Shown here piece after piece: positions 1 to 64,000 of a stretch of 64,000 nt of DNA. Position 1 is the stretch's first letter. Every line of letters begins with the position of its first letter. The translations under genes were made by a program, and so were the position numbers. Below the pieces are notes generated by a model. That model was not told the DNA's origin and made no database searches. It worked only from the letters and a program-made list of their open reading frames with translations. This DNA comes from an uncultured virus (IMG/VR IMGVR_UViG_3300029939_000002). Its lineage: Duplodnaviria; Heunggongvirae; Uroviricota; Caudoviricetes. The DNA is taken from the IMG/VR virus record IMGVR_UViG_3300029939_000002. The stretch is one strand, 5' to 3'.

Positions 1-610
1 CTAATGCAGATGACAATGTAGTAGATAGTGCACTGTTAGTAGCATAGTTCTGCAAAGCTGTATTTATTGCAGTATTCATGTTACTAGTTGTTGAATAACT
101 AGATAAGGTGTTCGTTAATGTAGTATTTGTAACAAAGTTATTTAATGTATTTGTTAATGAAATTGATGTAACATAGTCATCGAGTATAGTAGCGAGTGTA
201 ATATTAGTTACATAATTTTCAGTCAAATAACTATTAGTCACAAAGGCTGGATTTAATAAGATCCATACTTTATTCTTATAATCCCATAATAAATCTAAGA
301 AATGATTTTCTCCAGAAATTTCACCTGGAATTAAATTTATATTATTTAATTTAACAATTGTAAATGGATTTATACAAGAAATATTTGGTGTAAATTCTGG
401 TGTTGTTGTCGTATTAGCAAATAGTGCTCTTGTAATTAATCTTAAGAAACCATTTTCTGGTAATTCAGTAATAGATGGATCAAAGTCACCAATAATAAAA
501 TCGCTCGTTCCTAATGTATTATAACAAATAACAGAACGAAGCTGTTGAATACTAAGTGGCGTCTCTGATCTACCAGAATATACTCCTGGTATCTTTGGAA
601 AAATTTGCAT
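1..610 (-). CDS. Partial tail-fibre-like protein (runs off the window start); not in the ORF track
   Basis: ATG at 610 opens MQIFPKIPGVYSGRSE... with no stop before position 1. The C-proximal part has YVT/YAT 13-residue shaft repeats (..INTALQNYATNSALSTTLSSAL) shared with 4327..5763. Confidence 0.75.
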   Translation of the reverse strand, partial: MQIFPKIPGVYSGRSETPLSIQQLRSVICYNTLGTSDFIIGDFDPSITELPENGFLRLITRALFANTTTTPEFTPNISCINPFTIVKLNNINLIPGEISGENHFLDLLWDYKNKVWILLNPAFVTNSYLTENYVTNITLATILDDYVTSISLTNTLNNFVTNTTLTNTLSSYSTTSNMNTAINTALQNYATNSALSTTLSSAL

Positions 611-661
611 TTTCTAAATTTCCTTAAATAGAGATACTTATAAAATGTTTTTTAATAAATG

Positions 662-695
662 AGGGATAGACTGGGCTTACGCCCAGTCTATCCCT
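662..695. terminator. Hairpin, 15-bp stem with TTAC loop
   Basis: agggatagactgggc-ttac-gcccagtctatccct, immediately downstream of 703..1119. Confidence 0.7.
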
Positions 696-702
696 TTTAA
701 AA

Positions 703-1119
703 TCAATAATCCCAACACTGTGCCGTGAGCGTTACCGTAGGAGGTGCGGCAATTGAAATACCAGCATAAAGCATATCGTTACTACCAAGTCGGAGTGGAC
801 GATCATCACTATACCGGAAAAAGCTGATCGGATTTCCGCCATTACTTCCAACTGTAGATAACAATGCACTATCCAATTGATAGACAGGCCCAGTCCCACT
901 AGGTTGAATAAACAATTGTACAATAACACTATTATCAATAGTACCATTTGAAATAGCAGAAATACTTGTAATTATACTACCATTACTACCAGCTTGAATC
1001 AGTTCTTCAATAGAAGACCATTCTGTATCTCCATAATAAACATTATTAGCATTCATTAATACACAACAATCAGTTTTTGGTGTTTGTGGAAAGATTGGAT
1101 TTGTCGAGACAGATGACAT
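703..1119 (-). CDS. Small virion/tail-associated protein, paralog of 3376..4281
   Basis: Shares N-terminal FPQ, AGxNGSI, GPxxxxDS, YSDxxPLRLGxxDxLY and terminal DY/DF with 3376..4281. Confidence 0.65.
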   Translation of the reverse strand: MSSVSTNPIFPQTPKTDCCVLMNANNVYYGDTEWSSIEELIQAGSNGSIITSISAISNGTIDNSVIVQLFIQPSGTGPVYQLDSALLSTVGSNGGNPISFFRYSDDRPLRLGSNDMLYAGISIAAPPTVTLTAQCWDY

Positions 1120-1200
1120 TTTCTATTTTCTCCAATTCTGAAGATTTATAAACATAAAATAAATGTGTTATTTTATTTTGAAGTATTAATAATCTTTATA

Positions 1201-2331
1201 TCAAGTCCAACTTATATAAACAAGGCCATTTGTAGAATTGGGTATAATAGGATTATAAACTGTATTATTACCAACAATATTATCTCCACAACCAGAAACG
1301 CCATCGTATCCAGCTAAAGAAGTACCACCTGGAGGAGTGCTTGTAATATTTCCAGTATTTCCAGAATACAAAGTACCAGCAGTAACGATAGTATTATTAT
1401 TTCCAAATGACGATGTTGTAAGAACAAACGAACCACCACCACCACCGGCATTGCCCCAGGCTGACCCACTACCTCCGCCAGAATAACCACCACCACCACC
1501 CGATGAAGAGTATGATGCATTGCTATCATTCCATGCCGGTGGACTACCGCCACCATACGAAGAGTAAATTCCATAACTACCATTCGGTGAAGATTGTGAA
1601 CCTGGGTTGATAAAGGACGAACCGCCTTTAGTCAGTATACCTGCACCGCCACCACTACCACCATTCCCACCACTACCACCTAAATTAGTACCACTGGAAT
1701 CCGGCTGACCAGAAGTTGTTGCTGTTCCGCCTGTGGCAAAGATATACGAACCCATGGCCCATAAACCACCGCCACCACCACCGGCTGCAATAATAAGGAC
1801 ATTATTTAGTGTAACAAATGAACCTCCACCACCACCTGCACGAACATATGAAGTAGAATTAGTACCATTTCCTGATGAACTCCAAGTACCAGTACCGCCA
1901 ACATAAATACGCATAATATCGCCAGGATTAACTGATACTACAATACTAGCAGCAGCACCAGAACCGCCGCCAACGTTAGCGCCGGCACCCCACACATTAA
2001 CCGTAACATTATGAGATTTATTAAATATGAGCATCTGATGGGTGCTCTGAAATGCAGCAGATAACGTACTACCATTCGCATATGTCGCTGGAGCAACAAC
2101 ATTAACTGAATAAGGATAATATGTTTTACCAGCATTCTTAGCATAAATAGTTTCATTACGACCTGGTTTTCCACTAAACCCAAATGTACACGATTTGTTA
2201 GAAGGAGTATATAGAATACCATATCCATACGGAGTTGGATTTTTCTGAGCATCAGGGATTATATTGTATCGATTATACAATTGACCAAATGTTGGAGGCT
2301 GTAATGCTACAGCAGGCATCGAAATAGGCAT
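1201..2331 (-). CDS. Glycine-rich adhesin-like tail protein
   Basis: VWGAG..GGGSGAAAS, IIAAGGGGGG and GGGGYSGGG poly-Gly runs typical of polyglycine-II bundle domains; paralog of 2344..3339. Confidence 0.65.
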   Translation of the reverse strand: MPISMPAVALQPPTFGQLYNRYNIIPDAQKNPTPYGYGILYTPSNKSCTFGFSGKPGRNETIYAKNAGKTYYPYSVNVVAPATYANGSTLSAAFQSTHQMLIFNKSHNVTVNVWGAGANVGGGSGAAASIVVSVNPGDIMRIYVGGTGTWSSSGNGTNSTSYVRAGGGGGSFVTLNNVLIIAAGGGGGGLWAMGSYIFATGGTATTSGQPDSSGTNLGGSGGNGGSGGGAGILTKGGSSFINPGSQSSPNGSYGIYSSYGGGSPPAWNDSNASYSSSGGGGGYSGGGSGSAWGNAGGGGGSFVLTTSSFGNNNTIVTAGTLYSGNTGNITSTPPGGTSLAGYDGVSGCGDNIVGNNTVYNPIIPNSTNGLVYISWT

Positions 2332-2343
2332 CTTTTTATATCC

Positions 2344-3339
2344 TTATGCTGCCCACTGCATGTATACCATGCCATTGTTACCACCATCGCCAGTAGCATT
2401 TCGTAAACAACGATCGCCATAACCAGCATTTCCATCCCAACCGACAAGTGTCATACCACCAGGAGATGTTGTAGATCCGGCATACATTGTACCAGCTGTA
2501 ATAACACTAATCATATCGGACCAGTTTGCAGCAATAACATAACTTCCACCACCACCACCAGCATTACTATTAACATTGTCGCCACATCCGCCAGAGTAAC
2601 CACCACCACCACCACCACCATTGTTATAACCATTACCACCGCCACCCCAACCACCTCTGGCATTAGCATTGCCATTAAATGCATAACCACCTGGATTAAG
2701 ACCAGGTGTTGACGTACCTTGGTTGTTAGCATATAAAGGACCATAAATACCTGCACCACCAACACCATTAGTAGAAGAAGCACATAGACCATTGGTACCA
2801 GGAGTACCACTATTACCAGAATCAGTTAATCCGGCATTAGCATTATTACCAGGCTTACCATTAGTAACTAAAGAAGTACCTCCACTATTTCCTGCACCAC
2901 CACCACCACCACCGGCCGCTAATACAAGTATACCATTTAAATAAACGAAAGTTCCACCACCACCACCACCACCCCAACCAATCCATGGGCCACCGCCACC
3001 ACCAACATAAACATCTAGTATATCACCAACATTCGGAGAAATAACAATACTAGCAGCAGCTCCACCACCACCATAAAAACCACCACCCGCACCCCAAGCA
3101 TTAATAAGAAGAGATCCAGTTTTTCTATAAAATCTAATTTGTTGAGGAGCTGATAATGGCTGAGTAACCCAACCATTTGTTTCATTTGCTTTATTCGATA
3201 AATCATAATAATTAAAAATGCAAGACCGTTCAGGGCGAAGTATAAAGTTCCCAGCCGTGGTTACACCAACGGCTGGGTTCTTCAATACCTGTCCGAATGC
3301 TAACGGTCCAACGGGAGGAATAATATGCTGTCCTGCCAT
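2344..3339 (-). CDS. Glycine-rich adhesin-like tail protein
   Basis: AWGAGGG, GDILDVYVGGGG, LVLAAGGGGGG, GGYSGG and NGMVYMQW; colinear with 1201..2331. Confidence 0.65.
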   Translation of the reverse strand: MAGQHIIPPVGPLAFGQVLKNPAVGVTTAGNFILRPERSCIFNYYDLSNKANETNGWVTQPLSAPQQIRFYRKTGSLLINAWGAGGGFYGGGGAAASIVISPNVGDILDVYVGGGGGPWIGWGGGGGGGTFVYLNGILVLAAGGGGGGAGNSGGTSLVTNGKPGNNANAGLTDSGNSGTPGTNGLCASSTNGVGGAGIYGPLYANNQGTSTPGLNPGGYAFNGNANARGGWGGGGNGYNNGGGGGGGYSGGCGDNVNSNAGGGGGSYVIAANWSDMISVITAGTMYAGSTTSPGGMTLVGWDGNAGYGDRCLRNATGDGGNNGMVYMQWAA

Positions 3340-3375
3340 TTTAGTCCGTCCTTATCCGTCAGATAAACGTACTTT

Positions 3376-4281
3376 TTAGAAGTCGATGATTTGGCCGTAG
3401 AATGTGATGCCGGACGCATTGGCGACGCCGATTGCCACATACAGGACATCGCTGATACCGAGACGGAGAGGTGCCGCATCGCTATACTGGAACACGGTCT
3501 TGACATTCTGTGCAGATGTCGAGATAGTATTCGCAGTCAGTGTGACGGAATCGATCGGGACGATCGGGCCAATGCCGCCTTTCTGCAAATACAACATAGC
3601 ATCAGTAGCCGCCACTGTAGTAGCGCCAGAAACCCACAGGCCTGTCAGGATGGAACCATTGACACCAGCAGAACCCAGAGTGATCAGGCCAGGCCAGTTG
3701 ACAACATCATTACACAGCGCCAAGGTCGCTGTTGTAGCAGCCACTGTCGGGGTGACAGTCATGGTGTATGTGAATGTCGTTGCCGACGGAACTGTAGCAA
3801 CAGCAAAAATGCCATTGTAGGGATTCTGCGAAGCACCGGAAATGCCGACAATGTCGCCGATAGCCAAACCGTGAGCAGTAGCCGTTGTGGCCGTAGCGGT
3901 CGTCGACGAGAATGAAATGGCAGTGATGGCCGGCATCGTAATGGTATATGTGGCAACGTTGCCGTTGAACAAACCATTGGTCGGGTAGACCGCCGATGCA
4001 GGCGTTGACGCCATGGTGTATGTGAACTGAGTCGTCGAGATCACAGTGATCGAAACAGATACTGCATTGTAAGCAGCAATCGGAGAACCACTGATGGTCA
4101 GGATCTGACCAGTTGTCAGGCCATGAGCATATTCGGTGGTAGCAATGGCTGTTGTACCATTGAACGAAAGAGCTTGAATCGACAGCGGATTACCCGCATA
4201 AATCGTATTGGCAATTGAGGCTGTCGCGATCAAAGACCGCTGCTGCTGGGGGAAAGCCGGAACATTAGTAAGAGTAGTCAT
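3376..4281 (-). CDS. Virion protein with two inserted beta-rich repeats
   Basis: Two repeats of AHGLxxGxxxxISG..YN....TxFTYTM inside the 703..1119-type scaffold; codons are GC-rich. Confidence 0.65.
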   Translation of the reverse strand: MTTLTNVPAFPQQQRSLIATASIANTIYAGNPLSIQALSFNGTTAIATTEYAHGLTTGQILTISGSPIAAYNAVSVSITVISTTQFTYTMASTPASAVYPTNGLFNGNVATYTITMPAITAISFSSTTATATTATAHGLAIGDIVGISGASQNPYNGIFAVATVPSATTFTYTMTVTPTVAATTATLALCNDVVNWPGLITLGSAGVNGSILTGLWVSGATTVAATDAMLYLQKGGIGPIVPIDSVTLTANTISTSAQNVKTVFQYSDAAPLRLGISDVLYVAIGVANASGITFYGQIIDF

Positions 4282-4326
4282 GATTTTTCTGTGTCCTCTT
4301 TGTGAGATTTTTATTATACAAAATTA

Positions 4327-5763
4327 TTAGAAAGTCAGAGCTGCACCCCAACCACCGCCAGAATTATTAGCATTATTTGTAGCAATAGCACTTGAAATAG
4401 CAGTATTCATCTGAGAAGATGTTGAATAATTATTTAATGCAGATGACAACGTAGTAGATAGTGCACTACTGGTAACATAACTAGACAACGTAGTAGATAG
4501 TGCACTATTAGTAACATAAGCAGATAACGTAGTAGTGAGTGCACTATTAGTAGCATAAGCAGATAACGTAGTAGTGAGTGCACTATTGGTAACATAAGCA
4601 GATAACGTAGTAGTGAGTGCACTATTAGTAGCATAATCAGATAACGTAGTAGTGAGTGCACTATTAGTAGCATAAGCAGATAACGTAGTAGTGAGTGCAC
4701 TATTAGTAGCATAATCAGATAACGTAGTAGTGAGTGCACTATTAGTAGCATAAGCAGATAACGTAGTAGTGAGTGCACTATTGGTAACATAGTTCTGCAA
4801 AGCTGTATTTATTGTAGTTGTTACAGCATTTGTTGTTGAATAACTATTTAAAACATTTCCTAAAGTAACGCTTGTAACATACGATGACAGTACATTCACA
4901 TTAACATATCCTGATAATGTAGATGATAATGCAGAATTAGAAACATAATTAGAAAGATTGATATTCGATAAAGCTGTATTTAATGCTGTTGTTGTGACAT
5001 AGTTAGAAAGATTAATGTTCTCTAATGCAATTGTTAATGCACTATTAGTAACATAATCAGATAGAGATGAAGATAAATACTCATTTGTGATATAATCGAT
5101 AAGAATGCCATTTAATGAGGTTGTTAACGCAGCAATAGAACTTGTATCACTCGTCAGCAAAGCATCAATTTGTTCAAGAGTAGATAGTGTTGCTGGCGTG
5201 ACACCAGTGATAGTCTGTATAGCATCCTGAAGCTGCGTACCAGTAACATAATCGCCACTTGGACTATATGCAGCCAAGGAAGCTACTAACGAATTATTTG
5301 TAACATAACCAGACAATACAGAAGTTAAACTAGGTTCAGTAACAAACTCAGGAGCAGCATCACTATTGATCTGAAGTTGTTCTGGAGAAATAATTAATGC
5401 ATATCCAGCAATAGCTTCATTGAAGTTAATAATAAGACTATTAGCATCAACAGGTGTATAGCCAGGGCTGAACATTTGTCCATCGGTAGTAACAACTTGA
5501 ATAAATGGATACATATAACTGAGATTATGTGTAAGTGTCCAGGTATTGCTTGCAATGGCCTGGGTTATAACCATAGAGTTACTTAAATTAGTAACAGGGA
5601 AATAGGTAGCGACACCTTTAACGTATGTATATAAATACACAACGTCATTAATTGTGTAATATGTATTCGGTATAGGATTCGAAGGAAAATCGGTCAACTG
5701 AGATCCGATATTCACACCACCCATAACCGTTACATCACTACCGATGCGCTGAATATTACTCAT
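4327..5763 (-). CDS. Tail fibre-like protein with 13-residue shaft repeats
   Basis: NTWTLTHNL module, TLSTLEQI coiled segment and many YVT/YATNSALTTTLS repeats. Confidence 0.75.
   Translation of the reverse strand: MSNIQRIGSDVTVMGGVNIGSQLTDFPSNPIPNTYYTINDVVYLYTYVKGVATYFPVTNLSNSMVITQAIASNTWTLTHNLSYMYPFIQVVTTDGQMFSPGYTPVDANSLIINFNEAIAGYALIISPEQLQINSDAAPEFVTEPSLTSVLSGYVTNNSLVASLAAYSPSGDYVTGTQLQDAIQTITGVTPATLSTLEQIDALLTSDTSSIAALTTSLNGILIDYITNEYLSSSLSDYVTNSALTIALENINLSNYVTTTALNTALSNINLSNYVSNSALSSTLSGYVNVNVLSSYVTSVTLGNVLNSYSTTNAVTTTINTALQNYVTNSALTTTLSAYATNSALTTTLSDYATNSALTTTLSAYATNSALTTTLSDYATNSALTTTLSAYVTNSALTTTLSAYATNSALTTTLSAYVTNSALSTTLSSYVTSSALSTTLSSALNNYSTSSQMNTAISSAIATNNANNSGGGWGAALTF
4441..4791 (-). 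repeat. Coding tandem repeat, 9 x 39 bp
   Basis: The + strand unit gcagataacgtagtagtgagtgcactattagtagcataa is repeated head-to-tail and encodes Y[AV]TNSALTTTLS[AD]. Confidence 0.95.
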
Positions 5764-5959
5764 CGGAATTGTCCTTTCTTGGAAAACCTGTAAAAGATAC
5801 TTTATGATCTAATGCATCTGGAATATAATTTAATAATTTTATTTGATTATCTATAAATCTATTTAAATCGTGATTATCACAAATACCCTTTTTTCTAAAT
5901 GTTCTTTGTAACTTAAGAATATAATCTATCCATCCACATACATGCATGTTATTGATCAT
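5756..5959 (-). CDS. Hypothetical protein
   Basis: 67 aa, AT-rich; overlaps the start/stop codons of both neighbours, suggesting translational coupling. Confidence 0.5.
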   Translation of the reverse strand: MINNMHVCGWIDYILKLQRTFRKKGICDNHDLNRFIDNQIKLLNYIPDALDHKVSFTGFPRKDNSDE

Positions 5960-6153
5960 GTTAGCATATCTCTTAAACTTTCATATTTTTTCTTAATATC
6001 TTCTATTTTACTTCTTAATTCTATCGATTCTTTATTGTTTGGCATAAATGTAGTTTTGCTAGAAAATTCATTCATTATATTTGTCATTTCTTTATCCAAA
6101 TTATCAAGAATTCTATTTATTTTATTATTCTTTTTATCTGTTAAATTAATCAT
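5956..6153 (-). CDS. Hypothetical coiled-coil protein
   Basis: 65 aa with an upstream GGA; ATGA overlap with 5756..5959. Confidence 0.5.
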   Translation of the reverse strand: MINLTDKKNNKINRILDNLDKEMTNIMNEFSSKTTFMPNNKESIELRSKIEDIKKKYESLRDMLT

Positions 6154-6173
6154 TTTATTTTTCCGTAAAAAGA

Positions 6174-6206
6174 ATATGCCCTTCCTCTATAAGGGGAAGG
6201 GCATAT
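6174..6206. terminator. Hairpin downstream of 6221..7744
   Basis: atatgcccttcc...ggaagggcatat, 12-bp stem. Confidence 0.6.
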
Positions 6207-6220
6207 CTCATACGCCCAGA

Positions 6221-7744
6221 TTACGGAGTGACCGTGATCGGATCATTGGCAGTGATCGACACGATGACATTCATCGCAGAGCCGATGTCGCCGATGTAGA
6301 TGTTGTTGGCATCAACAACATGCCAGGGAAGCAGGATGTTGTCGAACACGCCATTGCCCATGTCGCCACGGATGGTCACCTGGATATTGCCAGTGTTCAA
6401 ATTGTGGTTGACGGTGTAGGACGAGGCCGCAACCGTCGAAGCGTAGTTATAACGCTGTGAGTTGATGGCGCTGACCAGGCCGTTGATGTCGGCATCACGA
6501 GCGGCCGCTTCAGCAGCGATATCCTGAGCCAGAGTGTTGGACAGGTTGGTGATCGCTGTTCCCCGGTCCTGGATTTCCTGAGTCAGACCAGACTGCACGT
6601 TATCGATAGCCGTCTGAAGATCTCCAGAAACAGAAGTCGACAGTGTCGCAACACTGGCCTTGACTTCGTTGATGGCGCCGACCAAGTTATTCGCCGTCGT
6701 TGTCAGACTGGCGACGGTGCCGATCTGAGTTTCGATGCCGTTGATCGCAGTCTGGATATTGCCGGTAACAGTGCTCGACAACGAATTGATGTTGCCCAAC
6801 ACTTCATTGATGGCGCCCGACAGATTCTTCGCAGTTGTCTGCAAAGTTGAACTGTCGCCGACACTGGTCAGCAATGCGGAGATGTTGCCGTCGGCCGTGT
6901 TGATCTGGGTCTGCAATCCCTGGATAGCCAGAGTGCGCTGTGTCTGCTCGTTCGAGACAGCACTAGAGATGGTGGAGTTGATGCCATCGGTATAAGCCTG
7001 GGCAACATGAACGCCAGTCGAATCGACGATGATGGTGGAGTTGTCACCAACCACGGCGATGGTGTTGCCGACGATCACGATACCATAGCCCTGGTCCAGG
7101 CTATTGGCACCATTCGACTGCGTGAACGCGACAGCGTCGGTACCGACGACATTGACCTGGTTGACCTGTGTGTACGGCTTGCCGCCGTATGTGCCATTTT
7201 CGACGTAGAATGTCGCGTCGGTGAACTCGTCCAGCGGAGTGGTTTCGTTCATGTCAGTAGAGCGTGACCAGGCGCCGGCCGCTGTAGCGATATAGATACC
7301 GTTACCCTGCCAACCGGCCGGAGTATCGACATTGACGGCGATGCGATCGCCTTCCTGGATGGCATAGCCCTGAATGGTATAAAGACCAGTCAGTGCCACG
7401 GCGGTGTCAGTACCATCCAGCATAACCTCGACGGCATACTTCCAGGACAGACCGTTGATGGCCTGATTAAGCTTGGCCGTCAGGGTGGCGACATCGGCTT
7501 CACGGGCCGCAGTCTCGGCCGACAGAGCCGAAACCGCCGAGGCGACGTCGCTGACCTGATTGATGACGAAGGCGCCGGAAGTATTGATCGAAGAGAAGTT
7601 CAGGGTGTTCGATGTGGTATTATACCACACACTCACCTTGGTGATCGGTGAGGGATCGACAGCCAGCTGCTCGATGCCGAAATTCTGGAAAACACCCGAA
7701 CCAACAAAGGCCAGATCTTGGCCAATACGCTGAGCATAAGTCAT
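6221..7744 (-). CDS. Fibre/decoration protein
   Basis: GLSWKYAV..LTGLYTIQG..GDRIAV..NGIY..GAWSRSTD is a common phage fibre domain. It is followed by LxTTAxNLxGAINEV repeats and a C-terminal VNHNLNT module. Codons are GC-rich. Confidence 0.7.
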   Translation of the reverse strand: MTYAQRIGQDLAFVGSGVFQNFGIEQLAVDPSPITKVSVWYNTTSNTLNFSSINTSGAFVINQVSDVASAVSALSAETAAREADVATLTAKLNQAINGLSWKYAVEVMLDGTDTAVALTGLYTIQGYAIQEGDRIAVNVDTPAGWQGNGIYIATAAGAWSRSTDMNETTPLDEFTDATFYVENGTYGGKPYTQVNQVNVVGTDAVAFTQSNGANSLDQGYGIVIVGNTIAVVGDNSTIIVDSTGVHVAQAYTDGINSTISSAVSNEQTQRTLAIQGLQTQINTADGNISALLTSVGDSSTLQTTAKNLSGAINEVLGNINSLSSTVTGNIQTAINGIETQIGTVASLTTTANNLVGAINEVKASVATLSTSVSGDLQTAIDNVQSGLTQEIQDRGTAITNLSNTLAQDIAAEAAARDADINGLVSAINSQRYNYASTVAASSYTVNHNLNTGNIQVTIRGDMGNGVFDNILLPWHVVDANNIYIGDIGSAMNVIVSITANDPITVTP

Positions 7745-7822
7745 TTTAAAAAACCCTTTCTGTGGTTTTCTTAGTTACATGGTGTAACTTTTTAAAAAAT
7801 ACAAAAAAATTAAGAAAAAAAA

Positions 7823-8245
7823 TTAAACTACGAATTGGACAATGACATAACCAGTCAATTGACTATTGAATTTTATTTCAAAAGTATCAAGATCAACCGG
7901 AGTCGGAGATGCCAATGTTAGAATAGCATTTTCATCATCGTCATATGTATAAATCTGAATAGAGAATGAAATAGTCCCTTTATTATGTGTAATGATCCAA
8001 GTATCTGAAGGTATATCAATATCATAACGAGTATTAGAATTTAGAAATGATTCTAAGTATGAAAGAGGAACATATTTTCTTGAACTTGGAATATCTTTAT
8101 AAAGTTGTCCATTACCTAATGTTAAAATACCCGTATCTGATTCAATAACAATCGCATCTTGTAAAATAGGATTGGATGTACTTTGCAACACCTTAGATAA
8201 TTCGGAGATGATGCGCGGTATACCAATTGAGGTGGATTCTACCAT
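7823..8245 (-). CDS. Small tail protein with Mtd_N-like attachment motif
   Basis: ESDTGILTLGNG matches the IKxGDG motif of 38801/39861; DTWIITHNKG matches NTWTLTHNL of 4327. Confidence 0.55.
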   Translation of the reverse strand: MVESTSIGIPRIISELSKVLQSTSNPILQDAIVIESDTGILTLGNGQLYKDIPSSRKYVPLSYLESFLNSNTRYDIDIPSDTWIITHNKGTISFSIQIYTYDDDENAILTLASPTPVDLDTFEIKFNSQLTGYVIVQFVV

Positions 8246-8366
8246 CGCATAAGCCTCCTCATAGGATGGTTATATTTTTCGATCATGACCTAGTGTCCTA
8301 AGGACGAGAGTTAATCATATAATAGATAAAATATAATATTTAACTAAAAAAGAATACTATGAAATA

Positions 8367-8399
8367 TAGCAGTAGGAGGCTAAAAGCCTCCTACTGCTA
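8367..8399. terminator. Hairpin, 15-bp stem
   Basis: tagcagtaggaggct-aaa-agcctcctactgcta. Confidence 0.7.
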
Positions 8400-9248
8400 G
8401 TTATTCTTCGAATTAAATAATGTATCAAGTTCTTCTATTCGATATTGACTACTATTTACTATTTTGTTAATTGTATAAACACTATCTACACATTCAGCAA
8501 GATTCTCAGGTTGTGTTAAGATAGTCGGAAGATATTGAGAAAACTCATCTGAAGAAGATTCATAAGTATCTATTATTTTCTTAATAATCTTTGGTGTAAG
8601 ACCTTCTATGTAAAGAGAAACAAGAACATTATAGATGTAATATTGATCCATCTGTATAACTAGTATGGTAGCACAAAAATCATCTATTTTATTTTTTTCT
8701 ATTCCTAATAACTCTATACAAATATCGTCTATTGATAGTATATGACCAAGGTGTTTAATATCTTGATCAAGTATAAGATTATCGATTGTAGTTCCATTTA
8801 TGTCGATATACTTTTCTAATCCAAAATCTAAAATAGCTCTCTTTAACCTTTTAATAAGAATACCGTTACATTTTTGATTCGTACATCTCAATAATGCTTT
8901 ATGTATTCTTGTACTACAATACATACAACACTCTATTTCTTTATTAATATAAGGAGGTTCAAATGGCGGACCGAATTTATAAAGATCATACTTGTGAATA
9001 TATATGTCTGGAATATTAGTATCTATTTTCTTAATATGTGTTATTCTTGGTTTTCCAGGAGTAACACCGAGTGTATAAACATATCGATACCCCATTGACT
9101 TAAATTTATCTTTTGAAATATCTATGATATAATTTTTATTATTAATGAGGCTCATAAACTGAGCCTCACCAATAAGATTTCCAAAATGATCTAAATCATA
9201 ATTAAAATCCACTAATTGACAAACATCTGTGATCGTTTTAGTTTTCAT
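8397..9248 (-). CDS. NAD-dependent DNA ligase C-terminal-like protein (OB, Cys4 zinc finger, HhH); no adenylation domain
   Basis: CMYC...LRCTNQKCNG..IKRLK resembles the LigA zinc finger; LVSLYIEGLTPKIIKKI resembles an HhH motif; only 283 aa and no KxDG. Confidence 0.55.
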   Translation of the reverse strand: MKTKTITDVCQLVDFNYDLDHFGNLIGEAQFMSLINNKNYIIDISKDKFKSMGYRYVYTLGVTPGKPRITHIKKIDTNIPDIYIHKYDLYKFGPPFEPPYINKEIECCMYCSTRIHKALLRCTNQKCNGILIKRLKRAILDFGLEKYIDINGTTIDNLILDQDIKHLGHILSIDDICIELLGIEKNKIDDFCATILVIQMDQYYIYNVLVSLYIEGLTPKIIKKIIDTYESSSDEFSQYLPTILTQPENLAECVDSVYTINKIVNSSQYRIEELDTLFNSKNN

Positions 9249-10726
9249 AACTTAATAGATTCATAGGATTTACCTCTTTCTCTATATAAAATTTCTCGTG
9301 TTTTATTATGTTCAACATGACTACGAATGCCTCTATTATGAACTGTAATATATTCTGGATCTCTATCTGGTAATTTTCTAGTTCTGCCTAAAGTCTGAAC
9401 ATTAATAATTTCGGCTTTTGTACTAACAGTCTGAATAGTTGCTAATAGATTTTTAATATCAGTTCCTGTACCAGCTGATCCTGGTGTACTAACGATAATA
9501 TCAGATTCTTTCAAAACTTCATTAGGAGTTCCACTAATATAAAGATTGACAACACAATTTGTATCTCTTCTTAATTTAGTAACAAGATATTCGCACATAT
9601 TAATTGTAGTACATAACATTAATAGTTTATGTCCGTCATCTCTTTTATTAAGATAGTGAATTCTGATAATAGGTTTAAGTACTGTATCATAAACAGATTC
9701 TATCTTTAGTTTATTCTTTAATAGATATGCCTCATACTTAGCACCAGAATATCCTTTCGGAGACTGATATGCTCTTGATGGTAAATAACCAATATCATAA
9801 CTGTAGCTATAAACATTGATATACCTATCGAAATCACCTTCACCATATCTTTGTTTTTGTGGATAATGTAAATTAAAGATTTTCTTTTCAAACTCTTTTG
9901 ATCTACCTAATGTAGCACTAATAGGAATAAGAATTTCTGTATTAGACATCATATCGATTATAAGATTTGCTTTAAATCTTTCATGTGCTTCATCGATACC
10001 ACGAACACCTATTTTACAAATATCAAAGAAATCTTCAAATGGTGGTAATTCCTTATATGCTTCACTATTATCTGTTGCATATTCTTGTAATGTCGGTGTT
10101 GAAGCAATAATGATTTTAGGAAAGATAGTTTTATCAATCTCTTTTAAAAGTTTTACAATAGAAGCATATCCTTTAATAACATAAATGTCTTCTTTGTCAC
10201 ATCCAGTCCAAAGTAAAACTTCTTCTATCCACTGATCAACAAGACCATTTGTACACAAAATAGCTCTCTTTTTAAGTAATGTACAAATACGAATAAAACT
10301 AACAGTTTTACCACCACCAGTCTGTAAACTCAATCCCCTAATTGCATTATCTTTAAATATATTAATAATTGTATTAATTGCTTCTGTTTGTTTTTCACTT
10401 TTATCTTGATAACCTGGTTTCATAGAGAGATCTATACTTTTACCTTTTTGAATAACTCTTTGTATTTCATGAATAACACCACCATATGTTTTTACATATT
10501 CATAAAACTTAGTATATAAAAACTTAGGAATGTATAAATATTCATCTCTTTTATTGTAGTAGAAATACTTCTGTGTTGTAACATATCTTCTCGACATATG
10601 ATCCCACGATTTATCAATGAGCTGACCTAAGAACGGTCCTATAGGAACTAATGTATCTTTAATCATACCATTTTGATTTAACTTAACTTTAAAAGAATAT
10701 GGAGATGTGTGTACTATGACTTTCAT
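9245..10726 (-). CDS. SF2 DExH helicase (UvsW/XPB-like; phiKZ gp75 position)
   Basis: SLQTGGGKT, IDEAH, SAT, GTGTDI and QTLGRTR motifs. Start moved to the ATG at 10726, which follows GAGG. Confidence 0.9.
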   Translation of the reverse strand: MKVIVHTSPYSFKVKLNQNGMIKDTLVPIGPFLGQLIDKSWDHMSRRYVTTQKYFYYNKRDEYLYIPKFLYTKFYEYVKTYGGVIHEIQRVIQKGKSIDLSMKPGYQDKSEKQTEAINTIINIFKDNAIRGLSLQTGGGKTVSFIRICTLLKKRAILCTNGLVDQWIEEVLLWTGCDKEDIYVIKGYASIVKLLKEIDKTIFPKIIIASTPTLQEYATDNSEAYKELPPFEDFFDICKIGVRGIDEAHERFKANLIIDMMSNTEILIPISATLGRSKEFEKKIFNLHYPQKQRYGEGDFDRYINVYSYSYDIGYLPSRAYQSPKGYSGAKYEAYLLKNKLKIESVYDTVLKPIIRIHYLNKRDDGHKLLMLCTTINMCEYLVTKLRRDTNCVVNLYISGTPNEVLKESDIIVSTPGSAGTGTDIKNLLATIQTVSTKAEIINVQTLGRTRKLPDRDPEYITVHNRGIRSHVEHNKTREILYRERGKSYESIKL

Positions 10727-10867
10727 AGACAATTCCTCGACAGCATAATGGTAATATATATCTGCACAAAGGTGCAGATATTTTGAAGTGTATGAAAAAA
10801 CATAAGACACTTAATGGTAATGTATTATGTCATATAATAAGAGAAGAATTTAGTCTATAAAAATAAA

Positions 10868-10899
10868 ACAAGGGATGGTCCGTCTGGACCATCCCTTGT
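10868..10899. terminator. Hairpin, 14-bp stem
   Basis: acaagggatggtcc-gtct-ggaccatcccttgt; followed by a T-run on the minus strand. Confidence 0.75.
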
Positions 10900-10905
10900 C
10901 AATAA

Positions 10906-12864
10906 TCAGAGACTAAGACCAACTGTAAGACCCATGAATGTATCGAAAAATCCAGGAGGTTTGTCTTCAAGATAAGTCTTAGGATTTGTAAGATATGCCA
11001 TTTGTTTTTCATATGCAAATTGTGCACCAATAGATCGTCTTGGAATATTACGACCAAGACTATCGAACATGACATTATTCGGATCTCGAATAATTGGAAT
11101 TCTATAATTATCTTTAGATGTTTTAAGATAAGATTTGAGGACGATTTCGATATGAGCAAAATTGGTTGTAATTTGTTTATAAACAAGTTCACTAAAATCT
11201 CGTAAGACATCAGAAATAGAGGTATATGAAGCAACACCACTGAGCATAAAATTGCTCAAACTGTTATTAAATTTAACCATACTACTACTCTCAATGGTAT
11301 ATCTCATAATCGGATATTCAGCTGCATTAAACTCATCAAGAGGAATCCAAATCATATTGTCAATAGTACAACGATGGATATTAGCTTTAATGTATTTCAA
11401 GAATTCTAATGAGAAGAACGGGATAATATTGTTCATTGGCATTGTTGCATATTGTGATACAAGTTCACCAGTATCTCCGCGTATAAAGAGCATTTCTGTA
11501 ATACTACTAAAATGTTGTTCGTGAATAAACTTATCATTCTTAATACTATTAAGATCATTTATATTCTTCATATTAATAAAAGGTATACCAACCTTAACTG
11601 GTTTGATATTAAATTCTTCTCTAAGATAAATATCATTTTGTCTAATAAATAGATATTCTTTCATTTGCGGAGGAATACCATAGAGAACAGCATCGGTATT
11701 CGTAAAGTGTTTTGCACTCAACACAAGTTGTGATGCATCACTCATATAGTTTTGTGCAGCTTCTAAACCAATATTTGTAGAGGGTAAGAATTGTGCTGCC
11801 AATGCACCAAGACATACCGCACATGTACCATTGGTGTGATTACATGTAAATGGAGAACGCATGTTAACATATTTACCATAAAAATTAGAGACGTTTTCTC
11901 TATTGATCATAGTGAGAACACCATTTTCATAAATCAATTTACCATCCATTTGTCCTTTACTAGCAATACCAGCATGGATATATACTTGGATAAAACGATC
12001 TGTTCCACAATCACCAGCATATAACTTTTGGATAATAGAACTCTGAATCTGTTGTCTGCGATTACTATATTGGCTATCCGGCATAGCATCCTTATTGTAA
12101 TAGATTGTCTTCTTGCCAGCAAGACTTTCTGTTAAATAAGAGTGTGTGCTGTTTAAACCATCTAAGTAATTTTCAGTAATAGGACGCATAACAATAGTAT
12201 CGTCAGCATCGGTACGATATCCAATACCAACAAAAACCTGACCAATCTGTTTCTTACTCATAGAACCAACTTTAAGAGGAATAGAAAGAATAGTGTCGTT
12301 ATCACTAATCTCTTTAATAAAAGTATCTATTTGATTGGCTATTCTTTTCTCTACATGTTTAATACCAAGACGTTCTTCTTTCTTAATATCATACTTTCTA
12401 TGCTGATCATATTCTTGATCGAATAACATATCACATATTTCAAATGCAGAGCAAGACATTTCGTAAGAACCAAGTTGCCATGACACCATACGATGAATAT
12501 TATTATCACACATACAAATATCATCATTTAGTGTTAAATACTTAAGATCATTTCCTAATTTATCTTTTACATACTCGTTAATATAATTAGGATTTCTTTC
12601 ACGAATAGTATTCTCAATATGTGTTAATACAGCAGTCTGATTTTCTTTAGTGATTATTTTTTCTAATAAACAATGTTTTCTAGAAGGACGGACATTTCTA
12701 TCAACAAGAATTTTCCAAAACCAAACATTTAACATTAAGAACTTTCCAGATATTTCCAATGGACCATCTTCAAGATCCACAAGGAAAATTTCATTCTTAT
12801 TAGCTAATAACTGTTTCGTTAAATCAAAATCTATCTTTGTATTAAAAACATCAAACTTGATCAT
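10906..12864 (-). CDS. Non-virion RNAP beta' C-terminal subunit (phiKZ gp74-like)
   Basis: GDCGT, RSPFTC..GTCAVCLG zinc site, NIGLEAAQ..SQLVLSAKH trigger-loop-like segment, and HIEIVL. Confidence 0.9.
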   Translation of the reverse strand: MIKFDVFNTKIDFDLTKQLLANKNEIFLVDLEDGPLEISGKFLMLNVWFWKILVDRNVRPSRKHCLLEKIITKENQTAVLTHIENTIRERNPNYINEYVKDKLGNDLKYLTLNDDICMCDNNIHRMVSWQLGSYEMSCSAFEICDMLFDQEYDQHRKYDIKKEERLGIKHVEKRIANQIDTFIKEISDNDTILSIPLKVGSMSKKQIGQVFVGIGYRTDADDTIVMRPITENYLDGLNSTHSYLTESLAGKKTIYYNKDAMPDSQYSNRRQQIQSSIIQKLYAGDCGTDRFIQVYIHAGIASKGQMDGKLIYENGVLTMINRENVSNFYGKYVNMRSPFTCNHTNGTCAVCLGALAAQFLPSTNIGLEAAQNYMSDASQLVLSAKHFTNTDAVLYGIPPQMKEYLFIRQNDIYLREEFNIKPVKVGIPFINMKNINDLNSIKNDKFIHEQHFSSITEMLFIRGDTGELVSQYATMPMNNIIPFFSLEFLKYIKANIHRCTIDNMIWIPLDEFNAAEYPIMRYTIESSSMVKFNNSLSNFMLSGVASYTSISDVLRDFSELVYKQITTNFAHIEIVLKSYLKTSKDNYRIPIIRDPNNVMFDSLGRNIPRRSIGAQFAYEKQMAYLTNPKTYLEDKPPGFFDTFMGLTVGLSL

Positions 12865-14951
12865 GGGCTAATAACCTCTTTAAGTTCAGATTCAATCTTA
12901 ATACCTAAAGTTGTAATCATGTGACTGAACAAATTTAAGACACTATTCTTCTTAACAAGTTCTTCATTAGTAATATTGATACGTTCAATATTTGTAGGAT
13001 TCTTATTCTTTAAAATATCAGTAACTAGAACATTAACACCAGTAGGACTGTTTGCATGTAGGCTCGTATAACGAATCATTTCATTTGCATCTTCGCCCAT
13101 ATCCATACCAACAGTTCGCCATTCATCTTCGCCATATTTCAATGCACTAATACGAACCGTATATTGATTTTTAATATTAGGATTAGATGACTTCATAGGA
13201 ACGCCAAATTGATTAACATGACCAACACCAGGTGCTGTCTGATAAGGAACTTTACAAAGCGCGATAACATACTTAGAACCAATACAAACAGGTTTATCCG
13301 ATACGAACTCAGCAATGATATTGCCATCGCTATCAACGCGTTTATAAGATGCTTTAGAAATACCAACTTTATACTTCTTTCTTAAGAAATCAAAATGTTT
13401 CATAGTAATGTGTTTTAAGAACGGAGGCAACCAAATATAAATACCACCTTCATCACTAGTACTTCTTCCAAAATGCACACACTGACTTTTAAAATCTGGA
13501 TTCGTTGCAATAACTTGTTTTAGATAATTAGGATTAAGATCATTATAATACTCAAATAACATATCGATTGCTGATTGTTTATCTGTCTTATATAGCTCAA
13601 CAGCTCTTCGTCTAACAAATTCAGAAATACGATTAATACCTTGTTCTATCCATTGTCCTGTATTCATGCGTGCAATACAAGATGCAGGATCTAAAACAAG
13701 ATCAGCAACAAATCCATCTTCATCAACAGGCATACAGCTCTTTGGAACAATATGTCCAATAACACCTTTCGCACCTTCACGACCAGTAGTTTTATATCCA
13801 AAGGACATATGGCGTTTTTCAATATATGTAACGACAATTCTCATAAATTCGATAGGACGATTATTCCTACCAATAATACCAAGCTTGCATTTTGTATAGA
13901 TATTTTTAACTCGTCTACCTTCAGCAATTAATCGTTTCATACAATCAGAAACTAATCTATTAAAAGCACTTGAGCATTCTAAGTTACGATTCGTCTCATA
14001 AACCTTAACAATTTCTTCACAGTATTTAATATGACTATCAGAATACTTCTTAGCCTGGTCATACCACTTGCCAGAGATTTTAGCACCGCGAGAAATCTGA
14101 ACATCGATATCGATAACTTTAGCGCCTTTATGTGCAACATAACACATATCATGCATAGCCTGAGGTTTTGTTAATTCATTAGGCATTGTATCTGCAATAA
14201 ATGTTTCTGGTGTTGTTTTTCTAAATGCAGAAATAATACCATAATCAGAAATAGTTTCACCAAGATCAGGAAGGAATTTATAGTTAACATCATCACCATA
14301 AAGATTAATCGGGATGTTATTACTTCCGATTACAAAAATCTGTTTATAGATAGCACTAGAACTTAAGTTATCTGCTAATTCATCGGAGATCCACATGGAA
14401 TCTTCAATGATATGGGGAGATGTCATATATGCAACATTAACATTACGACCCATACAGTAAGCACCATCTTTATTAATAGGAGATCTTGAGAGAACAGTTT
14501 CTTTTAAAAGGACTTCACCAGCTCGAAGAGAATGTCTATTGCTTAAAACATTTTCATAACCAAAACCATCAGCAACTTTAGTATATGGACTAACAATAAA
14601 GTGATGGATTTTACAATCATCGAGACCCTTACAGATAACTGTATGTGCCTGCTGAATATAATTGATGTTAGGATACTTTTGAACAACAGCAAGAATAATC
14701 ATATCTTGTTCTCTATGAGTATCATTAATATCAAATTGTCCAAAGTCATATTCTTTACCAGTAAATTGAAATGCAAATTGACTACCATCAACTAAAATAG
14801 TTTGATTGACATGCGAACCGTGCATATCAGTGCGCTGACCAGAACTATTCTTTAAATGAGGATATAAACCAGGCTGTAATCCAAGAATACGACTATCAAC
14901 ACTAACATTATCTAAACTCGGAAACTCTTCGGCGATTTGTAACTTTGACAC
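12861..14951 (-). CDS. Non-virion RNAP beta C-terminal subunit (phiKZ gp71-73-like), uninterrupted
   Basis: MGRNVNVAYM..IEDSMWIS, GYKTTGREGAKGVI, ARMNTGQ and KYGEDE correspond to RpoB conserved regions. Confidence 0.92.
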   Translation of the reverse strand: MSKLQIAEEFPSLDNVSVDSRILGLQPGLYPHLKNSSGQRTDMHGSHVNQTILVDGSQFAFQFTGKEYDFGQFDINDTHREQDMIILAVVQKYPNINYIQQAHTVICKGLDDCKIHHFIVSPYTKVADGFGYENVLSNRHSLRAGEVLLKETVLSRSPINKDGAYCMGRNVNVAYMTSPHIIEDSMWISDELADNLSSSAIYKQIFVIGSNNIPINLYGDDVNYKFLPDLGETISDYGIISAFRKTTPETFIADTMPNELTKPQAMHDMCYVAHKGAKVIDIDVQISRGAKISGKWYDQAKKYSDSHIKYCEEIVKVYETNRNLECSSAFNRLVSDCMKRLIAEGRRVKNIYTKCKLGIIGRNNRPIEFMRIVVTYIEKRHMSFGYKTTGREGAKGVIGHIVPKSCMPVDEDGFVADLVLDPASCIARMNTGQWIEQGINRISEFVRRRAVELYKTDKQSAIDMLFEYYNDLNPNYLKQVIATNPDFKSQCVHFGRSTSDEGGIYIWLPPFLKHITMKHFDFLRKKYKVGISKASYKRVDSDGNIIAEFVSDKPVCIGSKYVIALCKVPYQTAPGVGHVNQFGVPMKSSNPNIKNQYTVRISALKYGEDEWRTVGMDMGEDANEMIRYTSLHANSPTGVNVLVTDILKNKNPTNIERINITNEELVKKNSVLNLFSHMITTLGIKIESELKEVISP

Positions 14952-14996
14952 GTTTAGCTACCCCTATGTTAAGCTTTTTTCTGTGTCGTCAAAGTA

Positions 14997-15006
14997 GTAA
15001 TATATA
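14997..15006 (-). promoter_or_regulatory. Early-type promoter motif TATATATTAC
   Basis: Matches the phiKZ early consensus TATATTAC; the same 10-mer precedes the gp68-like and beta'-N genes. Confidence 0.65.
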
Positions 15007-15094
15007 TTTATTTGAAAAGTCAAATATAGATACAATAGTATAAATATTATATATATAAATTGATTTTTTAAACAAGAGGAGGGTTTGTAAAACT

Positions 15095-15445
15095 ATGGCT
15101 TCAACCACATTATCCAGTATATTAAGAAGTTCAGTTATTTCAAAATATAGCAATACTGATGCAGGTTGGATACAATTTGTAAAAGATTATAAAAATCTAT
15201 TTATTAAAAATTCTAAAATATATACATTGACATATGACATTATGGCAACATATCAATATAGATTGAAAGACTATATGAAATATGTTGGTATTAGTTTAGA
15301 TTTAGAATACGTCATTAGAGAGATAAATGATCTTCATGGAGATGAACAATTTAAAGATATTAAATTTATGTATGTTCCAACTATTGAATACTTAAGGACT
15401 GTATTTAATTTATATAAAACATCTTTGGTTAAAACAACATTGTAA
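15095..15445 (+). CDS. Hypothetical protein (possibly LysM-like baseplate protein)
   Basis: Strong RBS (GAGGAGG); the ..VIREINDL..MYVP pattern weakly resembles LysM/gp53-like domains. Confidence 0.6.
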   Translation: MASTTLSSILRSSVISKYSNTDAGWIQFVKDYKNLFIKNSKIYTLTYDIMATYQYRLKDYMKYVGISLDLEYVIREINDLHGDEQFKDIKFMYVPTIEYLRTVFNLYKTSLVKTTL

Positions 15446-15450
15446 ATATG

Positions 15451-15486
15451 TATGAAGAGAGAGCCCGATCGGGCTCTCTCTTCATA
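15451..15486. terminator. Perfect 36-bp loopless palindrome between convergent genes
   Basis: tatgaagagagagcccga|tcgggctctctcttcata. Confidence 0.7.
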
Positions 15487-15489
15487 TAC

Positions 15490-15984
15490 CTATTTTCTGT
15501 TATAATTTACAGTTCCTCTGAAAATATATTGAATATACCAGAATAGCCATATCCAGGGGTATCTTTTAAATATCTCTTTTACTGTAATAACTTCATAACT
15601 TTTATACTTATTATAAAAAACATCTAAATTCTCAGTTAATGTTAATTTATGTTTTTCTTTTAAGTTTAATAGAAATGATCTTGATATATTGTTTTCTATA
15701 AAAATATTTAAATCTATAATCTTTGACATAGTATCAAATTGATTTAAAACTTCTTCTATAAACTTACTAAGATGCGTCTTTACGATAACAGATTTTAGAT
15801 CCCATTTGGCAATAGTCATAATGATATATTTATGATCATCTTCTTTATCCGTGTTTAATCTATATATTCCATTTTCATCTATTAAAAAGTCTTGATCTAC
15901 ACACCAAGATATAATGACATCATAAAATAAATTTAATTCAGTATACATATCTATCTTTTCAGTTTTCTCCTTTATAAAAAACAT
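15490..15984 (-). CDS. Hypothetical protein
   Basis: 164-aa ORF with GGAG RBS, closely following 15990..17138. Confidence 0.65.
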   Translation of the reverse strand: MFFIKEKTEKIDMYTELNLFYDVIISWCVDQDFLIDENGIYRLNTDKEDDHKYIIMTIAKWDLKSVIVKTHLSKFIEEVLNQFDTMSKIIDLNIFIENNISRSFLLNLKEKHKLTLTENLDVFYNKYKSYEVITVKEIFKRYPWIWLFWYIQYIFRGTVNYNRK

Positions 15985-15989
15985 AATGT

Positions 15990-17138
15990 TTATTCTCCCA
16001 TATTCAATGGCATAATAGATGCTGCAACTTCTCCAGCTAGCTGTCCTTGCGAAGAAGGAACGCCAATAACGCCCTGAACCTGATTAAAACATTCAATAAC
16101 TGTATTTATAGTTTTCACCATATCTTCATAAGCAGCAGTATGTCGTTCACCATCACCAGTTCCATTATCTGGAGAGTTACCATTCGCAGTCCCACTCCAA
16201 CTACCATCTAACCCAGATGAGATGGATGAAGCTTTATATTGAGATCCTGGATCTCCAGAATTATAACTTGCAGCTCTAATAGCAGAAGCAACCATCTGTC
16301 CGATGAATTTAGATGAACCAGTTACGCCAAAACAAGGACTATTAAAAACAGTTGAATTTGTAACAGTAAAGTTAACAAAATTAGAGGCGATTTCAAATAT
16401 ACCATCTCCAGAAGTATTTGCAATACTTAGTAGTGGGGAATTTAAAATCATATTTTTACCAGCTGAAATGAGCAATGTTTCTGGTATAATGATTTGCCCA
16501 TTTTTTCCTTGTAAGTTTATCATACAGTCATCGGAGTTTGTTAAAACAACTTGTGGTTTATTACTATCAATACACACTGTATTTCCCAATATATCTCCAA
16601 AATAAGCAGTAGCATTATCCATATCTACTTCTAATTTATAAGATGTAAATTCACCATCACTATTAGCCAATGATATTCTAAAATGTTTTCCTCTTTTTGT
16701 ATCTAATTCAATCAAATAAGTATTTGTATCATCGAGATCATCTTCGCCCTGCCTATTTGCTATTTCTATTCTTAGTGTTTCATTTTTCCGTAGGTATTTA
16801 TCTCGACCATCACAAGACCAAGTAAATTTATCAGAACTTACTCTTCTAACAGTAACCTGTTCGCCTTTCATAACATCAGGAGGATATTTATGATTACCAT
16901 CACCTTCATACGTAGCAGAAATATTATTTGATGTTGTTGTATTAAAAGTTATAGATTTACCAGAAGCATCCATAACCGCAATATTTGCGCTAGAATTCTT
17001 AGCATCGATAGCACCAGTTTGCATTGGTTGTAATTCTGGAATATATACTTTTATAATTACACTATCTTTATCTTTATCTTCTGCAACATAACCATGAAAT
17101 GTTTCTACAGAACTAACTCTATCTTTTGGTTCTGTCAT
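15990..17138 (-). CDS. Baseplate spike/needle-like protein (gp5/VgrG OB-fold plus beta-helix; phiKZ gp164-like)
   Basis: GYVAEDK..IKVYIPE and PPDVMKGEQV N-terminal motifs, followed by short alternating beta-strand repeats. Confidence 0.6.
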   Translation of the reverse strand: MTEPKDRVSSVETFHGYVAEDKDKDSVIIKVYIPELQPMQTGAIDAKNSSANIAVMDASGKSITFNTTTSNNISATYEGDGNHKYPPDVMKGEQVTVRRVSSDKFTWSCDGRDKYLRKNETLRIEIANRQGEDDLDDTNTYLIELDTKRGKHFRISLANSDGEFTSYKLEVDMDNATAYFGDILGNTVCIDSNKPQVVLTNSDDCMINLQGKNGQIIIPETLLISAGKNMILNSPLLSIANTSGDGIFEIASNFVNFTVTNSTVFNSPCFGVTGSSKFIGQMVASAIRAASYNSGDPGSQYKASSISSGLDGSWSGTANGNSPDNGTGDGERHTAAYEDMVKTINTVIECFNQVQGVIGVPSSQGQLAGEVAASIMPLNMGE

Positions 17139-17158
17139 TATGACTTATCCTTTAAAAA

Positions 17159-17187
17159 ATATAAGGAGGGCAACACCCTCCTTATAT
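17159..17187. terminator. Hairpin, 12-bp stem
   Basis: atataaggaggg-caaca-ccctccttatat; followed by a T-run on the minus strand. Confidence 0.65.
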
Positions 17188-17197
17188 CTCATTGGCC

Positions 17198-18490
17198 TTA
17201 TAGGATATTTGGCATTCCGGGAGTTCCGCCAAACGAATTACTCCCAAAATTCGATCCTTCTCCAGCCATAGGGGCGCGATTTAATGGCATCGGTTTTTCG
17301 ATATTGAAACTACCAAAATTACTACTCTGATTAGAACCAAAGTTATTATTATTATTATTATTATTCCCAAATGAACTACCACCACCAAACATGGCTCCAA
17401 ACATACCACCACCATTCTGATTAGATTGATTATTCAAATTAGCAAATGAACCAGTGCTACCAAATCCAGAACCAAACAGATGTTCAGTATATGCATTCTT
17501 AGGTGTACTTAAATTATCACCAAAGAGACTATTTGATTTTGTTAAATTACCAAACATTGAATTTCCAGTACTCTGTTGCTGTTGAGCAGGCTTCTGGACA
17601 ATTCTAGCAACAGAAGAATTGATCTTATTTGCATCTTGTGCAACACTACTAGCAATTTTAATATACTTGGGAAGATTATTAACATGAATGGCAAACTGTG
17701 ACATATTCTTAGTATAAATACCATCAACCATATCAATAATAGGATTGATCTTATCATAGATTTTGTACAATAAATGAACAGTAGAAATCATTCGAGGACA
17801 CGGAGCAACTGGACCATCGAATTCAGGCTTTACATAATACTTTTCTTCAAGTTCATCAATAGTCTTAATATCAAAGATCTTTTCAGTAAGATACATAAGA
17901 ACTGCCCAAGTACCCTTACGGACATTGAACTTTTCTTTATAAGCATCAATGAGTTCTTGCTTACTATTTAAAAGACGAACATTCAAAGTACACATCATAG
18001 TTTTATCGCGATACATAACATCAACAAACATATCAGTTTCATTCTTAAGAATTTTATCAAATTCAACAAGAGTCTTTTCATCGACCTTGTCAACAATACC
18101 ACTAACAAGATTAATTAATTTTGTAGGAATAGTCTTTTCAGATTTATCTTTAGCTTTAACAGCTACTTTGATAAGCTCGCGATAAGCAAATTGAATCCAA
18201 CCAACAGCGCCGCCACGAACAGTTCTATAGAAGAAACGATTAGCAGGATGATCAGTGGTGAGCTCAGCAAACGGGTTAAGCATGAGTGCTTCTTGATCAT
18301 TAAAGACTTCTTGGAATAATAATACATGGCGTTTCTCATCCTTACCAGAAGTAATCTTTATACGATTATCATTAGAATCGATAACATAACCATCATCATC
18401 AGTAGAATAAACAGGCGCAGATAAGTTAATTAAATATCTAAGACAATTCGTAACATCATGGGTTTTAACCATAACAATGTCAGCTGTCAT
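17198..18490 (-). CDS. Conserved core protein (phiKZ gp70 position) with FG/Asn-rich disordered tail
   Basis: DDDGYV..LNPFAE N-terminal motifs and position after the PicA-like gene; 11 FG dipeptides in the last ~120 aa. Confidence 0.7.
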   Translation of the reverse strand: MTADIVMVKTHDVTNCLRYLINLSAPVYSTDDDGYVIDSNDNRIKITSGKDEKRHVLLFQEVFNDQEALMLNPFAELTTDHPANRFFYRTVRGGAVGWIQFAYRELIKVAVKAKDKSEKTIPTKLINLVSGIVDKVDEKTLVEFDKILKNETDMFVDVMYRDKTMMCTLNVRLLNSKQELIDAYKEKFNVRKGTWAVLMYLTEKIFDIKTIDELEEKYYVKPEFDGPVAPCPRMISTVHLLYKIYDKINPIIDMVDGIYTKNMSQFAIHVNNLPKYIKIASSVAQDANKINSSVARIVQKPAQQQQSTGNSMFGNLTKSNSLFGDNLSTPKNAYTEHLFGSGFGSTGSFANLNNQSNQNGGGMFGAMFGGGSSFGNNNNNNNNFGSNQSSNFGSFNIEKPMPLNRAPMAGEGSNFGSNSFGGTPGMPNIL

Positions 18491-18575
18491 TTAAGTCCCC
18501 TTGGATTTTCTGAAGAATAGAAATGGGTTGTCAACAACCCACTCCGGTTTCAATTCTAGAATATGATATCATATT

Positions 18576-20216
18576 TTATAAAATAAGATCATCGTCGTTA
18601 TTGCTTTTAAAGATGTTGCTGTTATTATTTATAAAACTATTTCCGTTACCAATAGATCCAAAATTCTTATTCTTACGTCCTTCGTCGATAGCACCAAAAA
18701 GCTTCTGCATCTCAGAAGGACCATCATCCATACCAAGAAGAGGACGAGTATCATCACCAATACCAATACCTAATAAGGTACTCAAATTTCTACTGTTATA
18801 TCCAATCGCATCACCAGATCCAATAAGCGGAGAAATCATACCACCAAGAATAGTTGGAACTTCATAGTTTTCACGATATCGTTCATTGTCGCAAAGATAA
18901 TGAAAGTTAATATGCGTTAAACCAGCAAAACAGACACTTGCACTTAGTTCAAAATCACCACGTTGAAATTCAAGAACTTTAAAAATACCATTTGTAAGAT
19001 CACGAATAAAATATTGAAAATTACGAGCTTTAGTATCTTCATCAAGGTTGGGGACAAGATATCCAAGAGTACCCTGGGTAACTTCAAGGGCTCGTCCGCC
19101 AACATTTAATTGTTGTTTATCATAAAAGCTATTGTAAACAAAACCAACATTTGCAATCATATACTGTGTCATAACAACAGGAATGACCTGTGCCAACATA
19201 GAGCTAGCTGCATTCGAAGCACATGCAACACTTTGATCTCTTTGGTTAAATCCATTACCAACATTGAAATCAATAATTTTAGGGTCAAATCGACTAACAA
19301 AATCACCTAATGAAATACAACTATCGAGATCAAGAATGGAAGATCCAAAACTAACATCTCGTAAATTGTTTGTAAGACTATCAAAATAAGATTCTTGTAA
19401 CAAATCAGAATGCATCATCCCATTATTAGGACTACGAGCATCAATCTTAGTTTTAGCAATACCGCGAAGAATATGACCCATATTTTGAGATGGTGTTTTT
19501 AAACTAGTATTTGTAATAATAGCTTCACCTTGATTACCAAGCTTATTCATTTCAGTAATCATTGTAACAGAAGTATTATTCGTCAAATCGGTAACATTGC
19601 TTAATTCTTCAGGACGCATCAAATACGAATCGCGATCAGATAAGAACTGTAAAGTATTTCCGTGGATAATATCAGTATCATTTTGGAGACCAATAAGATC
19701 TTTATCACCATATCGTTGTGCAGTAACGCCAGTTTTATGAAGAATAATCATGACAGTATCGGGATTGATGGTACCATGCAGATTCATAGGTTCGTCACTA
19801 AATCGTCCAAAATAGATAGTTCGACTATTTGCACATTGCATCTGAATACCACTGCTATTATAAATAGGAAGATTATCAATATACATAAGAAAAGTCCAGC
19901 CAGTTTCATGACTGAACTCACTGGCTTTAACAATACGATCAGGAGACCATTGTGATTTGATGGCTCCCTGAACATTAATATCATCAGCTAATTTCAAAAC
20001 AAGATTTTCATTACATTGATGAACGGCATCGCTCATGCACTCTTGAACTTGTCCAAGAACACCACGATTAATTTCATATGTCATAGGACGTATACATTGA
20101 TCAGTAAAATTACGAGGGGAGAATATATAAATAACAACTTTCTTGTCATTATTAAATTTATTTTCAAACATGCCTTTATTATTCAATTCATAATCATTAC
20201 CAATAAAGTTAGCCAT
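18576..20216 (-). CDS. picA: PicA/Imp1-like nuclear import factor (phiKZ gp69-like)
   Basis: DQCIRP, GWTFLM..IYFG, LMRPEE and VPT..GMISPL motifs; 546 aa; lies between the gp68-like and gp70-like genes. Call rests on recalled family motifs plus synteny. Confidence 0.65.
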   Translation of the reverse strand: MANFIGNDYELNNKGMFENKFNNDKKVVIYIFSPRNFTDQCIRPMTYEINRGVLGQVQECMSDAVHQCNENLVLKLADDINVQGAIKSQWSPDRIVKASEFSHETGWTFLMYIDNLPIYNSSGIQMQCANSRTIYFGRFSDEPMNLHGTINPDTVMIILHKTGVTAQRYGDKDLIGLQNDTDIIHGNTLQFLSDRDSYLMRPEELSNVTDLTNNTSVTMITEMNKLGNQGEAIITNTSLKTPSQNMGHILRGIAKTKIDARSPNNGMMHSDLLQESYFDSLTNNLRDVSFGSSILDLDSCISLGDFVSRFDPKIIDFNVGNGFNQRDQSVACASNAASSMLAQVIPVVMTQYMIANVGFVYNSFYDKQQLNVGGRALEVTQGTLGYLVPNLDEDTKARNFQYFIRDLTNGIFKVLEFQRGDFELSASVCFAGLTHINFHYLCDNERYRENYEVPTILGGMISPLIGSGDAIGYNSRNLSTLLGIGIGDDTRPLLGMDDGPSEMQKLFGAIDEGRKNKNFGSIGNGNSFINNNSNIFKSNNDDDLIL

Positions 20217-20235
20217 GAGTTCGTCCCTCCAAGGA

Positions 20236-21375
20236 TTAGACGGTTCGAATGAAATTAGAGCTTGTCAATAACAATAAAGCTAAATCAAAATAAATACAAA
20301 ACCAATCACGTACATTCTCTTCATTATAAACTATAATTACAGCTTCGTCGTTAAACGTCATATGAATACAAATTTTTATTTTACATAATGGATTATTCAT
20401 AAAAGAACAACTAATGTTATTAGCGATATCGATATTGTGTTGTGCATACTTAAGTAATTTTTTTACAATTACTGAAAGTACATCTTTAGGACCATATGCA
20501 TTTCTAAAAGGATACTTTCTATTAAGTCTATCGATACAAATGCTATCGTGATTATCATCTACAAATACGTTACCATTAAGTAATATATAGTTATAATGCA
20601 AATCAGTATATGCCCTTTTCAAAGATATAAACATCATAAAGATATCGTCAAATTGTTTATCATTAACAATAATATTCATTTTGTTACTGATGTCGTATAA
20701 ATCAAATTTATGAAGCTCTGACATATCCAATCCATAATTAGCATTCTGTTTAAAATGATCTAATGTTAAAGGTTCTGTTAATGCAATATTACTTAATGTA
20801 TCACTTATAGGAACTTTAGGAAATATATACCAATTATAATCATCCATAATAGGTCTCTTATTACGTTTTTCTGTATATAAAAAGTTCGTTAATGCAGTCG
20901 TATCATAAAACGTCTGGCTTACAGTATTATAAAAATCTGAATATTTCATATATTGATTTTCTATCTGATATGAATTACTATCAAGTTTATTACAAAATGC
21001 TCTAAGTGGAGTATTATGTTTAAACTTTGTATTTGTTATTGATTTATGAATATTATTAATATGGTTAACAAAGATATAGTCATTTGAATGTGAACCTTCT
21101 TCAATATCATGAAAACTAACATGATACGGATAGTACATCTTATCATCTTTAAAACACAGTCTTTCAATGATAAAAGCTTTACCACATTGATATTCATACT
21201 CTATTAATTTTATAAAACTAGGATATGTTATATTTTGATCAGCTTCAATTTCTAATGGGTCTCCAACAATAGTAGGTTGATAAAATCCACTTATCATTCT
21301 CGTATAACCGAAAGAAGTGCCCGTGAGGACACTTCTATCTCGATCTAAAGAAATATAATTTATAATACTACTCAC
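20236..21375 (-). CDS. Hypothetical protein
   Basis: 379 aa, start overlaps the stop of the gp68-like gene; no recognisable motif. Confidence 0.75.
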   Translation of the reverse strand: MSSIINYISLDRDRSVLTGTSFGYTRMISGFYQPTIVGDPLEIEADQNITYPSFIKLIEYEYQCGKAFIIERLCFKDDKMYYPYHVSFHDIEEGSHSNDYIFVNHINNIHKSITNTKFKHNTPLRAFCNKLDSNSYQIENQYMKYSDFYNTVSQTFYDTTALTNFLYTEKRNKRPIMDDYNWYIFPKVPISDTLSNIALTEPLTLDHFKQNANYGLDMSELHKFDLYDISNKMNIIVNDKQFDDIFMMFISLKRAYTDLHYNYILLNGNVFVDDNHDSICIDRLNRKYPFRNAYGPKDVLSVIVKKLLKYAQHNIDIANNISCSFMNNPLCKIKICIHMTFNDEAVIIVYNEENVRDWFCIYFDLALLLLTSSNFIRTV

Positions 21376-22991
21376 TCTTCGATCTTTTCTTCAGGCATTT
21401 GAGAGTTCCTGACCTGTAAAATTATTCTACAAATATCACGAACAACTTCATCGTCATAATAAACATCTTCTCCATTTTCAATATCCTGATTGATTAATTT
21501 GAATAACATAGGAGCAGTATTATATTTGTGATCATAGAGAATAATAAAATCTTTAAGACTATTAATAACATTGACAAAAGAATTATCACCAATAGAATTA
21601 GGAAACGATGCAATACAATTTCTATACTCAATTGTTTGATTATAACTCATATTAATACGATTGCCAACCGTTGATAATGCACTATCTTTCTTATCATTCG
21701 GTGTATTACATGTTAACAAATTAACAAGGGCAGATTTTCCACTCAATGCTAAATAAATTTGAGTTACAACAATGAGTTTACAGAACGTATCTGCATTAAG
21801 ATATTGTAACCCTTTTGCACCACCGATAATAGGACCGATGATCAAACCAGCAATAGTGGTATTAAAGCTATTAACTTGTACAATGTTATTCCGATAATAG
21901 TTAACAGCATCCCTAAACATATCAAAAGAAATATTGTAGTTCTTACAAACAGCTTCAATATGACAATTAACACCATACTCAATAATGATCGGAATATCAG
22001 CAGGTATTTGCGATACCTTCGAACTATGTTCGAGGTGTGTTGTATTAGACTCTTCATCACCACCACTAGATTCTGTAAGTTCTGTTCTACTCATGACATT
22101 GTTGCCACGATTAACTGTCATACTTAAAGCAGAGAAAGAACTCTTTGTACAAGTATCGATATATTTCATAACATCAGAATCATCTTTTAATAGATCAATA
22201 TTAATGAGTTTCTTAACAAGCATAGTAGCATAAATAAACTTACGAACACGAACAGGAGAATATCCGCTGATAGAAGCTGTAAACTTACTTCTATCATTGT
22301 TATCTCGACGATTAATAATATTATCCAAATAGTTTGTAAACTTAGAATCAATAGTATCCAATTCACTAGTTCTTAATAACTTGTCTAAAATCTTAATACA
22401 ATAAATTTCTTTCATATCAGAAGAAATGAAAGATGTTGTCTTATGAATGATTTCTCCCCAAATAGGACAAATCATTTTACATAAAACAGAAATAGCAATA
22501 ACATTAACATAATCTACATATTTAAATGTTAATGAATTTGTATGGTGTGGCTCAGTCATAGCTTTATCGAGATTAGGAACAGGGATACCGGATTCTTTAA
22601 CAAATGTAATAAGCCTTGTAGGAAGACTCATATTCGAATTCTTAGAATTTGACAATTCTATTAATAGATCCCCAATAACCTCCAGGGAAACATTCATAGA
22701 TTTTTGATCATACATGTTTGTCGAAATAATCTGATTAGCTTTAATAAAGAACAATAATACTTCTCGTTGAAATTCTTCTGGTAAAGATTCGAGAAAAGCA
22801 TTCGCCGGAAGCATTAACTCATCCCAATGATTTTCTTTCTGCTTATCATAAGAGACTAATTTTTTATAAGAACCGCCTATATGAAACGTCACATCGTCGT
22901 CGGAATTATTGATATCAAAGTCATGAACAAGTTTAGCAATACCTGATTGAGGGCGGTCAGTTTCGGTAATAATCTTTATAATCTTTAACAT
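21372..22991 (-). CDS. nvRNAP promoter-specificity (sigma-like) subunit, phiKZ gp68-like
   Basis: 539 aa, mostly helical; KMICPIWGEII and SGGDEESNTTHLE motifs; syntenic; early promoter upstream. Confidence 0.75.
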   Translation of the reverse strand: MLKIIKIITETDRPQSGIAKLVHDFDINNSDDDVTFHIGGSYKKLVSYDKQKENHWDELMLPANAFLESLPEEFQREVLLFFIKANQIISTNMYDQKSMNVSLEVIGDLLIELSNSKNSNMSLPTRLITFVKESGIPVPNLDKAMTEPHHTNSLTFKYVDYVNVIAISVLCKMICPIWGEIIHKTTSFISSDMKEIYCIKILDKLLRTSELDTIDSKFTNYLDNIINRRDNNDRSKFTASISGYSPVRVRKFIYATMLVKKLINIDLLKDDSDVMKYIDTCTKSSFSALSMTVNRGNNVMSRTELTESSGGDEESNTTHLEHSSKVSQIPADIPIIIEYGVNCHIEAVCKNYNISFDMFRDAVNYYRNNIVQVNSFNTTIAGLIIGPIIGGAKGLQYLNADTFCKLIVVTQIYLALSGKSALVNLLTCNTPNDKKDSALSTVGNRINMSYNQTIEYRNCIASFPNSIGDNSFVNVINSLKDFIILYDHKYNTAPMLFKLINQDIENGEDVYYDDEVVRDICRIILQVRNSQMPEEKIEE

Positions 22992-23021
22992 ACGAAAATC
23001 CCCTTTCGATGCTTCTGTAAA

Positions 23022-23031
23022 GTAATATATA
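23022..23031 (-). promoter_or_regulatory. Early-type promoter motif TATATATTAC
   Basis: Lies about 30 nt upstream of the gp68-like ATG. Confidence 0.65.
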
Positions 23032-23054
23032 TTTTAAAACAAGAAGGAAAAATC

Positions 23055-23089
23055 ACAAGATGACCAGACTTTGAGTCTGGTCATCTTGT
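23055..23089. terminator. Hairpin, 16-bp stem
   Basis: acaagatgaccagact-ttg-agtctggtcatcttgt, downstream of the ChmC-like gene. Confidence 0.75.
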
Positions 23090-23102
23090 ATATATCAGAT
23101 CA

Positions 23103-23732
23103 TCAGCCGCCGAAGATATCTTCCTGAGGAACACTCTTCTGATAACCACCACTACCACCAGTATTATTATTGGGGCGACCGCCCTGGCCGGCGAATTCGC
23201 GCTTATAGCTGGTCAGAAGAACAGCATAAGGAATGTCGGCACCAAGCTGTTCGATGATGGTTTCGACACCGATGTTTGAACGGCCGACTTCATCCATAGG
23301 AGTTTGAAGTTCAAAGTTCAGACTGGCCCGAATGTTGAACCGCAACCGCTCAGCCTTCTGGCCATTAACAGCGATATAACAGACGTTCTTGTCATTCCGA
23401 CCGATGACAACACACCCGTTGGGCATGAATTTCTTTTCTTTGTCATCATAAATCGTGAGATTGATCGTCTCGTGGGTCTCGGGATGCTGCTCTACCAGCA
23501 GCTTACGAAACTTGCTGCGCAGAACCACCATGGCATTGCGGCTCAGATTCCACTTGAACACAGGACCGCCCTGAACATTCTTGACCATGACGGCCAAGGA
23601 TGCGTTGCCGTTATAGACGCCAATATTCAGAGAAGCATCCTTGTTATCCGATCCTCGCAGATTGACCAGGCGAGAAAAATCGTAAGGCTTCGGCTCGAAG
23701 GGCTTCTGCTCATAGCTTTTTTGGTCAGACAT
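23103..23732 (-). CDS. chmC: ChmC-like nucleic-acid-binding protein (phiKZ gp67 position)
   Basis: Directly upstream of the gp68-like gene. Beta-beta-beta-alpha pattern twice (Whirly-like), a Gly/Asn-rich tail ending EDIFGG, and GC-rich codons suggesting high expression. Confidence 0.6.
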   Translation of the reverse strand: MSDQKSYEQKPFEPKPYDFSRLVNLRGSDNKDASLNIGVYNGNASLAVMVKNVQGGPVFKWNLSRNAMVVLRSKFRKLLVEQHPETHETINLTIYDDKEKKFMPNGCVVIGRNDKNVCYIAVNGQKAERLRFNIRASLNFELQTPMDEVGRSNIGVETIIEQLGADIPYAVLLTSYKREFAGQGGRPNNNTGGSGGYQKSVPQEDIFGG

Positions 23733-23804
23733 AATCGATGGCTTTCCTTGTCAAAGGTCTTTTGGATTGTTAAAAAACTACATATCATGTATACTAAGCA
23801 TAAA

Positions 23805-24677
23805 TTATAATTTAAGAAAATCTAAATCGGTCTCTTTAATAGAGGTAGTTTCTAAAATAAACTTTTTCAATTCATAGTCTGTTCTAATAAACCAATTTTT
23901 AGTTTTGATATTTTCTAATAATTTCTTCTTATCTTTTTTTTCTAGAAGAGGTTTTAATACAGTACTGTCACCAAATACCCGATGTGTTATTGTATTAAAC
24001 GGTACTCTTACATCTTTGATAAGTTTTTTACCAAAATCTTGATATTCTAAAATATTACCTTGATGCGACTCAATGACATTGATGTTCTTATAACTCTTAT
24101 AGAGATGATAATCCATAGCAACGTGTGATAGTAATAATGTTCCTACATTACCGAATTTTTTACCGGTTATAAGAGGAAGAGCTTTGTGTGGATATACAGC
24201 ATCTTGAACATTTATTAAAAATCTTTGTATATTTTCATCTTCTGTTAAATCTACATATTTAGTTTTCTTATGAGCTTTTAACAATTCTCTATAAAGTTCA
24301 TCAAATTCTTTTTTCTGTCCAGTTTTTTCTAATCGTAAATATCTTGGAATATGTTCATAATCTGGTATGTAAAAAATGAGTCCTACTTTTCTAGTTTCTC
24401 TTGCTTGTGTATAAGCACTATAGTACGTTGTTAATTTCTCTATTTCATTATCAATTCCAAATACAAATTCGTCTAACTTCATTCCTGATCTAAAACAGTT
24501 TCTTCCTAATGTATAAACGTTTACAAAGAATAAATCCCATTCTTTTCTTCTGGCTTTATGCGCATTTTCTCTAAAGTAAAGAAGAATCTTATTAATTCCA
24601 ATACTACCACCAAGAATAAGATCTCCAGATTTAGAGGATACATCTGTATTATTAACAGCTGGAAACTGATAAGACAC
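23805..24677 (-). CDS. Conserved core protein (gp66 position), possible PIN/5'-3' exonuclease fold
   Basis: FVNVYTLGRN, LLSHVAMD and PFN....VFGD motifs; follows SbcD. Confidence 0.6.
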   Translation of the reverse strand: MSYQFPAVNNTDVSSKSGDLILGGSIGINKILLYFRENAHKARRKEWDLFFVNVYTLGRNCFRSGMKLDEFVFGIDNEIEKLTTYYSAYTQARETRKVGLIFYIPDYEHIPRYLRLEKTGQKKEFDELYRELLKAHKKTKYVDLTEDENIQRFLINVQDAVYPHKALPLITGKKFGNVGTLLLSHVAMDYHLYKSYKNINVIESHQGNILEYQDFGKKLIKDVRVPFNTITHRVFGDSTVLKPLLEKKDKKKLLENIKTKNWFIRTDYELKKFILETTSIKETDLDFLKL

Positions 24678-24689
24678 GAAATACCTCCC

Positions 24690-25871
24690 CTAAATTAATG
24701 GTTCGTCGAGACTATCAAGAATAGACTGTATCATTTCTTCGGATAATTCGATATTTGATTTTAGTTTTAATCTTTCGTGAATTAACTTTGGTAATGTATC
24801 TGGAGTTGGAATTGGTCTATCTTTATTAATCTCTTTCATTTGATGTAACTTAAATTGATTATCTTTTTCTGTTTTATCTTTTTTATAAGTAAAGATAATA
24901 TTTGTGTAGTTTTGTTTTACATATCTTGTTAATATAGTTTTTACTTCTTTTGAATTATGAATAACTCTAACAAAACCATATACAGACCTATCCTTATAAA
25001 ACTTATCCATTCTTTTATCAAAGTCAGAAATGATATCATCAAGATCAGTTATGTTCATCATATTAAATGTTATATAAGGCATAGCATTTTTATTTTCTAT
25101 AAACTTTGGAGTAAATCCATTTTCCATATCTAATATATAAAAGAATCCTTTGCGTTCTTCTTCATTATGAGCAAGTCTATCAAAAGATCCACTAAAGTAT
25201 ACATTTTCATAAACAGACACAAGATGGATGTGTCCACATAACACTGCTTTCTTAACAAAATCCTTAAACTGCTCAGCAGAAAAAGTACACTTTGGTAATG
25301 ATATATTTTCTGGAAGAGCATGTGCAAAGTTGCCATGAACTGTCACATAGTCAACATGAGATACGTTATTAATAGATAGCAAATTCTTTACTTCTTCTAT
25401 AATAGCATAACTATCCTCATATGGTAAATCGTCAGGTATATAGATAAAAGATCTATTTAAACTATTGATGTTTTCATATGTTAATTTATCTATGTATTTT
25501 AAATCGTTTGTAAACTTGTGTTTATCATACAGTAATTTAAATAATGACATTTGATTTCTATCGTGAGAATATGTACCCCTCACAACACGAACAACAATAC
25601 TTTCTTTATTACACCGATAAAGAAGATCAACTATAAAACCAAGAATGATATTTACACTAGGATTTAAATACAAAAGTGTATCTAGAAAATCACCATTGAT
25701 CAAAAGAAGTTTTGTAGTTTCTTGTTTTAATAATGGAAATAAATACATATAAAGATTATCAATGATATATTGACTCGGTGTTTTATAATGTCCTAAATGA
25801 ACATCAGTTAAATTAATAATACCAAAATCAGTTGTCGTCTGGGACTTCCCATTCTGTGCTATCTTGTTCAT
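24690..25871 (-). CDS. sbcD: Mre11/SbcD-like metallophosphoesterase nuclease
   Basis: TDVHLG, NGDFLD, GTYSHD, VHG, GHIH and GSFDRL motifs. Confidence 0.9.
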   Translation of the reverse strand: MNKIAQNGKSQTTTDFGIINLTDVHLGHYKTPSQYIIDNLYMYLFPLLKQETTKLLLINGDFLDTLLYLNPSVNIILGFIVDLLYRCNKESIVVRVVRGTYSHDRNQMSLFKLLYDKHKFTNDLKYIDKLTYENINSLNRSFIYIPDDLPYEDSYAIIEEVKNLLSINNVSHVDYVTVHGNFAHALPENISLPKCTFSAEQFKDFVKKAVLCGHIHLVSVYENVYFSGSFDRLAHNEEERKGFFYILDMENGFTPKFIENKNAMPYITFNMMNITDLDDIISDFDKRMDKFYKDRSVYGFVRVIHNSKEVKTILTRYVKQNYTNIIFTYKKDKTEKDNQFKLHQMKEINKDRPIPTPDTLPKLIHERLKLKSNIELSEEMIQSILDSLDEPLI

Positions 25872-26439
25872 TGATTTTTGTTTCTTCTATCTCTTTAGGA
25901 GGACCATTCTGAATAAAATCTCTAATAGACTTAATACAGTCCATAAATTCTTTCTGTGCTTCTTCAATCTCTATACCATCTACATTAAATTTTTTATCTA
26001 AAACTCTATATAAAACACCCCAAGCGGCACTTGAGTCTCTAGGAATCTGACTTGATGTTTTATTAACATATGCATTTAAACCAATTCTATCATTTCTACT
26101 TCTTTCGGCAGTATCTTTAGGGCGTCTAAATAATCTTGGTAATCTGAAAAGAACAAGATTGGGATCATTGTTATCAACAACATAAATCATTTCAAAGAAA
26201 TCTATTTTACGATCCATAAATTCTTCCACTAATTTTTTATATTTTTCATCTTCTCTATTACTATTGTTAGAATAAAAAATAGGCATAAACTTTTTAAACT
26301 GCATTAATGTAAAAGTATTATTCTTTTTTGAAATATCATCAAGGGTTTTTAAAGCAGTCTTACAAAAACTATTAATTTCATCTACAGCACTATGTCCACC
26401 GAGTTTCGCTAATAAATCTCTTGTAAAATCAAATGACAT
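25828..26439 (-). CDS. Conserved hypothetical protein of the core block
   Basis: 203 aa with GGAG RBS; VLFRLPRLF motif; syntenic. Confidence 0.7.
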   Translation of the reverse strand: MSFDFTRDLLAKLGGHSAVDEINSFCKTALKTLDDISKKNNTFTLMQFKKFMPIFYSNNSNREDEKYKKLVEEFMDRKIDFFEMIYVVDNNDPNLVLFRLPRLFRRPKDTAERSRNDRIGLNAYVNKTSSQIPRDSSAAWGVLYRVLDKKFNVDGIEIEEAQKEFMDCIKSIRDFIQNGPPKEIEETKINEQDSTEWEVPDDN

Positions 26440-26451
26440 TTTAGTTCTCCC

Positions 26452-26844
26452 TTATGTGAATGACATGGTTATTTGATTATTGGTTATATTAACATTAGAA
26501 GTTAAACTATTCCATTGTCCATCTTCGATCCACATTATTTCAATAGTAATATCATAAAATCCAACTTTACTTGATGCATTATAAGTAACTTCAACTGTAT
26601 AGTTATTTTCTCCAAATAATCTTGCCATAACATTCATTAGTTGTTTTTTAGTATTTGCTACATACTGATCAGGAGTATTTTCATATCGAGTTAATAAGTC
26701 ATGATTACTAATTAATAGATCTGGAAATAAGTCAGAAATACCCGCCTTCATACTAAAAAAATAATTCAACATATATGTTACTTTATCGGTACCGGTTTTT
26801 AATAAACCAGTTGGTCCTAATGTTGGAATGACAATTGTTGCCAT
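26452..26844 (-). CDS. Conserved hypothetical protein (possible gp25-like fold)
   Basis: 130 aa; IPTLG N-terminus followed by a helix-helix-three-strand pattern. Confidence 0.65.
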   Translation of the reverse strand: MATIVIPTLGPTGLLKTGTDKVTYMLNYFFSMKAGISDLFPDLLISNHDLLTRYENTPDQYVANTKKQLMNVMARLFGENNYTVEVTYNASSKVGFYDITIEIMWIEDGQWNSLTSNVNITNNQITMSFT

Positions 26845-26904
26845 TTTCTACATCCTTGTAGTTTATAATGAGGATGGATTTTCACCCATCCCCATCATAA
26901 AATT

Positions 26905-27516
26905 TTATCCTAAATCACAATCTGGATTTGTAGGATCTAACTTCATTACTCTAATAACAGTATCAACAAAATCACGAGTTCGTTCAATGGCATCTAATTC
27001 ACTTCTTGTTAATACAGGATCGTCACTATACCAAACATTTTTAAATGTAACAATTCCATTTTCATCCATGGCTTCCATAACATCATCAACTCTACCATTA
27101 TTAATTAATCTTCCATAAACATCTTCTTCATCAATATGTTCTGGATCAAATCCAAATCCACTAATTCTTCCTTGTTTTAATAGATTCAATACTGGCGCAT
27201 ATGTAATAATAGGATGGAACATAATAGAAGGTGTATCTCTAAGATCATCTAATGTTTCTAACGGTTTGATATTATTTTCTTGTACATCGATAGTAGTCAT
27301 GGCCTCATTGAACTTAACTTCAGACATACGAATATCACGAATGACTGTATCAACAAAGGATTTACGAATACTTGTAAAATCGTCTTGAATATTTCCAAAG
27401 AAGTTATTACTTTGAAATGAGTTATTGATCTTGTTAACAATGGCATCGTTTCCGCCACCACCTAAAAGATTACCAGCAAGAGGAAATGCACCTAACTGTG
27501 TCATAGTAAATGACAT
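26905..27516 (-). CDS. Conserved core protein following beta'-N (phiKZ gp59/Imp3 position)
   Basis: IKPLETL, GRISGF, YGRLINNG and terminal DPT motifs; call rests mainly on synteny. Confidence 0.55.
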   Translation of the reverse strand: MSFTMTQLGAFPLAGNLLGGGGNDAIVNKINNSFQSNNFFGNIQDDFTSIRKSFVDTVIRDIRMSEVKFNEAMTTIDVQENNIKPLETLDDLRDTPSIMFHPIITYAPVLNLLKQGRISGFGFDPEHIDEEDVYGRLINNGRVDDVMEAMDENGIVTFKNVWYSDDPVLTRSELDAIERTRDFVDTVIRVMKLDPTNPDCDLG

Positions 27517-27528
27517 ATGGTTATACTC

Positions 27529-27708
27529 CTAATCAGAAGACAAGAATGCACTTAATGTAGACAGAACAGGATATGTCAAAGATACGCCAGATGCAATACC
27601 AAATGATTTTGTATTATGAATACGATTTGCTGGATGCAGAACACTGAACTTACGAGCAGCTTCATTTTCAAAGATAGGATTACCAGTCATCTCATCTCCG
27701 TCAAAGTC
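27529..27708 (-). CDS. nvRNAP beta' N-half, exon 2 (59 aa)
   Basis: Begins GAC TTT GAC GGA GAT (DFDGD, catalytic aspartates) directly after a G. Confidence 0.88.
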   Translation of the reverse strand, partial: DFDGDEMTGNPIFENEAARKFSVLHPANRIHNTKSFGIASGVSLTYPVLSTLSAFLSSD

Positions 27709-28094
27709 CGTTGTGTCCAGATATGTCGTTGAAGTTATCTCTCTCATATCCCGGTATGTTCTACCCGCCACATATCTTTATGTGGACCAGATCATATCTT
27801 TACCCTGTCCAATTGGAGTAGGGTATCTCCTATTTCTTTCCCACTTGGGAGTCTACTGGGTGATAAACCCATGATCGTTGAACGTTCTTCATAGCACATC
27901 ATCCGATGTTCCGTAGAAGCTTCGCTGCGGACTTTCTCTATCATCATAGTTTTTACCATACCCAATTGATTAGATTGGCCACATCCTGTATATCTCATTT
28001 CTGAGGGATGTTTGGTATATGATGCTTAACGAGGTTTTCCCGCAATTAAGGAGAATTCTATCTTGAAATTACTTTCAAGTAGGCCAATTAACTT
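27709..28094 (-). ncRNA. Group I intron, ~386 nt, no homing endonuclease
   Basis: Minus strand shows P-like AATTGCGGGAAA, Q-like GTCCGCAGC, R-like GTTCAACGATCA, S-like AAGATATGATCT, and a terminal G. Removal restores NA|DFDGD in frame. Confidence 0.85.
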
Positions 28095-29372
28095 TGCATT
28101 CGGGTCCTTCGTAACATGACTAACAGGAACACCAATATTAATAGTATTATCATGTATGTTTGTTTTAAATTTAGTAATATACAAGAATTGAACACCGCCA
28201 CGTTTTAAACAAGGGTGTCTACAAAATGTCGTTGGTAATCCTTCAAATGGACTATCGTTAATAAGTTTAATAAATATATCATTGATATCTTTATCAAATT
28301 CAACCAAGGCGATACGTTGTCTAAGAACAGCATCTCCAGGAGCCATTTTGTAATCATCAATTAATCTACCAATAATGTGATCTTTATAAGTATTAACACC
28401 CATAGACCATGGCAAGTACAAATGATCATATTTATCTTCATGTGGACAAATAACACCTCTAAAAGAAAAGTGTGTTCTAGTCCCTAAAATCTGACCTCTG
28501 AAAATAGATCTTTTTGCACCAATACGATCACTAATGATTTCATCGATATAACTGATATAAGATGAATAAACATCATAAATAGTTTTCAATAATGTTTTTA
28601 CTCGAACTGTTTCTCTATCTGAAATACATTGTAAATCAGTAGCAGCATTAAGGATAAGTTTAGATCCAGAATCAACAAATTGACGACCACCATGTGTTCC
28701 ATCGTTTGTAACAGAATGAACAACACTAGACAAAATAGGAAGCTTATTTGTAAAGACCAAATCTCTATTCTTTGCAATAACTTCTAAAATATCTTTCGTA
28801 ATTGGTTTCTTACTTGTAACACTATTGATACGTGCAAAGTAATCTATGATCTTATCAAAATTTTCATAGAAATAAACATAACCTTGTCCATCAATATGCA
28901 TTTCTAATTCAGGAGGTAATTGTGCATTAGGGTTTAAAATTGCTTCTAGGTACCCACTCTTTAACCAAGAATTTGTAAGAAGCTTATAAAACATAGGATG
29001 AAGTACTTTGATACCATGTGGAATAGATAACCAAGTTTTATGTTGAATTTTGTTATAAGCAGCGAAATCGTCAATAACTTCACTGTGACAAATATTACAA
29101 ATTTGTCCTTTATAATAATTACCAAAATAATGCCCACATTCACAAGATGCAATAAAACTCAAATCACCACTTCTTGAGAATAACATACGATTACGCTGTT
29201 GTGCATAATCTTTATTTCCTAAAGGAATTTCATTTAAACAAATAGCTTCTTTTGATCCAGCATATAATTCTTCTAAGTTACAAAAACCAACATGTCTAAC
29301 GATCTCTTTAGTAGACGTAGATGTAGATTCTAAATTTAAAATAGCATCAGGATTGAGTTTGTTAATATGCAT
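28095..29372 (-). CDS. nvRNAP beta' N-half, exon 1 (phiKZ gp55-like); spliced product ~485 aa
   Basis: SCECG..CNIC zinc site, RTHFSFRGVI, CRHPCL, and ends KDPNA. Start at the ATG at 29372 after AGAGGGG. Confidence 0.9.
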
Positions 29373-29400
29373 TTGATCCCCTCTGTATGTATGCAAAAAT

Positions 29401-29410
29401 GTAATATATA
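29401..29410 (-). promoter_or_regulatory. Early-type promoter motif TATATATTAC
   Basis: Lies about 29 nt upstream of the ATG at 29372. Confidence 0.65.
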
Positions 29411-29476
29411 TGTATATTATCTAAAGATAATATCATAATTTATAATTAACCTCAATTAAGAAAAATAAAAGAAATG

Positions 29477-29504
29477 ATGGTAGGGATCTTTCGACCCCTA
29501 CCAT
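29477..29504 (-). terminator. Intrinsic terminator after the chimallin-like gene
   Basis: Minus strand reads ATGGTAGGGGTC-GAAA-GATCCCTACCAT followed by a T-rich tract. Confidence 0.75.
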
Positions 29505-29521
29505 ACATTCCAGAAACGAAC

Positions 29522-31108
29522 TTACAGGTACATGCCGCCGAGACCACCTTCGACAGTATTGGCACCCATGCTCAGACGAGCCTCGCTATAGCCCTTGGCC
29601 ATATCGATCAGCCAGTTGGTGTTACTGCTGCTGGTATTGCTGTTGGACTGCTTGATGGTCACGCCGTTGTTGATAGCATTGACCAGGGCCTGCACAAAAG
29701 ACGGCTTCAGGATGCTGACAATGTTGTACGACAGCGGAATGAACTTCGAATGCTTGGCGACAATCGAAGCCTGGTAATGCTGGTTCTCATAGACGTCCAG
29801 CAGGTTCGAGATTTCCTCAGCAGGATATCCCTTACCGCTGACCAGTGACATATAGTCGACGACGCGACTATCGGTCGGGCTGTCAGGGTAGTTGACGATG
29901 CCGGTGATGACCGTCGAAGCGACCGAAAAGATGTCGCTATTGCCATCATACGGCTTGCCCATAAAGTCACTGAAGGCATCGATGACCCGCTTGTTGTTGC
30001 CATCGTCCATGAACAGCTTGAGCATGGACAGCGTCGGAACGCCAGGGATGTTATCGATAGCCAGAACAGGAGTCAAGCAGGCGATCTGGACGAACTGCTT
30101 AACGTCGTCCATGTTGTCGCACGACATCAGTTCATTGCGGCTGTTGTCCAGAACATCCGGCATCAGGCGGCCGAGGTTCGGCTTTCCGCTTTCGAATGAA
30201 GTATAAGGCGACAGCCACAGACCATCATAGAGGAACTTCGACCCACCCAGGCCGATGGCGAGAGGAGCGAAGGCATTGATCGGCATGATCGAGAACACAG
30301 AAGAAATGTGCACGATCGGAGCCAGAACATGCGGAAGCTTTTCGCGAGCCAATGAGTTGTTCGGAGGATTGGTCCGAACGAAGCTGGTGTAGCCGCCGAC
30401 GACGAACAGCTGTTTCGGTTCCGTCGGTTCGTTGTTGGAGACCGACAGTTCGTCACGAACAGGAGAGCTGACAACGATGCCGTAGTCGAAACGCGGCTTG
30501 GTCACGAACGGCCAATGGCGATCGTAGTAGTTGTGGACTTCAGCCAACGACGTCGAGATCGTCAAGGTCGAACCCTTGAAGAAGCTGATCGACCCGTAGA
30601 CATCCAGATTGCCAGGCTTGTTCGCCGAGAACGTAGACCGCAGATGGGCGATGATGGCGCCGACGCGAGTTTCGTTCTGGTAGTCTTCGGGAATGACGAT
30701 GGCATTCTGAATGATGGTGCAATTCGCGAAATCAGCTTCGAGGCGCTTGCGAACGCTCGGGAAATAAGCGATGAACGCCTTGCGCTTGAATTCAAGAGTT
30801 CCGAACTGAACGCCCATGTCGGGGAACAGCAGAACATAGAACATGTTGTCGACCATCACCGCCAGAGTGTTGGACGGCTCAGGGATGCGAACGACCTTGG
30901 CGCCGGGGATTTCCTTTTCCATACGCTCGACGAACTTCGATAGCTGCGGGGACTGCGTCGAGAAGCTGTCAAATTCGGACAATGAACTGTGCAGGAGAGA
31001 ACGCTTCTTTTCCTGCTGAGAATTGCTGAAACCAGGAGCCTGCTTTTCGCCCTGCGGAGCCTTGGGAGAATCGCTTTCCTGAGTACCAAAACCGGAAACA
31101 CTAGACAT
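29522..31108 (-). CDS. chmA: Chimallin (phage nuclear shell protein), divergent
   Basis: Immediately upstream of beta'-N, the canonical position. Disordered termini, ordered motifs PRFDYGI / VGGYTSFV / PIVHISS / LAI..W / NLGRL, GC-rich codons and its own terminator. Confidence 0.72.
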   Translation of the reverse strand: MSSVSGFGTQESDSPKAPQGEKQAPGFSNSQQEKKRSLLHSSLSEFDSFSTQSPQLSKFVERMEKEIPGAKVVRIPEPSNTLAVMVDNMFYVLLFPDMGVQFGTLEFKRKAFIAYFPSVRKRLEADFANCTIIQNAIVIPEDYQNETRVGAIIAHLRSTFSANKPGNLDVYGSISFFKGSTLTISTSLAEVHNYYDRHWPFVTKPRFDYGIVVSSPVRDELSVSNNEPTEPKQLFVVGGYTSFVRTNPPNNSLAREKLPHVLAPIVHISSVFSIMPINAFAPLAIGLGGSKFLYDGLWLSPYTSFESGKPNLGRLMPDVLDNSRNELMSCDNMDDVKQFVQIACLTPVLAIDNIPGVPTLSMLKLFMDDGNNKRVIDAFSDFMGKPYDGNSDIFSVASTVITGIVNYPDSPTDSRVVDYMSLVSGKGYPAEEISNLLDVYENQHYQASIVAKHSKFIPLSYNIVSILKPSFVQALVNAINNGVTIKQSNSNTSSSNTNWLIDMAKGYSEARLSMGANTVEGGLGGMYL

Positions 31109-31340
31109 TTTTTAGTCCCTTTTACTTGTGTTCCTCGTCGACAAGGAACATGGTTATAACCAAATAAATAATATATGTTCACATTTCGTTTGAAAAATGC
31201 GACATATATATCCCTCTAAGAAATCACCGATTTCTCGGCGAAGTCTCTACACAATATTATATTCACATTTATTTTTTTACAATAAAAGTATCATTTAAAA
31301 ATCTATTATATGATTAACTCTTTTAGAGAGGAAATGGTTT

Positions 31341-32510
31341 ATGTTATTTCGATCTATGCAAACATATTTACCACATTTAAATGGAAAAGTATTTCCAAAA
31401 ACAAATATGTATATAAATAGTTTAAATGTAAGAAAGAATCTTATTTATAAAAGGTTTTTATATTCTAATAGTTTTGAAAGTGGTGCTATTAAACTTATAA
31501 AGAAAATCTTGTTAGATATGGATGTAGAGAATATGGTACTTAAAAGAAAAACTGATGTTTCTAGATACTTTGATGTTATGTTAAATGACAAAGATCAATT
31601 AGAAAGTATATTTGATATGAATGAAACAAATACTATTAGAATAAATAGTTTTGTGAGTTCTGACAAAGGTAGATGTAATGAATACATTATTCCAATCGAA
31701 AGTACAGATCCTTTACAAACATTACCATTTGAACAAGGATGGGATATGTGGAAACATATTCGTCCCGTTCGTATAATGGATATAAAGAGTAATGAGTTAA
31801 CTTTTAATACTTATCTAGATAAGATAATATTCAAAGAACAATGTCCTTCTCATATTGTTATTGGTATTGATGTTGTTGCTTTAGGTCTACAGTTTGTTAA
31901 TTATTTAAAGACCTTTAATCTACAGAAAACAGATGACAATGTTTCTAATTATATTCACAGATATGTATTATGTTTTATGTTAGATGATCTCATGAATAAC
32001 TGGTTGATAAATCAGTACCAGTCATTACTAAGAGATGCTTATTTCAATGATAATTATGATTATACAAAAGAAGTTGCAAAAGATCAATTCTTTGGATTTA
32101 GAGGAAGTGAATATAATTTATTTATAGAAGAAATGGTTACAAATATAAAATTAGTAAAAGAGAAATCATTAAGAAGCGATATGTTTCTTAATAGTTTAAG
32201 ACTAGGAGATAGAGATTTTGTATCTTATATAAAACATATTTTAAAATATTGTTATATTAAAAACTTAAGACAATATAATTGGATGGAATTCTTAAGAGAC
32301 TATAGATACTTAGAGATCATTATGTATACATATTTTCTACAACGGGATACTGTACATAGCCAGAATTTAATGAAGGCTATGAATAGAGATATCCCTATTC
32401 TCATAGGTAATAAGTTCTGGTCAAATTGTAAAATAGAGAATACACGAAAATTGATAGAACATGAATTAACATTCAATATATTTACATTGATGAAAGATCA
32501 AGATGTATGA
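31341..32510 (+). CDS. Conserved hypothetical protein divergent from chmA (phiKZ gp52 position)
   Basis: 389 aa with GAGAGG RBS; WKHIRPVR and IGIDVVALGLQF motifs. Confidence 0.65.
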   Translation: MLFRSMQTYLPHLNGKVFPKTNMYINSLNVRKNLIYKRFLYSNSFESGAIKLIKKILLDMDVENMVLKRKTDVSRYFDVMLNDKDQLESIFDMNETNTIRINSFVSSDKGRCNEYIIPIESTDPLQTLPFEQGWDMWKHIRPVRIMDIKSNELTFNTYLDKIIFKEQCPSHIVIGIDVVALGLQFVNYLKTFNLQKTDDNVSNYIHRYVLCFMLDDLMNNWLINQYQSLLRDAYFNDNYDYTKEVAKDQFFGFRGSEYNLFIEEMVTNIKLVKEKSLRSDMFLNSLRLGDRDFVSYIKHILKYCYIKNLRQYNWMEFLRDYRYLEIIMYTYFLQRDTVHSQNLMKAMNRDIPILIGNKFWSNCKIENTRKLIEHELTFNIFTLMKDQDV

Positions 32511-32538
32511 AGGGATGGCCTAGGCCATCCCTTCATAC
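32505..32538. terminator. Perfect 34-bp loopless palindrome between convergent genes
   Basis: gtatgaagggatggcct|aggccatcccttcatac. Confidence 0.7.
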
Positions 32539-32539
32539 G

Positions 32540-32971
32540 CTAAATAGAGATAGTAAATCTCTTCACAGTATCTATCATTTGTTTTAACCAATTGTCATAT
32601 TGTTCTAATGAAAAATAAAGGTCGCCTATTGATTTATTAAAGTTATTTGTTTCAGCATTATAAACAAATACGTAATCATTATCAGTGTTGTAATCATTAA
32701 CAAAACTATAAATAGATTTCGTTACTTCTGATACATCATATTTAAAATCACTAATAGATCTATTTACTGTTACGACTAATATAAATTTTTCTACAGTTTC
32801 TAATGTTAAAACTATGATATCATATTTGTCCGATGCTATAGGTCTGATAACTTTTAAGTTTTCAATACTATATTTTTTATCAATAATTCTACCAAAATTA
32901 AATGTATAATAATTAAATTTATCTTTAGAAAGAACATCACCAAGAATATCAAATGTATCAAAGATAGCCAT
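32540..32971 (-). CDS. Hypothetical protein
   Basis: 143 aa; TAATG coupling to 32971..33423. Confidence 0.65.
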   Translation of the reverse strand: MAIFDTFDILGDVLSKDKFNYYTFNFGRIIDKKYSIENLKVIRPIASDKYDIIVLTLETVEKFILVVTVNRSISDFKYDVSEVTKSIYSFVNDYNTDNDYVFVYNAETNNFNKSIGDLYFSLEQYDNWLKQMIDTVKRFTISI

Positions 32972-33423
32972 TAATGTACCATAAAGTGTTTTCTGTGATA
33001 TAATGCATTATGTACTAAGAGATTATTCATATTTTGAATATGAATAGTATCGACAAATTCTTCAATATTCTTAAACTTATCAACAACAACAAAATAATGT
33101 ATACTTGTATCTATATTAGCATTCTTATAATCATTGATATTATTAAGAACTGTTGTGTACAACTCGGCATAATTATAACTGTTAGAGTTATTATTCATAA
33201 TGTAAACAGATGCTATATTTGGATCTATGCAATAATTTATAACAAGGATATACATTGAAATGTTCTTACCTTTATCTTTCTTAGACAATAAACAAGTTTG
33301 ATAGATCGGTGATTTTTTATTAATAGTTGTAAGTATCTCATTAATATCATCAATATAACCAGCTTTGTCTACTGTATTTAGTCGCATACAATTAATTAAA
33401 TATTCTATAAAATCGTCCATCAT
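32971..33423 (-). CDS. Hypothetical protein
   Basis: 150 aa with AGGGGG RBS. Confidence 0.65.
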   Translation of the reverse strand: MMDDFIEYLINCMRLNTVDKAGYIDDINEILTTINKKSPIYQTCLLSKKDKGKNISMYILVINYCIDPNIASVYIMNNNSNSYNYAELYTTVLNNINDYKNANIDTSIHYFVVVDKFKNIEEFVDTIHIQNMNNLLVHNALYHRKHFMVH

Positions 33424-33444
33424 AAGACCCCCCTTTCTCGATTT

Positions 33445-34797
33445 CTACGATATCAATGCTGTTATATCGGACGAAGCTCTTATTACCATCTTTGCTTTTG
33501 CAGAATAACTAAGTTCACTCGATTGTCTTTTTACAGGTTCTATCTTGTAAATAACTCCATCTAATATACCCGTCTGTTTTGAGAATGCTCCATTATTATC
33601 AAAGTAATATTCTATTCGATGTCCTGGTCTAAAATAAAGAGGAATACATTGGAACCATTCACAGGAGATCATAGAACAATCTCCTTCAGCTATTCTACTA
33701 CTATACATACATAAGTTGTCTGATGCGTTTTGAATAAATTTATCATTATTATTATTGATGGATGAGAGAGTTCTATTTTTAGCAGTAGCTACAGTCAATG
33801 TATTATTAACACTAGCAGAAGATTGACCACTATCATTATTAACAAAATTATCTAATATAGAAGATTGTCTAACAAAGCTGTAACTAGTAGCGCCGTTTTC
33901 GGCACTATGTTGTGATTTATCGACGTGACTAACTTTACTATTACTAACGATTTCAATAACATCATTTGTTATCTTGTGATAATTTTTAGAACCTTTAATA
34001 ACAGAATCTGGAACATTATAAATCTTTGCAATATTTTGATTATTAGGATTTGTCTCAAATGATGGATATACATACAAAACATCATCATTTGTATAATACC
34101 AACAACATCCTTTATTATAGACACCATATTTATTCTGAAGAAATGTAAATATATTAGAAATATCATAAGCAGGAGGAATGACAATATATTCCCACTGGTA
34201 TGTATTATCTGACTGTTTTATTTCCATATTTGAAATATTTAATGCTTTAGCAATATGACCTAATGCATCATTTATATATGTCTTTGTAAAGGTAGTATGA
34301 AATTGTATCTGCTTAATAGCATATAAATTAAAGTTAACAACATGTAGTTCTACAGGTATTTTTAAACTAACATGAGATTCTACTTTTGAAACTTGATCTG
34401 TAGGATGTAATTGTTCTGGGCTATATTCTTTATAAAGGTCTTTGGGGTTCTTTAACATAGCAATTCCAGATATCTTAATAGGATTTTTTGTATAATCTTT
34501 TTCTCCAGTAATGGGATCTTTATAAGTTAATACCATACTTATTCTAATATTAGATAGGTTTTTATAAAGATTGATATAATCAGTAGGAGCTACTTTAAAG
34601 TAAATATAGATAGCATCTGTAATAGTTTCAATATATTTACATCCAATAACAATTTTATCAATAATTTCTGGTGAGTATTTATAAGTAGCATCATCATCAT
34701 TTAAAATTGTAAAATCTACAATGAATTCATTTGTTTTCTGTGATGCAATAACTGAATTCATAGCCAGCTGCATAGCCGGACTTAATGTTGTAGACAT
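33445..34797 (-). CDS. Virion structural protein, baseplate hub-like (phiKZ gp101 position)
   Basis: IVIPP..FLQNKYGVY..G..YY..LYVYP motif; fourth gene of a structural quartet. Confidence 0.6.
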   Translation of the reverse strand: MSTTLSPAMQLAMNSVIASQKTNEFIVDFTILNDDDATYKYSPEIIDKIVIGCKYIETITDAIYIYFKVAPTDYINLYKNLSNIRISMVLTYKDPITGEKDYTKNPIKISGIAMLKNPKDLYKEYSPEQLHPTDQVSKVESHVSLKIPVELHVVNFNLYAIKQIQFHTTFTKTYINDALGHIAKALNISNMEIKQSDNTYQWEYIVIPPAYDISNIFTFLQNKYGVYNKGCCWYYTNDDVLYVYPSFETNPNNQNIAKIYNVPDSVIKGSKNYHKITNDVIEIVSNSKVSHVDKSQHSAENGATSYSFVRQSSILDNFVNNDSGQSSASVNNTLTVATAKNRTLSSINNNNDKFIQNASDNLCMYSSRIAEGDCSMISCEWFQCIPLYFRPGHRIEYYFDNNGAFSKQTGILDGVIYKIEPVKRQSSELSYSAKAKMVIRASSDITALIS

Positions 34798-34812
34798 ACA
34801 TCCAACTCCATT

Positions 34813-35511
34813 TTAAATATATGAACTAAAGTTACTTGATGAAGATTTGTCATTTTCTAATGGGTCGACATTTATAGTAGGATCTTTTTCTAGGATAATA
34901 TTCTTCTTTTTATCCATAGCTTCCAGTGCTTTAATATTAATAGGACATGCAAAAATAGCAGAAATAATATCATCTGGATTTTCACCAGAAAACATAGCAA
35001 TTGCAGTAGCAGCATTAGTATTTTTAATATATTTTTCTTTCCAGTCTTTATGAATATTTAGAACTCTCTTAGCCAATGTAACAATATTTTCTCTTAGAAA
35101 AATAAGATCTCTTACATACTCTCTGACTTCTGTTTCATTTAATAGATTTTTAATTTCTCTTAAATAACCATCGATATTGTGAAGAATGTATAATACATCC
35201 ATATCGTTCACAATCGTAAATAATATTTTAGATTTATTAAATTGAACCATATTGTTAATTGTTCTTCTTGTAAAAAAAGTCTCACTAATATCTTCATATA
35301 CAGTTCTCAATAATCCTGTTTCTTCATCAGCTTCATCGATCTCATCGTGGTTACAAAAGAAAGAATCTAGAACAGATGGCATCGCTAAAAAATCACCATC
35401 TAGAACAGCTTGTGGTACATTGGCTGTTGTACTAGGAACTCTTAAATCGTATAATGCCATATTGATATGATCAGTGAATGAATTATAAATACGCGGCATG
35501 CTTCGTTGCAT
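34813..35511 (-). CDS. Hypothetical protein (gp100 position)
   Basis: 232 aa within the structural operon. Confidence 0.6.
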   Translation of the reverse strand: MQRSMPRIYNSFTDHINMALYDLRVPSTTANVPQAVLDGDFLAMPSVLDSFFCNHDEIDEADEETGLLRTVYEDISETFFTRRTINNMVQFNKSKILFTIVNDMDVLYILHNIDGYLREIKNLLNETEVREYVRDLIFLRENIVTLAKRVLNIHKDWKEKYIKNTNAATAIAMFSGENPDDIISAIFACPINIKALEAMDKKKNIILEKDPTINVDPLENDKSSSSNFSSYI

Positions 35512-35516
35512 GATAA

Positions 35517-36845
35517 TTAATCCTTTATAGTTAGAGTCGCAATAGCCATATCAATAAGCCACATATAAATAGGAATGGTATAAAAACCATCACTGAGCGA
35601 TAGCTTGTTATATACTGTAACTATATCTAAAAATGATGTAATATCCGTTACAGACTTATTAGTAATTGTATCATAAACTAATTTCTCTAAATCGTTCATC
35701 TTATCAATTTCTGCATCATAAAAAGCTTTACTAAAGATATAATAAGAATCTTCACTTATCTTAGTTGAATTCTTATACATCGAATAACCGATCAGTTCAT
35801 CACCATCAATAGATCCTGTTAATGGAGTTTGGATATCATTCGGATTTGATAAAATAATAAATTTCTGATTAATAAGCGATGTAATGTTTGCATCAAAGTA
35901 TGTTGGGGTTAACTGATAAAAAGAAAAATTATTCATAAGGATTGTAACATCGGTATTAAATTTATCATTGAACATATCCCATATAGAAAATTCATAATAC
36001 GGTAATGATGGATATAATTGTTTTGCTCTATTAATAGACTGTCTAATACTTATTCTACTTGTTAAGAAATTAACCAAATAAGGATCATAATAGTTTTCTG
36101 GTGAAGGATGCATGATACTGCCAATATCAGATCTAAAATATCTAGTATAATAATATTTAATAATTGTATCTTTAATAGCTTCTAATCTTTTTAATTGATT
36201 AAACTGATCTGTTTTTAATAATGTTGTACTATCTCCAAGAAATGTAGACTTTACAAAATTTACAGTATTAGAAACACTTGCTTCTATTTTAGCAAAAGAA
36301 TCATCTTCTGCGTAATATCTCTGTGTAAATGTAACTTTATGAAACGCTCCTTGTCTATAACCAATACGTTCAACCGAACCAATATGCATAATACCGGATT
36401 TACCATCGTTTAATGTCATAATAAATAAATCCCCTTTTATAGGGACAATGCCAGGATATACTAAAGCAACACCACTGATAATAGAAACATTTCTATCCTT
36501 ATCATAACTAAATTGAAGTTGTTCTGAAAAGATCAATTCCATTTTATTAATTTTAGTATATGATTCATGAATCGTATTTGAAATTGTTGTCTGATCAATA
36601 GTCTGAGATTTTAGATCTGATACAGTATCGTTATTGTAATATGTAACTATAACATACGATCCTTTAATATATCCTAATAAATTACCATATTCTTCAGCAT
36701 ATGTTTTTGGATCAATAGCAGTTCTTGTAATAAAAGTATCTTTTACATACTTTACTTTATCTAATGCAACAACTGGATCTTGTCCAGGAGATTGTGATCC
36801 ATCTGTAATAACCGGAGGGATACCTTTTCCAGTAGGAAGTGGCAT
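35517..36845 (-). CDS. Virion structural protein, probable neck/head-closure protein
   Basis: LLGYIKGS..VTYY, YPGIVPIKGDLFI and YDPYLV motifs. Confidence 0.6.
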   Translation of the reverse strand: MPLPTGKGIPPVITDGSQSPGQDPVVALDKVKYVKDTFITRTAIDPKTYAEEYGNLLGYIKGSYVIVTYYNNDTVSDLKSQTIDQTTISNTIHESYTKINKMELIFSEQLQFSYDKDRNVSIISGVALVYPGIVPIKGDLFIMTLNDGKSGIMHIGSVERIGYRQGAFHKVTFTQRYYAEDDSFAKIEASVSNTVNFVKSTFLGDSTTLLKTDQFNQLKRLEAIKDTIIKYYYTRYFRSDIGSIMHPSPENYYDPYLVNFLTSRISIRQSINRAKQLYPSLPYYEFSIWDMFNDKFNTDVTILMNNFSFYQLTPTYFDANITSLINQKFIILSNPNDIQTPLTGSIDGDELIGYSMYKNSTKISEDSYYIFSKAFYDAEIDKMNDLEKLVYDTITNKSVTDITSFLDIVTVYNKLSLSDGFYTIPIYMWLIDMAIATLTIKD

Positions 36846-36870
36846 ATTTTCACCTTTCTATCTGTTTTCT

Positions 36871-36897
36871 TGTAAGAGAGGTTTTGCCTCTCTTACA
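36871..36897. terminator. Hairpin, 11-bp stem
   Basis: tgtaagagagg-ttttg-cctctcttaca. Confidence 0.55.
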
Positions 36898-36910
36898 GAA
36901 GTTTGATTTT

Positions 36911-38677
36911 TTAATCTATATAAATATTAGTATTAAAAGCTCGCAATGGAAGATTAATAGAACCAGAGTTCATTGTATTTACACCACGAATTAAATAGTT
37001 TTTATTAGGCGAACTCATGATATCTAGTGGTTCAATATCTCTTGTTGTTAAAATACAATTATTCATACAGTATAACAAGAACGTATCAAAAATAGTAGAT
37101 CCTTTATCATTACCCACAGATGTCATATAATCCAATAATTGTTCGGCAGAAGTCGTATAGCCATAGATAGATTCTGTACACTTTCCATTCTCAATGAATT
37201 CATTTAAGATATTATCCATTCCTCCACTATTCAATAAATTCTTCATGATAGATAATAATCTTTCATTGTGAACTAATCTAAAATGACCTAATTTCAAAAT
37301 ACTATTAAGATTCCTACAAATCAATAATGGAAAGAAACTTTTGTATCTTATTAAATAAGGTATCCATTTTTGTGAAATAAAATTAAAAGATGTGCATTCT
37401 GATACAACGAGCTGATATTGTGCTCTTCTATTCGAAACATTAATAAGTAGATTAAGCTCATTATCTATAGACAATTTACTTTTATCAACAAGAACACCAT
37501 TACAATATACAGATATATTTAACAAGCCAGTATTATCAAAAATTTCAGGACCGTGTTCTTTCATTAATCCTATAACAATATCATGAAACTTTAAGTCGTC
37601 CGGTAATTCTTGTAATGGGATATTAGTCACATCACCATCATCTAACAATACAACAGATATAAAAAATGGCTGAAATTTATAGAATTTGGAAAGAGAATCT
37701 GGGACAACAAAATCATTCCAGATTGGAATTCGTAATACAGGATTTGGTAAAGATTTATTATTATTCAAAAAACTATTAATACATTTCTCTTGATAGATTC
37801 CTGCCAATGCTGGAAAGTATGTTTCTTTATATGGTGGGATCATATATGTCGGGATAAGTTTATTATTTATAACACTTGGAAAACATGCTCTTAATAAGAT
37901 AGGATTATTGAACTGAAAAGTATATGTGAAATTAATAGTAAATGAATCAAGGGATTCTTCTAGATTATTAGGTTCTGGTTTTGACTGTTGAATATCAAAT
38001 GTTCCTAAAATATTTAATAACTTTCTTTTGATGACATATTGTTCCTGTGTTCCATCTCTAGAAACTAATTTAGTCAATGCGTTGTCAGAAAATTTATTAA
38101 TGTAATCTTCAAATGGTAGTTTTGTCTGATCTAACTCGAGCATATTGTAAATCGTATTTAATATATAAAGTAAATCACTATTAATGGGATAATGATAAAC
38201 AACATCTGTAAAGTTAAAAGTTGTATCTTTTGGATTTAAAAGATATAGTGTATTTAAAACACTATATGCATCTTGAGTATTCTTATATGTAATAGCAAAA
38301 TTGAGCTGAATCGATGCAGGAAGATCTATTTCAACAATCTTTATATCAGCAAACTTATCATAGAAGATACCATGTTGAGTATTTTTTATAGCATAATAAG
38401 CAGGATTGACATGCTTAAACTTTAAATTCTCCCACTTTGTATCTGAAGGATTTAAGTTATACTCGACTGAAACATCGCAGCGATCACTTGTTAATAATGC
38501 ATTATGATAATCATCCGATGTCTTAGAAGCAGATCTATAATCTGTAGTAATAGAAATATAATCTCTTACCTTTTCATACAAACCTAAGCGAATAAGCATA
38601 CCTCGAACGACTTGTTCAATAACAGGATCAAATATTTGAATGACTGATTCTTCTATTTTGGTATCTCTAAATGGCAT
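36911..38677 (-). CDS. Virion structural protein, probable tail-terminator/neck protein
   Basis: IFYD..ADI, YHYP and FTYTFQFNNP..FPSVINNKLIP motifs. Confidence 0.55.
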   Translation of the reverse strand: MPFRDTKIEESVIQIFDPVIEQVVRGMLIRLGLYEKVRDYISITTDYRSASKTSDDYHNALLTSDRCDVSVEYNLNPSDTKWENLKFKHVNPAYYAIKNTQHGIFYDKFADIKIVEIDLPASIQLNFAITYKNTQDAYSVLNTLYLLNPKDTTFNFTDVVYHYPINSDLLYILNTIYNMLELDQTKLPFEDYINKFSDNALTKLVSRDGTQEQYVIKRKLLNILGTFDIQQSKPEPNNLEESLDSFTINFTYTFQFNNPILLRACFPSVINNKLIPTYMIPPYKETYFPALAGIYQEKCINSFLNNNKSLPNPVLRIPIWNDFVVPDSLSKFYKFQPFFISVVLLDDGDVTNIPLQELPDDLKFHDIVIGLMKEHGPEIFDNTGLLNISVYCNGVLVDKSKLSIDNELNLLINVSNRRAQYQLVVSECTSFNFISQKWIPYLIRYKSFFPLLICRNLNSILKLGHFRLVHNERLLSIMKNLLNSGGMDNILNEFIENGKCTESIYGYTTSAEQLLDYMTSVGNDKGSTIFDTFLLYCMNNCILTTRDIEPLDIMSSPNKNYLIRGVNTMNSGSINLPLRAFNTNIYID

Positions 38678-38800
38678 ATAAATAACTCCATAATTTGAGA
38701 AAATTACTATAGGATGTTAAAAGTTATATAATAAAATATATGACGTATTTTAAGCCATAGTATGAATAATTTTCTACCTGTATTAAGGAAGGATTTTTCT

Positions 38801-39844
38801 ATGACAGAACCAAATGTTATTCCTATTAATGGATTAATACAAAGAATAGCAAGTAGTGATCAAACATGGTCAAATGTTAATGTTGCTATTCCTTATGGTC
38901 TTGTTGTTATTTCATCAGATGGAAATATAAAATTAGGCGATGGTACTTCCCTATACGGAGATCTTCCTGTTATAATTACTGTTGCTGACCTTATTGCATT
39001 GGGAGATGTCTCATCATATGCTCCTATTAAAGATCCTATTTTTCAAAACAGTGTTGAAGTCCCTACCCCTCCTAGTGGAGATAATAGTTTATATGCTGCA
39101 AATACAAAATGGGTAACGGCTGCATTACAAACACTCTATGATGAATTATCTGGAGCCATTAGTGGTACGGCAGATACATTTGTCACAACTAATATATTTC
39201 TTAGTACTATTGGAAACTATGTAAAAACAGCCGATCTTACAGATACTTTAAATAATTATGTAACAAATGTAGTCTTAGCCGAAACTCTTACTGACTATGT
39301 AACATCCATTATATTGGCGTCTACTTTGCAAGAATATTTATCAATATCGTCTTTCGATTCAATAATAAGTGAGTATTCTACAACAGATTTTATGAATGAC
39401 TCTATTTCATCTGCATTACAGAATTATGTATCAACAAATACATTGTCCAGTACTCTAAGTAATTACTTAACAGCAATACAGATATATGGTCAGTTAGAAA
39501 AAACTGCGAAACTGGATAAACCTAACACTTGGAAAGCCGTACAGGCTCCAGCCGGAGGTCCTATACAGTTTTCATCAAATATAACTTGGGATTTAAGTAT
39601 GTGGCAGAGTGCTAATGTTACATTAGTAGGAAACTGCAATATAGCATTTTGTAATCCTGTTCCAAATGCTACATATCAGTTAATGATTTACTCAAATGGT
39701 TATAGTCCTAATTGGTCTACAAACATATTCTTTCCTCAAGGATCTATTCCTACATTAACAGGAATATGTGTCTTGTCATTTGCTTATGATTCTGTTAATA
39801 AATTATTGGTCAATACTGGTGTTTCAATCAATGAACTCGTTTAA
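38801..39844 (+). CDS. Tail fibre protein
   Basis: Mtd_N-like NIKLGDG..YGDLP, APIKDPIF..VPTP..DNS..ANTKWV fibre motif and YVT repeats. Start after AAGGA. Confidence 0.8.
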   Translation: MTEPNVIPINGLIQRIASSDQTWSNVNVAIPYGLVVISSDGNIKLGDGTSLYGDLPVIITVADLIALGDVSSYAPIKDPIFQNSVEVPTPPSGDNSLYAANTKWVTAALQTLYDELSGAISGTADTFVTTNIFLSTIGNYVKTADLTDTLNNYVTNVVLAETLTDYVTSIILASTLQEYLSISSFDSIISEYSTTDFMNDSISSALQNYVSTNTLSSTLSNYLTAIQIYGQLEKTAKLDKPNTWKAVQAPAGGPIQFSSNITWDLSMWQSANVTLVGNCNIAFCNPVPNATYQLMIYSNGYSPNWSTNIFFPQGSIPTLTGICVLSFAYDSVNKLLVNTGVSINELV

Positions 39845-39860
39845 GAGATAGGAGAAGTAT

Positions 39861-41051
39861 ATGTCTATGTCAACACCCATAGTTATTCAAGGTATTTTTC
39901 AAAGATTAAATGCCACACAAGCAGATTGGAATAATACATCAGTTCCTATTCCATATGGTCTAATTACTATAGATAGTAGCACGGGTATCATTAAAATAGG
40001 TGATGGTGTTACACTTTATGCCAATTTAAAAACATTATGTAATATAAATGATTATATTAATCTTTTCAATATTTTAAATTCGAAAGCCGATACAACCAAT
40101 GCTACCTTTACAGAAAGTTGTAATGTTCCAGATCTTGCTACTGATAATAATTCATCTGGCGCTGCCAATACCAGGTTTGTGAATGCTGCTATCACAACAG
40201 CTCTATCAGAGATTACACAGACAGTTGGTACTGGACAATCAGATTTAACAAACGAACTTGTTACATTCGAACAATCAGTTGATAGCAGTATTGCTCAGAT
40301 TATACAAGATTTAAATAGTTATGAAAAAATCACCGATCTTGATACTACATTATTGGATTATGTCACTTTAGATGCATTAAATAAAATATTGGCTGAATAT
40401 AGCCCTGCTGGCGATTATGTCATGTCTGATAATATTAGTACATATTTAACTGATTATGTAACAAATAAAATACTAACAGCAACTTTACAGAACTATGTAA
40501 CGAATACTGCATTAGCTACAGCTTTAGCAAACATTGATCTTTCCGAATATGTATCAACGACAGTATTAAATACTACATTAGAAGATTATACATCTAATGT
40601 GAGTGCAAATTCCAATACTCCATTTAATTCTATTCGGGTTGTTGGTACTGGAACAACACCGGCTGATAAATTTATTGATGCTAGTAATGGCTATTTCAGA
40701 ATTATGGACAATACCGATGCTGGAAATGCACTAATGACTATTGATACTTCTGGTAACTTAGTGGCACTGGCAAATCTTACTGCATATTCTGATATTAAAT
40801 TAAAGAAAGATTTAAAAGTTATTGAGGATTCTATCAGTAAGATTAAACAATTGACTGGATATACATACACTCGTATAGATACTGGAGAACGCCAGTCTGG
40901 TCTTATTGCCCAGGATATTCAAAAGGTTTTACCAGAAGTTGTCATTAATAATAATGATACATTAAGTGTTGCTTATGGAAATATGATGGGTATTATTGTA
41001 GAAGCAATAAAAGATATAGATAGACGATTGTCAATTATAGAAAATAAATGA
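39861..41051 (+). CDS. Tail fibre with C-terminal intramolecular chaperone (peptidase S74)
   Basis: Paralogous N-terminus (IKIGDG); AYSDIKLK..GLIAQD..VLPEVV..LSVAY..VEAIK is the S74 signature. Confidence 0.88.
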   Translation: MSMSTPIVIQGIFQRLNATQADWNNTSVPIPYGLITIDSSTGIIKIGDGVTLYANLKTLCNINDYINLFNILNSKADTTNATFTESCNVPDLATDNNSSGAANTRFVNAAITTALSEITQTVGTGQSDLTNELVTFEQSVDSSIAQIIQDLNSYEKITDLDTTLLDYVTLDALNKILAEYSPAGDYVMSDNISTYLTDYVTNKILTATLQNYVTNTALATALANIDLSEYVSTTVLNTTLEDYTSNVSANSNTPFNSIRVVGTGTTPADKFIDASNGYFRIMDNTDAGNALMTIDTSGNLVALANLTAYSDIKLKKDLKVIEDSISKIKQLTGYTYTRIDTGERQSGLIAQDIQKVLPEVVINNNDTLSVAYGNMMGIIVEAIKDIDRRLSIIENK

Positions 41052-41064
41052 TTTATTTTATGTG

Positions 41065-41104
41065 GTTAAGGATAGGATGAGCCTAGGCTCATCCTATCCT
41101 TAAC
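41065..41104. terminator. Perfect 40-bp loopless palindrome
   Basis: gttaaggataggatgagcct|aggctcatcctatccttaac. Confidence 0.7.
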
Positions 41105-41224
41105 TTTTACAATTTATCGTATAGAATAAATTATATATAGTATCAACCATAGAGACACAGGAGACATATACTGTGGCAGAAAATACAGGAACAATTACTA
41201 TGGTAAATATTGCTGCTAATTTAA

Positions 41225-41745
41225 ATAACTAAGATACTCAAAAAAACACTCGATTGGACAAACGATAAAAGTTATGCTAATTTTAATCTTGGCAATATCA
41301 TTAGTTTCATCAGAGATAAAACATATGTTCTATTTGATGAAAGTCAGATAACCAGTTATAATTTCTGTAATATGAATAGTGCTTTTTATTTAGCTGTTGA
41401 TATGTCAGGTAATATTATTTCTTGCCCTAATGCTAGCAGTCTTGATATTGCTTTAAATGGAAAATCACACAACGTGGATCTATTACTGATATTACTAATG
41501 TTAAATTAGATGCAATTACTCACTGGTCTCAAAGAGATAATTGTAAATCATGTCCTGTTGTTGGTATTTGTACTGGTTCTTGTATGTCGTTATACGGTGA
41601 ACTCTTTGATCAAAATTGTGAAATGAATTATACTTCTTATATTGTTCCTTTTGTTCTTGCTTTTGAAATGAAAACTGGATATATTCCTGTTTATATTGAT
41701 AGAGATAATCTTCCTGAAAATAGACGGAATATCTGGGGTTCTTAA
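41225..41745 (+). pseudogene. Radical SAM/SPASM C-terminal remnant with frameshift
   Basis: Frame 1 reads FCNMN..LAVDMSGNIISCPN..GKSHNV. After a shift near 41475 it reads GSI..HWSQRDNCKSCPVVGICTGSC..C..RRNIWGS*. No CxxxCxxC core. Confidence 0.75.
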
Positions 41746-41758
41746 GACAACTGATATG

Positions 41759-41791
41759 AGATAGGAGAAGGTATCGCGCCTTCTCCTATCT
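41759..41791 (+). terminator. Hairpin, 13-bp stem
   Basis: agataggagaagg-tatcgcg-ccttctcctatct followed by tt. Confidence 0.65.
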
Positions 41792-41888
41792 TTAAATCCA
41801 TTATATGATCTGTATTTCTATTAGGAGGAATCATTATGTATATTTTAAATAGATTAGAATTCTATTCAAACAAAAAAGTTTATTAACT

Positions 41889-42614
41889 ATGTTTATACTC
41901 AATCCTGCCAGCTCTGTACAATCAGTAGTAATAAATTTATCTGGAACTATTTATAATTACGTATTAAATACTGATCTTACTACTAATTATGGTTGGAATG
42001 GTAAAAATCCTATTAATGTCAAATTAAATATTGCTTCATCTGCAATTATCGGATCGATATCAACAAGTACGTATGCACTAACTATCAATAGTTTTCCTGC
42101 TAGTTCTAATATTTCTCTTAATGTAATGGTTGGTGCTTATATTGTAGGTGCCGGCGGCCAGGGCGGCGGTGGCGGTGGTGGTGATGGCGGTGGCGGTAGC
42201 GGTGGCAGCGGTGGCCCTGCCATTTCCACCTTGCAGAAAATCACAATCACAAATTTAGGCACGATCCAGAGTGGCGGTGGTGGTGGTGGCGGTGGCGGAT
42301 GTGAATACACGACTTATGGCTGGGGCGGCAACGGTGGCGGCGGCGCAGGGGCAGTTCCCGGATGGAGTCCGTCAAACGGATATAACGGCGCCGGCAATTC
42401 AGGAACCCTGTCGGTAGGTGGCGGCGCTCAGGGCGGCGGCACCTCTGGTGCTGGTTCCAGTGGTGCTGGGGGAGCCCCCGGTGCGTACGGCCAAAACGGG
42501 TCTGTCGGATCATACAACGGCGGCGGGAACGGTGGCCCGCCCGGTTATGCGATCACCGGCATTTCAAATGTGACTTGGATAGCTAAGGGCACGATCCTTG
42601 GCCCGACGCAGTAG
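41889..42614 (+). CDS. gp38-like glycine-rich receptor-recognition adhesin (chimeric)
   Basis: Architecture like T2/S16 gp38: IVGAGG.GG..GGPAI..ITNLGTI.SGGGGG..GG.PG.AI.G..GTILG. Abrupt AT-to-GC shift near 42148. Confidence 0.8.
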   Translation: MFILNPASSVQSVVINLSGTIYNYVLNTDLTTNYGWNGKNPINVKLNIASSAIIGSISTSTYALTINSFPASSNISLNVMVGAYIVGAGGQGGGGGGGDGGGGSGGSGGPAISTLQKITITNLGTIQSGGGGGGGGGCEYTTYGWGGNGGGGAGAVPGWSPSNGYNGAGNSGTLSVGGGAQGGGTSGAGSSGAGGAPGAYGQNGSVGSYNGGGNGGPPGYAITGISNVTWIAKGTILGPTQ

Positions 42615-42626
42615 GAGAAATTTGAA

Positions 42627-42788
42627 ATGAAATCACGTTTTCACCTTATTGCAGCGGCATCGATGGGCCTGGTGCTGGGCAAATACGGCTTCGATGCCGC
42701 CGTGCACCACTACATCCTGGCTCATCCCGAAGTCTTGTCGGAAATGTCGGCTCGCCTTCAGCAACGCCGGCAGGCGGAAGCGTCTTAG
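42627..42788 (+). CDS. 53-aa ORF resembling the N-terminus of DsbA/ScsC-family proteins; not in the ORF track
   Basis: AGGAG RBS; MKSRFHLIAAASMGLVLG (signal-like) then VHHYILAHPEVLSEM..LQQRR; GC-rich. Confidence 0.5.
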   Translation: MKSRFHLIAAASMGLVLGKYGFDAAVHHYILAHPEVLSEMSARLQQRRQAEAS

Positions 42789-42946
42789 CTGGCGGATGGA
42801 GCGATTTCGGTCAGGCTGGATCTCGTGGTACTGACGACGGTCTTGGAAATTCTGGATCTGGTGGCGGTGCTGCCGGTAATTGTATTGTGGGCATAAGTTA
42901 TGCTACCATAACAGGAACTGGGCTTATTTTAGGTCTCACTAAATAG
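42788..42946 (+). pseudogene. Orphaned C-terminus of a previous gp38-like adhesin
   Basis: Startless frame AGGWSDFGQAGSRG..GGGAAGNCIVGISYATITGTGLILGLTK* aligns with the end of 41889..42614. Confidence 0.75.
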
Positions 42947-42982
42947 TTTTAATAAAGCAAACACATACAAGGAAAACTAAAG

Positions 42983-43618
42983 ATGACAAGTCAGACAACA
43001 GGTTTCTTAGATACCGAAAAATATTATCACCCTGTTTTAAATGAATACTTTAGTGATGGCGCATTCTTTACGTTAAATGGATTTCAGTATCATGGATCTA
43101 TGATATCCAATCCTGATTTTAGAACATTAAATGGATTTGTTGATATTAACTATCATGATACTCTTCCTGATATTACGTATTACGATGTTGTTGAAAACAG
43201 AAATGGTCCAGATATCACATATACGGCAACACCTAAAGCTTATACTGAACTATTAACTACATTATCAAATATCGCTAAAGCAAACAGAGATACTGCACTT
43301 AGTAAATCTGTTATTTATAACGGTGTTAATATTAGTATTCTAAATAACGATTTGAATTCTCTATTATCTCAATTAACAAATGGTACTATCGCTTCTCCCA
43401 TCTATTGGTGTGGTCGTATAGCACTAGAAGTTTCAGATATAACATCAATTACCACATTCATTAATCAGTGTATTCAAACAATTTATAAAACACAATTTGA
43501 TCTTTCAAATCAGATAGAAACATTATGTAATAATAACAACTTTGATGAATTAGTTACGTTAGATTTGATGGCGCCATTTGATGCTATTAATACAACTATA
43601 GATCAGGGGAATACATAA
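42983..43618 (+). CDS. Tail fibre assembly-like protein (DUF4376-like)
   Basis: AKANRD...VIYNG motif; position after the adhesin. Confidence 0.55.
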   Translation: MTSQTTGFLDTEKYYHPVLNEYFSDGAFFTLNGFQYHGSMISNPDFRTLNGFVDINYHDTLPDITYYDVVENRNGPDITYTATPKAYTELLTTLSNIAKANRDTALSKSVIYNGVNISILNNDLNSLLSQLTNGTIASPIYWCGRIALEVSDITSITTFINQCIQTIYKTQFDLSNQIETLCNNNNFDELVTLDLMAPFDAINTTIDQGNT

Positions 43619-43621
43619 TTC

Positions 43622-44131
43622 ATGTCAAGCGATCTATCTGCTGTAACTTGTTTTTTAGTACCTAAAAACCCTAATGGTATTTTAGCTGGAGAAGTATCGT
43701 TTAATGGATCTCCTCCAGATATTTGTTATGATAAAAATAGTGGTATATTTTGGACATGTATACAATCTGGAGATGCTCAGACTGCATTATGGGCTCCTCA
43801 ATCGCTCGTTGTTGATGAAGTAACAATACCGATATTAGAAGTAGACAATACAAACAATAATTCTAGATGTCTTTTAAATGGTACTAAATTTATTGTTCTA
43901 CCAGATATAAGTTCACTAACAAATTACTTCAATATTGAATTTTTAAATATGACTACAGATGCTATTGTCTTGAATTGTGCACCAACCAATACATTTTCTA
44001 TCAATGATAATACTACATATGTATTAGCAAAAAACAATAAAATGAGTCTTCTTGGGTATAATGATGTATGGTATATAAATGCATTTGATTCTGGTAATAG
44101 TTCGTCTAGCAATGCTTACTGGTATAAATAG
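43622..44131 (+). CDS. Virion/tail-associated protein
   Basis: GDI-like DICYDKNSGIFWTC motif and IVLP..W beta-sandwich pattern. Confidence 0.55.
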   Translation: MSSDLSAVTCFLVPKNPNGILAGEVSFNGSPPDICYDKNSGIFWTCIQSGDAQTALWAPQSLVVDEVTIPILEVDNTNNNSRCLLNGTKFIVLPDISSLTNYFNIEFLNMTTDAIVLNCAPTNTFSINDNTTYVLAKNNKMSLLGYNDVWYINAFDSGNSSSSNAYWYK

Positions 44132-44140
44132 GAGAAATAC

Positions 44141-44515
44141 ATGATCAACTTAAAAGACTACATTATCGCAACTATAAAACCATTTATGTTGGCATATGGT
44201 AATTCACAAACAAATCCAGTTTATACTACGTGTCTTACATCAGGATCTGTTTATACCTTAGGTATTTATCAATCAAATGTTGTTATCGTCAGTATTCGAT
44301 ATGACAATCCAGAAAATGTAACAATCAATCTTCCTGCTACTCCAGATACAAATACGGTATATTTTATTAAAGATACTAAAAATATAGCACAGTACTTTAA
44401 TATAACAATTTGTGGTAATGGAAATAAGATCGATGAACAAGATAGTGTTTTGTTAAGACATAATGGCGATAGTGCTATTTGTGTATTTGATGGTACAAGC
44501 TGGTCTACAGTGTAA
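44141..44515 (+). CDS. Tail-associated beta-sandwich protein
   Basis: VTINLPA..YFIKD..NITI..GNKID..FDGTSW is a common fibre/baseplate repeat. Confidence 0.65.
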   Translation: MINLKDYIIATIKPFMLAYGNSQTNPVYTTCLTSGSVYTLGIYQSNVVIVSIRYDNPENVTINLPATPDTNTVYFIKDTKNIAQYFNITICGNGNKIDEQDSVLLRHNGDSAICVFDGTSWSTV

Positions 44516-44519
44516 TGAC

Positions 44520-44550
44520 AACAGAAGAGAGGCTTAGCCTCTCTTCTGTT
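44520..44550. terminator. Near-perfect palindrome (1-nt spacer) between convergent genes
   Basis: aacagaagagaggct-t-agcctctcttctgtt. Confidence 0.7.
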
Positions 44551-44561
44551 ATCTATATTGT

Positions 44562-44954
44562 CTAGATGATCCTTTGTGAGATCATACTTAATAAACTTTC
44601 AAGATGAACTATCTCTTCACTAACATCTTGTAATGTTAATCCCATTTTCTTAAAGAACAAAGTAGTATCAAAATAATAAATCTTTTTAATATTATTCTTA
44701 TTAACCAATTCGACGAGAATAAAAGTAGTCGTGCTTGGATTATAAAGTCTTTTCTTAATAACAGTACCATCTTCTTTAAACATATACTTTTTAATACTAT
44801 TTCCTAAAACTTCATTCGTTTCTCTACGATTAACATCTTGAAAACTTGTAATTCTGTGATACATCAAATCTTTATTTTTAATACTTTTAATAAGATCAAT
44901 GGTTTTAATAATTTCACTACTAACATAATCCTTACCCAAACTCATAGCATCCAT
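44562..44954 (-). CDS. Hypothetical protein
   Basis: 130 aa directly after UvsX. Confidence 0.6.
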   Translation of the reverse strand: MDAMSLGKDYVSSEIIKTIDLIKSIKNKDLMYHRITSFQDVNRRETNEVLGNSIKKYMFKEDGTVIKKRLYNPSTTTFILVELVNKNNIKKIYYFDTTLFFKKMGLTLQDVSEEIVHLESLLSMISQRII

Positions 44955-44957
44955 ATT

Positions 44958-46346
44958 TTATTTATCCTTCTTTTGTCCGAGGTTGAAATACTTAGACTCA
45001 TATTTACCAGTAACAATAGCAACAATATCATAAACAGATAAATATGGAGTTGTATTTTCTTTATCATAAGTCCAAAATCCGCGAGACTCTAATATATCAT
45101 TAGCCAATCCATCTTTTCCCAAGATACCTTCTGCAAATTTATTAATATCAATTGTAAAATCAACATCTAATAGAGATAGATTCCAATTATCTTTAATATA
45201 CTTAAATTGACTTACAATTTCTAATCCTCTACGAAGTTTAGGATCGCTATCAGTCTTAACACGAATAGTCGTTCTTGATAGTTTTTCACCAGGATAAATA
45301 CAAAGCTCATGATCTTGCTTATTACCATTTAAACCATAATAATCATGATTTCTAAGATAATGATAAAATGATAAGGAAGTACGAATGCCTTCATATTGCG
45401 AAACAACAAAGGGACAAATAGAACCAGAAACGTTATTCTTATTTCTAGCAATAATCGTTGTTAATTCACTAAGCTCAACATCAGATCCGTTCTTAATCGG
45501 ATATAAACATTTTTTATTGCTATCTAACAATAACTCAACTTTACGAGTATCACTTAGATTAGAAATCAAGAATGTAAAATCAGCACCAACGCCTTTGATC
45601 TTATCAGATCCTTTCATATGCTGTAAGTCTTTAGGTGTAGCAGCATATGGATTAAGATCCATTTTATCACCAATGTGCGCAGTCAACACAAAGATAAATC
45701 CGTACTTAACAGCAAACACAGGAAGTTGTGACATCATCAATGTTTTCATCTTACCATCTGTCATGAATACCATGTTCTGATCAGAAGATCCAACATCAAC
45801 TTTTTCAAAACTTTCAACAACTTTAGTGCTATTCATTTTTGTCCAACTATCGAATACGACAATAGTAGGTCTTAAGATTTTAATTTTCTCGCCTTTAATA
45901 TCAGTAAATGGAGACTCTTCAGTAAAATCTTTCTTATGTTCTAATTTCATTTTACCAATTTGAATAATAAGTTTAAAGACTTCTTCAGGAGTATAGTCAG
46001 TTGTTTTAATAATACGAATGCGCTCTTCGATACCTTTACGAAGACTTTCAGGAATAAACTTGAGAAGTCTCTGGATCTTCTGAGCAAATTCAGTATCATA
46101 AATAATACAATCAGTATCTGGATAGAATATCAATGTAAATAAAACTTTACTAATAGCTTCAGTCGATTTAAACATTTGTTCACGACCAACTGTAGCATTC
46201 GTGGACGTTAATCCACCATTCATAATCATACCACCATGATGACCAGGAACAAAAACACCAGTTGCACTATCATAATGAGTACCAGTATTAAAATGTGGAG
46301 TAAATGCAGTTTCTTTGATAGAAACAGATGAAAAGATACTAACCAT
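44958..46346 (-). CDS. uvsX: UvsX/RecA-like recombinase
   Basis: FNTGTHYD, Walker A GREQMFKST, YDTE, Walker B VVFDSW, TAHIG and RNKNNVSG. Confidence 0.85.
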   Translation of the reverse strand: MVSIFSSVSIKETAFTPHFNTGTHYDSATGVFVPGHHGGMIMNGGLTSTNATVGREQMFKSTEAISKVLFTLIFYPDTDCIIYDTEFAQKIQRLLKFIPESLRKGIEERIRIIKTTDYTPEEVFKLIIQIGKMKLEHKKDFTEESPFTDIKGEKIKILRPTIVVFDSWTKMNSTKVVESFEKVDVGSSDQNMVFMTDGKMKTLMMSQLPVFAVKYGFIFVLTAHIGDKMDLNPYAATPKDLQHMKGSDKIKGVGADFTFLISNLSDTRKVELLLDSNKKCLYPIKNGSDVELSELTTIIARNKNNVSGSICPFVVSQYEGIRTSLSFYHYLRNHDYYGLNGNKQDHELCIYPGEKLSRTTIRVKTDSDPKLRRGLEIVSQFKYIKDNWNLSLLDVDFTIDINKFAEGILGKDGLANDILESRGFWTYDKENTTPYLSVYDIVAIVTGKYESKYFNLGQKKDK

Positions 46347-46473
46347 ATCTTTTATACCTTTTCTGAACTAAAGTTAATTTATAGTATTTTTACTTTATTT
46401 AAAGATATATTTTTTACTATTATTTACTTTGTCATTTTATGACTAATCCTTTTTAAAAGAAAGGGAAATCAGT

Positions 46474-47364
46474 ATGAGTACCAATACTATACATAATTTT
46501 ACATCTATTTTAGGATCTAAAAAACAAGAACTTTTATCATTTAAAACATGGTCTAGATTAAATGAAAAGATAACACAATTAGAAAGTATTTATGATTGTA
46601 CTGAAATAGATAATCTATTAACGATGTTCTACAGTCATCTTTATAATTTAAGTGAAACTGATAGTTACTATACTGCTCTACTTATTTATATCCAAAACAA
46701 TATATTGAGTGTTGTATATGCTGCATATTGTAAAACTGTTTTATACCCAATGTCTTATCAAAGTTTTATAAAGTTTTTCTTAAGTTCAAAAGATCTATTT
46801 GCTACTTTAAAAGAAACAAAGAATGACATATCAGATCATAATAGTAATATAGATACACATCCAGATCTCTTTACACAATTTAAGAATCTAAATATACCTC
46901 AATATATTCCAACATATGCATACTCTTATATCCCTAGTGATTTTATTGAAAATGTTACTATTAATCAAATTAGTTCTGATATAGGAAATACAATTTCTAT
47001 TTCTTTTAATATAGATGAATTAACATCAACTAAAAATCTATTAACTTTTATATCAAATGCTGGATATTCGGATATCATTTTCTTGAAAAAAGAAGATGTA
47101 CTTATATTGACTGTCAATGGTCCTGATTTTACCGAAACACAATCTTTACCTCTTGTTATGGGTATTAATAAATTTATGTTAAGTATGAATACTACATCTG
47201 TAAACATTTACTATACAGATACTTCGAATTCATTTCAGTATATATCTAAATCATTAAAAACAAACATCATAATAAATGCTATAAAATTTCAAGATACATC
47301 TATTTCTGAATTATTTGTTTATAATAGATGTTTATCTGATGATTTAATAAATTTATTTTTCTAG
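46474..47364 (+). CDS. Putative virion protein
   Basis: HNSNIDTH motif and beta-rich C-terminus; weak paralogy to 47391..48962. Confidence 0.55.
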   Translation: MSTNTIHNFTSILGSKKQELLSFKTWSRLNEKITQLESIYDCTEIDNLLTMFYSHLYNLSETDSYYTALLIYIQNNILSVVYAAYCKTVLYPMSYQSFIKFFLSSKDLFATLKETKNDISDHNSNIDTHPDLFTQFKNLNIPQYIPTYAYSYIPSDFIENVTINQISSDIGNTISISFNIDELTSTKNLLTFISNAGYSDIIFLKKEDVLILTVNGPDFTETQSLPLVMGINKFMLSMNTTSVNIYYTDTSNSFQYISKSLKTNIIINAIKFQDTSISELFVYNRCLSDDLINLFF

Positions 47365-47390
47365 GAAACAGAGGAAAGGATCTTTAAAAA

Positions 47391-48962
47391 ATGGTCAAAG
47401 GAACTATAACAGGGTTTGACTCTATTACAACTGGAGATGATACTGTAAAAATAAATAAAGATACTCTTTCATTGTCGGCACTTGTAGATAGAATAAAAAC
47501 AATTGAAAAAGACTTTGATCCGAATACTATTTCAACATTAAAAGATATTATCAATAATCACTTAATGGATAACTCAAATCCTCACAATATCGATACTATG
47601 AGTATTAATCTTGATGTTATGCAAGCTATTTACAATGCCTGGTTATTATCTGGAAATGTTGGGACTTACAAAGATTTTGAAATACAGATATTTGGTGTTA
47701 TGGGAGAATCTTCTTTTGATTCTGTTATTGTTACGAATACAGAAGTTGAAGACTTGATATCCCTTCATAATCTGGATAAGAATGCACACTCTAATCTTAT
47801 AAACTCTTTTATGCCTGGTATTCCTCCTACATCAGATCCTGTCTTTTCTTTTAATGGATTTATAAATTCTATTCTCGGATCATATTCTTTAAGTATTCAG
47901 AAAATTAATACTATTGATATTAATGGTAATCTTTCTAATATAAATGGATTAGTTGGAGATTATACATTCAATGATCCGATGTATCCTATTTATGGAGCTT
48001 TATCAAATATTAATACATCTAGTGAAGATCTATCAAATATATCATTAGTAAATACATCTATAAGACCATCTTCTATTTCTTCATTATCTAAATACTATCA
48101 ATTGAATGATAATTCTTCTACGAATATGTTTGGATTTACGTATCCATTTTCTTTATCTTCTTCAAATATATTGAATTTAAATTTTATGATATATCCATTA
48201 AATTCAAATAGATATATAAAAGTATTTATAACAGATAAAGTATCTGATTATTTTTATATTGATCTTCAAGAACAAACTATCATCTCTACATGTAGCGACT
48301 TTACAACCTATTATTCTTTTTTACCGAATGGTTCTATTAAATTAGGATTTGATTATAAATCAACAAATGATATTACTTCTTCGGTTAGTGTAATTTCAGT
48401 TCCTTCATTAGACAGCGATATATATTTAGGAACAGATGCTCCTTTATTTATTATCTATGGATTACAACAAACTATTATTCCTGGCTTACATCCTCTTATT
48501 ATTACGAACGGATCACAACAAACAATTCCTGTTAATACTTTAAATATTCCTATTTCATTAAATTCTCAAGAAGGTATGTTCGTATTAAGATTTGTAGCAT
48601 TTAATGATACGACTGAAAAAGTATTATTATCGTTTGATAATGGATTGACGTTTGTTATTATGAATAGCATTTTAACTATAACCTGTCCATACGAAGATAC
48701 GAACTTACAGATTACAACATCAATAAATACTGGAATTGAAACAGCGATAGCATTTGGATATTCTGTAGATGGTATTTCTATTCTAGCAAAGAATAAAACA
48801 TTAGTATCATTAGAAGCATATGGATTTACGATGGACAATACAACATTAATGACGATAGGAGATACTCAATATCCATTAAATGGTTATGTTGGAGAATTTA
48901 CATCTTATAATAGTAGTGATACCAATGGAAATCAATTAACATTTTTAGTAGGAGCATCGTAG
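47391..48962 (+). CDS. Putative baseplate/tail protein
   Basis: HLMDNSNPH and HNLDKNAH fibre-type His motifs; lectin-like beta-rich C-terminus. Confidence 0.6.
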   Translation: MVKGTITGFDSITTGDDTVKINKDTLSLSALVDRIKTIEKDFDPNTISTLKDIINNHLMDNSNPHNIDTMSINLDVMQAIYNAWLLSGNVGTYKDFEIQIFGVMGESSFDSVIVTNTEVEDLISLHNLDKNAHSNLINSFMPGIPPTSDPVFSFNGFINSILGSYSLSIQKINTIDINGNLSNINGLVGDYTFNDPMYPIYGALSNINTSSEDLSNISLVNTSIRPSSISSLSKYYQLNDNSSTNMFGFTYPFSLSSSNILNLNFMIYPLNSNRYIKVFITDKVSDYFYIDLQEQTIISTCSDFTTYYSFLPNGSIKLGFDYKSTNDITSSVSVISVPSLDSDIYLGTDAPLFIIYGLQQTIIPGLHPLIITNGSQQTIPVNTLNIPISLNSQEGMFVLRFVAFNDTTEKVLLSFDNGLTFVIMNSILTITCPYEDTNLQITTSINTGIETAIAFGYSVDGISILAKNKTLVSLEAYGFTMDNTTLMTIGDTQYPLNGYVGEFTSYNSSDTNGNQLTFLVGAS

Positions 48963-48964
48963 AC

Positions 48965-49768
48965 ATGATTTACAGAACAGACATTTCGTATGTTCCTTTA
49001 AATCAGTATCTGACAGATATTGACTATTATGGATTAGAAAATATTTCATTCCAAAATAAAATATTTGATTTCTTTATTAAATATTTTAAGAATCTTAGTA
49101 CAAGTATATTAGGCTTATTTAGTGATTTTAAAAGATCAGAATTAAAAGTATTTGTTGATTCTAATCATACTGCTGTAAATTCTTATCTAAAAAATAAAGA
49201 AATAAATATGTTTTCTATGATCTATATACCAACCGGAATGATATGTACGTATAGATATGCTACAGATACATTATTTAAACTTCTTGATAAAATAGATATC
49301 AATGACACTATAGAGGTTATGCATAAATTTATAATAAATAAAGAATTTCATAAAATTAGACATATTCTAGAAAAGATCAATAAAGTAGATATTTCATATC
49401 TTGAAAAACAACTACAAACTATATTTGTAAAAAATAGTATTTCTAATACCATTTTGAAAAATGTTGTTTCTTCCGTAGAAGATTTAAATTATATTACAGA
49501 TCATTTACTGAAACTAGATGATACTTTCAAAGACTCTATTTCTCATGGAAAACATATATTTGATTTAGAGAAAGAAACAGATAAAATAATTTCACAATTA
49601 GAAAACAACAAGAAAACATTTAACTTAACAACTGATGATATTCGTGACTTGAGTAATATATTAAGAATATTTGCTATTCAAATAGATGCATATGCTACAG
49701 TTATTCAATCATTTCAAATGGTAGAACATAATTTTAAATTGACTTTGAGTAAATTGGTTTATGATTAA
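48965..49768 (+). CDS. Putative internal head protein
   Basis: N-terminal YGLE matches the S/A/G-x-E prohead-protease site of phiKZ-like head proteins; helical. Confidence 0.5.
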   Translation: MIYRTDISYVPLNQYLTDIDYYGLENISFQNKIFDFFIKYFKNLSTSILGLFSDFKRSELKVFVDSNHTAVNSYLKNKEINMFSMIYIPTGMICTYRYATDTLFKLLDKIDINDTIEVMHKFIINKEFHKIRHILEKINKVDISYLEKQLQTIFVKNSISNTILKNVVSSVEDLNYITDHLLKLDDTFKDSISHGKHIFDLEKETDKIISQLENNKKTFNLTTDDIRDLSNILRIFAIQIDAYATVIQSFQMVEHNFKLTLSKLVYD

Positions 49769-49783
49769 AATAAAAAAATAAAG

Positions 49784-49815
49784 AGATACGGAGGAGCTTG
49801 CGCTCCTCCGTATCT
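49784..49815. terminator. Hairpin, 14-bp stem, between convergent genes
   Basis: agatacggaggagc-ttgc-gctcctccgtatct. Confidence 0.75.
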
Positions 49816-49834
49816 ACTTTAGTTGGTTTTCTGC

Positions 49835-51130
49835 TTAACGCAGAATGCCCAGGATGGTCGGGTTCTCCACAGGATGCTTTCCTTCGACCTGACGATTGAT
49901 GACGTCGGTCTTCAGACGCTGGAACGTGGTGGCGCCGAGAATCAGGGCCGGATCGAGAACCGCCGCCTTCAACTTGCCGCTCGGATAGGTGATGTCATCA
50001 CCGACCGGACGATCGAAGTTGTTGGCCGTGATGTCGGTGACGCCGGTCCAGATGGTTTCGTTGTTGTTGATCAGGGTCATCATCGCACGGATGGTATTGC
50101 CGGTGTCGTCCATGTGATGGCTGATGACCAGAGCAGTTTCATCATAGACGGCATTGCCATCGCCGTCGGTCTTCGGCGTGGAGGTGGCACGCGCTTCGAC
50201 CAGATTGTGCATCAGATCGATTTCAATGTCGGTGATGTCGGCACTGACCGGCTTGTCGAGATTGGCAGTCACGGTGTCGGAGTGCAGATCCTTCCAATGA
50301 TCGATCTTGGCGATGCCGGCGGCGGTGTCATTCTTCAGGCCGAAATGCGGAACGAAGATCTGACTGTACAGCGGCCAATCCAGTTGAAGAGCACCGACGG
50401 CCAAACGACGCTGCATCGCATCGATCAGATTGGCCAGCGGAGTATCATCTTCCAGAGGAGTGGCCAGGACCTTGCCGTCGGCGGCCGAAGCGAACGCCGC
50501 ATGAACCAGGGTCATGCCGATTTCGAACAGCTTGCTGTCGCCGCCGAGCGGAATGACATGCGTGACCTGGAAGAAAGTCTGGATCAGGGTGTTCGGAGAG
50601 AACTTGTTGTAGAAAGCGAAACCGATATAGCCACCGACTTCGACGACGCAGCTGACGTGCCGCTGACGACCACGGGTCTCGTCATTGGCATTCTTCGGAT
50701 GGTCATAAGCCTGGCGATTGATGTTGATCGACCGGGGCTTGCCGGCATGCTTGTTGGCGACGACGATGACATTGCCGACTTCACGGGCGCCATATTCGTT
50801 CACGGTCGGATAAAGAGTCTGGGCCTTGCCGGCGTTCGAGGACATGACATGGGCGCGGACATTCAGCATCGACTTGATGATGGCGATGAAATTCTCGGTC
50901 TTGATGCCGCCCTTGACCAGCTCACGGCAGGTCTTGCCGGTGATCGAAGTCATGTTCAGCTGCGGAACGTCCTTGTCCTGCGGCACCTCCGAGACCAGCG
51001 GCCAGGATTCGATCTCCTTGCGCATGCTGTCCCAGTCGATGAGGGGGGCTGCGGACTCCGAAACAAGAGTACCAATCATGGTAGCAGAAGTCAAAGCGTC
51101 AGCAGTCAGCGTGGAAATATCAAAGTGCAT
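49835..51130 (-). CDS. Unknown protein, probably highly expressed
   Basis: 431 aa; C/G-ending codons like chimallin and capsid; monocistronic with TATATATTAA upstream (~51208-51217). Confidence 0.75.
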   Translation of the reverse strand: MHFDISTLTADALTSATMIGTLVSESAAPLIDWDSMRKEIESWPLVSEVPQDKDVPQLNMTSITGKTCRELVKGGIKTENFIAIIKSMLNVRAHVMSSNAGKAQTLYPTVNEYGAREVGNVIVVANKHAGKPRSININRQAYDHPKNANDETRGRQRHVSCVVEVGGYIGFAFYNKFSPNTLIQTFFQVTHVIPLGGDSKLFEIGMTLVHAAFASAADGKVLATPLEDDTPLANLIDAMQRRLAVGALQLDWPLYSQIFVPHFGLKNDTAAGIAKIDHWKDLHSDTVTANLDKPVSADITDIEIDLMHNLVEARATSTPKTDGDGNAVYDETALVISHHMDDTGNTIRAMMTLINNNETIWTGVTDITANNFDRPVGDDITYPSGKLKAAVLDPALILGATTFQRLKTDVINRQVEGKHPVENPTILGILR

Positions 51131-51236
51131 TTATTTAATTCCCAATTTTAACGGATTTTAGAGAATAGACTGATCAAGACGCGTTCTTAACCAGTCTTCT
51201 CTACATATTAATATATATGTATTTTTTATTTCAAAT

Positions 51237-53495
51237 TTAACTATCTGCTAAAATAGTCATTGTTTTAGGACCAGCAGAAGTGTATATTAGTTTAGTAGTA
51301 TGATTGTATTTTTCATAATAAATAATATCATCCGAAGAAGATTCGTTTATAATAAAATTAGGATATGGATTACTAATAGTTGTATATGTATAAAATTCTA
51401 AATCACTTAAATTAGCAATAGGTAAAGAACAAACGTCGTTATAAAAAATAGGATCTAACTGAAAACCATTTTCTAAAACAGTTAAGTATCCAATGAGACC
51501 TCTCATATTACCATCAGACCATTTATTATTGTTATATGTTAATGTATTTACTTTTACATTAATATAATTTAAATCGCAAATAGTATTCTCATCTGTCTGC
51601 AATGAAATAATAAAAGAAGATACTGGTTTTGATTGTATCGTAGCATATCCAATAGGACCATCAATAATACTTACATTTGAAGTAGATACAGTAAATGTAT
51701 CTATTGTATTATCTTCATAATTAACTATAATACTAAATGTGTTAGGAATAGTATTTGTTGTTTCTTTATTAAAATGAACTGTTATTTCATTTATAACTAA
51801 TGGATTTATTAAAACTTGATTGATTGACAGAATATTAGAAGTTGATGTTGACATATTGTATTTATAAATATCGTAATTATTTTCAGTAATATCTATATTT
51901 GTAAGAGTAGGGATATTATAATACGCATCCGTTATTGTGCATTCAGAAAATACATTTATTCCATTGGAATTCTTTTTATTTGTGTAGAGATAAGGAAGTG
52001 GATATAATTCTAAAGAAATAGTTTCTTGATCTGTAGATGTATATGCAACCATATATGTATGATTTTGTACCAGGGTATTTATATCAAAATAAAAAGGAGA
52101 TATGACAGACATCAAAGAAGTAGCTGAATTATCTGGTGTTCTCATAGCAACACCGATATTGGTATTTATAGCAATATCATTTAAATTAGTATCTGCAAAA
52201 ATAATATCAAATCCGAATGTATAATTTTCAAGAGTTGTATCAGTCTGTTCAATTGAAACTGTAATAGAATCTGCTGAAATAGAATTCATAGGAATAGAAT
52301 ATAATTGATACCCAGAAATATTCTCATTAAAGACGGATGTAAATTCTTTTACATATCCATTTGTACTAACAATAAGTTTTAAAGGACATCCAGTATCTAA
52401 AGATGCATTACTAACAATATTAATTGTTTCTAATAGTCGAGTTTGTGTAAATGTATATGTAACTGTTGGTAGTTTTGAAGAAGGAATGACTGCATATCTA
52501 GAATCGATAGGAACTGTTGCATCTATCATAGAAACACAATCTATATCTTTATCATTAATCAATATTGTTCCTGATTGTAAACAAAAATTAGTTTTGGAAA
52601 TATGGTTTAAATATTGTGTTATGAAGGTAACAGGAACATCAATATATCCAGAAAAAAGTTCTTTAGGATAATTACCATTTAGATTACAAACGATCGTATT
52701 TGGTTTATATGTTCCAATGAGAGAAAGATCTGTTTTTAAAGCATACTGACTATGCGTGTGGTTAACAGGAGCAGCATTAATAAGTTCTGGCGTAATATTG
52801 TGAGGATTTTTAGCAGCAAGGTGTGCTTGCATAGTCGTTGCTAGAATAGTACCAACTGCCTGATCCATATCATTCTTTGTAATATAATTACTTAAATCAG
52901 AATAATTAAAATAACTTGCTATTTGTGAATTAATATAATCATAAAGCTCTTGACTAACTTTGATAAGATAACCATTTAGAATAGTAGTTGATCCATTTGT
53001 ATCAGGATCAACTTGTTGAATTGTTAATGTATCAGTAAGTGAACTACTAACAGGATAAACTGTACCACATCTACCGGTTGTTGTAATAGTTCTTAAAGAT
53101 TCGCCGTTTAAAGTTATATTTAAATATCCAGTCAATTCTTTAATATCAAAACATAAGAAATAATACCCGGCACTGTCATAAACATTAGGTATTGTAATAA
53201 AATTATTTATACTACCTTCAACATAATCTATCGTTAATGAACCATCTAAACTCTCCCAACCAGAATAGATCCAACCATATTGGATATCAGTAGATGAATT
53301 TGTAAATGTTGATGATAATAACGATTCACTAAATATATTTGTAAAGTTAGCACTTAACTTATCTAAAACATCCATCCAATTTTTATTTAAGTTACCAAGA
53401 GCTTTATGTAAAGCAATAGTGTTAGGAACTACATTAGGAGATATGACAGTAGGATCTGAAGTTATTTTTGGCGGTTTTGTCGTAAATTCGACCAT
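51237..53495 (-). CDS. Putative baseplate/tail structural protein
   Basis: HLAAKNPHNITPELINAAPVNHTH fibre motif flanked by beta-sandwich domains. Confidence 0.6.
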   Translation of the reverse strand: MVEFTTKPPKITSDPTVISPNVVPNTIALHKALGNLNKNWMDVLDKLSANFTNIFSESLLSSTFTNSSTDIQYGWIYSGWESLDGSLTIDYVEGSINNFITIPNVYDSAGYYFLCFDIKELTGYLNITLNGESLRTITTTGRCGTVYPVSSSLTDTLTIQQVDPDTNGSTTILNGYLIKVSQELYDYINSQIASYFNYSDLSNYITKNDMDQAVGTILATTMQAHLAAKNPHNITPELINAAPVNHTHSQYALKTDLSLIGTYKPNTIVCNLNGNYPKELFSGYIDVPVTFITQYLNHISKTNFCLQSGTILINDKDIDCVSMIDATVPIDSRYAVIPSSKLPTVTYTFTQTRLLETINIVSNASLDTGCPLKLIVSTNGYVKEFTSVFNENISGYQLYSIPMNSISADSITVSIEQTDTTLENYTFGFDIIFADTNLNDIAINTNIGVAMRTPDNSATSLMSVISPFYFDINTLVQNHTYMVAYTSTDQETISLELYPLPYLYTNKKNSNGINVFSECTITDAYYNIPTLTNIDITENNYDIYKYNMSTSTSNILSINQVLINPLVINEITVHFNKETTNTIPNTFSIIVNYEDNTIDTFTVSTSNVSIIDGPIGYATIQSKPVSSFIISLQTDENTICDLNYINVKVNTLTYNNNKWSDGNMRGLIGYLTVLENGFQLDPIFYNDVCSLPIANLSDLEFYTYTTISNPYPNFIINESSSDDIIYYEKYNHTTKLIYTSAGPKTMTILADS

Positions 53496-53546
53496 TTATA
53501 TACGAGTCCTTTTCAGGAGAGAGGAATTCATAAGATGGATTTAAAC

Positions 53547-53576
53547 AGAGTGATGTGGGATATCCCACATCACTCT
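53547..53576. terminator. Perfect 30-bp loopless palindrome
   Basis: agagtgatgtgggat|atcccacatcactct, after dnaB. Confidence 0.65.
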
Positions 53577-53584
53577 TGTAATAT

Positions 53585-55159
53585 TTAGAAAATGTCCATA
53601 ACAACATGTTGTTTTTGTCTATCATCATCATTTGTAGGAATAGCATAAATATCTCTTGTAAATGTAGGTTTACCATCAATGTCGTCTTTAATACCATAAT
53701 CAGAAAATCTATACGCAAAGAATTTATGTGCATCTTTTGTTTTATCTTGATATCTATGTTTACCACGTTTAAACGTGAGATAATAAATACCATCTTGGTT
53801 CTTTTCAATATGAATAAATATTTCAAGATCAACTTCTCTAGCGACATCCATACTTTCTGCAATATGCTCTGTATCAAATCGTTTAACAATATTCTTAATA
53901 CCAGTATTTACAAGTTCGGTTGCTTTACGATTTAGAGGATGTGCCGTAATAAGACTAATACCTTTTGATTTTGTGTAATTACAAGCATTACTAAAAAGTT
54001 CCTTAACAAGAAGATGGGTTCCGACTGATGAAGATCGTTCAGATCCATTTCCTTTATACATAAGATTCATATAGTCGATAACAGCTAATTTTATTTCATA
54101 TCCAGAGTTCTCATAATATTCAACAACATTAACAAAATCTTTAAATCCAAATTCTGAAGGAAGATAACGAAGAATAATAAACGACCATCCCATCTTATTA
54201 AAGAATTTGTACATCCAATCAATAATAGCATCATCATCCATATCGCTAGAATCTTTATTATTAATATTTTCATAATAATGCTTGAAGACCCACATCATGT
54301 TCTGGAAGGCTTCATTTTCTAATGATATGAACAATGCTAATGGTTTTTTAGAAATATCTTTGAGATTTGGTTTATTGTACAAGATAGCATGAGTAGCAAC
54401 ACTCATACATAGACCAGATTTATAGTTATGCGGAAGAGCATAAAAAACAACAGACTCACCTTCCATGATTCCACCACGACCAGGACCAGTCATGATATTC
54501 AAACCTTGAAGGCCTGTTTTGAATATACCATTAATAGCTCTATCTTTATATTTTGTAATACCTTTCTTGAGAGAATCTTTCTCAGAGAAATCTATACTTT
54601 CTACTGGTTTTTTAGCCAATGTATTTTTCATCATAGAAGACATAGCTTCTTCAAATATTTGTTGAATAGCATTTGCTTGTTTATTAATTTCACTTAATTC
54701 TTGTTCTTGGTCTTCACTATTTAAACTATCTGCAAATTTACTAAGAGCAATATAACCGCGTCTTTGATGTTTACTGATCAAATGCCACATGAGTGCCATT
54801 TGTACTTTCTTAGCAGTCTCTTCTAATTGTTGAAAACTGATTTCCACTTTACTTAAGAAAATACTTTCAAGTAATTTTAAAGTTTCTGATTTATTAAAAG
54901 CACTCTTATCTGTATTGATTTTCAACAATAATGATTTTAGACCAGCTTCGTCATTTTTAGTTATATTGTTCCTCAGGATCTCTTTAATAAGTTTAACATA
55001 AAAACGACTATTGTCATTTTCTGATGGCGTATTTGTTTTACTATCATCGTCATATATTTTAATAAGATCCTTAACAGTTGCTTTAGTCTTATCTGAATTT
55101 TCATAAATAAGTAGAATCATACAATCAATAAAAAAGTCAGGAGAAAAAAGCATCAACAA
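53585..55159 (-). CDS. dnaB: DnaB-like replicative helicase (phiKZ gp118-like)
   Basis: KTGLQGLN, Walker A variant ALPHNYKS, ISLEN, VIDYM, TAHPLNR and RGKHR. Confidence 0.88.
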   Translation of the reverse strand: MLMLFSPDFFIDCMILLIYENSDKTKATVKDLIKIYDDDSKTNTPSENDNSRFYVKLIKEILRNNITKNDEAGLKSLLLKINTDKSAFNKSETLKLLESIFLSKVEISFQQLEETAKKVQMALMWHLISKHQRRGYIALSKFADSLNSEDQEQELSEINKQANAIQQIFEEAMSSMMKNTLAKKPVESIDFSEKDSLKKGITKYKDRAINGIFKTGLQGLNIMTGPGRGGIMEGESVVFYALPHNYKSGLCMSVATHAILYNKPNLKDISKKPLALFISLENEAFQNMMWVFKHYYENINNKDSSDMDDDAIIDWMYKFFNKMGWSFIILRYLPSEFGFKDFVNVVEYYENSGYEIKLAVIDYMNLMYKGNGSERSSSVGTHLLVKELFSNACNYTKSKGISLITAHPLNRKATELVNTGIKNIVKRFDTEHIAESMDVAREVDLEIFIHIEKNQDGIYYLTFKRGKHRYQDKTKDAHKFFAYRFSDYGIKDDIDGKPTFTRDIYAIPTNDDDRQKQHVVMDIF

Positions 55160-55244
55160 ATCCCCTTTCTGTTTCCTAATATTTATAGCGTCAAATTAAC
55201 ATATTATAAGTCTTTAATAGATTTTTTTATCTATTAAATCTCCA

Positions 55245-56939
55245 GTGAAGGACAATGCTCCCATGGACAGACAGCCACTTATTGTTTTAAATGATATTTT
55301 CAGAAATATTTCAGTACTTGATAAAGTTATTTTTGATGATACTGCTATTAATTTAGATCTTAAAATAAATATAGACATTAGAAATGTCGATCTTGATAAT
55401 GATAAGCTTCTTTTAGAACAAATTATTATGTATAAATATTTTAATATATTTGTTGAATCTAATACTCATTCTCATGTTCTTGCTTTATTATCATTGGTTA
55501 AAGATAATATCATTACTATGTCTCAATCAGTTAAAGATAGCCAGATTGGTCAATATGTAAATAAGTATATTCATACAAACAATATTATTGATAGTGATAT
55601 TCCTTTATTAAAAGGATTATATCTGAAACACGGATTATCTAAATTAAATGGTATTCTAGCTATCTTCTCAGCTATTAATTTTGAAACTACCAATACAAAA
55701 ACTATTTTTTATGTCCCTAGAGTCAATTTGAAAAGCGATCTATTCCCATTACAATTAGATCCTATCCATCATGTTGTCATTGATACAGATGAATTGATTT
55801 GTAATAGCAAATTTAATAAGAATTCGGATAATTACTGGAAGATGATAAATAGTCTTAAGTTTCTTACGATGAAACCTAGCTTTTTAGAAATTGCTAAAGT
55901 TATTGCATTGACTGCTCTTCCTATTAATGCTATTAATAATGGTATTATTTCATATAAGAATTTTGTCTGTGCAAATCTTTGTTTGAAATATACTAAGAAT
56001 AAAGCATTTGCCATACATGTTAGCAATTTTGAAAATGTTGGTGCCGACAATACTGGTTATTACATTTATGATGTTAAAGACGCCACTCGTTATTGGGAAA
56101 GAATACGTGATGCTTTAGAAGGAATTGAAAATTATGATAGTATTGATAGAGTTCTTATTTATGTTGATGATTATTATTATAAAAAATCACCAAATGGTTT
56201 CGTATCCGGTAGTGGACACGATACTGGATATTTTTATGGATTAGAAGCTCTAGGCGATGTTAAAGATGATGAAGAAGACGATGAGGAAAATGAAGATAAA
56301 ACAGATGCCACTGAAAATAATCAAGATGATAATATCGAAGCAGATAAACCCATATCAGAAGAAGATGATCCTGAAAATACAGTAGATAATAAAGACACAA
56401 AGGGATCAGACGATGAAACGAAAGTTCCTAACAAAGATGATTCGTCTGATGCTTCCCCAAGTTCTGATATTTCTGGTGAAGATACTACCAATAATAATAG
56501 TAATAGTGATGCTAATCCTGATAGTACTATCAGCGATGATGACACCAATTCACAAGGAACCGATGAATCTGGCGATGGAACATCTGATGACGCTAACTTT
56601 GGTGATACAAACACTATAGATAATGGTGATGATGATAATATAGACAATCAAGACGATGGTTCTGCATCATCTGAAGTCTCTGATGAAATCTCCGAAGATG
56701 AGAATTCTCAGCTGTTCATTCCGCTGATCGATTCCAAAGAGACTCTAAATGATCATTTTGTTAGACTCGCTGTTGCTAAACTCAATGGTGATATTAAGAA
56801 TGATCCTCAGTATTCTTCAGAAACTAAAGCCTATCTTGACGAATGGTGTAAGCTGTGGTTATTCACATCTTCCATTGATGCAACCAAAACGCTCTTGACC
56901 AAGCTTGGTCTTAATACGCGTATTTCAGGAGTTCTTTGA
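55245..56939 (+). CDS. Head-associated protein with a long acidic disordered region (gp119 position)
   Basis: Precedes the capsid gene; YGLEA processing-like site followed by a long D/E/S/N-rich tract. Confidence 0.6.
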   Translation: MKDNAPMDRQPLIVLNDIFRNISVLDKVIFDDTAINLDLKINIDIRNVDLDNDKLLLEQIIMYKYFNIFVESNTHSHVLALLSLVKDNIITMSQSVKDSQIGQYVNKYIHTNNIIDSDIPLLKGLYLKHGLSKLNGILAIFSAINFETTNTKTIFYVPRVNLKSDLFPLQLDPIHHVVIDTDELICNSKFNKNSDNYWKMINSLKFLTMKPSFLEIAKVIALTALPINAINNGIISYKNFVCANLCLKYTKNKAFAIHVSNFENVGADNTGYYIYDVKDATRYWERIRDALEGIENYDSIDRVLIYVDDYYYKKSPNGFVSGSGHDTGYFYGLEALGDVKDDEEDDEENEDKTDATENNQDDNIEADKPISEEDDPENTVDNKDTKGSDDETKVPNKDDSSDASPSSDISGEDTTNNNSNSDANPDSTISDDDTNSQGTDESGDGTSDDANFGDTNTIDNGDDDNIDNQDDGSASSEVSDEISEDENSQLFIPLIDSKETLNDHFVRLAVAKLNGDIKNDPQYSSETKAYLDEWCKLWLFTSSIDATKTLLTKLGLNTRISGVL

Positions 56940-59257
56940 CAATGAGCAAACTTAATTCATGGAAGCAGCAGCTGCGTGGTGTTGCCCAGAACAGCGGTCT
57001 GTCTCTGGGTGCTGCGTTCACTCTGGCTGCGGCGACAGAATCATTTCTGAGTTCGAATTCATTGGTTGCTTCGGTCACCAATGCTGCCGGCCTGGAATAT
57101 TTCGACAAGCCGATGACCGTCATTCGTGGCGCTGAAGAGCGCATCGACCTGGCCGCCGTTGAAAACTTCGTCATCGGTACCATCGAATCGATGAGCGGCT
57201 CGACCCAGAACAATCGTCTGGATCGTACCAATCCTCGCATTGCGGCGGCCATCGAAGCTGCTACGCTTGGTGTCATGGGGCATCTGCATTCGACCAATGC
57301 CAACTTTGCTGATGCCAAGGGCGGCGTTGCCGGAACCGAATGCATCGCTCTGGGCTCGCTGTTCGGCAATGGTGGTGTCAATGCTGTCACTAACGATATC
57401 GCTGCCGGCGAGTCGTTCGGTGAAGGCATCGATAGCGTCGTCACCGATGTTCGTCTGTCGATCTCGCTGACCATGCTGCGCGTCTTCAAGTCGCTGATCG
57501 ATCGTATCCTGCCGCGCATCGCTACCGAAGAAACCGTCGTCGTCACCAAGATCGCCAATGGCGATGTTTACGATCTGGCTGCTTCGCAGAACCCGAACGC
57601 CGATATTCGCTATTCGAACGCCATTCGCACTCCTCTGATCCGGCTGATGCGCGATCCTTCGTTCGTCGACACCACCGCCAAACGTGTCGAACTGTTCATG
57701 GAAAACGACGATTCGACCAACCCTGTCCTGGTTCACCAGAACTTGGTTAAGGTCGGCGTGCCGTTCAACATGTTCAAGCTCGGCGTCAGCTCCAACACCG
57801 TCGGCTACGACAATCTGAACTGGACTGACATCATCGGCGAAGGCGCCTATGTTCGCGAAGTCTGGATCGCCGTCACCGACGGCACGACCACGGAATATAT
57901 CCCTGTTCGTACCGAATATCAGGCAGCCTCGCGTCTGGTGCAGCGCACCAACACGAACGACTCGGCCGATCGTGAAGCAGCTCCTCGTATCCAGCGTGTC
58001 ATTCCTTCGACTGCTGTTACCGCTGCGGGCACTGCGTCATCGTTGTTGTCTGTTCTTGGTGACGCCGGTGCCGAAATCGATCTCAACTTCACCATGAAGC
58101 TTAACCTCAAGACCGGCGCCTCGACAGGCTATGGTAGCTTGAACGCCCAGCTTTTCCCTGCCGCCGGCACGACCGTTGCGGATGCCGTGAATACTGCTTA
58201 CAACAAGCTGTCCTTCTCGCTGTTCGCTTTCGAACCCTTCGCCCAGTACAGCGAAGAAAATATGCGCAAGGCGAATATTTCGGCTCGCGTGACACAGAAG
58301 GAGCAGTCCTTCTATATTCCCGTGTCTCGCATGTACACCGCCGAATACAGCATCAAGGACACTGAAGGCAAGTCGGCCGAAGACATCATCAAGATCCTCA
58401 ATGATATCATGTCGCTGGGCAATGATGCCAAGGCCGTTCGCATGATCGGCGAGTGCCTGAACAACGTCTACAATCGCCTGAAGCACGAGGAAACCGATCC
58501 CCTCATCGACTGGTACAATTCGGTGGCTCAGGACTTCCTGGCCGGCACTCTGTGTAACCCGAATGTCTGGCGTGGTGTTCTGGACGTTTCCAATGCCGTC
58601 GTTATGCGTGAAACCGAGCGTAACTCGGACATGCATTCGCTGGTTATGAATCGTCTGAATGCGATCATCGCCGACTCGCAGCTGACCTCGCTGTACCTGA
58701 ACCAGCTGAACCCTGGCGAAAAGGCTGTGTATCGTCTGGTCACCACCCCGACGATCATTGCAACCCTGCTGGCCATCAAAACCTACTTCAACGAACTGAA
58801 CGACACTCGCGTCGAAGAAGCTCCGTCGGCAGACTACAGCTTCTATCTTCCGAACGGCTCACGCATCGACTGCGTCGCCACGTCGTACAAGAACTTTGAA
58901 GGTCTGATGCTCATCGTCCCGGTTCGCGATGCTGACCCGGAAAGCGTCATCAGCTTTGGCAAGAATCTGGACCGTGGCATCTTCGCCGGCAAGTTCACGT
59001 TCAACAACGCCATGGCCGTGACTCAGCGCGCTGTCGCCAACAGCCGTGAGGTCGTCTACCCGACGAACCCGATCGGCATGATCATCAGCGTTAAGGGTCT
59101 CGATGCCATTCTGAAGCTGATGTTGTCTGAATCCATCCAGGTGAACAACAATCCTCTGGTTGGCAACGATGGCGTTCTGACTTCAGGTGTCGATGGTGTC
59201 GGTCAGGCCTTAGTTAATGCCGATGCTGAAATCGATGAGACTGATCCCCAGGCTTAA
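56936..59257 (+). CDS. Major capsid protein (phiKZ gp120-like)
   Basis: 773 aa; AGESF maturation-like site; dnaB/gp119/MCP synteny; GC-rich codons; strong terminator. Confidence 0.82.
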   Translation: MTMSKLNSWKQQLRGVAQNSGLSLGAAFTLAAATESFLSSNSLVASVTNAAGLEYFDKPMTVIRGAEERIDLAAVENFVIGTIESMSGSTQNNRLDRTNPRIAAAIEAATLGVMGHLHSTNANFADAKGGVAGTECIALGSLFGNGGVNAVTNDIAAGESFGEGIDSVVTDVRLSISLTMLRVFKSLIDRILPRIATEETVVVTKIANGDVYDLAASQNPNADIRYSNAIRTPLIRLMRDPSFVDTTAKRVELFMENDDSTNPVLVHQNLVKVGVPFNMFKLGVSSNTVGYDNLNWTDIIGEGAYVREVWIAVTDGTTTEYIPVRTEYQAASRLVQRTNTNDSADREAAPRIQRVIPSTAVTAAGTASSLLSVLGDAGAEIDLNFTMKLNLKTGASTGYGSLNAQLFPAAGTTVADAVNTAYNKLSFSLFAFEPFAQYSEENMRKANISARVTQKEQSFYIPVSRMYTAEYSIKDTEGKSAEDIIKILNDIMSLGNDAKAVRMIGECLNNVYNRLKHEETDPLIDWYNSVAQDFLAGTLCNPNVWRGVLDVSNAVVMRETERNSDMHSLVMNRLNAIIADSQLTSLYLNQLNPGEKAVYRLVTTPTIIATLLAIKTYFNELNDTRVEEAPSADYSFYLPNGSRIDCVATSYKNFEGLMLIVPVRDADPESVISFGKNLDRGIFAGKFTFNNAMAVTQRAVANSREVVYPTNPIGMIISVKGLDAILKLMLSESIQVNNNPLVGNDGVLTSGVDGVGQALVNADAEIDETDPQA

Positions 59258-59298
59258 TACCTGCGAATAAGTCAAAGTCGAAAAACACGTGATGCATG

Positions 59299-59337
59299 GG
59301 ATGGTGGGCGAAAGCTCACCATCCTGTGTATTTTTTT
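59299..59337 (+). terminator. Intrinsic terminator after the capsid gene
   Basis: ggatggtgggc-gaaa-gctcaccatcc followed by a T7 run. Confidence 0.8.
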
Positions 59338-59412
59338 GTATAAATCAAAAATTAAATTAACTTAAAGACCGACATCATATGTATTTTCAACATAAGACAT
59401 CAAGGATCTCTT

Positions 59413-61191
59413 ATGTCAAGTAACCCAGAACCTATCAATGTCTATAATGAAAAACCTGTTTATGAATTTGTTCATAGTTGTCATGTTGATTATGAAGACG
59501 GTGATGCAGTTGTTGCTAAAGTTAATAGACACCACATGGGAATATCAACCCCAGAAGTTATTGTTATCGATAAACCTAAAAGGAGTTTTTATTTAACAAA
59601 ACCTGGATTAAGAACACATAAGTATAAAAAAGAATATGAATATATGGAAAATCTTGATAAGTATGATGTTTATAATCATGAATTACCAAGAGAGTTATTT
59701 CATAGGCTAAATGGATTTTATCCTAGAAGAAATCCTCAATTAAATCAATTATGCGATAGTCCTTATGTCTATGGTGCTGATATCCATATTGAAGTATTAA
59801 TTAAAGGAGCTTTACAGAAAACATTTGAAAAAAGTGGATTAAGACCATCTGCTGTTACAACTGGATTTTTCGATACTGAAGCTGATATGTTAGAAACAAA
59901 TGGTAAAGATATTAATCTCATTACTGTGACTCATGAAAATAAAGTCTATACTGCTATATGGAAAAAGTTCTTTAAGAAAAGAATAATCATCGATGGTAAA
60001 GATAGGTTTGTCGATGCTTCTCTAGATGAATTAATTAAATTAAAAGACGAAGTATTGGAGCCACATATCGAATCTATTAGAAAAGCCCTTCCTAAAGTTA
60101 GGATTCCTAAATTTGAATATCAGTATTTTTTACACGATGACTTATTAGAATGTATCAAATGGATCTTTGAACAGATCCATGTTAATATGACTGATTTTAT
60201 TGGTATATGGAATATGGGTTATGATATTCCTCAAGTTATTAGAAACATTCAAAGATTAAATGGTAATGTAGAAGATATCATGTGTTATCCAGGATTAGCG
60301 AAAAAATATAAAAAAGTTAAGTATGACACCGACCATAGCAAAGTAGATCATTTTACAAAGAAATGGGATTGGTTTCATTCAACTAGCGGAAGTCAATTCA
60401 CGAATGCCACTTCGTTATATAGCTTATTAAGAACAGTTATTGGTAAAGAAACCTCTTATAAACTAGATGATATCTTGCATAAGAATATCGGTGTTGGCAA
60501 ATTAACATTTAAAGATGCCGATCCAATTATTGCAGAATTAACTGATACCAACTGGCATCGGTATATGCAAAGAAATGAATTTTTGAAATACATTCTTTAT
60601 AACCAATTCGATTGTATTTCATTACAAATCATGGAATGGAAAAATCGTGATGAAGAACAGATGGTTATGTTGGCTGGGCCAAGTAGATTGTGTAAATGGT
60701 CTAGACAAACTCGCAAAGCTGCTGACGATCTCTACTTTGATATTCTACAAGAAGGTAAAGTCCTTGTTAGTACAGGACGAACTATGTTTAATGAATTTGA
60801 TTGGATGTTGGGTAAAACTGGTGGTGCAGTTCTAAGACCAGAAAAGACTTATGATCTAGGCATTAATATCTTTAGAGATATGACTGGTATTAAATCACTA
60901 ATGCGAAGTTTCGTGAATGATATTGATTTTAGCGCATTTTATCCAACAGTAGAATGTGTTATGAATATCAGTAAAGAAACTAAATTAAATAGTGCTTATT
61001 TAATTGAAGGTATGGATAAAAATAAAACACAGAGATTCTTCTCATTATTTATTAGTACTGATGAAAATAGTGTACAGATAATGAATACTTATTTTGGATT
61101 ACCGAATTATAGTGATATGAACAAATTATTCTTAGAAAGTTTAAAAAATAACCCTGTATGCATAGAACATAAGAATGTAGCACGATATTGA
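59413..61191 (+). CDS. Split family-B DNA polymerase subunit (3'-5' exonuclease plus motif A; phiKZ gp82-like)
   Basis: ExoI FDTE, ExoII WNMGYD, ExoIII YNQFD and motif A DIDFSAFYP; motifs B and C are absent. Confidence 0.82.
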   Translation: MSSNPEPINVYNEKPVYEFVHSCHVDYEDGDAVVAKVNRHHMGISTPEVIVIDKPKRSFYLTKPGLRTHKYKKEYEYMENLDKYDVYNHELPRELFHRLNGFYPRRNPQLNQLCDSPYVYGADIHIEVLIKGALQKTFEKSGLRPSAVTTGFFDTEADMLETNGKDINLITVTHENKVYTAIWKKFFKKRIIIDGKDRFVDASLDELIKLKDEVLEPHIESIRKALPKVRIPKFEYQYFLHDDLLECIKWIFEQIHVNMTDFIGIWNMGYDIPQVIRNIQRLNGNVEDIMCYPGLAKKYKKVKYDTDHSKVDHFTKKWDWFHSTSGSQFTNATSLYSLLRTVIGKETSYKLDDILHKNIGVGKLTFKDADPIIAELTDTNWHRYMQRNEFLKYILYNQFDCISLQIMEWKNRDEEQMVMLAGPSRLCKWSRQTRKAADDLYFDILQEGKVLVSTGRTMFNEFDWMLGKTGGAVLRPEKTYDLGINIFRDMTGIKSLMRSFVNDIDFSAFYPTVECVMNISKETKLNSAYLIEGMDKNKTQRFFSLFISTDENSVQIMNTYFGLPNYSDMNKLFLESLKNNPVCIEHKNVARY

Positions 61192-61192
61192 A

Positions 61193-61228
61193 ATAAGGGG
61201 GTACGGGCAATTGCCCGTACCCCCTTAT
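61193..61228. terminator. Perfect 36-bp loopless palindrome between convergent genes
   Basis: ataagggggtacgggcaa|ttgcccgtacccccttat. Confidence 0.7.
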
Positions 61229-61234
61229 AATTGT

Positions 61235-63652
61235 CTATTTCTTCAATTTAATACGAATACCATTTTCATCCATATCACCAGTATAATAATCATTGTTATT
61301 AAAGATTTCATTAACTTCTGGAGTTAATTTATCATATACATCATCTCCAATAATATCAATAATGTATGAAGACTGATGAAAATCTTGACCAATATGTTTA
61401 TTATTTAAAACAAATATACTGGAACGAAGAAGTATATTAATAAAAGCAACAGCATCCATATCTTTACGGAATTCTTTAATATAAGTTTTATAATTAATAA
61501 GATTATCTGTATAATCTACTTTAATGGTAGGACTGGTGTTTTTCTCAACTTTATCATAATCATCAAAGTATTTAAATGTAACACAATCCTCTATATAGCT
61601 CATCAGCTTCCAATTAGTAATCTTCTCAATATACTTATGATGTTTAACTAGTTCTTTAACAATATAAGGATTACTAATTACGATTTCATTAGTATTACAT
61701 TTGCTCGGTATATCTTTTCTCAGTACCAAGGTTCCAAGTATTGTTTTCAAATCAATATTGTTAGAGTATGTATGATGTTCTGACCACTCAATAAGTTCTG
61801 GTGGTTTTACCCTAATACTAAATATAAAACAATCATTACTATAACTTCTATACTTCAAACCATACTTACGAATAGGATATTTAATATCGTTTATAGTAAA
61901 ATATTCCTCAACATAAATAGATTTATTCTTAATATATTTAATAATATCATCTATTTTAAGAAAACTAAGTTCAGTAGTTTGGACATGGATATCATTTGTA
62001 TGTATAATATTAAATTTACTATCATTAACAACATCTTCACCAATTTTACAAGCTTTAAGAACAATCTGATTACAAATGTCTCTAAACTTTGAATAGTGGT
62101 CATTCTCATCAACATGTACATAGCTATCTGGAACGATATGTTCAATAACACCTTCTGTACCTTCACGACCAGTAGTTTTATATTCAGATTTTTTATTTAA
62201 TTTTTCTTTCTCATTATGTAAAATTATTTTAACACGATACGGCTTTTTTGCCAGTAAACAAAAGCGATGAAAAGTAATACTTAGTTGTTCACCATCTATA
62301 GTCACACCCCACAATGTCACAAAGTTATATACTTCTTCAATATATTGTTTATGTTTATAAAGTTCATCGCAGACATATTTATTACTAGTAATTTTAATAT
62401 GTTTAAAATGATCTGTTTCGGATTTAAGTGTATGTATAGCTTCTTTAATCTTCAAATTTTCTTCATATTTAATTCTTTGATTCATATTAATTTCATCAAT
62501 ATTTGCTTTAGTAAAATTAAAGTAAAATCTTGTACCCGCAATACATTCTTCAGATTTATCAAAATTTACATTATATCTAGCAATAGGATATGCAATATCA
62601 TTAAGATAGAATTTCTTTTCAGCATAAATAGTAAGAGTTTTTAAGAGTTTAATAACTTTATTTAAATCAATGTTATTATCTTTTTCCATAATAAAAGTAG
62701 TACCAGAAATAATATCACCTGAAGTAATGTTTTGAATATATTCTTCAGTTTTTTCACGAGCCACATTACAAATATTTTCGGTATATTCTTGTATCGTTGT
62801 CATGCAGACCTCGTTGTCTTGTGTGTTATTAAACTTATTATTAGTGAATACAACAATACATGTAGCTTCGTTTATATTAAAAAGACTATAACCATATTTT
62901 TCATTAATATAGTTAATAATATCTTTAGTAATACCAAATTTTTCTTTCTCTAACAATAGTTCTACTATCAATCCTGATTTAATTGTCAGTTTAGTCTTTC
63001 TTTTATTATATGCAGAAATAATAAAATCCGAAAGGCGTTTCAATGTATGTTCATAATTAGCTACATCATCAGTTGATTTTTCATTATATTTCTCAAACTG
63101 GAATATTACCCTAGTACCTTCAGTAATTGTTTTAATAAGTTTATATTCGACAACATTCAATTTAAACTCTTTATCAAAACATTTAAATGTGATATACTTA
63201 GTTGGGGGACAATCTGTTAATGCTTCACGAACATCCTTGAAAACTTTATTTTTCATATATTCATATACAGTAAATATCTTACCATCGCCATCAATAATAG
63301 CTTTAGAAATTTTACCATACAAATCAGTAACATATTGCATATGTAGGGTTTTTGCTTTTGCGGCACCGTATTTAATAGCATCAGGATTTATAGAAATAAG
63401 AATACGTTTTGACTCATGATAAATAGTGACATAGTCAACAAAAATATTACCTTCCAATCTACTAACAAGATCGTTTAGATATTTATCAATAGTATAAGTT
63501 TCTTTCATATATTTATCTAAATTTGGATAAAGGTCTTGTATAAGAATACTCTTTTTATAATCAACGATGTGACGTTTTGTATAAACATCAGTAATCTCAT
63601 TAATAATACGTACATATTCTGTTTTAATAATTTTAGATGATGAAAACTCCAT
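61235..63652 (-). CDS. Hypothetical protein with internal domain repeats and an embedded RNAP-derived segment
   Basis: Repeats IYAEKKFYLNDIAYPIARY / IYVEEYFTINDIKYPIRKY and SNKYVCDELYKHKQYIEE / SNPYIVKELVKHHKYIEK. Confidence 0.8.
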   Translation of the reverse strand: MEFSSSKIIKTEYVRIINEITDVYTKRHIVDYKKSILIQDLYPNLDKYMKETYTIDKYLNDLVSRLEGNIFVDYVTIYHESKRILISINPDAIKYGAAKAKTLHMQYVTDLYGKISKAIIDGDGKIFTVYEYMKNKVFKDVREALTDCPPTKYITFKCFDKEFKLNVVEYKLIKTITEGTRVIFQFEKYNEKSTDDVANYEHTLKRLSDFIISAYNKRKTKLTIKSGLIVELLLEKEKFGITKDIINYINEKYGYSLFNINEATCIVVFTNNKFNNTQDNEVCMTTIQEYTENICNVAREKTEEYIQNITSGDIISGTTFIMEKDNNIDLNKVIKLLKTLTIYAEKKFYLNDIAYPIARYNVNFDKSEECIAGTRFYFNFTKANIDEINMNQRIKYEENLKIKEAIHTLKSETDHFKHIKITSNKYVCDELYKHKQYIEEVYNFVTLWGVTIDGEQLSITFHRFCLLAKKPYRVKIILHNEKEKLNKKSEYKTTGREGTEGVIEHIVPDSYVHVDENDHYSKFRDICNQIVLKACKIGEDVVNDSKFNIIHTNDIHVQTTELSFLKIDDIIKYIKNKSIYVEEYFTINDIKYPIRKYGLKYRSYSNDCFIFSIRVKPPELIEWSEHHTYSNNIDLKTILGTLVLRKDIPSKCNTNEIVISNPYIVKELVKHHKYIEKITNWKLMSYIEDCVTFKYFDDYDKVEKNTSPTIKVDYTDNLINYKTYIKEFRKDMDAVAFINILLRSSIFVLNNKHIGQDFHQSSYIIDIIGDDVYDKLTPEVNEIFNNNDYYTGDMDENGIRIKLKK
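62101..62186 (-). repeat. Dispersed direct repeat of nvRNAP beta 13715..13800
   Basis: Ungapped manual alignment gives 72/86 identical, including a 25-nt exact run. Confidence 0.9.
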
Positions 63653-63954
63653 TACAGATCCTCCATGGAAAAACGTGTATATTTAATTTTCTCAACATAT
63701 ATAAACATACGAATAAAGTCTATGATATCTTTAATAACAAATACTGGAATAAATATAATAAAAACTACTAAACCAATAATACTTGTTGTATGAGAATATG
63801 TTCTAGAAATGTATAAATTCAAAGATACACCAAATTTAAATTTCTTATATGAATTATCTACTTTATCTGAAATAAATGTTAATCTCGTAAATCCAATAAT
63901 GTATCCTATTTTCTGTAGTAGAATGAGACTCAATAAAACAAATTCACCAACCAT
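63652..63954 (-). CDS. Small membrane protein
   Basis: 100 aa with two hydrophobic segments; TAATG coupling to the downstream gene. Confidence 0.55.
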   Translation of the reverse strand: MVGEFVLLSLILLQKIGYIIGFTRLTFISDKVDNSYKKFKFGVSLNLYISRTYSHTTSIIGLVVFIIFIPVFVIKDIIDFIRMFIYVEKIKYTRFSMEDL

Positions 63955-64000
63955 AACACTAAATAAAGATACAATATATGCCGGAATGTGTGTAGATTTA

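Follow-up and report, generated by a model that had tools for sequence, protein, structure and literature searches.

A divergent gp70/gp64-family protein with a Phe-Gly-rich, low-charge tail beside a PicA/Imp1-like gene in a conserved chimallivirus gene block

The window analysed here is a 64,000-nt stretch of the uncultured virus record IMGVR_UViG_3300029939_000002, in which the gp70-family gene P0001 (17198..18490, minus strand) forms one uninterrupted frame of 430 aa. The product has a folded N-terminal domain according to AlphaFold2 (aa 1 to ~290; 17621..18490, minus strand), a disordered low-charge tail with 11 FG dipeptides and a run of eight Asn residues (N8) (aa 300-430; 17201..17593, minus strand), and a C-terminal peptide, PGMPNIL (17201..17221, minus strand), whose motif is common to a subset of the family. 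Just past the stop codon, RNA folding of positions 17139-17200 (minus strand) gave a terminator-like hairpin at 17156..17190, with a 16-bp stem, -23 kcal/mol and a following UUUUUU run; this hairpin was absent from the list of a consensus terminator scan. P0001 follows immediately after a PicA/Imp1-like gene of 546 aa (P0002; 18576..20216, minus strand, profile matches), inside a conserved chimallivirus block with nvRNAP genes. Two genes resembling RNA-polymerase beta/beta' (10906..14951, minus strand), at the positions of phiKZ gp71-73 and gp74, serve as synteny anchors; they matched phrog_3295 at E 1e-114 and phrog_3015 at E 2e-84 and had tblastn matches in 292 phage records, with large (jumbo) phage genomes at the top of the matches listed. 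A ChmC/Imp6-like gene whose 209-aa product has a short G-rich end (P0158; 23103..23732, minus strand) was assigned by its match to phrog_3284 (E 2.7e-5, compared with 4.3e-75 for 201phi2-1 gp123) and by its syntenic position. The gene order SbcD / gp66 / ChmC / gp68 / PicA / gp70 / RNAP is the same as in 201phi2-1, and the same block order was also found in Proteus phage 10 and three related contigs.

We found that P0001 belongs, as a divergent member, to the phiKZ gp70 / PhiPA3 gp64 / 201phi2-1 gp126 family (phrog_3520), which is supported by profiles, hhalign, fold matches, and synteny, so that the description of the protein as gp70-like in the sequence-only reading was borne out. Searched exhaustively with phmmer, the first 300 aa of P0001 yielded 249 homologues at E<=1e-3. 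The homologue analysis used the best 150 of these 249 matches, among which the nearest relative shares 35% identity, and the tail counts used 146 of them, after exclusion of P0035, P0048, P0108, and P0131 (<340 aa). A profile built from the 146 homologues and P0001, searched against two known phage loci with 149 ORFs in all, matched only the ORFs at the gp70 position (E 1.7e-8 for 201phi2-1 and 2.5e-9 for Proteus phage 10), and these two proteins matched phrog_3520 at E 1e-125 and 1e-112, respectively. Comparison with gp126 by hhalign gave a probability of 95% (E 4e-8, 196 columns), and among the 13 matches to BFVD folds at E<=1e-3, mostly unnamed, are uncharacterised proteins of the jumbo phages PhiEaH1, RSF1, RP12, and Miami. 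Like the named family members, P0001 stands right after PicA and has a homologous N-domain, a similar length, and a low-complexity C-terminal tail ending in a short hydrophobic peptide. However, its sequence is too divergent for BLASTP, tblastn or a direct PHROG scan: hmmscan against PHROGs found no family at E<=1e-3, phrog_3520 included, BLASTP against gp126 and against the Proteus phage 10 protein was not significant, and no match to P0001 or P0002 was found by tblastn in 50,697 phage records. A word-index search found no homologue of P0001, while P0002 and P0159 retrieved just themselves or a fragment, and a related-locus search gave no locus with the P0001 sequence alone and 3 loci with a 20-row alignment.

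The upstream gene P0002 is, by profile comparison, a divergent PicA/Imp1. Its residues 31-265 matched phrog_3141 at E 3e-5 (201phi2-1 gp125 matched the same family at E 1.5e-163), and P0002 with three syntenic relatives aligned to gp125 by hhalign at a probability of 93.5% (E 2.4e-7, 444 columns); BLASTP of P0002 against the Proteus PicA-like protein was not significant. Together with the position in the block, these matches support the proposed PicA-like neighbour. It had also been proposed that this neighbour ends in a short LFG/NFG/Asn-rich tail. This was borne out in part: the C-terminal 42 aa of P0002 are N-rich with 2 FG (p = 0.06 by shuffling), but 24% of the residues are charged, and this end is missing from the three related PicA-like proteins. 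A search for ChmA (phrog_4795) in the 104.6-kb record, which is ~46% complete, gave no match. The synteny candidate for ChmA lies at 29522-31108 (minus strand), upstream of a gp55-like RNAP gene; PHROG, Pfam, BLASTP, and Atlas searches gave this candidate no support, and the word-index search returned no homologues of it.

The N-terminal domain was modelled by AlphaFold2 from a 128-row alignment as a mixed helix/strand fold, with high confidence to about residue 285 and pLDDT >=90 for 246 residues; prediction from the single P0001 sequence was unusable (pLDDT 32.5). In the PDB, Foldseek gave no match to the P0001 model at E<=1e-3, and the top hits of a wide VIA-align search, to integrase core-binding domains, reached a Z of 4.4, which is under the meaningful level. 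Complex prediction with two copies of the N-domain, run without controls, scored 0.00 in both runs, which speaks neither for nor against self-association.

After about residue 290 the AlphaFold2 model has no secondary structure, and the block-mean pLDDT is 32-54, so the tail is predicted to be disordered. The FG dipeptides start at residues 313, 323, 339, 343, 364, 368, 374, 384, 392, 415, and 420, in the contexts SMFG, SLFG, HLFG, SGFG, GMFG, AMFG, SSFG, NNFG, SNFG, SNFG, and NSFG, exactly as the sequence-only reading had listed them, and the low-charge N/S/G-rich spacers and the N8 run that it described are also present. In the last 131 aa, 11 of the 13 Phe residues are followed by Gly, compared with 2.28 expected, and none of 100,000 shuffles of the tail reached 11; the density is about one FG per 10.7 aa. 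These 131 residues contain 25 N, 23 G, 18 S, and 13 F, with nine charged residues (7%; K/R 5, D/E 4). N, Q, S, G, and T together make up 60% of the tail, and F, Y, M, and W 14.3%. By comparison, just 43 of the 791 Phe residues encoded by the window's other long ORFs precede Gly, and no 60-aa stretch of any other ORF, in the window or in the 40 kb of contig beyond it, holds more than 2 FG. The only DNA tandem repeats found are the (TTA)7.7 run encoding N8 and one weak 24-nt repeat (x1.9). Slippage of short DNA repeats was therefore rejected as the origin of the FG dipeptides, because tandem repeats do not account for the pattern.

GLFG-type FG domains of Nup98, Nup100, and Nup116 are cohesive and low in charge, with N/S/G/Q-rich spacers. 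The P0001 tail shares with these domains about one FG per 11 residues, a charge of 7%, N/S/G/Q-rich spacers, and predicted disorder, and thus it is a dense FG array in a disordered low-charge domain, as in the FG-nucleoporin class. In this AT-rich phage, the Phe-Gly stickers in Asn/Ser/Gly look like a GLFG-type nucleoporin domain in their composition. Nucleoporin_FG (PF13634) was the sole Pfam family at E<=10 for the tail (E 0.46), scoring 11.8 bits against a cut-off of 32.2 bits, and the nearest ESM-Atlas clusters were Nucleoporin_FG, Nup42, and Nup98 at 0.78-0.81, below significance. The suggested nucleoporin-like composition is in line with these nearest matches, which all fall under significance, and both the Pfam and the ESM-Atlas scores reflect composition only. 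The differences are also clear: the P0001 tail has no homology to FG nucleoporins, only 2 of its 11 motifs are LFG, it is a single 131-aa domain, it belongs to a phage protein without a known pore scaffold or transport receptors, and the motif is not conserved in orthologues. To our knowledge, no channel or transport receptor has been described for the phage nucleus.

A comparison across the 146 homologue tails (from the best 150 of 249 matches) indicated that FG richness, judged from sequence, is not a trait of the gp70 family. An enrichment of Phe and FG in the orthologous tails had been anticipated, and this was largely not borne out: the median Phe content is 2.7%, 72 of the 146 tails lack FG altogether, and no tail has more than 5. 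The phiKZ gp70 and PhiPA3 gp64 tails are Met/Gln/Ala-rich with 0 FG, in contrast to the Phe/Gly/Asn/Ser-rich P0001 tail with its 11, and the range is 0-1 when Goslar and seven other known phages are counted. A second AT-rich relative (L007) has 5 FG among 8 Phe, and family-wide there are 114 FG compared with 54 expected. In most lineages the sticker residues are Met and Tyr in Pro/Gln/Gly, whereas those of P0001 are nearly all Phe-Gly in Asn/Ser/Gly. With increasing AT-richness, estimated by a proxy, the tails gain Asn (rho 0.51) and lose Pro (rho -0.37), and likewise gain Ser and lose Ala, so that the make-up of the spacers tracks base composition. FG density shows a rho of 0.05; a by-product of AT-rich codon bias was accordingly rejected as an explanation of the FG richness.

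Other properties are shared more widely among these 146 homologues. The median share of charged residues is 5% in the tails compared with 26% in the heads, and 121 of the 146 tails have at most 10% charged residues. Hydrophobic residues next to Gly are in excess, with 475 [FYWM]G compared with 283 expected and 554 G[FYWM] compared with 282 expected, and the control dipeptide PG was found 318 times against 333 expected; the null was whole-tail shuffles, with which local G-rich patches can inflate the excess. The share of F+Y+M+W in the tails has a median of 0.14 (quartiles 0.115-0.167; P0001 0.143), but this constancy is weak evidence of constraint, because the folded heads have a close share (median 0.123). 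The tails range from 57 to 232 aa and include Met/Gln-rich, Leu/Gly repeat, and Arg/Asp/Glu-rich types. Charged residues make up 65% of the RSF1 tail and 15-16% of the Goslar and SEGD1 tails; a single tail function for the whole family is therefore doubtful. The tails are unalignable beyond short motifs. The C-terminal PGMP motif does align among relatives, and it lies within the last 14 aa in 23 of the 146 homologues and elsewhere in 3, while the looser [PG]G[MLVI]P lies within the last 14 aa in 32. Mimicry of the chimallin tail by the C-terminal peptide was also considered and dropped, as 201phi2-1 ChmA ends in ...GPSSFY and gp126 in ...GNGMGLI, with no evident likeness.

On balance, we lean towards P0001 being a divergent chimallivirus gp70/gp64 orthologue, the tail of which is a lineage-specific Phe/Gly version of a family-typical cohesive low-complexity tail that holds factors at the shell. 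The protein would consist of a folded N-domain of ~290 aa, a disordered low-charge tail of the sticker and spacer kind, and the short PGMP peptide at the C-terminus. P0001 would be brought to the phage nuclear shell by its N-domain or its terminal peptide, and the tail would interact with itself or with its partners through numerous weak hydrophobic contacts and may thereby concentrate or hold factors there, the FG pattern being one chemical solution to this holding task and not a conserved pore barrier. The available text of PMC10643120 reports that PhiPA3 gp64 localises to the nuclear shell, is present in ChmB pull-downs, and is expressed early, and the word "disordered" was not found for gp64 in that text. 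It had been proposed instead that the FG tails give rise to a nucleoporin-like condensate or selective phase where PicA imports proteins through the shell, letting licensed cargo through and keeping other proteins out in convergence with the eukaryotic FG barrier, which we consider quite improbable. Although 11 FG within 131 low-charge disordered residues, nucleoporins as the sole Pfam family and the nearest Atlas clusters, the adjoining PicA-like gene, and the shell localisation of PhiPA3 gp64 (PMC10643120) are all consistent with such a barrier, as are the 5 FG of the AT-rich relative and the family-wide FG excess, the nucleoporin scores are below their thresholds and compositional, about half of the compared tails (72 of 146) have no FG, with 0-1 in the known phages, and a second FG-dense protein was not found on the 104-kb contig. 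Moreover, phiKZ gp70 did not co-purify with Imp1, unlike gp67, in the accessible part of bioRxiv 10.1101/2024.03.27.586873, and phiKZ 070 was absent from the hit table of an ASO screen and from the named Tn-free genes in the text available, though it may not have been screened. The pore-like barrier thus stays an idea, because relatives carry other sticky tails.

It is also conceivable, if unlikely, that the tail is a flexible spacer drifting in composition, with the N-domain and the terminal peptide doing the work and the FG pattern functionless. The wide variation in tail length and composition, the rise of Asn and Ser and fall of Pro and Ala with the AT proxy, and the lack of alignment beyond short motifs would fit this, but neither composition nor DNA repeats can produce 11 of 13 Phe before Gly, FG density does not vary with the AT proxy, and Gly is kept at 16% in a genome of 34% GC. 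The low charge of most of the compared tails and the excess of Gly-adjacent hydrophobic residues also argue against mere drift. Very little credence can be given to a role alongside the non-virion RNA polymerase within the phage nucleus, in which the tail, like Gln/Met-rich co-activator regions, would gather polymerase or nucleic acid. The shell localisation of PhiPA3 gp64 and its presence in ChmB pull-downs (PMC10643120) speak against such a role, gp70 does not appear in the published nvRNAP subunit lists as far as these were available, and we found no nucleic-acid-binding fold, the top PDB Z of 4.4 being below the meaningful level. The gene does stand within the nvRNAP gene cluster, phiKZ gp70 was listed as a nuclear and not a shell protein in the accessible part of bioRxiv 10.1101/2024.03.27.586873, and a homologue in phage Churi is annotated as "Med15 subunit of mediator complex protein", a label that most probably stems from composition alone.

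Phase behaviour at the phage nucleus has a precedent in the published condensates of ChmC (PhiPA3 gp61 / phiKZ gp67 / Imp6), which resembles P0001 in having a folded domain with a disordered C-terminal tail and in its shell association (seen for PhiPA3 gp64 on the P0001 side). According to the available text of bioRxiv 10.1101/2023.09.22.559000, RNA stimulates the condensates that ChmC forms, and phase separation is predicted to be driven by the disordered C-terminus of the protein. However, ChmC is unrelated to P0001, and its RNA condensates depend largely on positive charge, as judged from RNA-binding mutants in the same source, whereas the P0001 tail is nearly uncharged and hydrophobic. Met- or aromatic-rich prion-like domains are similar to the tails of the whole gp70 family in their low charge, their Gln/Asn/Gly/Ser/Pro spacers, and their regularly spaced stickers, in a comparison of composition only.

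The P0001 tail may bear on the question of how folded proteins and mRNA pass through the chimallin shell. The phage nuclear import papers, in the parts available, name PicA/Imp1 and partners, but give no channel or physical mechanism for crossing the chimallin shell. We found no literature linking the phage nucleus with an FG repeat, although a remark on the tail may stand in the supplements or final version of the Imp study, and the literature that joins the phage nucleus with nucleoporin does not concern this protein. What emerges here is a conserved shell-associated protein, encoded beside PicA, whose tail is sticky and carries little charge in most lineages and in one lineage converges on the FG chemistry of nuclear pores. 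It would be a long shot to propose that a hydrophobic phase at the shell, cohesive and low in charge, is provided by the gp70/gp64 family and takes part in the selective passage of protein or mRNA, with Met-Gly, Tyr-Gly, Leu-Gly or Phe-Gly stickers depending on the lineage; if this were true, the P0001 phage would carry a convergent nucleoporin-like FG domain, the first in a virus of bacteria. If the tail is a spacer only, the finding reduces to a compositional curiosity. The hypothesis is concrete and cheap to test in phiKZ, PhiPA3 or Goslar. A protein identical to P0001 was recorded from 21 contigs, and a fragment on another contig has an identical tail.

The 430-aa protein P0001, encoded by a single open frame at 17198-18490 (-), is best read as the orthologue of gp70/gp64 in a chimallivirus-like phage that is uncultured and AT-rich. 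BLAST-level searches found no relatives, and an exhaustive phmmer search with its first 300 residues gathered 249 proteins at E<=1e-3, 97 of them at E<=1e-10. Among the 249, the top 150 are mostly 350-520 aa long, and their first ~285 residues can be aligned to P0001. An HMM of the homologues' N-terminal folded part (the head) was run against all 149 ORFs in two known phage loci; its only matches were 201phi2-1 gp126, at E 1.7e-8, and the equivalent protein of Proteus phage 10, at E 2.5e-9. Both are members of phrog_3520, and the next-ranked ORF stood at E 0.69. By hhalign, a 128-row alignment matched gp126 with 95% probability (E 4e-8). AlphaFold2 with the alignment predicted a confident N-domain (pLDDT at least 90 at 246 residues), and the C-terminal tail, for which the sequence-only reading had proposed a disorder prediction, came out unstructured. 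At E<=1e-3 the fold of the N-domain is matched by 13 BFVD models, and those that carry names are uncharacterised jumbo-phage proteins (e.g., of PhiEaH1, RSF1, RP12, and Miami); PDB fold searches returned no matching solved structure. One gp70 homologue, at 207069-207956 of phage Churi (OM718002.1), carries the deposited annotation 'Med15 subunit of mediator complex protein', a label that most likely comes from its Gln/Met-rich low-complexity tail, not from homology.

The gene directly upstream (18576..20216, -) encodes P0002, which is, on sequence evidence, a divergent PicA/Imp1. It matched phrog_3141 at E 3e-5 (201phi2-1 gp125, E 1.5e-163), and aligned with three syntenic relatives it matched gp125 at 93.5% and E 2.4e-7 over 444 columns. 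The minus-strand order in the window is SbcD-like, phrog_3229, ChmC-like, phrog_3209, an extra 379-aa gene, PicA-like, P0001, an extra baseplate-like gene, a 164-aa gene, two RNAP beta-like genes, and helicase. The 201phi2-1 annotation shows the corresponding order for phiKZ gp65-gp75, and the window's arrangement, with its extra genes, recurs in three related viral contigs. Profiles, hhalign, the phrog_3520 and phrog_3141 assignments, and gene order thus show that a gp70-like protein does lie beside a PicA-like importer, as had been claimed. The source phage is likely nucleus-forming; no chimallin was detected on its 46%-complete record. A 528-aa protein at 29522-31108 (-), with a low-complexity N-terminus and a C-terminus of ...GGLGGMYL, lies directly upstream of the gp55-like RNAP subunit gene (phrog_2987), the chimallin position in phiKZ-like phages; it is a candidate chimallin by synteny, and profiles, BLAST, and Atlas gave it no support.

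The sequence-only reading described the tail of P0001 accurately, as all 11 FG dipeptides, with their positions and contexts, lie within the last 131 residues, and the tail is low in charge (7%) and rich in Asn (19%), Gly (16-18%), and Ser (14%), with an N8 run. Gly follows 11 of its 13 Phe, compared with 43 of 791 in long ORFs elsewhere in the window. Shuffling this tail gave a mean of 2.28 FG, and at least 11 in 0 of 100,000 shuffles; no other ORF of the window, or of the source contig's 40 kb beyond it, exceeds 2 FG per 60 aa. The same protein is recorded from 21 contigs. Repeat slippage was ruled out as the source of the pattern, because Tandem Repeats Finder detected only the (TTA)n run encoding N8 and one weak 24-nt near-duplication. 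The tail shows likeness to FG nucleoporins in composition, not kinship. Nucleoporin_FG was its sole Pfam match at E<=10, at 11.8 bits and below the 32.2-bit threshold, and in ESM-Atlas the clusters closest to it in language-model features (Nucleoporin_FG 0.81, Nup42 0.81 and 0.79, NUP98A 0.78) all fall below 0.9 and are leads only. Only 2 of the 11 motifs are LFG, the others being MFG (3), NFG (3), SFG (2), and GFG (1).

Family tails were taken from residue 291 onward, a fixed boundary. They come from the top 150 of the 249 homologues, less four proteins below 340 aa, which leaves 146; the library was protein only and clustered at 50% identity, and all family-wide figures here concern this set. 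FG is absent from 72 tails and occurs once in 45, twice in 13, three times in 11, four times in 4, and five times in 1; its density per 100 aa is 7.9 in P0001, 4.3 in the next-best tail, and 0.5 at the median, and median Phe is 2.7%. Thus, the orthologous tails largely lack the Phe/FG enrichment on which the sequence-only reading had staked its FG barrier or condensate at PicA import sites. The tails from ten known phages, phiKZ gp70 and PhiPA3 gp64 among them, have 0 or 1 FG each. The homologue tails are not arbitrary. Their median charge is 5% versus 26% in the heads (at most 10% in 121 of 146), and their F+Y+M+W share is 0.14 at the median (quartiles 0.115-0.167; P0001, 0.143). These residues adjoin Gly about twice as often as expected from whole-tail shuffles, in which local composition is not modelled ([FYWM]G, 475 versus 283; G[FYWM], 554 versus 282; FG, 114 versus 54), and the control dipeptide PG occurs 318 times versus 333 expected. 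Met makes up 14-15% of the phiKZ gp70 and PhiPA3 gp64 tails, LLGG-type repeats occur in the SEGD1 tail, and GM/MG runs in that of an EL-like phage; unlike the low-charge tails, that of RSF1 is 65% charged.

With AT richness estimated by a head-composition proxy, Asn (rho 0.51) and Ser (0.25) in the tails rise and Pro (-0.37) and Ala (-0.42) fall, whereas FG density is unrelated (0.05). Therefore, the Asn/Ser spacers of P0001 are plausibly a base-composition effect, but the Phe-Gly pairing is not. The AT-rich relative L007 (33% GC) has 5 FG among 8 Phe, and two relatives at 39-41% GC have 0 and 1.

We propose that P0001 carries the low-charge sticker-and-spacer tail typical of most of the gp70 family, with Phe-Gly as its sticker and a terminal peptide that would likewise be typical. 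A tail serving purely as a spacer is rather unlikely, being hard to square with Gly after 11 of 13 Phe. In published work, the gp70-family homologue PhiPA3 gp64 localises to the shell, appears in ChmB pull-downs, and belongs to the conserved block that also holds gp61 and gp63 (PMC10643120); ChmC condensates are stimulated by RNA, with its disordered C-terminus the predicted driver of phase separation (bioRxiv 10.1101/2023.09.22.559000). Because of this localisation, the ChmC precedent, and the tail's composition, we infer that, at the shell, the tail would bind weakly and multivalently through hydrophobic contacts. A transcription hub, which would fit a gene located among polymerase genes, is at odds with the shell localisation and very improbable.

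A nucleoporin-like FG barrier, whose link to PicA and clustering are hypothetical, is also quite improbable, as the FG pattern is not conserved. In one study, Imp1 bound gp67, not gp70, in co-expression pull-downs, and phiKZ gp70 is among the listed nuclear proteins (bioRxiv 10.1101/2024.03.27.586873). In the available part of an ASO screen's hit table, 065-069 are followed by 075, and 070 does not appear (PMC12571901), and the available text of a transposon study does not name orf70. Our literature search found no paper linking 'phage nucleus' with 'FG repeat', and the two that mention 'nucleoporin' are general reviews.

P0001 ends in TPGMPNIL, and 23 of the 146 homologues have PGMP within their last 14 residues, versus 3 that have it elsewhere. 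P0001, P0002, 201phi2-1 gp125/gp126, phiKZ gp70, and PhiPA3 gp64 each end, beyond a Gly-rich stretch, in a short hydrophobic peptide (...PGMPNIL, ...DDDLIL, ...NLGLL, ...GMGLI, ...MMGRLL, ...GGLGLL); by inspection, it may be a putative shared docking peptide of shell-block proteins. Closer homologues have inner tail motifs at columns ~410-430 and ~540-560 of their alignment; 'PG x4-7 DG[R/T/W..]' occurs in 28 of the 146 and 'PF[SDN][GP]PY' in 12, and P0001 has neither.

The extra 379-aa gene (20236-21375, -), between the gp68-position and PicA-like genes, has no PHROG or Pfam match, and neither 201phi2-1 nor Proteus phage 10 has it there; the three related contigs hold ORFs matched by size (371-404 aa) and place (L005 1930-3066, L006 2275-3390, L007 2142-3356). 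Between the gp70-like and RNA polymerase genes lies a gene (15990-17138, -) whose 382-aa product matches phrog_3216, named 'baseplate assembly protein' in PHROG (E 5e-40); its slot holds ORFs of 349-385 aa in the same contigs (L005 6251-7300, L006 6455-7612, L007 6312-7460) and two small ORFs only in 201phi2-1. A terminator-like hairpin of 11 pairs (18520-18545, -) separates the PicA-like stop codon from the gp70-like start codon, and a stronger one follows the gp70-like stop; the two may bound the gp70-like gene as its own transcription unit. At 39861-41051 (+), the C-terminal domain of a 396-aa protein matches families of distal subunits of T4-type long tail fibres (phrog_21722, E 3e-34), a tail-fibre tip module within a phiKZ-like genome.

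Follow-up and report, generated by a model that had tools for sequence, protein, structure and literature searches.

A phiKZ-like jumbo phage carries an 86-nucleotide piece of an RNA polymerase β gene, in frame, inside an unrelated orphan gene 48 kb away. The stretch was copied as DNA fairly recently and has since changed without polymerase-like constraint. It originated at the DNA level, and the direction was from polymerase to orphan. It is the largest of several patches in this genome, which exceed the number found in shuffled sequences and pair core genes with orphan genes. We consider that they probably arose by short-patch ectopic copying, of the kind named SPDIR, from core genes into tolerant orphan genes. 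The observations suggest a little-noticed way for giant phages to make new protein sequence from their own DNA.

Genome and window

The window analyzed here is a stretch of 64,000 nucleotides from IMG/VR virus record IMGVR_UViG_3300029939_000002. The virus genome is that of a phiKZ-like jumbo phage with 32% GC, and its longest assembly is 229,851 bp. It has split multisubunit RNA polymerase genes, a phiKZ-type capsid, PhuZ, and a size above 200 kb. Chimallin was looked for in a 528-aa ORF upstream of the β′ gene (29522–31108), which gave no match in the PDB, PHROGs, or Pfam. The sequencing runs that hold the phage genome carry the label peat metagenome. Genome-wide work was based on a 208-kb record, G002, which is identical to the window over 59 kb. 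There are 187 ORFs in G002, of which 115 have no match in 10 other phage genomes, and 76% of the coding DNA of this genome sits on one strand. The genome encodes a recombination and repair set of UvsX-like, SbcCD, RuvC-like, and RNase H proteins. The features discussed below are collected in Table 1.

Table 1. Positions of the donor, recipient, and neighboring features in the 64,000-nucleotide window
Feature	Position	Strand	Description
Donor gene	12861..14951	–	Uninterrupted phiKZ gp71–73-type non-virion RNA polymerase (nvRNAP) β subunit, 696 aa; phrog_3295, PF00562, PDB 7ogp_C
Donor segment	13715..13800	–	aa 384–413, nvRNAP β C-terminal subunit; conserved lysines K387 and K395
Intron-site equivalent (Ala394/Lys395)	13769..13770	–	Site in phiKZ gp71/gp73, L089, and L090; no intron here
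Second donor	26591..26628	–	Conserved 130-aa phrog_3294 gene; 38 nt, 89%, 52.5 bits
Weak candidate donor	28255..28294	–	RNAP β′ gene (phrog_2987); 6 transversions, 1 transition; probably chance
Perfect 16-bp GC-rich hairpin, terminator-like	61193..61228	.	Between the converging polymerase and orphan genes
805-aa orphan gene (recipient)	61235..63652	–	Convergent with DNA polymerase gene
Orphan internal repeat 2	61610..61960	–	aa 565–681
Captured 86-nt patch	62101..62186	–	aa 489–517 of the 805-aa orphan, in frame
Orphan internal repeat 1	62321..62671	–	aa 328–444

The 86-nt patch and its source

Self-BLASTN reproduced the match described in an earlier note on this DNA. Donor segment and patch agree at 72 of 86 nucleotides without gaps, lie on the same strand, and have identical codon phase. 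Twelve of the 14 differences are transitions and two are transversions. The pair has an E value of 3.5e-19 when the window is searched and of 3.7e-18 when the 208-kb record is searched. The score is 94.5 bits, whereas the highest score among 12 codon-shuffled versions of the genome's ORFs was 46.1. Outside the patch the donor and recipient proteins share nothing. Ancient homology and convergence were rejected on the grounds that synonymous sites are mostly identical and no alignment extends beyond the patch. An origin from CRISPR spacers was likewise discarded, there being no repeats between the patches.

The donor gene was identified by its matches to phrog_3295 (E 1e-114), PF00562, and PDB 7ogp_C (E 4e-38). 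These profile and structure matches agree with the previous assignment of the copied motif as RpoB GDK..GRHGNKGV. We take this motif to lie within a folded barrel close to the active site and not to form an exposed, free peptide. For the roles of the β-subunit lysines, for the group I splice-site rule, and for the definition of diversity-generating retroelements (DGR) used below, we rely on general background. Lys395 corresponds by alignment offset to residue 1073 of the E. coli β subunit. The note had also stated that a conserved lysine has become glutamate in the copy, and indeed Lys395 (AAA) of the donor is Glu (GAA) in the patch.

The direction of copying follows from the conserved positions. 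All 25 homologs aligned have K395, M407, and P408, and 24 of them have G385. The polymerase keeps all four residues, whereas the patch has E, V, H, and E, respectively; the polymerase is therefore the donor. At the position of Lys404 of the polymerase the patch has Asp, the residue found in 20 of the 25 homologs. This implies either a later change in the donor or a close relative as the source of the patch. Across the 28 codons compared, pS is 0.19 and pN is 0.16, and 10 of the 28 residues differ. The similarity of pN and pS, together with the loss of three invariant residues, argues that the patch is not a maintained mimic of the polymerase. Taken by itself, this single segment most probably has no function and is drifting as a relic.

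Misassembly, which the note had named as the finding that would undo its reading, was excluded by contigs spanning both junctions and by identical loci. The exact 805-aa protein is present on 19 contigs from three sources (JGI/IMG, Logan, and ENA). Five of five loci are identical over 266 nt that take in the patch, its two junctions, and a 90-nt flank at either end. In two of three DNA runs a single contig crosses both junctions, covering 61330–63557 with no differences and 61390–62263 with one, and the polymerase copy forms a separate contig at similar depth. For the third DNA run, the patch is not covered by the pieces listed. This comparison was made with assembled contigs, as opposed to raw reads, and covered three DNA runs and one RNA run of the 24 listed, possibly from one sampling campaign. 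A 180-nt contig from an RNA library (61993–62172) lies over one junction and is too weak to show expression.

The recipient gene

The 805-aa orphan contains two internal repeats, which align with a score of 148 (best of 200 shuffles, 79). The patch lies between them, as the note had observed (Table 1). A search of phages gave no relatives of the gene. No orthologs were found in a set of 5.8 billion sequences, in which near lengths were considered and the top 7,999 candidates were scored. Among 1.84 billion representatives just one 56-aa fragment (P0004) resembles it, and viral and metagenome contigs hold identical copies only. In five related virus records there was one weak match, located in the polymerase gene of that record. 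Searches of a structure Atlas with the orphan returned nothing usable, and a single-sequence fold had a pLDDT of 30. The suggested comparison of orthologs for presence or absence of the segment accordingly found neither an ortholog nor a patch-free allele in phages, metagenomes, or related viruses. Repeat 2 was used as a proxy for the empty site, with YKT in both tails, and gave no significant result (P 0.86). With no patch-free allele and this value for the proxy, the mechanism at the junctions is one that we infer.

Further patches in the genome

The note had proposed a self-BLASTN of the genome for other captured snippets of core genes. Several in-frame core-to-orphan patches were found in this way. 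We ran an all-against-all ungapped BLASTN of the 187 ORFs of G002 and, before counting, filtered out overlapping ORFs, six pairs of paralogs, and any match within the initial 60 nt of an ORF. Nine matches scored at least 40 bits and seven at least 42 bits. All are sense and in frame; none is off-frame or antisense. In five shuffles the means were 0.8 at the lower and 0.4 at the higher threshold, and in 20 shuffles the mean at the higher threshold was 0.25 (maximum 2). Three patches score above every shuffle (94.5, 59.8, and 52.5 bits, against a shuffled maximum of 47.9). The remaining four are marginal when taken singly, and one of them, rich in transversions, is probably due to chance. Besides the focal patch of 86 nt, the lengths range from 30 to 52 nt.

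Each of the seven pairs consists of one gene that is conserved in other jumbo phages and one without a match in the 10 genomes, an arrangement expected for a fraction of 0.49 per pair. The split into core and orphan genes agrees with PHROGs. The copy of the 38-nt patch from the second donor of Table 1 is in frame in a 247-aa orphan outside the window (G002 127538–127575). A 254-aa orphan (G002 141012–141776), 7.5 kb beyond the window, holds three patches within 122 nt. Their donors are a phrog_3328 gene (52 nt), a virion protein gene (phrog_3181; 30 nt), and topoisomerase II (33 nt). The first two overlap by 5 nt. For random placement the probability of this cluster is 4e-5, a value calculated post hoc. 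The 254-aa protein is present on 22 contigs, and its sole relative is a one-residue variant.

Donor frame and strand are kept in all seven patches, which goes beyond the avoidance of stop codons (P 4e-4). Chance matches in the shuffles are themselves about six times more common in frame (30.4, versus 4.7 off frame, at 34 bits).

Patches in other genomes

The same pipeline was applied to 10 other genomes. In phiKZ, 33 nt of the virion polymerase gene gp178 recur with 97% identity in the tail of gp232, and gp181 and gp10 have 26 identical nucleotides in common. The gp10 patch is present in four of four alleles of phiKZ relatives, and gp232 shows at least 98% identity from end to end in 47 of 47 records. 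In the metagenomic relative G010, 59 nt of its own β′ gene are found with 85% identity in a 158-aa orphan; the donor site is uninterrupted in every one of the 60 rows examined (of 159). This patch keeps 18 of 19 residues, and its pN of 0.05 compared with a pS of 0.65 speaks against free drift.

Several other matches did not withstand inspection. An antisense match of 249 bits in G010 seems to be a paralog picked up by way of a shadow ORF. SA1 gave four matches of at least 46 bits against 0.4, which on inspection look like tails shared within a gene family and acidic low-complexity tracts. Seven of the 10 genomes have no match of at least 46 bits: Proteus phage 10, RAY, pVa-21 (220 of 232 kb), G007, G009, G011, and T4. 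The patches are recurrent and not universal, and among the 11 genomes the clear cases are most numerous in this one.

We also compared closely related strains. In ANB1, gp131 has a 35-nt in-frame patch that matches the distant, 24%-identical paralog gp135; neither phiKZ nor 124.01 has this patch. Short ectopic copying therefore occurs in the phiKZ group, though here between paralogs. With a loose threshold, 11 of 30, 3 of 14, and 12 of 29 strain-polymorphic coding patches had some distant match in the pairwise comparisons among phiKZ, ANB1, and 124.01. Most of these matches are 15–23 nt long and are at chance level or repeats. Of two strain-polymorphic matches followed up, that in gp180 was set aside as antisense and that in gp131 is conversion between paralogs. 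The gp131 patch is thereby the lone strain-polymorphic case found among 14–30 coding patches per pair, and it joins paralogs, not unrelated genes.

Origin of the patches

We favor short-patch ectopic copying from core genes into tolerant orphan genes as the probable explanation of the patches. The source of the focal patch would be the RNA polymerase gene of the phage itself or that of a very close relative, and the copy would have landed in the linker between the orphan repeats. A single strand or broken 3′ end of the donor may have annealed at short chance homology in the recipient. The annealed strand would then have been fixed in replication or repair, in an SPDIR-like reaction or by template switching. 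The three end-to-end patches in the 254-aa gene suggest serial switching. Such events would be recurrent and would leave pieces of conserved genes, 30–90 nt long, within orphan genes in the sense orientation and in frame.

The polarity from core to orphan would arise because orphan linkers tolerate patches and core genes do not. The in-frame bias could have two causes: matches that AT-rich coding sequences share by chance are mostly in frame, and a patch survives only if the protein stays tolerable. The retention of frame and strand in all seven patches, beyond the avoidance of stops, requires a further bias. In-frame homology and the coding of 76% on one strand could supply it.

A first alternative makes nuclease breaks the main source of the patches. 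An intron endonuclease of a co-infecting relative would cut the intron-less polymerase gene at A394/K395, the end would be captured by the orphan gene, and the copy would mutate to avoid cutting. The note had described the motif as a homing site, and group I introns of phiKZ, L089, and L090 do insert inside the copied stretch. The phiKZ gp71 exon ends with HGG and the gp73 exon starts with KGV; the join is confirmed by a solved spliced chain, and Rfam places a group I intron there. The phiKZ gp71/gp72/gp73 intron is listed as predicted, with splicing unseen, in one study (PMC10914365). An intron occupies the same point in L089 and L090, two of the 11 loci checked. Three of 35 polymerase homologs stop at residues 391–394, one of them a 42%-identical relative, as judged from the four shortest phage-type matches. 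In the patch the equivalent position is 62155–62156, 31 nt from one end.

Donor and patch differ at 13772, 13770, and 13769, which are three of the four junction bases. The probability that three of the 14 differences fall within these 4 nt is 0.013. The cluster weakens with wider windows, to P 0.052 for 6 nt and 0.20 for 10 nt, and some 4-nt window with three differences occurs in 54% of random placements. The cluster is a weak hint of escape from cutting and no more. Further points in favor come from the wider survey. RNA polymerase genes are the donors of three of the five patches of at least 50 bits in G002, phiKZ, and G010, and in phiKZ some 150 nt separate the gp178 patch from base 3215, the target of gp210 according to PMC11620839.

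Against this, no such machinery was recognized here. An Rfam search of G002 and the window showed no intron, and PHROGs annotation of 165 of the 187 ORFs showed no homing endonuclease (about 16 kb of the 229,851-bp assembly is outside the searched part). The donor site in G010 is uninterrupted in the 60 rows examined, and the remaining donors are not known homing sites, so that a general copying process is needed anyway. We therefore regard nuclease breaks as an unlikely main source. As the trigger of the focal patch, such a break is possible; a nick by the intron endonuclease of a co-infecting relative may, on weak support, have provided the donor end.

The note had also raised a peptide mimic. 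In such a reading the orphan would show a polymerase epitope to a polymerase partner or a host sensor. The constancy of frame and strand in all seven patches would fit this, as would the G010 patch with its mostly synonymous changes and, weakly, the RNA-library contig over part of the focal patch. However, the nearly equal pN and pS of the focal patch, its 10 changed residues, and the loss of Lys395, Met407, and Pro408, which are among the most conserved positions, are contrary to expectation for a mimic, and the motif presumably lies in a folded barrel. We consider a mimic quite improbable.

Still slightly less probable is a functional decoy, that is, a copy retained as a spare target to divert the homing endonuclease of a competitor from the polymerase gene. 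Intron endonucleases are described as weapons between co-infecting jumbo phages in PMC11620839 and PMC12908238. The site is a real intron target, and the patch has a 25-nt perfect match to the donor directly upstream of the junction position. Yet three of the four junction bases and 16% of all positions differ from the donor, and neither an intron nor a homing endonuclease was found in the part of the genome searched, so that the working decoy contemplated in the note is not borne out. A single extra site would also titrate little, and its cutting would still break the genome. The decoy would leave the other patches unexplained.

Capture through RNA, in which a reverse transcriptase (of a retron, group II intron, DGR, or the host) would have copied polymerase mRNA into the orphan, is extremely improbable. 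In its favor, every patch is sense to both genes, but same-strand DNA copying also yields sense patches where 76% of the coding lies on one strand. Adenines account for only 4 or 8 of the 14 differences, according to the direction assumed. No reverse transcriptase was recognized in the 165 of 187 ORFs scanned, those around both copies included, and Rfam detected neither group II introns nor retron RNAs in G002 or the window.

Significance and known systems

Copying from core to orphan genes may have a wider role, and we put this forward only tentatively. Some jumbo phages may routinely build variable parts of orphan proteins from in-frame pieces of core genes of 10–30 residues, at times with several pieces in succession. 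Donor ends would come in part from breaks at polymerase homing sites, and function would preserve certain patches, for instance that of G010. Drift would erase the traces quickly, so that the small number of patches still recognizable would reflect only the latest share of a larger contribution. If this is true, shuffling at the scale of peptides is a route to new phage protein sequence. The origin of orphan genes is described as an open question in PMC12315717. Jumbo phage genomes are rich in such genes, and fixed in-frame core-to-orphan patches can be counted as a mark of one source from which new sequence arises. In annotation, such patches produce false domain and motif matches. A literature search that covered few subscription journals and no supplements found no description of such patches in phages.

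The closest known process is SPDIR, in which the patches measure 3 to about 100 bp (10.1101/2023.11.22.568220). As here, the patch comes from a non-homologous locus, possibly of the same genome, and has neither repeats nor mobile-element ends. In SPDIR a single strand is integrated at the replication fork, at extended microhomology between donor and recipient, and both RecA and exonucleases suppress the event. SPDIR is described as a very rare, mostly harmful bacterial mutation selected in the laboratory, whereas here several patches are fixed in a phage. Unlike in SPDIR as described, the phage patches are in frame, run from core to orphan, and in one case stand three in tandem. Template switching by MMBIR/FoSTeS resembles the 254-aa gene in that short templated pieces from distant sites are joined end to end. 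It is described for eukaryotic rearrangements (PMC2621351); the patches here are in-frame coding pieces and no large rearrangement was seen.

The phiKZ gp71/gp72/gp73 intron with its HNH endonuclease involves the same gene family, with its insertion point inside the copied stretch, and homing by PhiPA3 gp210 is a related intron–endonuclease system (PMC11620839). In contrast to both, no intron or endonuclease was recognized in the part of this genome searched, the polymerase gene is not split, and exon sequence from both sides of an empty site has moved to an unrelated gene. The gp131/gp135 conversion in ANB1 is likewise an in-frame copy from a distant site in a phiKZ-like genome; it joins paralogs, whereas donor and recipient here are unrelated outside the patch. 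The template and variable repeats of DGRs are also two diverged copies of about 90 nt with one in a gene. Unlike in a DGR, no reverse transcriptase was found among the ORFs scanned, the changes are not specific to adenine, the copy lies in the middle of the gene, and the template is an essential coding region. The class of mechanism is already known; fixed in-frame patches from core to orphan genes in phages appear to be the new part.

Patches and other features of the genome

The clearest mosaic of the genome is a 254-aa orphan, in which three in-frame patches (short pieces of conserved core genes) follow one another, their donors being three unrelated core genes. The 805-aa orphan was found in two pieces of 192 and 602 aa on one 49-kb contig, and a 56-aa N-terminal piece, 90% identical, is encoded by a 738-nt contig (P0004; the proteins concerned are P0003, P0039, and P0004). 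The split gene and the short piece are either broken alleles or assembly errors.

The codon preceding the empty intron site of the polymerase beta gene (window 13770-13772) is GCG, which is unusual at a genome GC content of 32%. Group I splicing requires a T at that end of the site, and the occupied sites do end in T (GGT in phiKZ, GCT in the intron-bearing locus L089), in contrast to the empty one. The polymerase allele may thus be resistant to invasion. Two close relatives of the polymerase, P0018 and P0025, end at residues 391-392, 2-3 codons short of the phiKZ site. These ends are possibly additional intron sites within the same polymerase motif.

The 528-aa ORF gave no match in PDB, PHROGs, or Pfam. 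It occupies the position of chimallin in phiKZ. The terminase large subunit shows DnaC-like and primase matches at aa 71-267, and it may contain an insertion, for example an intein. The motif AGATATATATTACT recurs upstream of many genes of the 208-kb record G002, where it probably acts as the virion polymerase's early promoter. Tandem repeats of 39 nt are common to tail-fibre-like genes of both strands.

Coordinates of the features in the window, in G002, and in related phages
Feature	Location	Strand	Remarks
Three-patch stretch of 254-aa orphan	G002 141235-141356 (L014:1235-1356)		7.9 kb past window end
39-nt tandem repeats	window 4367-4873, 2-218, 40480-40573		within tail-fibre-like genes
528-aa ORF	window 29522-31108	-	upstream of gp55-type gene
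Terminase large subunit, 968 aa	G002 80348-83254 (L011:348-3254)
Motif, intergenic examples	G002 47576-47620, 77855-77898, 93561-93605, 112529-112572
158-aa orphan of G010	L151:2377-2853		hydrophobic middle; 19-residue copy of conserved beta' segment
gp131 conversion tract	ANB1 89345-89380 vs 94713-94747		strain-specific, 35-nt; from paralog gp135 to tail gene gp131
gp232 patch	phiKZ 230030-230062		in frame; matches gp178, 33 nt, 97%
gp10 patch	phiKZ 4396-4421		in frame; matches gp181, 26 nt, 100%

Comparison with relatives and phiKZ

The beta' copy in the metagenomic relative G010 differs from its donor with a pN of 0.05 and a pS of 0.65, and is the best candidate for retention by selection or for origin from a relative. 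In-frame patches are also present in gp232 and gp10 of phiKZ, a model phage where they are open to testing.
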